From the NCBI RefSeq assembly GCF_008065095.1, contig NZ_CP042911.1, positions 8,730,001 through 8,762,000 on the forward strand: a stretch of DNA of 32,000 bases, given 5' to 3'. Below are positions 1 through 32,000 of this stretch, piece after piece; position 1 is the stretch's first letter, and each line of letters opens with the position of its first letter. The translations under genes were made by a program, and so were the position numbers. Under the pieces are notes generated by a model. The model made no database searches, was not told the DNA's origin, and saw only the letters and a program-made list of their open reading frames with translations. The DNA comes from Gemmata obscuriglobus. Its GTDB lineage: Bacteria > Planctomycetota > Planctomycetia > Gemmatales > Gemmataceae.

Positions 1-1411
1 TCAGCGTCAGCGGGGCCTTTCCTGGGGGCGCAATGGTAATCGTCTGGACGTCACTCTCGGTAAACCGCGCGACGCGGGCGTCCGCCACCTCGCCCGCCTT
101 CACGAACAACCCGTTGAGCTTATCGGTGCCCACGGTGAAGAGCTGCGGATTACCCTCGATCTGCGCGTACCGGTACGGGGTCGGCACCTTCTGCGTGATG
201 GTGCGCGGCGGGCCGCCCATCGGGTTCGGGATGGTGATCTGCTCGTCGCGCTCGACGGTCTTCGCGGTGCCGCCGAACTTCACCGTCACGGCGGTGCCGC
301 TCTTGAGCCGTACGGTGACCGACTCCTTCGACTTCTTCAGCTCCTCGCGCGGGTCGGTCACGGTTTCCGGGTGGAGCCGTGCCAGGAGCCCCGGGAACGG
401 CTCCACCGGCACCGGCAGCAGTTGCGCGATCGCGAACGGGTGCTCGGCCAGCGCCCCCTGCGCCGTGGGCACGAAGTCCTCGACCCACAGTTCCGGGACC
501 GCGGCCAGCACCTGCTGGAGCCGCGCCGGTTCCGCGCGCTCGCGGACGGGGGCGGACAGCTCCCAGGCGTCGGCCAGGCGGTCGGGCTGCACCACCGGCT
601 CCGCGCCCTTCGTGGCCGCGGCGGGGGGCGGGGTCGGGCCGGTGCGCTTCAGTGCGAACCGGCCGTCGAGGAACCACGGCGTGAGCCCGAAGGCGGTGAC
701 GCCCTTACCGGTGACGCGGACCTCTTCGATGCTCTCTCCCGGGAGCGAGACGGTCGTCGGCGCGCTCTCGGCCGGCGGGGCACCCGGCCCGGCGGGTGGG
801 GGCGTGCCGGGGAGCTTCACCCGCTCGACGTCCGCGAACAGTTGGCGGCGGCGGTACGCCTCGGCCGGGCGGCGCAGGACCGGCATCACGTCCGGGCCGA
901 GCTTGAGCACCTCGGGGGCGTCGTTGACGCGGACGAAGGCCGGTTTGGTGAACGCGGTGTCGCCCGCGCCGGGCTTCGGCTCGCCGAACGTGAGCGTGTA
1001 GTCGGTGCCGTTCGCCTTCACCTTCACGACGACCGGCTTTTGCGCGGCGGCCACACCGTAGGCCGCTGGCGCGTCCGCGTCGCCGGCGAGTGGGACGGGG
1101 CGGAACCGGGTCCGGAGGCTGGCGAGGGTGGCGACCAGCTCGTTGGCTTCGGCGGCTCGCAGGGGCCAGTTCCCGGGCTGGGACCAGCCCGCCGGTCCCT
1201 TTTCGAGGACGAACGGCTCACCGCCCCCCGGGAGCACTTCCACGCGGGTAATGGTCTCGGGGGTGAGGTCGGTTTCGACCGACGCGAGCGCGGCCGAATC
1301 GGGCGCCGCGGGCCGGGGCGCGAGCTTCGGGAACCACTCGTCGCCCTTAAACAGCCACACGCCGGCTCCGGCCGCGAGGGTCACCAGAAGGAGCGTGCTC
1401 TTCCAATTCAT
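1..1411 (-). CDS. DUF4340-like membrane-anchored protein, last gene of the GldG-type ABC operon (C-terminus runs off the window)
   Basis: Own translation from ATG (complement of cat at 1409-1411) gives MNWKSTLLLVTLAAGAGVWLFKGDEWFPKL..., and the frame stays open to position 1. It is absent from the ORF track because it has no stop in the window. It has an N-terminal TM anchor, then modules such as ITRVEVLPGGGEPFVLEKGPAGWSQPGNWPL...AYGV that fit my memory of DUF4340 proteins encoded after gldG. Confidence 0.6.
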   Translation of the reverse strand, partial: MNWKSTLLLVTLAAGAGVWLFKGDEWFPKLAPRPAAPDSAALASVETDLTPETITRVEVLPGGGEPFVLEKGPAGWSQPGNWPLRAAEANELVATLASLRTRFRPVPLAGDADAPAAYGVAAAQKPVVVKVKANGTDYTLTFGEPKPGAGDTAFTKPAFVRVNDAPEVLKLGPDVMPVLRRPAEAYRRRQLFADVERVKLPGTPPPAGPGAPPAESAPTTVSLPGESIEEVRVTGKGVTAFGLTPWFLDGRFALKRTGPTPPPAAATKGAEPVVQPDRLADAWELSAPVRERAEPARLQQVLAAVPELWVEDFVPTAQGALAEHPFAIAQLLPVPVEPFPGLLARLHPETVTDPREELKKSKESVTVRLKSGTAVTVKFGGTAKTVERDEQITIPNPMGGPPRTITQKVPTPYRYAQIEGNPQLFTVGTDKLNGLFVKAGEVADARVARFTESDVQTITIAPPGKAPLTL

Positions 1412-1515
1412 GGCGCGTCACCAAAACGAGAAGGCGAGCGGGGGGCGTGAGCCCCCCGAGTTCCCCCGGTTCAAACGTCCGCGTGAGGCAGGGCCTACGC
1501 CCCGCTCACCCCGTG

Positions 1516-4107
1516 CTACCGCGTCCGGCGGCGCATCATCGCGAACAGCCCCGCGTACGCGGCGATCAGCGGCAGCCCGATCAGCGCCCCGGACCGCCAC
1601 AGCGCCCGGTTGCGCTCCGACAGCTCCACCCGCGGGTACTTCCACGCCGGTACGTCGGCCTTCGGCAGCCGGTCCTCGCGGCCGGTGAGCCAGTTCACCG
1701 AGTGCAGCAGCAGGCGCTCCTGCGGCGGCTCCAGGCGCGGCCCGCTGAACAGGTGCCCGCTGCCGAACACCACCGTCCGCTGTGTGGGCCGGTCGAGCGT
1801 CTCGGCAGCGACCGAGAGCGCCGCGGCGAACGTGCCGTCCAGCGGGGTCAGTAGCGCCGCGGCCCCCTGCTCGCGCTCGTAGCTCTCGTTCACCCACGCC
1901 GCGGGGATCTTGCTCTCGACCGCTACGCCGATCGGGAACGACCCCTTGCGCTCCTCGGCGCGGGTGTTGCGCTTCGGGTCGTCGGCCGGGGTCGGGTCGT
2001 ACCGCGGGATGTAGGTGACGCGCCCGGCCTGGTCGCTGGTCGGGAACGGCTTCTCCTCGTTCCACCCGGCCGGCGCGGTGAACACGAACTCGCCGGCGAA
2101 CTTCAGCCGGTCCTGCCACCCGTCGGCCAGGTACACCGGGCGCGGGGAGAACAGCTTGATGTCCAGCTTCTGCTCCACCGTCCGCCCGCTGTGCCGCAGC
2201 GCCGCGGCGATCGGGTTCGGCGCGGCGCTCGATCCGGCGGGGGCGCTCTCGGCGAACACTAGCGGCGGGATGGTGGTGGGGCCGCCGCCGCCGATCTGGC
2301 CGCCGGCCCGGGCGGACGCCAGCGCCTTCCGCTCGGCGTCGAAGAGGACCGTGTCGCGCTTCAGCTCGACCCCGCGGTCGCGGAGCAGCCGGTCGAACCC
2401 GTCCCCCTCGGCGGGCGGGCCGGTGCGGGACGCCAGGGACCCCATGCACGCGAGCACCGGCTTGCCGGCCTTCATGAACTCCTTCACCACCTCGACCTGT
2501 TTCTTGTCGAGCTGGTGGATGGCCGGCGGCACGCCGTTGCGGATCGACACGTTGACCAGCGTGTGCCGCGGCACGATGAGCAGGTCCACGTCGGACACGA
2601 GCCGCGTCAGCTTGGCCTTCACGTCGGCGATGCGCCGGTCCTGGACGGTGCGCTCGTCGGCCTGCGCCGCCTTCACCTTGCCCTCGGCGTCGCGCTGCTC
2701 GGCCTCGGCCTCGCGCACCTGCTCCTCGGACCGCTTGAGCTGCACGGCCAGCCCGGACCGCACCAGGCCCTGCAACTCGGCCTCGCTCTCGGCGGTGATC
2801 TGCGGGCCGCCCGTCCACCGGCGGAACGCGGCGATCAGCTCGGTCCACTCGCGCACCCGGGCGCCCTGGCCGAGCTGGTTGTAGAAGTCCACCCGGTCGC
2901 GGACCGGCTGCCGGAGCACGGTGTCGAGGGCGGCGCGGAGCTGGGTCAGCACCTTCACGTCGTCCTTCGCGCCTTGCACCGCGTCGCGCGCCGAGTCCGC
3001 CTCGGCTTCGAGCCGCTCCAGCTTGCTCTCGTCGAGCGTGTACGCCGCCGGCTCGATCTCTTTCGTCGGGTCCTCCCAGTTCTTCTTCAGCACCACGTCG
3101 ACCACGTCGAACCCGTTGTCGGTGAGCGCCCGCTTCAGCCCGGCGACTGTGTACTGCTCGGTCCCCTCGGCCACCGCGGTGGACAGGAACTCGTGGACCA
3201 CGCACACCGCGACCTTCGGGCGCCGCTCCTGCACCGTCAGCACCCGCCGCGCGAAGGTGTCCACACCCTGCGGGAGCAGCACCAGGTTCTCGGCCCCCGG
3301 CGCTTCCTTGCTAGCGGTCTTGTCGAGCTGCATGAACTCGTTGAACGAGAGCCGCTGCACCCGCCCGTTCGCGTGGAAGAAGATGCTGTTCTCGGGGGCG
3401 TCGTCGATGGCGCCCTTCAGCTCCGGTGCGTCCTTGGTGAGCTGCCGGACCTGGTCCTCGTAGCCGAACGCCTCGGAGTCGAGCACCACCACGTTGAACT
3501 GCGGGCCGAACTCGCGGAACTGGTCCACGAGGTCGCGCACCTTCTCGGTCACCTTCTCCTCGGCGGCCTTCGTGTACGAGTCCCGCTTCGGCGCGAGGGT
3601 GCCGAAGTTGTGCATCTGGAGCACCACGATCGTGGTCGGCGCGTTCGGCCGGAGCTTGCCCAGTTCGGTCTGGAGTTCGGCCGGCAGGGTGAACCGCTGG
3701 TCGCGGGTGCAGTCGATCCGCCGGTAGTGCGTGAAGGAGTAGACGTTGACGAAGGCGAGCAGCGCCACCGCCGCGACGGTGCCCAGGGTGGCGCTAGTGC
3801 CGGCGGCGGTGCGGCGGAAGCCGCCGAACAGGAGCGCGCTCAGCAGTTCCAGGACTAGGGTGAGGGCCGCGAGCCCGGCGCCCACCAGCACGGCGAGCGT
3901 CGCCGCCCGGAGGAACTCCCCCTCCGCCCCCTGGGCGACGGCCTCGAGCCGGCCGGGCGCGGCGAACTCGCTAAGGCGCTCGCGCTGCTCGGCGCCGAGC
4001 AGCACGCCCCCGACCGTACACGCGAGCAGGCCCATCAAACCCAGCGCGCGAACCGCGAACCGGAACCGGCTGCCCCAGGTCGTGCGCTGACGCGAATCGG
4101 TTGCCAT
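1516..4107 (-). CDS. GldG-like ABC-transporter auxiliary component, unusually long (863 aa)
   Basis: ATG at 4105-4107. N-terminal TM helices (LGLMGLLACTVGGVLL, AATLAVLVGAGLAALTLVLELL) and a C-terminal TM anchor (SGALIGLPLIAAYAGLFAMM). The overall layout and its position after an ABC-2 permease and ATPase match GldG / ABC_transp_aux proteins. It has a central helical insert. Confidence 0.75.
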   Translation of the reverse strand: MATDSRQRTTWGSRFRFAVRALGLMGLLACTVGGVLLGAEQRERLSEFAAPGRLEAVAQGAEGEFLRAATLAVLVGAGLAALTLVLELLSALLFGGFRRTAAGTSATLGTVAAVALLAFVNVYSFTHYRRIDCTRDQRFTLPAELQTELGKLRPNAPTTIVVLQMHNFGTLAPKRDSYTKAAEEKVTEKVRDLVDQFREFGPQFNVVVLDSEAFGYEDQVRQLTKDAPELKGAIDDAPENSIFFHANGRVQRLSFNEFMQLDKTASKEAPGAENLVLLPQGVDTFARRVLTVQERRPKVAVCVVHEFLSTAVAEGTEQYTVAGLKRALTDNGFDVVDVVLKKNWEDPTKEIEPAAYTLDESKLERLEAEADSARDAVQGAKDDVKVLTQLRAALDTVLRQPVRDRVDFYNQLGQGARVREWTELIAAFRRWTGGPQITAESEAELQGLVRSGLAVQLKRSEEQVREAEAEQRDAEGKVKAAQADERTVQDRRIADVKAKLTRLVSDVDLLIVPRHTLVNVSIRNGVPPAIHQLDKKQVEVVKEFMKAGKPVLACMGSLASRTGPPAEGDGFDRLLRDRGVELKRDTVLFDAERKALASARAGGQIGGGGPTTIPPLVFAESAPAGSSAAPNPIAAALRHSGRTVEQKLDIKLFSPRPVYLADGWQDRLKFAGEFVFTAPAGWNEEKPFPTSDQAGRVTYIPRYDPTPADDPKRNTRAEERKGSFPIGVAVESKIPAAWVNESYEREQGAAALLTPLDGTFAAALSVAAETLDRPTQRTVVFGSGHLFSGPRLEPPQERLLLHSVNWLTGREDRLPKADVPAWKYPRVELSERNRALWRSGALIGLPLIAAYAGLFAMMRRRTR

Positions 4108-4234
4108 CGATGCCCTCAGCTACGATCAGTTCTCGGTCCCGAACATTTTCTGATAGGATCGACAGGAAGCAGAGTTCTTCCGATTTAAATCCTGTCCATC
4201 CTGTTGATCTTGTCACAACGGCCGGGTTCCAGGC

Positions 4235-5218
4235 TCAGCGCAGCCGCCGCGCTTCCAGCGACCGCACGGTCAGGTACAGGCACGCCAGCGTCACAGAGAC
4301 GTACAGCACGAGCGGCCGGGTGTCGATCACCCCGCGGGTGAAGTCGCGGCGGAAGTGCTCCGGCACGGCCACGTAGTACGCGAGCGAGTAGCCGAGCGTG
4401 CCCGGCTCGAACTGCCACCGCGCCAGCGCTGGCAGCACGAACAGCAGCCCCAGCAGGAGCGACAGCATCCACGCCACGAGCTGGCTCTTCACCCAGCTCG
4501 ACACCAGCAGCCCGAGCGCCAGGAACATCGCCCCCGCCAGCACCACCCCCAGGTACGAGGTGAAGACCGGCCGCGGGTCGATGTTCGCGGCGATGTGAAC
4601 CAGGTGCCGCTCGTCCTGCGTGGCGTGCAGGTACCCCCCGCCGACCGCCAGCACCAACCCCAGGAGCCCGAGCAGCAGCACCGCCCACCCGTTCAGATCA
4701 AACCAGAACCCGAGCTTCGCGACCAGTAGGAGCAGCACGCCCACCAGCGTCGCCACGGCGTAGGGGGTGACCGCGCCTTGCCACTCGACCGTCCAGTCCG
4801 CCAGGACCGGGACGTACAGGAGGGTGGTGGCCCAGAGCGTGAGGTAGAACGCGAAGCACGCGACGAACTTGGCGAGGATCACCTGCCAGTCGCGGATCGG
4901 CGCGGTGAGCAGCGCTTCGATCGTCCCGGTCCCGCGCTCCTCGGCGACCAGGCGCGAGGTGATGATCCCGGTGACGGCCGGGAACAGGCCCCAGAACAGC
5001 ACCCCGGCTACCAGCGCCCCGGGCGGGCTCTCGGCGCCCCCGAGCATCACCTGCATCGGGTACTCAACCCCGCGCGGCCCCTTCTCGGTCAGCAACCCCA
5101 CGACCAGCCAGAACAGGAGCCCGTTCAGCACAAGGAACGCGAACAGCGCCACGTACCCCACCGGCCCGGTGAAGTACGCGGCGAACTCGCGGCGGATCAG
5201 GCTGAACGTGGCTCGCAT
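4235..5218 (-). CDS. ABC-2 type transporter permease (GldF-like)
   Basis: ATG at 5216-5218. 327 aa polytopic membrane protein (FAAYFTGPVGYVALFAFLVLNG..., about 6-7 hydrophobic helices) lying between the ATPase and the GldG-like gene. Confidence 0.8.
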   Translation of the reverse strand: MRATFSLIRREFAAYFTGPVGYVALFAFLVLNGLLFWLVVGLLTEKGPRGVEYPMQVMLGGAESPPGALVAGVLFWGLFPAVTGIITSRLVAEERGTGTIEALLTAPIRDWQVILAKFVACFAFYLTLWATTLLYVPVLADWTVEWQGAVTPYAVATLVGVLLLLVAKLGFWFDLNGWAVLLLGLLGLVLAVGGGYLHATQDERHLVHIAANIDPRPVFTSYLGVVLAGAMFLALGLLVSSWVKSQLVAWMLSLLLGLLFVLPALARWQFEPGTLGYSLAYYVAVPEHFRRDFTRGVIDTRPLVLYVSVTLACLYLTVRSLEARRLR

Positions 5219-5335
5219 GAAGTCGCCCCCCTCTGAGTCGGGTTTAGTGTTTGGTTTTCGGTGTCTGGCTCTTGGTCATTGCCCACGCGCACGTTCGGAA
5301 CGCACGCTTACTGAACACCAAACACCGAACCCGGC

Positions 5336-6058
5336 TCAAATGCCTTCCTGTTTCGTCAGCGTCACGAAGATGTCTTCGAGCGGCTTGTTCTTGTGCCGCT
5401 GCCGCACCGCCGCCAGCGCGCCGTCCTCGACCACCTGCCCCTGGTAAATCACGATCACCGAATCGCAGGTGGCCTCTACCTCGCTCAGGATGTGCGTGGA
5501 GAGGAGCATCGTGTGCTCCTTCCCCAGCTCGCGCATTAGCTTGCGGGTCTCGCGGATCTGCGTCGGGTCGAGCCCGGCGGTGGGCTCGTCGAGGATCAGC
5601 ACCGGCGGGTTGGCGATCAGCGCGTCGGCCAGCCCGACCCGCTGCCGGTACCCCTTCGACAGCGTCCCGATGATCTGCCGGCTGACGTCGGTGAGCCAGC
5701 ACCGCTCCAGCACGTAGCCCAGCCGTGAGCGGCGCTCCGACCGGCCGAGCCCCTTGAGCCCGGCGCGGAACCGCAGGTACTCGTCCACCCGCATCTCGGT
5801 GTACAGCGGGCAGCTCTCGGGCATGTACCCGATGCGGCGGCGGGCCTCGATCGGGTCCCAGAACACGTCGCGGCCGTCCACGGTGGCCTTGCCGGAGCTG
5901 GCCGTGAGGAACCCGGCGAGGATGCGCATGGTGGTCGACTTGCCGGCGCCGTTCGGGCCGAGGAACCCGACCACCTGGCCCTTCTCGACCGAGAAGGACA
6001 CGTCCCGCACGGCGTGGTACTCGCCGTAGTATTTGGTGAGGTGCTCGACGACGATCAT
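5336..6058 (-). CDS. ABC transporter ATP-binding protein (GldA-like)
   Basis: Walker A GPNGAGKST, signature LSKGYRQRVGLA, Walker B LILDEPTAGLD, H-loop LLSTHIL. I place the start at ATG 6058 (MIVVEHLTKYYG), preceded by GGGGAG. The track start at 6091 is a TTG extension. Confidence 0.9.
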   Translation of the reverse strand: MIVVEHLTKYYGEYHAVRDVSFSVEKGQVVGFLGPNGAGKSTTMRILAGFLTASSGKATVDGRDVFWDPIEARRRIGYMPESCPLYTEMRVDEYLRFRAGLKGLGRSERRSRLGYVLERCWLTDVSRQIIGTLSKGYRQRVGLADALIANPPVLILDEPTAGLDPTQIRETRKLMRELGKEHTMLLSTHILSEVEATCDSVIVIYQGQVVEDGALAAVRQRHKNKPLEDIFVTLTKQEGI

Positions 6059-6248
6059 GTCGCTCCCCGAGTGCGTCGCGCGGTCTGGCAAGCTAAACGC
6101 TTAAGGCGCGCCGCGGACCGCGGCAAGGGCGCTGGGCCGAGAGGTTACCGCGAAACCGGCCGCACCGGCGTCCGCGGGTCGGCTTGACCCCACCTTTTCG
6201 TTCGGCGTACCGTGCCGCGGGTTTTCCGTTCACCCGGAGGTGCGGCGC

Positions 6249-7178
6249 ATGGAACTGCTGAAGCGTTTCGTGGTGGGGTTGGGTGCGGGGGCGGCGATCG
6301 TCGGGCTGGCCATGTTCGCGCTGTCGGTCGCCCCACAATCCGGGGCCGAGTCCGCCGCGCAGCTCGCGCCGTTGCCGAGCCCGTCGCCGCTCCCGACTCC
6401 GTCGGTGCCAATGTCCAACGCGTCCCCCACCGCGCTGCCCACACTGCCCGGGGCAGACACTCTGCCCGCCGTGGGGCCAACACCCGTGTACCCTCCCGCT
6501 CCTTCCGTGCATGGCCCGGGCGCATTTCAGAAGACGCAAGCGGAGCCGCTTCCCCCCGGTCTAGCCGCAACGCTTCCATTTCCAACCATGCCGGACGTGA
6601 AGCCGGCAAAGGCCGAGATCGCGAAGCAGCCGCTCGGGCGGTCCGCGGTGCGGTTCGCCGGTCCGGCGGGCATGAAGGTGTCGTGGCTGGTCGGCGAGAC
6701 GTTTCACGACCGCGACCTGACCGCCCCGGCGGCGTTCAACTTCGTGCAGGGGGAGGTCTACCGGCTCCGACTCACCGGGCTGCCGAAGTACCCGAAAGCC
6801 AAGTTCTACCCGACGATGGAAGTGTGCGCGCCGAGCGCACGGGTGCAGTCGTTCCTGGGCCACAACGCGATTCCGATCTCGTTCACCGACGCGGAACTGG
6901 CGACCGCGGCCGAGGGGCGGTTGGTGGTGAAGGCGGTCTACCTGCCGAGCGCACCCGGCGCGGAATCGGCCACGACGACCGAGGAAGTGTCCTCGCTCCG
7001 CCCGGGCGCGACCGGTGACCCCGCCGGCGTGGCGTCCGATCGCGGGTCCCTACTGGCGGTGGTCCGGCTCGGGAACGTGGATCTGGAGAACCCGCATTCG
7101 CCGCCGCTTCACGCGCCGCCGAGCACGCAGCTTCCGGGGCACGCAGCGGTGGGGCAAATCGCTCCGGTGATCCCGTGA
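6249..7178 (+). CDS. secreted or membrane-anchored proline-rich hypothetical protein
   Basis: ATG 6249 lies 8 nt after GGAGG; the track start at 6240 is a GTG overlapping the SD. N-terminal hydrophobic anchor (FVVGLGAGAAIVGLAMFALSVA), a Pro-rich linker, then a globular C-terminal part (GMKVSWLVG...YRLRLTGLPKYPKAKFYPTMEV...VVKAVYLPS). I recognise no named domain. Confidence 0.6.
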   Translation: MELLKRFVVGLGAGAAIVGLAMFALSVAPQSGAESAAQLAPLPSPSPLPTPSVPMSNASPTALPTLPGADTLPAVGPTPVYPPAPSVHGPGAFQKTQAEPLPPGLAATLPFPTMPDVKPAKAEIAKQPLGRSAVRFAGPAGMKVSWLVGETFHDRDLTAPAAFNFVQGEVYRLRLTGLPKYPKAKFYPTMEVCAPSARVQSFLGHNAIPISFTDAELATAAEGRLVVKAVYLPSAPGAESATTTEEVSSLRPGATGDPAGVASDRGSLLAVVRLGNVDLENPHSPPLHAPPSTQLPGHAAVGQIAPVIP

Positions 7179-7276
7179 ATCGGGCCGCACCGACTCGCGG
7201 CGGCTCGGATCGATCCGGACCGCCGCGCTGGGGCGCAGGGTCCACGATGCGCACGAGACGACTGGGCTGATCGGAG

Positions 7277-7612
7277 TCAGGTCGGCAGGCCGCTTGCCGA
7301 CGCGTGTCGGTTCGCGTCGTCCAACCGGCCGAGGGAGGATTTCAGCAGCCGGTTCATCTTCTCGACGGCCCCTTTGACCGCTTCGTCCGGGGTGTCGGCG
7401 TCGCTCATCACCGCCACCGGGTGGAGCCCGGCGGCCCGGACCTCAAGCGTGCAGCGCGCGTCCGGGCCGCCCTTCGGACCGTTCACATCGCTCAGGTGGG
7501 CTTCCACCCGCGTGAGCCGGCTGCGGTATCGTGACAGACCGCTCTCGAGCTTCGCTGTAACACCTGAAACGTCTACAAAAACGCGCGTGCCGGTGCTGAT
7601 TTCGATGTGCAT
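7277..7612 (-). CDS. HPF/RaiA-family ribosome-associated (hibernation) protein, short form, paralog 1
   Basis: ATG 7612 preceded by AAGGAGAG. MHIEISTG...RLTRVEAHLSDVNGPKGGPDARCTLEVRAAG...AVKGAVEKMNRLL fits the beta-alpha-beta-beta-beta-alpha S30AE/HPF pattern. It is a clear paralog of 27952..28302. Confidence 0.7.
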   Translation of the reverse strand: MHIEISTGTRVFVDVSGVTAKLESGLSRYRSRLTRVEAHLSDVNGPKGGPDARCTLEVRAAGLHPVAVMSDADTPDEAVKGAVEKMNRLLKSSLGRLDDANRHASASGLPT

Positions 7613-7647
7613 GGTAGCTCTCCTTATCGTGCGACCGAGCTAGTGTG

Positions 7648-7663
7648 CGCGAAAGCCGTGCCG
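7648..7663 (-). promoter_or_regulatory. sigma-54-type -24/-12 promoter-like motif upstream of HPF paralog 1
   Basis: The minus strand reads CGGCACGGCTTTCGCG. GG and GC are separated by exactly 10 nt, and 35 nt lie between the -12 element and the ATG at 7612. The -12 element is TCGC rather than TTGC. Confidence 0.45.
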
Positions 7664-7772
7664 GTTAGGATTTCCAGCTCGGTCCTGTCGCGAGGTGACT
7701 TCCACGCTCGGTTTGGTGGGTGTCTGAAATGGTGTTCGCTCGCGAACCAATTGCTTTTCGGCGTCTACCAAC

Positions 7773-7806
7773 GACGAAGCCGCGAGCAAGTGCCCGCGGC
7801 TTCGTC
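7773..7806 (-). terminator. strong hairpin between pnp and the HPF gene (second of two)
   Basis: gacgaagccgcg / cgcggcttcgtc forms a perfect 12 bp stem with a 10 nt loop. No clean U-tract follows. Confidence 0.35.
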
Positions 7807-7842
7807 ATCAGCTCGACTTCATGGGTTCAAACGTAACCCTGA

Positions 7843-7868
7843 AGTGCCCGGGCCGCGGCCCGGGCACT
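7843..7868 (-). terminator. perfect 26 nt GC palindrome 39 nt downstream of the pnp stop
   Basis: agtgcccgggccgcggcccgggcact, verified base by base. On the minus strand it is followed by ttcagggtt. Confidence 0.45.
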
Positions 7869-7906
7869 GCGATTACAGGAATGAACGCGATCACCGGATT
7901 CGGGCC

Positions 7907-10156
<2,250 letters not shown>

Positions 10157-10279
10157 GGAGGTGACCCTTTCCGTTTTGCCGGCAGGAGCGGTTCGCGGAG
10201 TCTCAGATGAATAAGCCCACAAGCCCCGGGTCGAACGACACGGGACTCAGGATTCGTCAACTCGAGACGAGCGTAGCGG

Positions 10280-10549
10280 CTATTTGCGGAGCCCGAGCTT
10301 CCCAATGACCGCGAGGTAGCGATCGCGGTCGGTTTGCCGGAGGTACTTGAGCAGGTCAGCGCGTTGGCTGACGAGCTTCAGCAGCCCGCGGCGGCTGGAG
10401 AAGTCTTTCTTGTGCGCCCGCATGTGCTCCGTCAGGGAGTTGATCCGCTTGGTGAGCAGCGCGACCTGCACTTCGGGCGAACCGGTGTCGGTGTCGCCGC
10501 GCCGGAACTGGCTGATAAGCCCAGACTTCTCTTCCTTCGTGATCGACAT
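10280..10549 (-). CDS. rpsO: 30S ribosomal protein S15
   Basis: 89 aa, MSITKEEK...[48 protein letters not shown]. It lies directly upstream of pnp, the classic rpsO-pnp arrangement. Confidence 0.95.
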
Positions 10550-10639
10550 CGTCCCGGATCTCCGCTATCCCGCCGCGTCGCACTCCTGCCATCAGTTACG
10601 AAACGACGTTTCAGTTACACACTGGTTCTGGATTTACGC

Positions 10640-10667
10640 AATTTACCGCCCCGCGACCAGATGGCAA
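10640..10667 (-). promoter_or_regulatory. candidate sigma-70-type promoter for rpsO
   Basis: The minus strand reads TTGCCA-N16-TAAATT, about 90 nt upstream of the rpsO ATG. The predicted leader contains the palindrome gaaacgtcgtttc flanked by a direct GTAACTGA repeat. Confidence 0.3.
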
Positions 10668-10670
10668 GGG

Positions 10671-10710
10671 GCGAAAAACGCAAACGCGACCGGCCAAAAG
10701 TACCGGTCGC
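10671..10710 (-). terminator. intrinsic-terminator-like hairpin with no annotated gene upstream
   Basis: The minus strand reads gcgaccgg-tacttttgg-ccggtcgc (perfect 8 bp stem) followed by GTTTGCGTTTTTC. Confidence 0.35.
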
Positions 10711-11347
10711 GTTCACGAGGGTAGAGTCTTTTTAGCAGCTCGGGCCGCGGCCGCCAACCGTAACCCGGAGGAGTTTTGCGGGTCGCGCGGGGCGCGACCG
10801 TGCCATTCGCACCACCAACGGGCGGCTTGTTGGTCCAGTTTATCTGGCCGGAACGCATCATCTTGTTTTTCCTGTGCATCGTTGGAACCATTTTCGGCGG
10901 CCGTTATTGCGAAACCGCGGTGCTGCGAGCGTGCGGTTCCGTGGTAGCGACACCCCAGCGACCTGCCAGCTCCGGACCAGTCGCCCGGTAGCGAATGTCC
11001 AGTCGGTAGCCCACTCGGTGGCTACCAGTCGGGCTGTAACCCCCGTTACAGCCCGCGCGAGCCGGACGCAGCCAGATCCGACAGAGACCGAGTGCCGTCC
11101 GGTCTGGCCCCGCGCTCGCCTCAATACACAGATGGCACGGGCCCGGATCTTGGATGTGGACCGTTCGCGGCGCGGGCGGTACTTCGCGCATCAGGTCGCG
11201 GCGCCGGCCGCTTCGCATCCGCTCGGGGAGAGCGAGCGGGGGTATGCGGCGCGCTCGAACGCGAGACGACCGAACTCCGCCGTTGCCCCGCGCGGCGGGC
11301 GCGGTATGGTGCCGGGAGTCGCTTCACCGCTCCCGGAGGTGCTCTCC

Positions 11348-12265
11348 ATGTCGATCCCCACCCGCCCGCTCGGCAAGACCGGCGTCAACGTGTCCGCCCT
11401 CTGTCTCGGCGGATGGCACATCGGCCAGCCCGCCATCGGCGACGCCGAGGCCGAGCGCATCATGCACGCCGCCATCGACGCGGGCGTCACGTTCTTCGAC
11501 AACGCCTGGGACTACCACGAGGGGCGGTCCGAAGAGATCATGGGGAACGCACTCAGCACCGGCGGCCGGCGCCAAAAAGTGTTCCTCATGACCAAGAACT
11601 GCGGGCGCGACGCCGAGCACTCCCGCCAGCACCTCGACGACAGCCTCCGGCGCCTCAAGACCGACGTCATCGACCTGTGGCAGTTTCACGAGATCAACTA
11701 CGACAACGACCCGGAGTGGATCGTCGAGCGCGGCGCGCTGGCCCACGCCCTGGAGGCCCAGAAGGCCGGCAAGGTGCGGTTCATCGGCTTCACCGGGCAC
11801 AAGGCCCCGCACATCCTCCTGAAGATGCTCGGGACGCACAACGACTGGGACACGTGCCAGCTCCCCGTGAACGTGTGCGACTACTTCTACCGCAGCAGCA
11901 TCCACGACGTGATCCCCGAGCTGAAGAAGCGGAACGTGGCCGCCATCGGGATGAAGTCGCTCGGCGGCGGGAACCTGGAGGCCGGCGGGCAGATCCCCGG
12001 CGGCGGGGTCGCAACGGCGGACGAGTGCATCCGGTTCGCGCTGTCGCAGGACATCGCGTCGCTGGTGGTCGGCATCGACTCGATGAAGGTGCTGATGCAG
12101 AACGTCGAGATCGCCCGCAGCTTCCGCTCGATGCCCAAGGACGAGAGCGACGCGCTGCTGGCGCGGGTGAAGACCGTGGCGGGCGACGGGCGGTTCGAGC
12201 CGTCGAAGTCCACGCAACTGTTCGACGGCCCCTACCACCGCCGCCAGCACGGGTTCGCGGGATAG
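11348..12265 (+). CDS. aldo/keto reductase family oxidoreductase
   Basis: MSIPTRPLGKTGVNVSALCLGGWHIG..., DNAWDYHEGRSEEIMG (catalytic Asp/Tyr context) and FLMTKN (Lys). ATG 11348 is preceded by GGAGG. The 158-codon upstream extension in the track (from 10874) is Arg/Ala-rich and unlike a real protein. Confidence 0.85.
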   Translation: MSIPTRPLGKTGVNVSALCLGGWHIGQPAIGDAEAERIMHAAIDAGVTFFDNAWDYHEGRSEEIMGNALSTGGRRQKVFLMTKNCGRDAEHSRQHLDDSLRRLKTDVIDLWQFHEINYDNDPEWIVERGALAHALEAQKAGKVRFIGFTGHKAPHILLKMLGTHNDWDTCQLPVNVCDYFYRSSIHDVIPELKKRNVAAIGMKSLGGGNLEAGGQIPGGGVATADECIRFALSQDIASLVVGIDSMKVLMQNVEIARSFRSMPKDESDALLARVKTVAGDGRFEPSKSTQLFDGPYHRRQHGFAG

Positions 12266-12301
12266 CGGCTATCATGAGCGGTGCCCCTTCGGAGGAACGC
12301 G

Positions 12302-12481
12302 ATGCGTCGCGAATTCACGCTCGAATACTGGAAAGACGGCGAGTGGCTCGTCGGTCGGCTGGTTGAGGTGCCGGGCGTGCTCAGTCAGGGCGAAACGCTC
12401 GACGAGTTGCGCGCGAACATTCAAGACGCCTACGAGCTGCTGACGGTCGATGAGCGCGAGGCGGCGCCGGAAGGTGTTTGA
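12302..12481 (+). CDS. HicB-like (UPF0150) antitoxin-domain protein, no hicA partner
   Basis: MRREFTLEYWKDGEWLVGRLVEVPGVLSQGETLDELRANIQDAYELL matches the HicB N-terminal fold pattern. ATG 12302 is preceded by GGAGGA. Confidence 0.55.
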   Translation: MRREFTLEYWKDGEWLVGRLVEVPGVLSQGETLDELRANIQDAYELLTVDEREAAPEGV

Positions 12482-12514
12482 ACATGGGGCCGGGGATGTG
12501 TGTAACGTTTGGGA

Positions 12515-12574
12515 ACGAGCCGCGACCGCAAGGGAGCGGGCTACGTAGCCCGCTCCCTTGCGGTCGCGGCTCGT
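12515..12574. repeat. perfect 60 nt palindrome (30 bp arms, no loop)
   Basis: acgagccgcgaccgcaagggagcgggctac|gtagcccgctcccttgcggtcgcggctcgt. All 30 pairs were checked individually around the centre at 12544/12545. Confidence 0.9.
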
Positions 12575-12610
12575 CAAAACGCGCAGCGCCGGCGGCTTTT
12601 GTCTTTCGTG

Positions 12611-12670
12611 GCACAGACATTCCTGTCTGTGCTCGATCACCGCGCCGCACAGACAGGAATGCCTGTCCCA
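12611..12670. repeat. pair of REP-like hairpins in inverted orientation (REPIN-like doublet)
   Basis: gcacagaca-ttcc-tgtctgtgc (12611-12632, 9 bp stem) and gcacagacaggaatgcctgtcc (12648-12669). The first 15 nt of the second copy equal the reverse complement of the first. Confidence 0.7.
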
Positions 12671-12751
12671 CAAAAGCAAGAACCACTAACCGAATCCGTC
12701 AGGCGGCGATTCGCAAGCAACTCGATTTGAGCGGAGGTTCGTAAGCGACCG

Positions 12752-13255
12752 ATGTCCGACTTCACTATCCGGCTGGCGACCGCGGAGGACCTGGAAGCGA
12801 TCCGCGCCATTTACAACTACTACGTCGAGCGCTCGACCTGCACCTACCAGGTCGAGCCCGACACCGCCGCGGAGCGGGCGGCGTGGTTCCGCGACCGCTC
12901 GGCCAAGTACCCGGCGACGGTCGCGGAGCGCGACGGGGCGGTCATCGGGTGGGGGGCGCTGTCCCCGTGGAAGTCGCGGTGCGGGTACGCGTGGTCCGCG
13001 GAGGCGTCCGTGTACATCCACCACGAGCACCACCGCCGCGGGCTCGGCAAGGCGCTGCTGCTCGACCTCATCGCGCGGGGCCGCGCCGCCGGGCTGCACA
13101 CCATCATCGGCGCCACCAGCAGCGACCAGACCGCGAGCCTCGCCCTTCAGGTGTCGGTGGGGTTCGAGGTGATCGGCACGCACCGCGAGGTGGGCCGCAA
13201 GTTCGACCGCTGGCTGGACGTCACGTACACGCAACTGATGCTCGCCGAGCGATAG
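12752..13255 (+). CDS. GNAT family N-acetyltransferase, phosphinothricin/methionine-sulfoximine acetyltransferase-like
   Basis: IRLATAEDLEAIRAIYNYYVERSTCTYQ..., VYIHHEHHRRGLGKALL (acetyl-CoA binding R-x-x-G-x-G/A) and GFEVIGTHREVGRKFDRWLDV, typical of the PAT/YncA subgroup. Confidence 0.85.
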   Translation: MSDFTIRLATAEDLEAIRAIYNYYVERSTCTYQVEPDTAAERAAWFRDRSAKYPATVAERDGAVIGWGALSPWKSRCGYAWSAEASVYIHHEHHRRGLGKALLLDLIARGRAAGLHTIIGATSSDQTASLALQVSVGFEVIGTHREVGRKFDRWLDVTYTQLMLAER

Positions 13256-13635
13256 TGCAAAACGTATAAGGCTTGTTATCGCGCTCGCGACACTCGCCTG
13301 ATTTGGAGAAATATCTAACACACGGATCGGCAGCAGGTGTCGCGATCGAAAGTGAGCCACAGCCACACATACAGAACATGTACAAATCCGACAGCCTACG
13401 GTCTGTTATCTCGACTTGCTCGTAAATACGACATGTGCGGGCGGGCTGTGTATTAGACTGTACATTCCGATTTGAATTATCCCGTACCCGGGAGCGAGCT
13501 TCTCGCCCCGCACTATTGTCTCTCACGTCATCTTCATCCTTCGATTTTCGACTGTTTTTTCGGCGCGCGGCCAACTACATTCCCTTCACGCTGCCGCGGC
13601 TCGTCAGTTCACGTCACGTAAAGATAGAGGGCAGT

Positions 13636-14607
13636 ATGACACGTCACCGGCGTGGGTTTACGCTTATTGAATTGCTGGTGGTGATCGCGATCATCGCGAT
13701 TCTCATTGGGTTACTATTGCCAGCGGTTCAAAAGGTCCGCGAGGCCGCCGCACGCATGTCCTGCAGTAACAAGCTGAAGCAGCTCGGGCTGGCGGCCCAC
13801 AACTATCACTCGGCCTACGAGAAGTTCCCCTACGGGATGTATCGGGTGCAGAACCCCGAGTACCCCGCGGACTCGACCGCGGCCCTCGGGCCGAGCGGGC
13901 AGAACCCGCGCCACAACCTCGTGTGGCAACTGCTGCCGTATTTGGAGCAAGACGCGATCCACAAGCGCTGGAATCTGTACGACTTCAGCGCCAACGCGCC
14001 GTACATGAATCAACGGCTCGTCGCGATGGAGTGCCCGTCGCAGCCGATCGGCGAACACCTGAACCAACCTCCCCCCGGCGGCACGCCTGGGCAGTACTCG
14101 CTGACCAGCTATTACGGCTGCGCCGGCACTCGGTCCTATCCGCGCCGCCCGGGCGAGAGCGGCGGGCCGACTATGCTCCAATACCGTGACGGCGTCTTCG
14201 ATCAGAACCGCCGCTACAACGTGGTGGGTATCACCGATGGTACGAGCAACACCCTCATGTTCGGGGAGCGCCACTACTTCGACCCGGTGTTCGACACCCA
14301 AACGCTTAGTCCCGACCGAATCGCTGACTGGGGCTGGATGTGGTTCGGCGCGCAGGGCGACGTGTTTCTGGGGTGCAACGTGAAGATCAACTTCAAGCTC
14401 CCCGCGGACTTCATGAGCCGCTCGGGCACGGAACAGCAGATCCTCTACGAGGACCGGATCAACGCGTTCGGCAGCGGCCACACCGGCGGGGCCAACTTTA
14501 CGCTGGCCGACGGCTCGGTCCGCTTCATCCGCGACAGCATCTCCCCGCAGACGCTGCTGTTCCTCGGCACGCGCGCGAGTGGAGAGGTGATCCCCAACGA
14601 CTTCTAA
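13636..14607 (+). CDS. DUF1559 protein with type IV pilin-like N-terminal cleavage/methylation motif
   Basis: MTRHRRGFTLIELLVVIAIIAILIGLLLPAVQKVREAAARMSCSNKLKQLGLAAHNYH, and C-terminal HTGGANFTLADGSVRFI. ATG 13636 follows GAGGG. The track start at 13435 lies in an AT-rich leader. Confidence 0.9.
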   Translation: MTRHRRGFTLIELLVVIAIIAILIGLLLPAVQKVREAAARMSCSNKLKQLGLAAHNYHSAYEKFPYGMYRVQNPEYPADSTAALGPSGQNPRHNLVWQLLPYLEQDAIHKRWNLYDFSANAPYMNQRLVAMECPSQPIGEHLNQPPPGGTPGQYSLTSYYGCAGTRSYPRRPGESGGPTMLQYRDGVFDQNRRYNVVGITDGTSNTLMFGERHYFDPVFDTQTLSPDRIADWGWMWFGAQGDVFLGCNVKINFKLPADFMSRSGTEQQILYEDRINAFGSGHTGGANFTLADGSVRFIRDSISPQTLLFLGTRASGEVIPNDF

Positions 14608-14623
14608 CCCGCTCGGACACTTC

Positions 14624-14653
14624 GGCGGGGCGGGCACGTCGGCCCGCCCCGCC
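14624..14653 (+). terminator. perfect 12 bp GC hairpin after the DUF1559 gene
   Basis: ggcggggcgggc-acgtcg-gcccgccccgcc followed by ttcattt. It could act as an attenuator or stabiliser rather than a full terminator, because the next gene starts 22 nt later. Confidence 0.45.
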
Positions 14654-14674
14654 TTCATTTCACGAGGGCCGATC

Positions 14675-15112
14675 ATGGCACACCAGTTCCACCGACCGAC
14701 CTTTCCCGCGGTGCTGCTCTTCCTCTGCGGTTGTGGCGGCGGGCCGCAGTTCGCGGAGGTCGAGGGCGCCGTCACACAGGGCGGCAAGCCGCTCAAAAAC
14801 GTGCGCGTCGAGTACTGGCCGGACGGCAACGGGCCGAAATCGACGGCCGTAACCGACGAGCAAGGGCATTACACACTCAAGAGCGAGGACGGCAAGACGC
14901 CCGGCGCGGTGACCGGATCGCACAAGGTCGTCCTGAAGGACCTCGACACCTACAGTGACAAGTTCCTCGGCCGCAAGGCCGAAAACATGCCCCCTCCCAA
15001 GAAGGAGGTGAAGGAGAGGTTCTCGAAGACCTATGCCGACCCCGTCAAGACCGACTTGAAGCGGGACGTGGTCGCCGGCCAGAAAAACGTCTTGAACTTG
15101 GAGGTCAAATAA
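14675..15112 (+). CDS. small lipoprotein, carboxypeptidase-regulatory-like beta-sandwich
   Basis: Signal peptide with lipobox (AVLLFLCGC). VEGAVTQGGKPLKNVRVEYWPDG...TDEQGHYTL resembles the Cna-B/CarboxypepD_reg fold pattern. This is the usual downstream partner of DUF1559 genes in Planctomycetes. Confidence 0.65.
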   Translation: MAHQFHRPTFPAVLLFLCGCGGGPQFAEVEGAVTQGGKPLKNVRVEYWPDGNGPKSTAVTDEQGHYTLKSEDGKTPGAVTGSHKVVLKDLDTYSDKFLGRKAENMPPPKKEVKERFSKTYADPVKTDLKRDVVAGQKNVLNLEVK

Positions 15113-15118
15113 CCGCCC

Positions 15119-16282
15119 ATGTCAGCCGAACCGCCCGACCCTAAAGGCGCCGCGGGGGCGCCCGCATCAGCCCCGCGCCTCGCGTCACTGGACCAGTTCC
15201 GCGGGTACACCGTCCTGGGCATGCTGCTGGTGAACTTCGTCGGCTCGTTCGCCGTCATCAAGGCGGACGTGCCGGTGCTCGCGCACCACCACACGTACTG
15301 CAGCTACGCCGACACGATCATGCCGCAGTTCCTGTTCGCGGTGGGATTCGCGTTCCGGCTCACCTTCGCGCGCCGCCGGGACGCGGTCGGCCCGCGCGCC
15401 GCCTACGGGCACGCGGTGCGGCGCAACCTCGCGCTATTCCTGGTCGCGTTCGCGGTGTACAGCGTCGGCTCGCGGTGGGAGAAGTGGGACGACCTCGCCC
15501 AGCGCGACGCGGTCCTGCTCCGCTGGGCCAAACAGGACCTGTTCCAGACCCTGGGACACATCGCGGTCACGTCGCTGTGGGTGCTCCCGGTGATCGCGGC
15601 CCGGCCGCGGGTGCGGTTCGGGTTCGCGGTGTTCTCGGGCGCCCTGCACCTGGCGCTCTCGTACTGGTTCAACTACCGCTGGGCGAACACCCCGCCCAAC
15701 GGCGTGGACGGCGGGCCGCTCGGATTCCTCACCTGGGCCGTCCCGCTCTTGGCCGGCACCCTGGCGTGCGACCTGTACCAGGCCGTCGCGAGCCGGGGGA
15801 GGCTCTGCGGCCTCCTGCTCGTCGCGGGGCTCGCGGTCGGCGCGCTGGCCTACGGGCTGTCGTGCCTGCACCTCGCGCCGTCGGACCTCGACGAGTGGCG
15901 GTTCCACGCGACCGCGTCGGCCGCCGCGCCGCCGCTCGTTTACGTGGGCGTGAAGCCGCCCACCAACGACCTGTTCACGATGAGCCAGCGGTCCGGGAGC
16001 CTGACCTACACGCTGTTCGGCGCGGGCGTGTCGCTGGTCGTGCTGGCGCTGTTCGTGCTGGCGTGCGACATCGGCGGGCTGCGGTGGGGCGTGTTCGACA
16101 CGTTCGGCTCGAACGCGCTGGCGGCCTACATCATCCACGGGCTCGTGTTCGACGCCGCCAAGCCGTTCGTGCCGCGGGACGCGCCGCTGTGGTACGTTTA
16201 CACCGCGTGCGGGCTCGCGCTCGGCCTCTGCTACATGTTCGTGCGGCACCTCGAAAAGCACCGGCTGTTCCTGAAGCTCTGA
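15119..16282 (+). CDS. DUF5009 / heparan-alpha-glucosaminide N-acetyltransferase-like polytopic membrane protein
   Basis: RLASLDQFRGYTVLGMLLVNF plus about 10 further TM helices. The start lies only 6 nt after the lipoprotein stop. Confidence 0.7.
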   Translation: MSAEPPDPKGAAGAPASAPRLASLDQFRGYTVLGMLLVNFVGSFAVIKADVPVLAHHHTYCSYADTIMPQFLFAVGFAFRLTFARRRDAVGPRAAYGHAVRRNLALFLVAFAVYSVGSRWEKWDDLAQRDAVLLRWAKQDLFQTLGHIAVTSLWVLPVIAARPRVRFGFAVFSGALHLALSYWFNYRWANTPPNGVDGGPLGFLTWAVPLLAGTLACDLYQAVASRGRLCGLLLVAGLAVGALAYGLSCLHLAPSDLDEWRFHATASAAAPPLVYVGVKPPTNDLFTMSQRSGSLTYTLFGAGVSLVVLALFVLACDIGGLRWGVFDTFGSNALAAYIIHGLVFDAAKPFVPRDAPLWYVYTACGLALGLCYMFVRHLEKHRLFLKL

Positions 16283-16329
16283 CCCGGGGCCGGTCGTTTC
16301 AAGTTCGGGCCGTATCGCGGTTCTGGCCT

Positions 16330-16572
16330 GGAGTGTGGTCCGCTCACTCCGTGAGCGGTCGCTCCGCGTATCCGATCTGCTCCCGGTATCATCTGCTCCG
16401 TCGTTGTGCGCCACGCGTATCCGAGGCGCCGAGCGACCGCTCACGGAGTGAGCGGACCACACTCCGAACCAACGCACCGGTCCGAGTCGTTGTGCGCCAC
16501 GCGCATCCGAGGCGCCGAGCGACCGCTCACGGAGTGAGCGGACCACACTCCGAACCAACGCACCGGTCCGAG
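16330..16572. repeat. REP-like element cluster: one inverted core plus an 86 bp tandem duplication
   Basis: Units at 16401-16486 and 16487-16572 are identical except for one t/c difference. The 35 nt core gagcgaccgctcacggagtgagcggaccacactcc (16431-16465, 16517-16551) recurs as a perfect reverse complement at 16330-16364. The core contains the hairpin ccgctcac-tcc-gtgagcgg. Confidence 0.9.
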
Positions 16573-16788
16573 ATGCGAACTTGGAACGACCGGGTTCAGT
16601 ATGACCCGGAACGCGAGTGCGGGTACGCTGAAGGCCACCGTGATCCCGGGCACGCGCCCTGGAATCTCGGTGGCCTGACTGGATCGCGCCGCCCAGCGCT
16701 TACCGGACCGAGCCCGGATTACCTCGAATAACGATCGAGCCACCGCTCCTCTTGTGCCTTTTGCGACAGCTCCGACTTCCGCGTTCGA

Positions 16789-17643
16789 TCACTTCACCGT
16801 GTTCGGATCGAGCGTCACGCGAGTCACGCCGGGCACCTTCCGCACAGCCCCCGCGAAATCCCAGACGTCCGCGGCGTGAGAAACCGATCCGGACACGAGC
16901 ACGGCGCCGTCCGGCTTCATTTCGGCCGTGAGCCGTGCGAACCGCGGGTCGGCGGCGCGGATGGCGGCCACCGCGGCCAGCACGTCGGCGGGCTTCGAGC
17001 CGATGCCGGTCAGCGCGCCGGGGGCGGTGAAGCCGCCGGGCGGCAGGGGCGGCGCGCCGCTCGGGCGCGGCAGCACCGGGGCGCCGAGGACGTTCACCGG
17101 GGCGTTCAGCGTGCTCGGGTGCTGCACGACCACCGTCTTACCCGGCGCGACCGCCACAAGCTCGGCGGACGACGGGGGCGGCGCCTTGGGGACGTACCCG
17201 GCGGGGGCGGCCGGCGGGGCCACGACGCCCGGCAGCGCCACCCCGGTGGGCTCGTTGCCCGGTTTCATTTTGCTCGCGAGCGCCCGCAGCAGCGGGTCGG
17301 GGGACACGTCGACGAAGCACGTGTTCTTCACCGACTCGACCCCGGGGACCGCCCGGGCCACCGCCTCGGCGCGCCTCATGATCTCCTCGCTGGCGACCGC
17401 CCCGCCGATCACCGCGCCCCGGTCCACGACGCTCACCAAGATCGGCACGTTGCGGAGCACCGGGTCTGCGTCGAACGCCATCTGGATCGTGGTGCCCAGC
17501 GTCAGCTCGGCGAGGGAGACCGGCCTGGCCACCGGGGCAGCGGGCGGGAGCGGGTCGGCGGCCAACAGTTGTCCCGCCGTTGCGGCGCAGGCGAGCGCGG
17601 CAACCGTGCGAAGGGTTTTCGATGTCAGCAGGTGCGCAAACAT
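16789..17643 (-). CDS. two-BON-domain secreted protein (OsmY-like)
   Basis: Signal peptide MFAHLLTSKTLRTVAALACAATAGQLLA. BON-like segments ...ILVSVVDRGAVIGGAVASEEIMRRAEAVARAVPGVESVKN and ...DGAVLVSGSVSHAADVWDFAGAVRKVPGVTRVTLD are joined by a Pro-rich linker. ATG 17643 follows GGTGAGG. Confidence 0.75.
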   Translation of the reverse strand: MFAHLLTSKTLRTVAALACAATAGQLLAADPLPPAAPVARPVSLAELTLGTTIQMAFDADPVLRNVPILVSVVDRGAVIGGAVASEEIMRRAEAVARAVPGVESVKNTCFVDVSPDPLLRALASKMKPGNEPTGVALPGVVAPPAAPAGYVPKAPPPSSAELVAVAPGKTVVVQHPSTLNAPVNVLGAPVLPRPSGAPPLPPGGFTAPGALTGIGSKPADVLAAVAAIRAADPRFARLTAEMKPDGAVLVSGSVSHAADVWDFAGAVRKVPGVTRVTLDPNTVK

Positions 17644-17862
17644 GGTGAACCTCACCGGCCGGGTGCGTCCGCGACGGTTGTCGCGAATCGCCGCGCCGCG
17701 GGCGTACCTCTATTCTCAGTCACGGTCAGTTGAGGTGAAATTGCGCCGTGTAATTTTTACCGGATGAAGACGAGCGAATTGTTCCACCGGTAGCATCCAG
17801 CGAACGTCGTCCGGTCGGCGAAGGGGGTCGGTGTGGGTAAGATGTGCGGCCCGCTGTTCGGC

Positions 17863-18062
17863 CGGTGGGCTGTTCCCTGGGACCGCGGACGTCCCGTCCG
17901 CCGCTCCGGGAATCCGATGGCTCGGCGGGCCGTCGGTGGGCTGTTCCCTGGGACCGCGGACGTCCCGTCCGCCGCGCCGGGAATCCGATGGCTCGGCGGA
18001 ATATTGGTGTCGCACACTCCGCGTGCATACCAGCGGACGGGACGTCCGCGGTCCCAGGGAAC
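17863..18062. repeat. second REP-like family: two direct 66 nt copies plus one inverted 30 nt core
   Basis: Copies at 17863-17928 and 17934-17999 differ at one base (cggtgggctgttccctgggaccgcggacgtcccgtccgccgcKccgggaatccgatggctcggcgg). An inverted core lies at 18033-18062. It contains the hairpin gcggacg-tcc-cgtccgc. Confidence 0.9.
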
Positions 18063-18074
18063 GGCCGGCGGGGC

Positions 18075-19793
18075 TCACTCCTCGGGCGGCGGTAGGGGGA
18101 TGTGGTGCAGGCCGGTGGCGTCGCTGGCGAACGCGGACTTCATCGGCAGCCGGACGGTGAACTTGCTCCCCTTGTCGGGGACGCTCTGAACGAGGATGTC
18201 GCCGCCGTGCTCGCGCACGATCTTGCGGCTCACCGGCAGCCCCAGCCCCGTCCCGCGGCTCCCTTTCGTGCTGACGAAGGGCTTGAAGATGTCCTCGAGC
18301 TTGTCCGCCGGGATGCCCGGGCCGTTGTCCATGACGATGACCTTCGCCCAGCTCCCGTCGGCCTCCAGCAGGGCTTGAACGGAGAGCTTCGCGTTGGGGC
18401 GGCCCTCCAGGGCGTCGATCGCGTTGCCCGCGAGGTTCAGCACGGCCCGGTGAACGCCCTCGGCGTCGCACGGCACCGCCGACACGCCCGCCCCGGGGTG
18501 CCAGTCGATGGCGACGCCGCGGTCCGTCGCGCGGCCCCGCACCAGCCCGAGCACGTCCTCGCACAGGTGGTTCAGGTCCGTCGGCTCGACGACCGGCTCG
18601 CGCTCCTTCGAGTAGCTCAGCATGTCCAGAATCAGGTCGTCGATGCGGTTCTGGTTCCGCTCGACGAGCTTCCACCCCTTCCCGAGCAGGTCCGCGTCGG
18701 ACTCCTTTATTGCGGTGCGCACCATGTCGGCCCCGAACCGCACCCCCTGCATGATGTTCTTGATGTGGTGCGACAGGGCCGCGATGGTCTGCCCCACGGC
18801 GGCGAGCCGCTCCGCGTTCACGAGGGCCTGGTGGTAGCGGCTCTCTTCCACCGCGATGGCGGCCTGGTGCGCGATCGCGCTGGCGAGGTGCAGGTGGTCC
18901 TCGGTGAACGTGGTCGCGTCCGGCCCGCGGCTCAGCACCTGCTTGAGGGAGGACTGGGTGTCGAGGAACAGCACCCCCACCACCTCGCGCCGGCCCTTCA
19001 TCGGGACGCAGATCGCCTCGCGGATGTTGTGCCGGTGCAGGCTCTCGACCGCGCGGAACCGGTCGTCGGAGTGAACGTCCGACACGAGCACGCCCTGCGC
19101 CTCGCGCATCACGTGCTCGACAACGGTGCGGCTGACCGCGAGCTCCTCCTGCCGGTTCGTCCCCTCGCGGTAGTGGACGGCCTTGGGGACCAGCCGGCCG
19201 GACTCGTCGCGGAGCACGAAGCACCCGTGGTCCGCCCCCACCGACTTGAACACGAGGTTCATGACGGCGTCGAGGAGCTGGTCCACGTCGAGGATGTGGC
19301 TGATGACCGCGGCGGTCTCGTACAGCGCCGCCAGGCTGGCGAGCCGGGCGCGCACCCAGTCCGTCGCCGCCGCCGGGCGCGCCAGGATCTGGCTGCCGGC
19401 GTCCGCCGCCACGGTGCGCAGGATCGCGGAGTTCAGGTCCTGCTCGGGGCGCACCTGGAGCCGGACCCGCTCGGTCAGCTCGCTGCCTGCGGCGGGGAAC
19501 TCGTTGCGCCCGGCGGTGAACATGAGCACCGACTGGCCGACGGTAATGGTGTCGCCGCTGCGGAGCGGGGCGACCTGCACCGGCTGGCCGTTCAGGAGCG
19601 TGCCGTTGCCGCTGCCGAGGTCGCGCAGCTCGTACCCGTGCGCGACCGCCCGCACCTCGAGGTGCCGGCGCGACACCTGGGTGTCGTGCAGCGGCACCGC
19701 GTTGGCGGAGTGCCGGCCGACGGTGACGGACGGGCTCGTCAGCTCGAACTGCTTGCCCTCGTCCACGCCGCGGATGACGATCAGTCGTGGCAC
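18075..19793 (-). CDS. soluble FHA-GAF-histidine kinase
   Basis: FHA domain (VTVGRHSANAVPLHDTQVSRRHLEV...GSGNGTLLNG), a central GAF-like region, H-box AALSHHIKNIMQGV, N-box LAGNAIDAL, and G-boxes DNGPGIP and GTGLGLPVS. GTG start at 19793 follows GGGGGAA. No TM segment. Confidence 0.9.
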   Translation of the reverse strand: MPRLIVIRGVDEGKQFELTSPSVTVGRHSANAVPLHDTQVSRRHLEVRAVAHGYELRDLGSGNGTLLNGQPVQVAPLRSGDTITVGQSVLMFTAGRNEFPAAGSELTERVRLQVRPEQDLNSAILRTVAADAGSQILARPAAATDWVRARLASLAALYETAAVISHILDVDQLLDAVMNLVFKSVGADHGCFVLRDESGRLVPKAVHYREGTNRQEELAVSRTVVEHVMREAQGVLVSDVHSDDRFRAVESLHRHNIREAICVPMKGRREVVGVLFLDTQSSLKQVLSRGPDATTFTEDHLHLASAIAHQAAIAVEESRYHQALVNAERLAAVGQTIAALSHHIKNIMQGVRFGADMVRTAIKESDADLLGKGWKLVERNQNRIDDLILDMLSYSKEREPVVEPTDLNHLCEDVLGLVRGRATDRGVAIDWHPGAGVSAVPCDAEGVHRAVLNLAGNAIDALEGRPNAKLSVQALLEADGSWAKVIVMDNGPGIPADKLEDIFKPFVSTKGSRGTGLGLPVSRKIVREHGGDILVQSVPDKGSKFTVRLPMKSAFASDATGLHHIPLPPPEE

Positions 19794-19919
19794 GCACGTT
19801 CCCCCGGATCAGAGCGACGCTTTAATACCGTAACCGTGCGGGCCGCAAGAGGCAACCGCCGGGCCGCGGACTTGGCAACCGGGCCACGGTCTGTCATGCT
19901 GCGTGCGGAGGGCCGAACC

Positions 19920-20546
19920 ATGACGAGCCGGTGGGCGTGGGACAGCGAGTCGGTGACCGTGTCGCGGAAGGAGCGGCTCTTTTGCTGCGCCTGCGTGCGG
20001 CTGGTGTGGGACCGGTTCGCGGGCGAGGAGGCCGGCCCCGAGGCGGTCGAAGCCGCCGAGGAGTTCGCCGACGGGGAGCGGACCCCGCGCGGGCTGGCCG
20101 ACGCGCGGGCGGCCGCGGTGGCGGCGTGCGACGCGTGGGGCGGTCGCCGGTCGCGGTACGCCCTCCAGACCCGGGCCGCGCTCACGGCCGCGGCGGAGTG
20201 CGCGGCCGCCCCCTCACATTATCGGGTGTGCCAGCTCGTCGAGAGCGCCATGCCGGAAGAACCGGAGGTCGCCCGGGCCGCGTTCCAGGCGCTCCGCGAT
20301 GACATCGCCGGCCCGCCGACCCTGACCGCGTTCGCCCCGCGCTGGCGCACCGGCACCGTCACCGCGCTCGCGGCGCAGATGTACGCGTCGCGCGACTTCT
20401 CCGCCATGCCGATCCTCGCCGACGCTCTTCAAGACGCGGGGTGCGACAGCAACGACATCCTGAACCACTGCCGCGATACTATCCCTCACGTGCGCGGGTG
20501 CTGGGTGGTCGATCTGGTGCTCGGGGCTTTGCCGAGCGAGGCGTGA
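19920..20546 (+). CDS. Cys-rich conserved hypothetical protein (Gemmata/Myxococcus-type family ending ...HVRGCWVVDLVLG)
   Basis: ATG 19920 lies 8 nt after GGAGGG. MTSRWAWDSESVTVSRKERLFCCACVRLVWDRF...PILADALQDAGCDSNDILNHCRDTIPHVRGCWVVDLVLG. The upstream 600 codons of track ORF 18102..20546 are the antisense shadow of the kinase gene. Confidence 0.7.
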   Translation: MTSRWAWDSESVTVSRKERLFCCACVRLVWDRFAGEEAGPEAVEAAEEFADGERTPRGLADARAAAVAACDAWGGRRSRYALQTRAALTAAAECAAAPSHYRVCQLVESAMPEEPEVARAAFQALRDDIAGPPTLTAFAPRWRTGTVTALAAQMYASRDFSAMPILADALQDAGCDSNDILNHCRDTIPHVRGCWVVDLVLGALPSEA

Positions 20547-20610
20547 GGGCCGGGCTATCTAGTGAAGTACCACATTCACCCGCCAGCATCAGCGAGCGGG
20601 TAAATGTGGC

Positions 20611-20652
20611 CGGTGCCCGCTCCCTGGGAGCGCGGACGGCCCGTCTATCGCT
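20611..20652. repeat. degenerate copy of the 17863-type REP family
   Basis: cggtgcccgctccctgggagcgcggacggcccgtctatcgc aligns to cggtgggctgttccctgggaccgcggacgtcccgtccgccgc at roughly 80 percent identity. Confidence 0.6.
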
Positions 20653-20736
20653 GCTGGACTCGGGTCGCGGCGGAACGTTCGTGTCGCTCCCCCACTCGCT
20701 CACCCAGGGACATGCCGCACGCGGCGGGTCGCTGCG

Positions 20737-21104
20737 TTACCGGTGTGTGAGCGGCTCCACGCGCAGCTCGTAAGCGACGATCGAGGTCGGTGCCACCGTC
20801 AGCCGCACCTCGCTGTGGGCGACCACCGCCCCCGGCGTCACCGACCCGGGGCCGGCCCACTCTTCGGCGGTCGAGTCGAGGACCCGCTCCCACGTCCCTT
20901 CCCGCAGCGTCAGCCGGATGTCCGCGTCGCGCTCTGAAGGGCGGCGCCGAACCAAGTAAACGCAAACCCGCTCTTGCCCTGGTGCGGCGTCCACGGGTGG
21001 AAGTTGTCCGAGCACATCCCGGCCCCTTCGGCGCGGCGCACGAGCATGATCAGTTCGCCGGGTGGGTACAACTCGTGCGACGCGTGCCAGCCGACCACTT
21101 TCAT
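20737..21104 (-). pseudogene. chimeric gene remnant: 5' end of an LLM-class flavin oxidoreductase joined out of frame to a GH13/TreZ-like C-terminal fragment
   Basis: From ATG 21104: MKVVGWHASHELYPPGELIMLVRRAEGAGMCSDNFHPWTPHQGKSGFAFTWFGAALQSAT, the N-terminal signature of the IGYHASHEQ...SDHFHPW...QGQSGFAW..LGA family. That frame stops at 20910. A different frame then reads ...IRLTLREGTWERVLDSTAEEWAGPGS...LTVAPTSIVAYEL to the stop at 20737, which resembles an alpha-amylase-family C-terminal beta-sandwich. Confidence 0.45.
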
Positions 21105-21359
21105 GCCACCGACTCCATAAGTCTCGCCCACGGTTGCACAGACAGCAACGCGTGGACCAATCGTGTCGGCACCGCGGTCAGGATTTTCACCGCCAAGACT
21201 CGATCAACCTCAATAGATTGACAAGTGTGTTTTATTTAGAATTTTCGGCGCGGGGTGGTACGGTATCGTACAGCAGCGGCATGCGCGGTTCCGGAAGTGA
21301 GCTTCTCACGCCGGTGCGTGACAGAACGAAAAAGGCCCACAACTCGCCCGTCGTGGGTG

Positions 21360-21375
21360 CGGCGCGAGGCTTGCA
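21360..21375 (+). promoter_or_regulatory. sigma-54-type -24/-12 promoter-like motif
   Basis: CGGCGCGAGGCTTGCA, with GG at 21361-62, GC at 21373-74 and a perfect TTGCA -12 element. There are 60 nt between the TTGC and ATG 21435. An unusually AT-rich tract with palindrome TCAATAGATTGA lies 140-150 nt upstream. Confidence 0.45.
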
Positions 21376-21434
21376 CTGTCTCGGCCGGGGACACCGGTCC
21401 CTCACAGAAACGGATGTCACACCTGGAGACGGCA

Positions 21435-21830
21435 ATGGCGACGACAAGCAAGCGCTCGCAGGACGACGAAGATACCGAACGCGGCGGGCAAAACGGGCGC
21501 TCGAGTAGCAACGGCCAGGGGGCGAAGGGCGGCCGCGGGGCACAGTCCGGACAAAGCGGGGCGGCCCAGAAGCGCGTCCTCAGCCGGGCCGCCCGGGTGC
21601 TGAACGAGATCGAAGCCCGCATCCACGAACTCCGCGAGGAGTTAGAGGAACAGGGCGGTGGGGCGGGCGGCGAAAGCGGCGGGTCCGGCGGCGTGTCGGG
21701 GCGCGGCCAAGTCAAGCACCCCGAAACCGACGGGCGCCTGAAGCAGAACCGCGACAGCGACGACGAGGGCGGCGAAGACGAGACCGACGACGAGGGCGAG
21801 GGCCGGGGCCGGTCCGGCGGCCGCCGCTGA
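21435..21830 (+). CDS. highly charged, Gly/Ser/Asp/Glu/Arg-rich disordered protein (hydrophilin-like)
   Basis: MATTSKRSQDDEDTERGGQNGRSSSNGQGAKGG...one short helix (RVLNEIEARIHELREELEEQ)...DDEGGEDETDDEGEGRGRSGGRR. GGAG lies 7 nt before the ATG. An in-frame ATG at 21414 is an alternative start. Confidence 0.5.
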   Translation: MATTSKRSQDDEDTERGGQNGRSSSNGQGAKGGRGAQSGQSGAAQKRVLSRAARVLNEIEARIHELREELEEQGGGAGGESGGSGGVSGRGQVKHPETDGRLKQNRDSDDEGGEDETDDEGEGRGRSGGRR

Positions 21831-21855
21831 TGTCACCAACGGGTCCGCCCCGCGA

Positions 21856-21888
21856 CACCCGCCCCGGCCACGGGGCGGGTGCTTTGTT
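21856..21888 (+). terminator. rho-independent terminator
   Basis: cacccgcccc-ggccac-ggggcgggtg (10 bp stem) followed by ctttgtt, 26 nt after the stop at 21830. Confidence 0.6.
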
Positions 21889-21896
21889 ATCGGGTC

Positions 21897-21918
21897 CGGC
21901 ACCGGCACCGCAAGTGCT
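21897..21918 (+). promoter_or_regulatory. sigma-54-type -24/-12 promoter-like motif (two overlapping registers)
   Basis: CGGCACCGCAAGTGCT at 21903-21918 (GG 21904-05, GC 21916-17) overlaps CGGCACCGGCACCGCA from 21897. There are 51 nt between the GTGC and ATG 21969. Confidence 0.45.
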
Positions 21919-21968
21919 ACAACCCGTCGGCCCGGCGACACGGGCGACAAACCACACGAGGATCACCG

Positions 21969-22466
21969 ATGCGTTTCACCAGCCGACTGATGGCGGTTCT
22001 GGCGATGTTGGCAGGGGGCGCGGCGCTCGCCGACGACGCGAAGCCGATCACCGACGCCGAGTTCGTGACCAAGGCGGCCAGCGGGGGCCTGTTCGAGGTC
22101 GAGTCGAGCAAACTGGCCAAGACGTCGGCGACATCACCCGAGGCGAAGAAGTTCGCCGATCGCATGATCGCCGACCACGAGAAGGCGAACAAGGAGCTGA
22201 TGGGGGCCGCGAAGAAGGCCGGCATTGAGGTGCCGACCAAGATGTCGGCCGAACACCAGAAGCTGCTCGACCAGGTCCAGGCGGCCAAGGGGGCGGACTT
22301 CGACAAGGCCTACATGGCCGCTCAGGTCGCCGCCCACGACGAGGCCGTTGCCTTGTTCTCCGGGGCGACAAAAGGGGTCAAGGACCCCGGGCTGAAGGCC
22401 TTCGCCGAGAAGACGCTGCCGGTCATCAAGGAGCACCAGGAGCACGCCAAGAAGCACTCGAAGTGA
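21969..22466 (+). CDS. DUF4142 domain periplasmic protein
   Basis: Signal peptide MRFTSRLMAVLAMLAGGAALA. DAEFVTKAASGGLFEVESSKLA...FADRMIADHEKANKEL...DFDKAYMAAQVAAHDEAVALF is the duplicated DUF4142 four-helix pattern. ATG 21969 follows GAGGA. Confidence 0.85.
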   Translation: MRFTSRLMAVLAMLAGGAALADDAKPITDAEFVTKAASGGLFEVESSKLAKTSATSPEAKKFADRMIADHEKANKELMGAAKKAGIEVPTKMSAEHQKLLDQVQAAKGADFDKAYMAAQVAAHDEAVALFSGATKGVKDPGLKAFAEKTLPVIKEHQEHAKKHSK

Positions 22467-22569
22467 GCAGGCCGGAGGGCGCGGTGGCTGCCCCGGATGG
22501 GGCGGCCGTCGGCTTTGCGTCCGTTCTGCTTGCCGAAACGTCGCTCCGGCGGCGACCAAGGAGACCCCA

Positions 22570-23076
22570 ATGGCAACGGTCGAGAGCCGCGCGAAGGTGC
22601 TCGGGCACGCGATGCACCCGATGTTGATCGTCGTCCCACTCGGCATGTTCGTCGGCGCGGTCGTCTTCGACGGCGTGTTCTACTTCGGCGGGCGCGAGCC
22701 CCAGTGGGCGGTGGTGGCGTACTGGATGATCGTGACCGGTTTGATCGGCGGGGTGGTTGCGGCCGTGCCCGGGTGGATCGACTGGTTCGCCATCCCGGCC
22801 GGCACCCGGGCGAAGAGGATCGGCCTCGTCCACGGGTTAGGTAACGGCGTCGGGGTGCTCGGGCTGTTCGGGGCGAGCTGGTACTGCCGCCGCCCGGACG
22901 TCCCGAACCCGCCGGACCTGGCGCTGCTGCTGTCGCTGCTCGGGTTCCTGCTCGGCGGCGTGACGGCGTGGCTCGGGGGCGAGCTGATCGAGCGGTTGGG
23001 CGTCGGCGTCGATCCCGGCGCCCACCCGAACGCGCCGAACTCACTGTCCGGGCGTTCCGCCGGTCCGCGAGCGTAA
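22570..23076 (+). CDS. DUF2231 family membrane protein
   Basis: LGHAMHPMLIVVPLGMFVGAVVFD... with four TM helices. AAGGAG precedes the ATG. Confidence 0.75.
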   Translation: MATVESRAKVLGHAMHPMLIVVPLGMFVGAVVFDGVFYFGGREPQWAVVAYWMIVTGLIGGVVAAVPGWIDWFAIPAGTRAKRIGLVHGLGNGVGVLGLFGASWYCRRPDVPNPPDLALLLSLLGFLLGGVTAWLGGELIERLGVGVDPGAHPNAPNSLSGRSAGPRA

Positions 23077-23090
23077 ACGAGGAGTGCTTC

Positions 23091-23693
23091 ATGCCCGGAA
23101 CCAGTGAAAGCCTGCACGGCAGCGCGCCGGACAAGTGCCCGGTCGCCCTCCTGCTCGTGGACGTGATTAACCCCCTCGACTTTCCCGAGGCCGACCAGCT
23201 GCTGCGGCACGCGGCCCCGGCGGCGAAGAAGCTCGCGGAGCTGAAGGGGCGGGCACACGGGGCGGGTGTCCCGGTGATCTACGCCAACGACAACTTCGGC
23301 CGCTGGCGGTCGGACCTGAGCGCGGTCGTCGAACGGTGCCGAAAGTGGGACTGCAAGGGGCGGGAACTGGTCGAGCTGCTCCACCCGAGCGAGGACGATT
23401 ACTTCGTCCTCAAGCCGAAGCACTCGGCGTTCTTCTCCACCACGCTCGACACGCTGCTCGGATACCTGGGAACCGAAACGCTCGTGATCGGCGGGTTCGC
23501 CGCCGACATTTGCGTGCTGTTCACGGCCAACGACGCGTACATGCGCGACCTGCGGGTCGTGGTCCCGTCGGACGGCGTGGCGTCGAACAAGGCGGAGGAC
23601 CGGGACGCGGCGCTCGCGCTGGTGCGACGGGTCCTCAAGGGCGACACGCCCGGTACCGCCGACATCGATTTCCGGGCGCTGGTGAGCGGGTGA
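23091..23693 (+). CDS. isochorismatase-family cysteine hydrolase
   Basis: VALLLVDVINPLDF (Asp), FVLKPKHSAFF (Lys) and LVIGGFAADICVLFTANDA (Cys), giving the catalytic D-K-C triad context. ATG 23091 follows GAGGAG, 14 nt after the DUF2231 stop. Confidence 0.85.
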   Translation: MPGTSESLHGSAPDKCPVALLLVDVINPLDFPEADQLLRHAAPAAKKLAELKGRAHGAGVPVIYANDNFGRWRSDLSAVVERCRKWDCKGRELVELLHPSEDDYFVLKPKHSAFFSTTLDTLLGYLGTETLVIGGFAADICVLFTANDAYMRDLRVVVPSDGVASNKAEDRDAALALVRRVLKGDTPGTADIDFRALVSG

Positions 23694-23702
23694 CGGTTCG
23701 CG

Positions 23703-23718
23703 CGGCTCACCAATTGCT
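23703..23718 (+). promoter_or_regulatory. sigma-54-type -24/-12 promoter-like motif
   Basis: CGGCTCACCAATTGCT, with GG at 23704-05, GC at 23716-17 and a perfect TTGCT -12 element. The -24 element is GGCTC rather than GGCAC. There are 55 nt between the TTGC and ATG 23773. Confidence 0.4.
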
Positions 23719-23772
23719 AGTTCCCACCGGGGCGCCCCGCCCGTTTCCATCGTCTCACACCGGAACACCGAT

Positions 23773-24354
23773 ATGGCACTCGACTCCCTGCACGACCTAT
23801 ACGTGGAAGAACTCAAGGACCTGTATAACGCCGAAAACCAGTTGCTCAAGGCGCTGCCGCGGATGGCCAAGGCGGCCTCGTCCGGGGAGCTGAAGGCGGC
23901 GTTCACGGAGCACCTGACGGCCACCCAGAAACAGGTCGAGCGGCTCGAACAAATCTTTGAAGGGCTCGGCGTTAGCCCGAAGGGGAAGAAGTGTAAGGCA
24001 ATGGAGGGGCTGATCGAGGAGGGCAAGGAGGTCATGCAGGAGGACGGTGACCCGTCCGTCATCGACGCGGCACTGATCGCGGCGGCCCAGCGGGTCGAGC
24101 ACTACGAGATGGCCGGGTACGGGTGCGTGCGGACCTTTGCCAACCTGCTCGGGTACGGAGACGCAGAGGCCCTGCTCCAGGAGACGCTCGACGAGGAAGG
24201 CGAGGCGGACAAGAAGCTCACCGAACTGGCCGAGACCGTCATCAACGTCGAAGCCGAGAGCGCCGAAGGCGAAGAGGGTGAAGAGGACGAGGAAGCCGAG
24301 GAGCCCGCGCCGAGCCCCCGCAGGGCTAAGCCCAAGGCGGGCGGAAAGAAGTGA
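23773..24354 (+). CDS. DUF892 / YciE-YciF ferritin-like stress protein with acidic C-terminal tail
   Basis: LHDLYVEELKDLYNAENQLLKALPRMAKAASSGELKAAFTEHLTATQKQVERLEQIF...AAQRVEHYEMAGYG. The tail reads ESAEGEEGEEDEEAEEP. Confidence 0.9.
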   Translation: MALDSLHDLYVEELKDLYNAENQLLKALPRMAKAASSGELKAAFTEHLTATQKQVERLEQIFEGLGVSPKGKKCKAMEGLIEEGKEVMQEDGDPSVIDAALIAAAQRVEHYEMAGYGCVRTFANLLGYGDAEALLQETLDEEGEADKKLTELAETVINVEAESAEGEEGEEDEEAEEPAPSPRRAKPKAGGKK

Positions 24355-24381
24355 CCGCTGACGCATGAGCGCGTTGCCCAA

Positions 24382-24409
24382 AGCCCCGGCCCGCCGGGGC
24401 TCACTTTTT
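24382..24409 (+). terminator. rho-independent terminator
   Basis: agccccgg-cccg-ccggggct followed by cacttttt. Confidence 0.65.
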
Positions 24410-24690
24410 CAGTCACGGCCCCTCTGATACCGAATCCGGTGATTTCAAGTTCGCACGGGCTTTGTAATCGGCCGGGAGATCGGAACACGCCGATGTACCA
24501 CCCACCTGCTGACGCCGGCGGGCGGCGCACACACTTGACGAACTTGAAAGGGCCGGAATCGAATTGAAGAGCAACTGATTCCTGTAGCCGACCGGGTTCA
24601 GTCGGTAAGCAGGCTCCTGGAGGAGGGGCTCGCGGGGCGCGCATCGCGGGGCGAGGCGAAGGAACCGTGCCGCCTCTCGACGGCTTGGGC

Positions 24691-25380
24691 TTATGTGATC
24701 GTGTCGCGGATGGCGGCGTAGCACTCGCACGCGGCGGCCTCTAACCCCGCGCGATCGCAGATCCGGACCATCCCGCTCTTGTAGGTAATGAGGCCGGCGG
24801 CCTGGAGGGTTCCGGCCGTCACCGTGACGGTCGCCCGGCGGACGCCGAGCATCTGCGCCAGGAACTCGTGGGTGAGCGGGAACTCGTCGGCCCCGGCCCG
24901 GTCGTGGCACTGGAGCAGCCACCGCGCGCACCGCTCGTCGGCCGAGTGCAGGCAGTTGCACGCGGCCTGTCGCGCGGCGACGGTCATGACGGCCCGCACG
25001 TACCGGTACACCACGTCCCGCACCGTCCCGCTCTCGCGCACCGCGGCGGCGAACGCGGCGGCCGGCATCCGGCGACACCGGCACGGGGCCACCTGGCAGA
25101 ACACCCGCTCGCGGCTGCGGTCGGCGCCGAGCGCGCTCGACACCCCGGCCATGCCCTCGGGGCCGATTCCGGCCGCCTCCGCGCTCCTCCCGTCGCCCAT
25201 CAGTACCACCGCCGAAATCACCCCCGCCCGCGGAAAGTACACGTACTCCAAAAGCCCGCCCGGTTCGTACACGACGTCCCTGGGGCCGAGCGTCACGTCG
25301 GCCATGTGGCGGAGCAGGCGGCCCAGATCAGCGGGCGGTAATGTGGACAGGAGCCGGTTCTCCGGCAACGGGGTCGGCAC
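24691..25380 (-). CDS. Crp/Fnr family transcriptional regulator
   Basis: N-terminal cNMP-binding-like beta-barrel (VVYEPGGLLEYVYFPRAGVISAVV) and a C-terminal HTH (LTHEFLAQMLGVRRATVTVTAGTLQAAGLITYKSG). GTG start at 25380. Confidence 0.85.
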   Translation of the reverse strand: MPTPLPENRLLSTLPPADLGRLLRHMADVTLGPRDVVYEPGGLLEYVYFPRAGVISAVVLMGDGRSAEAAGIGPEGMAGVSSALGADRSRERVFCQVAPCRCRRMPAAAFAAAVRESGTVRDVVYRYVRAVMTVAARQAACNCLHSADERCARWLLQCHDRAGADEFPLTHEFLAQMLGVRRATVTVTAGTLQAAGLITYKSGMVRICDRAGLEAAACECYAAIRDTIT

Positions 25381-25589
25381 GGTCGTCTCGACTACAGGAC
25401 CGGATGAGCGGACGCCCTCAACGTCTCAATTGAGGCGGCCAACGCGGGTGGCATTCTAGCCCCACTCTTCGCGCACCGTTGTCGGGAAAGTGCCTCAACG
25501 TGCCCTCAAGTTCCGCCCCACTTGCGGAATCGCTCCAGCCCGCGTCCGGCGTGTTCCGATCAACTACCGTCGCCCACTCGGAGGCCGTG

Positions 25590-26078
25590 ATGCGCCGTCT
25601 GATTCTCGCCGCGCTTTTGCTCGCGCCGGTCGGCTGCCAGAGCGTGAAGGAGGGCGTGCTCTCCCCCGTCACCTCGCGCCTCGACCTCGCCAACGCCCAA
25701 CTCGCCGCGGGCGTGCGCCAGGTGGAGATCGGCAACGCCAAGATCGACGCACTCGACGCGAAGCTGACCGAGACCAACCAGAAGGTCGCTCGGATTGAGA
25801 AGCAACTTGCCCAGACCGATGCCCGCATTCAGGACATGCAAGGCGATGTGAAGACCGCGACCGCGACCGTCACCCACGTCGATGCCACCGCGACCGAGCT
25901 GAACAAAACGGTGCGGTCCATGTCCGGCACGCTCGACGCGACCGGCAAGCGGATCGAGGTCATGGACGGGCGGCTGGCCGACGCGAACAAGAAGGTGGAC
26001 GAGGTCAACAAGAAGATGGACGTGATCGTCGAGGCCGCAAAGAAGATCCCGGGGGTCGAACCGAAGAAGGACAAATAA
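25590..26078 (+). CDS. coiled-coil lipoprotein
   Basis: MRRLILAALLLAPVGC lipobox. The rest is heptad/hendecad-like and rich in K, D, A and T (AKIDALDAKLTETNQKVARIEKQLAQTDARIQDMQ...). GGAGG lies 5 nt before ATG 25590. Confidence 0.6.
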   Translation: MRRLILAALLLAPVGCQSVKEGVLSPVTSRLDLANAQLAAGVRQVEIGNAKIDALDAKLTETNQKVARIEKQLAQTDARIQDMQGDVKTATATVTHVDATATELNKTVRSMSGTLDATGKRIEVMDGRLADANKKVDEVNKKMDVIVEAAKKIPGVEPKKDK

Positions 26079-26250
26079 CGAACCGGGCGTGTGCCCCATC
26101 ACACGCGAAGCACTTAACGCCCTCATTTCCTCCTCCCGCGGCCCTGCTCGCCCGCATTCGATCCCCTCGAATTTCTAGGCCGATCGGACAGCCCGGCCCG
26201 CTGCCCGGACTTCCGGCAAAGCCGTCGCCACCTGCGGCGCCCCTCCAGCC

Positions 26251-26266
26251 CGGCACCCACTTTGCA
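26251..26266 (+). promoter_or_regulatory. sigma-54-type -24/-12 promoter-like motif (best match)
   Basis: CGGCACCCACTTTGCA, i.e. GGCAC-N5-TTGCA with GG at 26252-53 and GC at 26264-65. It lies 133 nt upstream of ATG 26399. Confidence 0.5.
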
Positions 26267-26398
26267 ACCCCAGCCGCGTCCTTCGGCCGCCGGCGATCCA
26301 CCTCCGTAGTCACCTGCGGCGCGTGTCGCCACGACCGGCGCGCGACGCATTGAACCCAGAACGACCGAACGTTCGAGCCTCCAACCGGAATACCGACC

Positions 26399-27271
26399 AT
26401 GCCCCAAGACCCCCGCGAGCGCGGCCCGAAGGCCCCGCAACCGTCCCAGCAGCAAGACCCGCCCGGCCTGGAGTCCGAAATGGACCCGAAGCCGGACTAC
26501 GGCGAAAAGACCTACAAGGGTTCCGGGAAGCTCAAAGGGCGAGCCGCACTCATCACCGGCGGAGACAGCGGGATCGGGCGGGCCGTGGCGCTCGCCTTCG
26601 CCCGCGAGGGCGCGGACGTGCTCGTCTCGTATTTGAGCGAGGAGTCCGACGCCAAGGAGACCGCCCGCGTCGTGGAGGCGGCCGGCCGGAAGTGCGTCAC
26701 GGTCGCCGGCGACATCACCAACGAGGCCCACTGCAAGGCGCTGGTGGAGCGGGCGGTCAAAGAGTTCGGGAAGATCGACGTACTGGTCAACAACGCGGCC
26801 CACCAGATGGCCCGCGAGTCGATCGACGAGATCTCGACGGCCGAGTTCGACCGGACCATGAAGACCAACCTGTACGCCATGTTCTGGCTGTGCCGGGAGG
26901 CCCTGCCGTACATGTCCGCGGGGGCGACCGTGATCAACACGTCGTCCATCCAGGCGGACAGCCCGAGCCCCCAGCTCCTGCCCTACGCGGCGACCAAGGC
27001 GGCGATCCAGAACTTCACCGGCGGACTGGCCCAGATGCTCGGGAAGAAGGGCATCCGGGTCAACTGCGTCGCCCCCGGGCCGATCTGGACCCCACTCATC
27101 CCGGCCACCATGCCGCCCGAAAAGGTGAAGAACTTCGGCAAGGACATGGCCCTGGGGCGGCCCGGACAGCCGGCCGAGCTGGCCCCCGTGTTCGTGCTGC
27201 TCGCTTCCGACGAGTCGAGCTACATGGCCGGCGCCACGGTCGCGGTGACCGGCGGCAAGCCGCTCATCTGA
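26399..27271 (+). CDS. SDR family oxidoreductase, YghA / YdaD (general stress protein 39)-like
   Basis: QQQDPPGLESEMDPKPDYGEKTYKGSGKLKGRAALITGGDSGIGRAVA (TGxxxGIG), NNAA and YAATKAA (YxxxK). The N-terminal extension is characteristic of the YdaD/YhxC/YghA subgroup. Confidence 0.9.
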   Translation: MPQDPRERGPKAPQPSQQQDPPGLESEMDPKPDYGEKTYKGSGKLKGRAALITGGDSGIGRAVALAFAREGADVLVSYLSEESDAKETARVVEAAGRKCVTVAGDITNEAHCKALVERAVKEFGKIDVLVNNAAHQMARESIDEISTAEFDRTMKTNLYAMFWLCREALPYMSAGATVINTSSIQADSPSPQLLPYAATKAAIQNFTGGLAQMLGKKGIRVNCVAPGPIWTPLIPATMPPEKVKNFGKDMALGRPGQPAELAPVFVLLASDESSYMAGATVAVTGGKPLI

Positions 27272-27284
27272 CCCGGGGCACGAC

Positions 27285-27470
27285 ATGGCGACGATCGGCT
27301 ATCACTGCTCGCACGAGCAGTTTGCCGGGCCGAGCGGGCGGGGTTATGCGCGGCAACGGGCTCGGACCACTTTCACTCGAAGGGCGAGCGCCGGCCGGTT
27401 CTGGCTGGCCCCGGACCGGCCGAACTGGCCCTGACGTTCGTGTACCGCGCGCGGGAAATCCCCGTTCTGA
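27285..27470 (+). pseudogene. decayed 5' remnant of an LLM-class flavin oxidoreductase
   Basis: The ATG 27285 frame reads MATIGYHCSHEQFAGPS. After a small deletion and frameshift another frame reads AERAGLCAATGSDHFH (SDHFH at 27362-27376). Together these cover the IGYHxSHEQF...AExAGF...SDHFHPW signature. The remnant is cut off where the convergent gene ends at 27472. Confidence 0.4.
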
Positions 27471-27471
27471 G

Positions 27472-27927
27472 TCACCCCTCGAACGCCCGCCGGGCGGCGT
27501 CCAGCCGCACCGGTTCGAGTCGCTCCCGCTGTTCGTCCGCGCGCCGGGCGAGCAGGTCGTAGTCCGGGCCGCTGGCGGCGGGAACGAACTTCAGCGCCCG
27601 CCACAGCGCCCCCTTGCCGTGGATCCCGATGGCCACGGCTTCCAGGGATTCGAGCAGCTTGAGCCGGCCGCCCGACAGGTCGTCCACCGTCATCTTCAGC
27701 CGGGCGAACTTCTCCGCCACCCACGCGACCGCCTGCCGGGATGCGCTTTGCCTCGCGCCCAGCCGGGCGATCAGCGATTCCAGCTCCTTGCGGTCGAACT
27801 CGATGTCGTGGCGGAGGGCCTTCAGGAACGGGACCAGGTCCGCGTGCGCCTTCTCCAGGTGCTCGAGCAGTTCGAGCGCGGCGGTGGACCCGGACAGGTG
27901 GTCGTTCAGGTAAGTCGCGAGTTGCAC
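27472..27927 (-). CDS. all-helical hypothetical protein co-transcribed with HPF paralog 2
   Basis: GTG 27927 lies 6 nt after GGGAGG and 24 nt after the HPF stop. MQLATYLNDHLSGSTAALELLEHLEKAH... I recognise no domain. Confidence 0.6.
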   Translation of the reverse strand: MQLATYLNDHLSGSTAALELLEHLEKAHADLVPFLKALRHDIEFDRKELESLIARLGARQSASRQAVAWVAEKFARLKMTVDDLSGGRLKLLESLEAVAIGIHGKGALWRALKFVPAASGPDYDLLARRADEQRERLEPVRLDAARRAFEG

Positions 27928-27951
27928 GGCCGCCTCCCGGTTAGTGCCCGA

Positions 27952-28302
27952 TCACATCCCCTGGTCGCCCGCCGCGGACGTGTGTCCGGCCCGGTCGTCC
28001 TGCCGGCCGAGTTGCTTCTCGATCACCCGCAGCACCCGCTCCACCGCGCCGTCCACCGCCGTCTCGACGTCCGCCGCAACGTCGTGGGCCGCGACCGCCG
28101 GGCGCCCGGCCAAATGCACCTCGACCGAGCACCGGGTGTCGATGCCGCCCTTGTCCGAGTTCACGTCCTCCAGGTACACCTCGACCCGCCGCAGGCGGTC
28201 GCCGAAGCGGTCGCCGATGGCGGTCTCCACGTCGGTACGGATGGACTCGGCGAACGCGGCGCTGTTGCGGATGTGGTTGTCGGTGCGCACTTGAAAGATC
28301 AC
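27952..28302 (-). CDS. HPF/RaiA-family ribosome-associated (hibernation) protein, short form, paralog 2
   Basis: GTG 28302 lies 6 nt after GGAGG. VIFQVRTDNHI...RLRRVEVYLEDVNSDKGGIDTRCSVEVHLAG...AVDGAVERVLRVIEKQL aligns along its length with 7277..7612. The track start at 28410 is an upstream extension that would swallow the promoter motif. Confidence 0.7.
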   Translation of the reverse strand: MIFQVRTDNHIRNSAAFAESIRTDVETAIGDRFGDRLRRVEVYLEDVNSDKGGIDTRCSVEVHLAGRPAVAAHDVAADVETAVDGAVERVLRVIEKQLGRQDDRAGHTSAAGDQGM

Positions 28303-28354
28303 GGCTCGCCTCCGAAATGAGTCGGCAACTCTGCTCTGAACCGCCATCAACCGG

Positions 28355-28370
28355 AGCAGACGGCGTGCCG
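28355..28370 (-). promoter_or_regulatory. sigma-54-type -24/-12 promoter-like motif upstream of HPF paralog 2
   Basis: The minus strand reads CGGCACGCCGTCTGCT, with GG at 28369/68 and GC at 28357/56. There are 53 nt between the CTGC and GTG 28302. Confidence 0.45.
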
Positions 28371-28724
28371 GCCTCAACCGCCGCCGAACTCCTCCTCGAC
28401 CTGCTGCCACCCCGCGGTCGTCGGGTACGTGACCATGCGAACTCGTGCCCGTGGCTCTCCTCCGGCGACAGCCACGAGAGCCGCCCGCCCCTTCCGTCAG
28501 TGTGGTCGCCAGCGGCGTACCCTTGAGCGCCGCCCACCCGCTTCAGTTCCGCGGCCGAGCGCAGCCGTTCACGTACCCTGCGTCCCGGTACGCGTCCACA
28601 CACTTGATCACCCTTCGCACTGCAACCGTCGGTGCGAGCGATGACAAATGTGTCCGCGCCAGATTGAGCAAACGTCGGGCAGTAATCACGATGTCGCAGG
28701 ACGAAACGAAGGTGCCGGTTGTGA

Positions 28725-28740
28725 CGGCACCGCGATTGCA
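28725..28740 (+). promoter_or_regulatory. sigma-54-type -24/-12 promoter-like motif (near-perfect)
   Basis: CGGCACCGCGATTGCA, i.e. GGCAC-N5-TTGCA with GG at 28726-27 and GC at 28738-39. There are 53 nt between the TTGC and GTG 28793. Confidence 0.5.
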
Positions 28741-28792
28741 ACGGACGGCCCCGCGTTCGTCGCCCGCCCCGTTACATTTCAGGAGAATCATC

Positions 28793-29083
28793 GTGGCAAC
28801 CACAACGCTCAACAATCCGACCCGCGGAACACAGACACACGAGGCCGAACGGCACTCCGAGGGTCGCGTGGCCCGCAACATCGAGAACTACACCGCGCAA
28901 GTGCCGTCCGACTGGTTCCTGTGGGCCGCCGGAGCGTCCATCGTCGGGTCCCTCACCCTGCACGCTCTCAACCGCAAGGAGGACGCGCAGTTCGTGGGCC
29001 AGTGGGTGGCGCCGTTCATGCTCCTCGGCGTCTACAACAAGATCGTCAAGGTTTCCGGCTCCGACCGCGTCCACGGCTCCTGA
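28793..29083 (+). CDS. small two-TM membrane protein
   Basis: GTG 28793 lies 7 nt after AGGAG. ...ENYTAQVPSDWFLWAAGASIVGSLTLHAL...FVGQWVAPFMLLGVYNKIV. The longer track ORF (from 28445) would start upstream of the promoter motif. Confidence 0.5.
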   Translation: MATTTLNNPTRGTQTHEAERHSEGRVARNIENYTAQVPSDWFLWAAGASIVGSLTLHALNRKEDAQFVGQWVAPFMLLGVYNKIVKVSGSDRVHGS

Positions 29084-29774
29084 ATGCGGAGCGGTCCGGC
29101 ACCGCGCGCCGGACCGCCTCGGCCCCTCACGTCCGCCTACCCCCGAACACTGATTCTGACTCGACACATGAGCTGAGTTGGTCGATGGGAACGTCTGTGC
29201 GAGAAGAAACCGGCACTATCAGCCGGGCGGTGGATGCGGTAACGTTCGCGCAGAGATTTAGCGTCTTCTCGAACGGAGGGCGCAAATTGTGCTATAGATT
29301 TTTTGCTCCTCGATCCACTCCTACCTGACCTGCACTGACTGCATGAAACCGACTCCCGATAAGATCCCGGCCCACATCTTCCGTCCGTCGCTGCTCGCTT
29401 GGCGGGCCGAATATCTTGCATCCAAAGCGGCGGCACCGAGGTCGGCCCCGAAACCGCCCCCGCAAGCCGCGCGTCAGGCGCCCGACTCTGCCGGGCGCCG
29501 CTGACCACTGTCACAGATTGCCTTACGTTTTGGTGCGGTTGCGACACCGTGCTTGTTGGTGTGCTTTCGCCCCGCAGGCGCGAGTGGGGCATTACGTGTG
29601 CGGAACCAGCCGTGACGAGCGGCCGCGCGATGTGCGGTTGTAGGACTTCGAGTCAAAAGTCGTCAGGTCAGCAAGTTGTAAAGTCACAAATCAGAACCAT
29701 CACTGGATTTGCGACTCTACACTTTCGGCGATCGGACTTTCGACCCGAAGCCTGAGTGCGACGGGCTGTGCCGG

Positions 29775-32000
29775 CTATTCCCCCAGCCCTTTGTCCCACT
29801 CGTCCATTTGCTTTTCGAGTTCCTCGAACGTGAGCCCCGTGGGCGGGCCGGGGAGCGGCTCGGCCGTGCGGTCGCGGGTCTGGCGCAGCGCGTCTTCGAG
29901 CCGCCGCACCCACACCGGCACGTCCAGGCCCACCCCGCTGACGATCGCCTCGAGCGGTTCGATGGCGGTGCGCAGCCCGACGAACGCCGGGTTGCCCTCG
30001 ACCTGGCCGCCGCGCGCGGCCTCGGCCGCCGCCGCCACCTGCGCCGCCGCGCGGTCGATCTCCAGCGGGCGGGTGAACCGCTCCTCGAGCCGGTCCCGGA
30101 CGGTGCGGAGCTTCACCCCGTACCGCGCCTCGCGCTCGTTCAGCTCCTTGAGCAGTTCGTCGGCGAGTTCGACCGTCTTCTCCGCGATGAACGTGCGCCA
30201 CCGCCCCGCCAGCGCCTCGTAGCCCCGCTGGCACAGGGCCTCGTGGGCCAGCGCGAGCGGCTTCATCCGCCACGCGAACCGGTCGTACCGCACCTTCAGG
30301 CGGAGCATGTCCAGCAGGATGTGGATGTTCTCGCCGTAGTCGGACTGCGTCGTCGTGGTGTTGTAGTCCCGGTACTCGTCGTAGTGCTCGATGAGCGCCT
30401 GGAGCACCACCTCGGCGCTGCGGGCGGTGCGTGCGCGGTCGAGGGCCTTGGCGTCCCAGTCGGCCACCAGCTTCGGGCGCTTCGCCCCGCGGTCGCCGCT
30501 CTCAATCTCGTGGTCGAGCCACGCCGACACGCCGCGCGCCAGAATCCCGCGCATGTTCGACAGCCCCAGGAACGGCACCGTGAACAGGTCGCTGCCGTAC
30601 TTGGTCACGAACCCCTTCACCGGCTCCCAGTCGTCGTCGTCCGCGACGGTCTCCAGCACCGAGAGCCGCAGCGACTGGCTGTGCTGGTGCCACAGGTTCT
30701 GGAACTCGGTGGCGATTTTGAACAGCGCGTCGGCGAGCGGCCCCTCCTCGCCGGTCGCGTCCGCGTCCCACGTCGCGGCGGTGGCGAGCAGCGTCTCGAC
30801 CACCCCCGTCAGCGCGGTGCGGAACAGTTGGTCGAAGCTGCTGACCCGCCGGCCCTCGGGCGGGTTGTTCCACTCCATCTGGCGGGCGATCTTCGTGAGC
30901 TGGAACGTCTCGCGCAGCAGGCCCAGCCGCGGCAGCCGCGTGACGAGGTCCTCGAGCACGCTCAGCGCCGTCTGGGCCGCGAGCACCTCGCGGGGGCGGC
31001 CCCCGTCGGACGGCGGGCAGTAGAGCAGCGGCTCGCGCCGGAAGTGCGCCGCGAACCCCGGGAGCATCGCCCGCACGCCGGCTGCGTCCCCGCGCCCGAT
31101 CGCGCGCTCGATGCGCACCAGGAGCCCCTCCCACGCGGGCGGCGGCTCCGGCGCGCCGGCGGGCGGTTGCGCCCCGCTCGCCAGCTCGGGGCCGGTGGGG
31201 CGCACCGCGCTCAGCGCCAGGGCCGCCCGGCGCACGTCCACGCACGCCGCGACGCCCAGGTCGAGCAGGTGCCCCTTGATCGCTCGGCGGCGGTCGAACT
31301 CGATCATCCCCTCGTGCCCGCCGGACGGGTCCGGGACCGTGACCCCGGTGAGCCGGTCGAGGAACAGGGCGAGCGAGTCGTTGGCGCGCCGCGCGGCCGC
31401 GAGCCAGGCGCCGAGGGCCGGGTCGTCGGGCGGCCAGATGTCGGGCCGGGCGGCCCGGCGCCACAGCTTCGCGACCGCGTGCAGGAACCCGAGCCGGGTC
31501 TCAATCGCGTCCGCCTGCGCCTCCAGGCTGAACTCGCCGACGGGCTCCGGCGGGTCGCCCGCCACCGACCCGTCGACCCCGTCGTCGGTCGAGTCCTTGT
31601 AGACCATCCCCTCGTAGGCCGAGCCGAACGGGTCGTCGTCTTCGTCGTCCCCGTCGTCCCGCTCCGGGCGCGCCTCGAGCCACTCGTGGGGGGCGCTCCA
31701 GTCCTCGCCCGCGTTCGCGTCCAGCAGCTCGAAGAACCGCTTGAGGAGGGGGCCGCGGTCGGCCGGGGCGGACGCCAGCACCCCGCGGACCCACCGCTCG
31801 GCGAGCGCCTCGAACGACGCCCCGGGCTCGTCCAGCGGGACCGTGTCGCTCTCCGACAGCCAAGTCATGAGGAGCCCCAGCGCGGCCCGCCACTCCCGCC
31901 GCTCGAGCAGCGGCTCGAGCACCTGGGCGAACGCCGCCGGGCTGGTGAACCCCTCGCGGTGCTGCCGCCAGAACCCGACGTCGTTGGAGCTCGGCTTGCG
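29775..32000 (-). CDS. large helical hypothetical protein (N-terminus beyond window edge)
   Basis: The track ORF starts at a GTG (31922). The same frame reads RKPSSNDVGFWRQHREGFTSPAAFAQ without a stop up to position 32000, so the gene probably begins outside the window. At least 741 aa are visible, with an acidic patch (ERDDGDDEDDDPF) and no recognisable catalytic motif. Confidence 0.65.
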   Translation of the reverse strand, partial: RKPSSNDVGFWRQHREGFTSPAAFAQVLEPLLERREWRAALGLLMTWLSESDTVPLDEPGASFEALAERWVRGVLASAPADRGPLLKRFFELLDANAGEDWSAPHEWLEARPERDDGDDEDDDPFGSAYEGMVYKDSTDDGVDGSVAGDPPEPVGEFSLEAQADAIETRLGFLHAVAKLWRRAARPDIWPPDDPALGAWLAAARRANDSLALFLDRLTGVTVPDPSGGHEGMIEFDRRRAIKGHLLDLGVAACVDVRRAALALSAVRPTGPELASGAQPPAGAPEPPPAWEGLLVRIERAIGRGDAAGVRAMLPGFAAHFRREPLLYCPPSDGGRPREVLAAQTALSVLEDLVTRLPRLGLLRETFQLTKIARQMEWNNPPEGRRVSSFDQLFRTALTGVVETLLATAATWDADATGEEGPLADALFKIATEFQNLWHQHSQSLRLSVLETVADDDDWEPVKGFVTKYGSDLFTVPFLGLSNMRGILARGVSAWLDHEIESGDRGAKRPKLVADWDAKALDRARTARSAEVVLQALIEHYDEYRDYNTTTTQSDYGENIHILLDMLRLKVRYDRFAWRMKPLALAHEALCQRGYEALAGRWRTFIAEKTVELADELLKELNEREARYGVKLRTVRDRLEERFTRPLEIDRAAAQVAAAAEAARGGQVEGNPAFVGLRTAIEPLEAIVSGVGLDVPVWVRRLEDALRQTRDRTAEPLPGPPTGLTFEELEKQMDEWDKGLGE

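Follow-up and report, generated by a model that had tools for sequence, protein, structure and literature searches.

The recurrence of one 16-nt motif upstream of stress- and dormancy-type genes in Gemmata obscuriglobus raises the question of whether these genes are transcribed from promoters recognised by sigma-54 (RpoN) and, if so, whether they belong to a single regulon. A preliminary description of the window, i.e., the whole 32,000-nucleotide stretch of DNA analysed here, had answered both in the affirmative, attributing sigma-54 (-24/-12) architecture to seven motifs and proposing one undescribed stress/dormancy regulon behind them. Inspection of the DNA confirms the observation of the motifs themselves: all seven 16-mers are found at the positions and on the strands reported, with GG and GC 10 nt apart in each. 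Between the end of the motif and the SD-supported start lie 59, 50, 54, 132, 52, 52 and 35 nt (for 21360+, 21903+, 23703+, 26251+, 28725+, 28370- and 7663-, respectively), in agreement with the reported range of 35-60 nt and one outlier of about 133 nt. The relevant features are the following:

21360..21375, plus strand: candidate sigma-54-type promoter CGGCGCGAGGCTTGCA, intergenic, 59 nt to the start at 21435
21435..21830, plus strand: hydrophilin-like protein, 131 aa, highly hydrophilic, without a Pfam family
21856..21881, plus strand: terminator-like G+C hairpin with a T-rich tail, between the hydrophilin and DUF4142 units
21903..21918, plus strand: predicted sigma-54-type promoter CGGCACCGCAAGTGCT, 50 nt to the DUF4142 start, 14.1 bits
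21969..22466, plus strand: DUF4142 protein with a signal peptide (Pfam)
22570-23076, plus strand: DUF2231 gene (Pfam), best upstream score 4.8 bits
23091-23693, plus strand: isochorismatase gene (Pfam), best upstream score 2.4 bits
23703..23718, plus strand: predicted sigma-54-type promoter CGGCTCACCAATTGCT, 54 nt to the yciF-like start, 12.7 bits
23773..24354, plus strand: DUF892/YciF-family protein (Pfam)
24382-24401: terminator-like hairpin after the DUF892/YciF gene
26251..26266, plus strand: predicted sigma-54-type promoter CGGCACCCACTTTGCA, 132 nt to the SDR start
26399..27271, plus strand: short-chain dehydrogenase (SDR) of the YghA/YdaD type (Pfam)
27472..28302, minus strand: two-gene operon (HPF-like gene and 151-aa gene)
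27472-27927, minus strand: 151-aa protein without a Pfam family
27952-28302, minus strand: short HPF/RaiA-like protein, 116 aa (Pfam S30AE)
28355..28370, minus strand: predicted sigma-54-type promoter CGGCACGCCGTCTGCT, 52 nt to the HPF-like gene
28725..28740, plus strand: predicted sigma-54-type promoter CGGCACCGCGATTGCA, 52 nt to the start at 28793, 16.3 bits, divergent from the HPF-like promoter (28370-)
28793..29083, plus strand: small membrane protein, 96 aa, without a Pfam family
7648..7663, minus strand: marginal candidate CGGCACGGCTTTCGCG, 35 nt to the second HPF-like paralogue (7277-7612)

In four genes the motif lies, as had been noted, within the extension of the longest ORF (21255-21830, 21879-22466, 27952-28410 and 28445-29083). 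A Logan contig of identical sequence, whose genes were called independently, has the SD-supported starts for these genes as well, and our own gene caller agrees for three of the four, placing the fourth at 28868 instead of 28793. Pfam searches likewise bear out the gene identities, namely DUF4142, DUF2231, isochorismatase, DUF892/YciF, a Crp-family regulator whose gene lies within the cluster, the SDR and the S30AE/HPF-like proteins. The HPF-like protein at 27952-28302 matches PF02482 (Ribosomal_S30AE) with 34.9 bits, above the gathering cutoff of 23.7, and the paralogue at 7277-7612 falls just under it with 22.9 bits.

Could such motifs be chance matches in G+C-rich DNA? In favour of this, the loose form CGGC-N8-TGC occurs 20 times in the window, close to the shuffled expectation of 17.4 and so without enrichment, GG-N9-TGCW shows no enrichment in intergenic DNA, and the 7663- site scores at the level of noise. 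However, with a scoring matrix trained exclusively on sites from other genomes, 21360+, 21903+, 23703+, 26251+, 28725+ and 28370- are the top six of the 64,000 positions of the window, and all six (12.7-18.5 bits) are intergenic, correctly oriented towards the gene and above all 49,284 coding positions. A caveat is that the second matrix was trained on sites chosen by pattern and position. The tighter form GGCAC-N6-TGCW also has four matches in the window versus 0.63 expected. The 26251+ site is the top position with 18.5 bits, and 21360+ ranks fifth among all window positions with 12.9 bits despite a weaker -24 half (GGCGC); GGCTC is the other imperfect -24 half among the window sites. All other upstream zones remain at or below 9.2 bits, consistent with the reported absence of the motif before the remaining genes. 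The claim of sigma-54 architecture is supported for six sites. The seventh, 7663-, combines a good -24 half with a poor -12 half (TCGCG), and its 7.7 bits correspond to a chance of about 5% per 180-nt upstream region, so that it is marginal and its status as a promoter beyond chance is not supported; the comparison yielded no orthologues of its gene (7277-7612).

The comparison with 21 loci from Gemmataceae and Isosphaeraceae (about 374 kb) weighs further against chance. For most of these loci the gene calls come from our own simple caller. All 17 matches to GGCAC-N5-TTGC are intergenic, against a background of 20%, and 15 of them are found 20-200 nt ahead of the start of a gene on the same strand (background 4.7%; p=1.5e-18). 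The form GGCAC-N6-TGC yields 41 matches in the same loci, 38 of them intergenic and 34 in the 20-200-nt upstream zone; when HPF orthologues are left out, 26 matches remain, 23 intergenic and 19 in the upstream zone (p=3e-20). Across these placement tests p ranges from about 1e-18 to 1e-38. Further, orthologues of the HPF-like, SDR, YciF, DUF4142 and membrane-protein genes retain the motif amid diverging flanks, and the GG-GC spacing of 10 nt recurs in all conserved orthologous sites. Thus, the DUF4142 orthologue of L143 has GGGCACCCGCGTTGCA at 49 nt upstream, the YciF orthologue of L007 has CGGCACGCGCCGTGCC at 35 nt, SDR orthologues carry CGGCACCTTCTTTGCG (L008) and CGGCACCCCCTTTGCG (L143), and the 28725+ site corresponds to CGGCACCCCGATTGCA (L009) and CGGCACACCATCTGCG (L007). 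Of 23 loci of the two families, about 20 have GG-N10-GC upstream of the HPF-like orthologue, with one or other of its halves (-24 or -12) well matched; a clear motif is absent before the HPF-like orthologues of L145 and L011. In a blastn comparison of the divergent spacer of the window with that of G. algarum, the alignment is interrupted exactly at both motifs. The conservation of the 21360+ site appears thin, with comparable sites before small hydrophilic genes in L143 (4787-, CGGCAAGTAAGTTGCA) and L007 (GGGTGCGGCGGTTGCA). On the strength of placement and conservation, a chance origin is rejected as most improbable for the six sites; 7663- is still possibly a chance match.

The geometry of the conserved motif points to the kind of factor that might recognise it. 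Information content is limited to two blocks, positions 1-6 (CGGCAC) and 12-15 (TTGC), with no other conserved position from -25 to +45 around the motif; this restriction to two blocks is what gives it a -24/-12 geometry and supports the sigma-54 interpretation. No conserved block at -35/-10 spacing and no sigma-70-like promoter matches were found, and an Rfam search matched no family. One might nevertheless envisage that a DNA-binding regulator uses the 16-mer as its operator, or that a different sigma factor, e.g., of the ECF type, recognises it, and that the 16-mer merely resembles the sigma-54 consensus. Most Gemmata sites have C rather than the textbook T at position 1, before the GG, binding by sigma-54 and the start sites are deduced from sequence, a Crp-family regulator is encoded inside the cluster, and G. 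obscuriglobus encodes many ECF sigma factors (>115). However, ECF promoters require a spacer of about 16-17 nt, and the conserved blocks here are just 5-6 nt apart, with no third block at -10/-35 spacing. Additionally, the motif lacks symmetry and always points towards the gene, and it grades into a perfect TGGCAC-N5-TTGC in more distant relatives (TGGCACACACATTGCT, TGGCACGCTGAATGCA). An operator or a different sigma target is hence unlikely, and six of the seven motifs are very probably promoters recognised by sigma-54.

Recognition of this kind would call for RpoN and its activators. Neither the window nor the related loci (about 450 kb) yielded an rpoN gene, and directed searches returned matches only from non-Planctomycete phyla. 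However, the supplement of PMC12316311 includes entries for rpoN in Gemmata massiliana Soil9 (SOIL9_28250), Frigoriglobus (FTUN_7092) and Isosphaera (Isop_2995), along with activator counts for these genera (29 for Gemmata massiliana), and Salmonella has been complemented by a Planctopirus rpoN. GAFTGA activators are present in Gemmataceae relatives of the window genome. In L145 one such activator (ESELFGHVKGAFTGA) adjoins an HPF-like gene, and its family shows 70-87% identity among Fimbriiglobus, Gemmataceae and Isosphaera records; the MAG holding the orthologous promoter of L003 also encodes two activators, and one Gemmataceae record is named 'zraR 12'. The L145-type activator is tied to the stress promoters only by adjacency in one genome, represented by two assemblies (L145 and L146).

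With regard to the genes downstream, the same motif in relatives precedes genes for Dps, HPII catalase, LigD and a DUF2934 protein, as well as weak, sub-threshold Pfam matches to YeaQ/GlsB-like (Transgly_assoc) and YflT/DUF1269 proteins. The 151-aa gene lies 3' of the HPF-like gene in L003, L006, L007 and L009, and 3' of Dps in L008. Gene content characteristic of general stress (Dps, KatE, YciF, SDR, HPF etc.) is thus present across the window and its relatives, and the sequence evidence indicates that six of the motifs are genuine promoters of the sigma-54 type, serving genes that resemble a general-stress set. The comparison loci were all centred on HPF-like or activator genes, and the list of downstream genes is therefore a biased sample. 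The stress theme of the earlier proposal stands on this evidence, while its single regulon is unproven for want of a shared enhancer. An upstream activator sequence would be expected about 80-150 bp upstream, but searches by k-mer, by dyad and by pairwise comparison, all crude, gave nothing that exceeded shuffled controls in the seven window regions or in 40 promoters.

The sigma-54 promoters of a genome are normally divided among several activators. The sites could likewise be genuine sigma-54 promoters that answer to different enhancer-binding proteins and signals, the stress flavour arising from local clustering and from sampling around HPF-like genes. The lack of a common upstream element, the 29 activators of Gemmata massiliana, the 'zraR 12' record, and the fact that in relatives the motif also stands before genes outside the classic stress repertoire (those for a molybdopterin oxidoreductase, a PAS histidine kinase and a HAD hydrolase) all fit this division. 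However, the functional coherence is strong (HPF, Dps, KatE, YciF, YghA-type SDR, LigD, hydrophilins and, weakly, YeaQ/GlsB-like proteins), the stress genes are found clustered in one genome after another, the enhancer search was crude, and enhancer sequences may be degenerate. Several regulons are a serious possibility that falls somewhat short of an even chance, and a single regulon is an inference.

Under the preferred reading as sigma-54 promoters, the holoenzyme would bind the GG (-24) and GC (-12) elements, for which CGGCAC-N5-TTGC is the local consensus, and form a closed complex, which would persist until an AAA+ enhancer-binding protein opens it by ATP hydrolysis; the transcription start is expected some 12 nt past the GC. 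The units so driven would be the hydrophilin-like gene, the DUF4142 unit, the yciF-like gene, the YghA-type SDR, the HPF-like gene with the 151-aa gene, and the small membrane protein gene, presumably under stress. DUF2231 and isochorismatase are on the same strand as DUF4142 without a motif of their own, and hence may form one operon with it and probably share its promoter. Promoters of this type would likewise drive Dps, HPII catalase and LigD in relatives, along with other small stress proteins.

As for precedent, Studholme and Dixon reportedly presented an in-silico sigma-54 regulon prediction for Pirellula sp. strain 1 in 2004. A 2025 in-silico survey of 33 classes including Planctomycetia (PMC12316311) describes sigma-54 in that class as enriched on stress-type functions such as UspA, DnaK/GrpE/GroEL, proteases and MscS. 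Its text and available supplements contain no mention of the HPF, YciF, Dps or catalase COGs, and these genes were not seen to be treated there locus by locus or for conservation among orthologues. The label 'undescribed' hence needs softening: the link between sigma-54 and stress was already drawn there for Planctomycetia, though not for the present genes. Both predictions (Studholme and Dixon 2004; PMC12316311) took the approach of the present analysis and likewise conclude that the phylum has an active sigma-54.

Among known activators, the Gemmataceae protein (355-390 aa) resembles the domain-less enhancer-binding proteins of the PspF type in consisting only of the AAA+ sigma-54 interaction module and HTH_8, with GAFTGA intact and without a receiver or sensor domain; unlike in PspF systems, a PspA-like partner or psp genes were not seen near it. 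The consensus YTGGCACG-N4-TTGCW (Barrios et al. 1999 compilation, as cited in PMC12316311) allows comparison with canonical sigma-54 promoters, with which the Gemmata sites share GG and GC 10 nt apart, GGCAC and TTGC blocks, the lack of -10/-35 elements, and, in Gemmata and its relatives, positions 29-132 nt before start codons; as in canonical systems, the lineage encodes GAFTGA AAA+ activators. They differ in mostly having C before the GG, in the lack of a recognised enhancer, and in downstream genes distinct from the classical nitrogen, flagellar and phage-shock sets.

In terms of gene content, the Gemmataceae set overlaps instead with the sigma-S (E. coli), sigma-B (Bacillus) and EcfG (Alphaproteobacteria) regulons, its YeaQ/GlsB-like and YflT-like members being weak matches. 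Dps, HPII catalase, YciF, YghA/YdaD-type SDRs, HPF/RaiA, hydrophilins, YeaQ/GlsB and YflT are all assigned to such regulons. These depend on sigma-70-family factors that use -35/-10 promoters and need no ATPase activator, in contrast to the -24/-12 promoters of Gemmata. The same promoter type on stress genes hence suggests that, in Gemmataceae and Isosphaeraceae, a set that elsewhere depends on sigma-S, sigma-B or EcfG would carry activator-gated -24/-12 promoters.

The seven sigma-54-type 16-mers of the preliminary description lie at the coordinates and on the strands assigned to them, with a GG-GC separation of exactly 10 nt in all seven, and precede SD-supported starts as follows:

21360 (+): 59 nt ahead of the hydrophilin-like gene starting at 21435 (unit 1), behind which a strong terminator hairpin (21856-21881) ends the unit
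21903 (+): 50 nt ahead of the DUF4142 gene starting at 21969 (unit 2, probably with the DUF2231 and isochorismatase genes, both without a motif of their own)
23703 (+): 54 nt ahead of the YciF gene starting at 23773 (unit 3)
26251 (+): 132 nt ahead of the SDR gene starting at 26399 (unit 4)
28370 (-): 52 nt ahead of the HPF-like gene 27952-28302, which is followed by a 151-aa gene (unit 5)
28725 (+): 52 nt ahead of the gene for a 96-aa membrane protein starting at 28793 (unit 6)
7663 (-): 35 nt ahead of the HPF-like paralogue 7277-7612

As had been claimed, four of the motifs (those of the genes starting at 21435, 21969, 28302 and 28793) fall inside longest-ORF extensions. The shorter SD-supported starts are also chosen in gene calls on an identical Logan contig, while the codon-usage caller of this analysis returns them in three of the four genes and picks 28868, not 28793, for the fourth; the practical gain is a correction of the start codons of four genes. 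Pfam agrees with the proposed gene identities (DUF4142, DUF2231, isochorismatase, DUF892/YciF, Crp, SDR and two short S30AE/HPF-like paralogues), and further assigns PNPase, a BON protein and an FHA-GAF histidine kinase in the window. About 1.4 kb of weak coding potential (19800-21250), in a genome densely coded elsewhere, ends in an A+T-rich island at 21200-21250 (tcaatagattgacaagtgtgttttatttagaattttc), which is unusual in 69% G+C DNA.

The G+C content of the window is 68.6%, and the motif exceeds chance in its sigma-54 core and not in its loose form: CGGC-N8-TGC has 20 matches versus 17.4 in shuffles, whereas GGCAC-N6-TGCW is enriched (4 matches versus 0.63 expected). To avoid circularity, scoring matrices were trained on sites from other genomes only. 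The first, built on 13 orthologous HPF-like promoters, placed four of the sites at ranks 1-4 among 64,000 window positions, and was dropped as over-fitted to the HPF promoter, with 21903 and 21360 ranked in the noise. With the broader matrix that replaced it (37 sites from other genomes, the Gemmata algarum locus left out), six of the seven sites take ranks 1-6 in the window, scoring 12.7-18.5 bits, and these six, all of them intergenic, stand above each of the 49,284 coding positions. The seventh, 7663 (-), reaches 7.7 bits, for which chance is about 5% per 180-nt upstream zone, and is to be treated as unproven. Site 21360 (+) is backed by score and position, but only weakly by orthologues. 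Ahead of the other window genes, for which absence of the motif had been asserted, the best upstream score is at most 9.2 bits, and these negative statements therefore hold. This top score among genes without one of the seven motifs belongs to the borderline sigma-54-like CGGCCCGGCGGTTGCC (19851-19866, minus strand), 57 nt ahead of the gene for the FHA-GAF histidine kinase.

At 28711-28731, an inverted repeat (GGTGCCG-N7-CGGCACC) has the -24 element of the 28725 promoter as one arm, resulting in a second GGCAC in opposite orientation 14 nt upstream; this reverse copy is without a -12 GC and scores 8.8 bits, and the repeat could be a regulator site or the leftover of a promoter duplication. Ahead of the DUF4142 gene, the -24 element is duplicated in tandem at 21896-21908 (CCGGCAC-CGGCAC), and only the downstream copy has the correct spacing to TGC.

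Using the HPF-like protein as a query, 18 Gemmataceae/Isosphaeraceae loci were recovered, and more were added from look-ups of further homologues. In nearly all of them the HPF-like orthologue is preceded, at 29-94 nt, by a GG-N10-GC whose -24 or -12 half is good, with flanks that are unalignable between loci, and the motif is fully canonical in distant members (TGGCACGCTGAATGCA, TGGCACACACATTGCT). Against Gemmata algarum JC673, with which the window shares 92-95% nucleotide identity, the alignment of the divergent HPF/membrane-protein spacer extends only as far as the two motifs. Conservation at orthologous loci of related genomes was observed for the HPF-like gene at 27952-28302 and likewise for four others:

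SDR gene: CGGCACCTTCTTTGCG, CGGCACCCCCTTTGCG
YciF gene: CGGCACGCGCCGTGCC
DUF4142 gene: GGGCACCCGCGTTGCA
96-aa membrane protein gene: CGGCACCCCGATTGCA, CGGCACACCATCTGCG

Placement was counted over 21 loci (374 kb) with gene calls made in this analysis, which match the database calls for one of them (L143); the near-identical G. algarum locus (L009) and two duplicate Logan contigs (L001, L002) were left out. The backgrounds are 20% for intergenic DNA and 4.7% for the zone 20-200 nt upstream on the same strand.

Placement of motif matches in related loci
GGCAC-N5-TTGC: n = 17; intergenic 17; upstream zone 15; p = 1.5e-18
GGCAC-N6-TGC: n = 41; intergenic 38; upstream zone 34; p = 1e-38
GGCAC-N6-TGC without HPF orthologues: n = 26; intergenic 23; upstream zone 19; p = 3e-20

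In two related loci the HPF-like and SDR genes are divergent (L143, 9870-9959; L008, 9867-9959), with back-to-back sigma-54-type promoters about 45 nt apart, between which L143 carries a TCGGG-N7-CCCGA palindrome.

The information profile of 31 sites consists of two blocks only, CGGCAC and TTGC, with no further conserved position from -25 to +45. This is the -24/-12 architecture of sigma-54 promoters, which are textbook elements, and it argues against reading the sites as ECF-type or sigma-70-type promoters or as a symmetric operator. Neither sigma-70-like sites nor Rfam families were found in the spacers. The promoters at six of the seven sites probably belong to the sigma-54 class, and sigma-54 would transcribe a general-stress-like gene set under the gating of an activator.

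Neither an RpoN box nor a GAFTGA was found in the window or the first related loci, rpoN was not found in any related DNA retrieved, and no Planctomycete record came up when E. coli RpoN was compared with plasmids by tblastn. In metagenomes, a G+C-biased RpoN-box pattern picked out 120 loci, with cluster labels of Opitutales, Anaerolineae, Gemmatimonadales, Verrucomicrobia, Rokubacteria, Anaeromyxobacteraceae and Pseudoxanthomonas; the best-looking candidate (L025) proved Kiritimatiellia-like, one locus (L052) received no assignment, and neither tetranucleotide similarity nor neighbour BLAST separated the RpoN loci by phylum. In the RpoN of three metagenome contigs (L075, whose cluster is named Anaerolineae, L110 and L024), region I is immediately followed by a zinc-ribbon-like CxxC...CxxC insertion, an unusual sigma-54 architecture. 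Earlier work has established the presence of rpoN in Rhodopirellula and a functional rpoN in Planctopirus. The supplement of a published survey from 2025 (PMC12316311) tabulates for Gemmata massiliana an rpoN with complete AID-CBD-DBD (SOIL9_28250) and 29 activators, and rpoN also for Frigoriglobus and Isosphaera. Since the direct search for rpoN was without result, the presence of the machinery rests on activators and this published table.

With respect to activators, a 368-aa protein that lacks a sensor domain and has its GAFTGA loop intact adjoins the HPF-like gene in locus L145, and members of its family in records named from Fimbriiglobus, Gemmataceae and Isosphaera share 70-87% identity. 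Sensor-less activators of this kind (AAA+ and HTH_8, 355-390 aa) are located at:

L145, 10580-11686 (-)
L152, 10001-11095
L153, 10001-11125

All three start codons are preceded, at about 10-15 nt, by a conserved leader (TGGCTTCCTCTCCCAAGG), and the divergent neighbour of the L153 activator gene is driven by a sigma-54-type site (CGGCACAGCCGTTGCC). The MAG with the orthologous promoter L003 encodes this sensor-less activator and a PAS-type one.

In relatives, the same motif stands before further stress-type genes, those for an HPII-type catalase, for a Dps/ferritin (with the 151-aa family next in line) and for a full-length LigD. It also precedes genes of other Pfam families (an MBL hydrolase, a DUF2934 protein, a HAD hydrolase, a PAS histidine kinase, a molybdopterin oxidoreductase), genes for several tiny hydrophilic proteins that match no family, and two genes whose Pfam matches are weak and sub-threshold: one for a YeaQ/GlsB-like membrane protein (Transgly_assoc, 16.4 bits versus a cutoff of 25.3), the other for a YflT/DUF1269-like protein (18.0 and 16.1 bits versus cutoffs near 26). 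The 151-aa family, without a Pfam match, is always directly behind a gene with a sigma-54-type promoter, which is HPF-like in most genomes and Dps in L008:

window, 27472-27927 (-)
L008, 10399-10878 (-)
L003, 10374-10826
L006, 2666-3112
L009, 10376-10828

This family appears to be an uncharacterised component of these stress units. The HPF-like paralogues 7277-7612 (-) and 27952-28302 (-), putative hibernation factors of 111 and 116 aa, are only 38% identical to each other and give weak Pfam S30AE matches; on the searches made here, their family appears confined to Gemmataceae and Isosphaeraceae.

The units may or may not form one regulon: no shared enhancer was found, Gemmata has many activators and the motif also precedes non-stress genes. 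In the enhancer search, 7-/8-mer enrichment hinted at TCCCGACA, which a dyad test found in only 4 of 40 promoters, and 12-mers compared among the seven window regions stayed within the level of shuffles. The sensor-less protein was set aside as the regulon's activator and is kept as a hypothesis only: it neighbours the HPF-like gene only in L145 and L146, and has unrelated contexts in L152 and L153.

To our knowledge, the organisation of the general-stress or stationary-phase response outside well-studied phyla is largely unknown, and our literature searches found no description of such a sigma-54 general-stress regulon. Sigma-54 cannot fire without an ATPase activator; if the gene set is sigma-54 dependent in Planctomycetes, a general-stress-like programme would need one, with tight off-states and a different signalling logic. 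The new part is limited, as the promoter kind is known and the 2025 cross-phylum survey already links sigma-54 to stress in Planctomycetia, with enrichment on UspA, chaperones, proteases, MscS, ZraR and CsrA; HPF, YciF, Dps and catalase COGs are absent from its accessible text and supplements (PMC12316311). What is gained is a promoter model that is both compact and testable, for a lineage poor in genetic tools, and a tie to stress protection for unannotated proteins (the 151-aa companion of HPF or Dps, the 96-aa membrane protein and the small hydrophilic proteins).

Most of the motif-bearing genes belong to families known as members of sigma-S, sigma-B or EcfG general-stress regulons. It is conceivable, if rather doubtful, that sigma-54 has assumed the role of these factors in Gemmataceae and Isosphaeraceae, with one ATP-dependent activator (the sensor-less 355-390-aa protein being the candidate) switching on, by way of -24/-12 promoters, a programme of dormancy and general stress. 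That programme would comprise the HPF-like factors, Dps, HPII catalase, YciF, the YghA-type SDR, LigD, hydrophilins and several uncharacterised small proteins, and entry into the protected state would then be all-or-none and activator-gated, in the place held elsewhere by sigma-S, sigma-B or EcfG.
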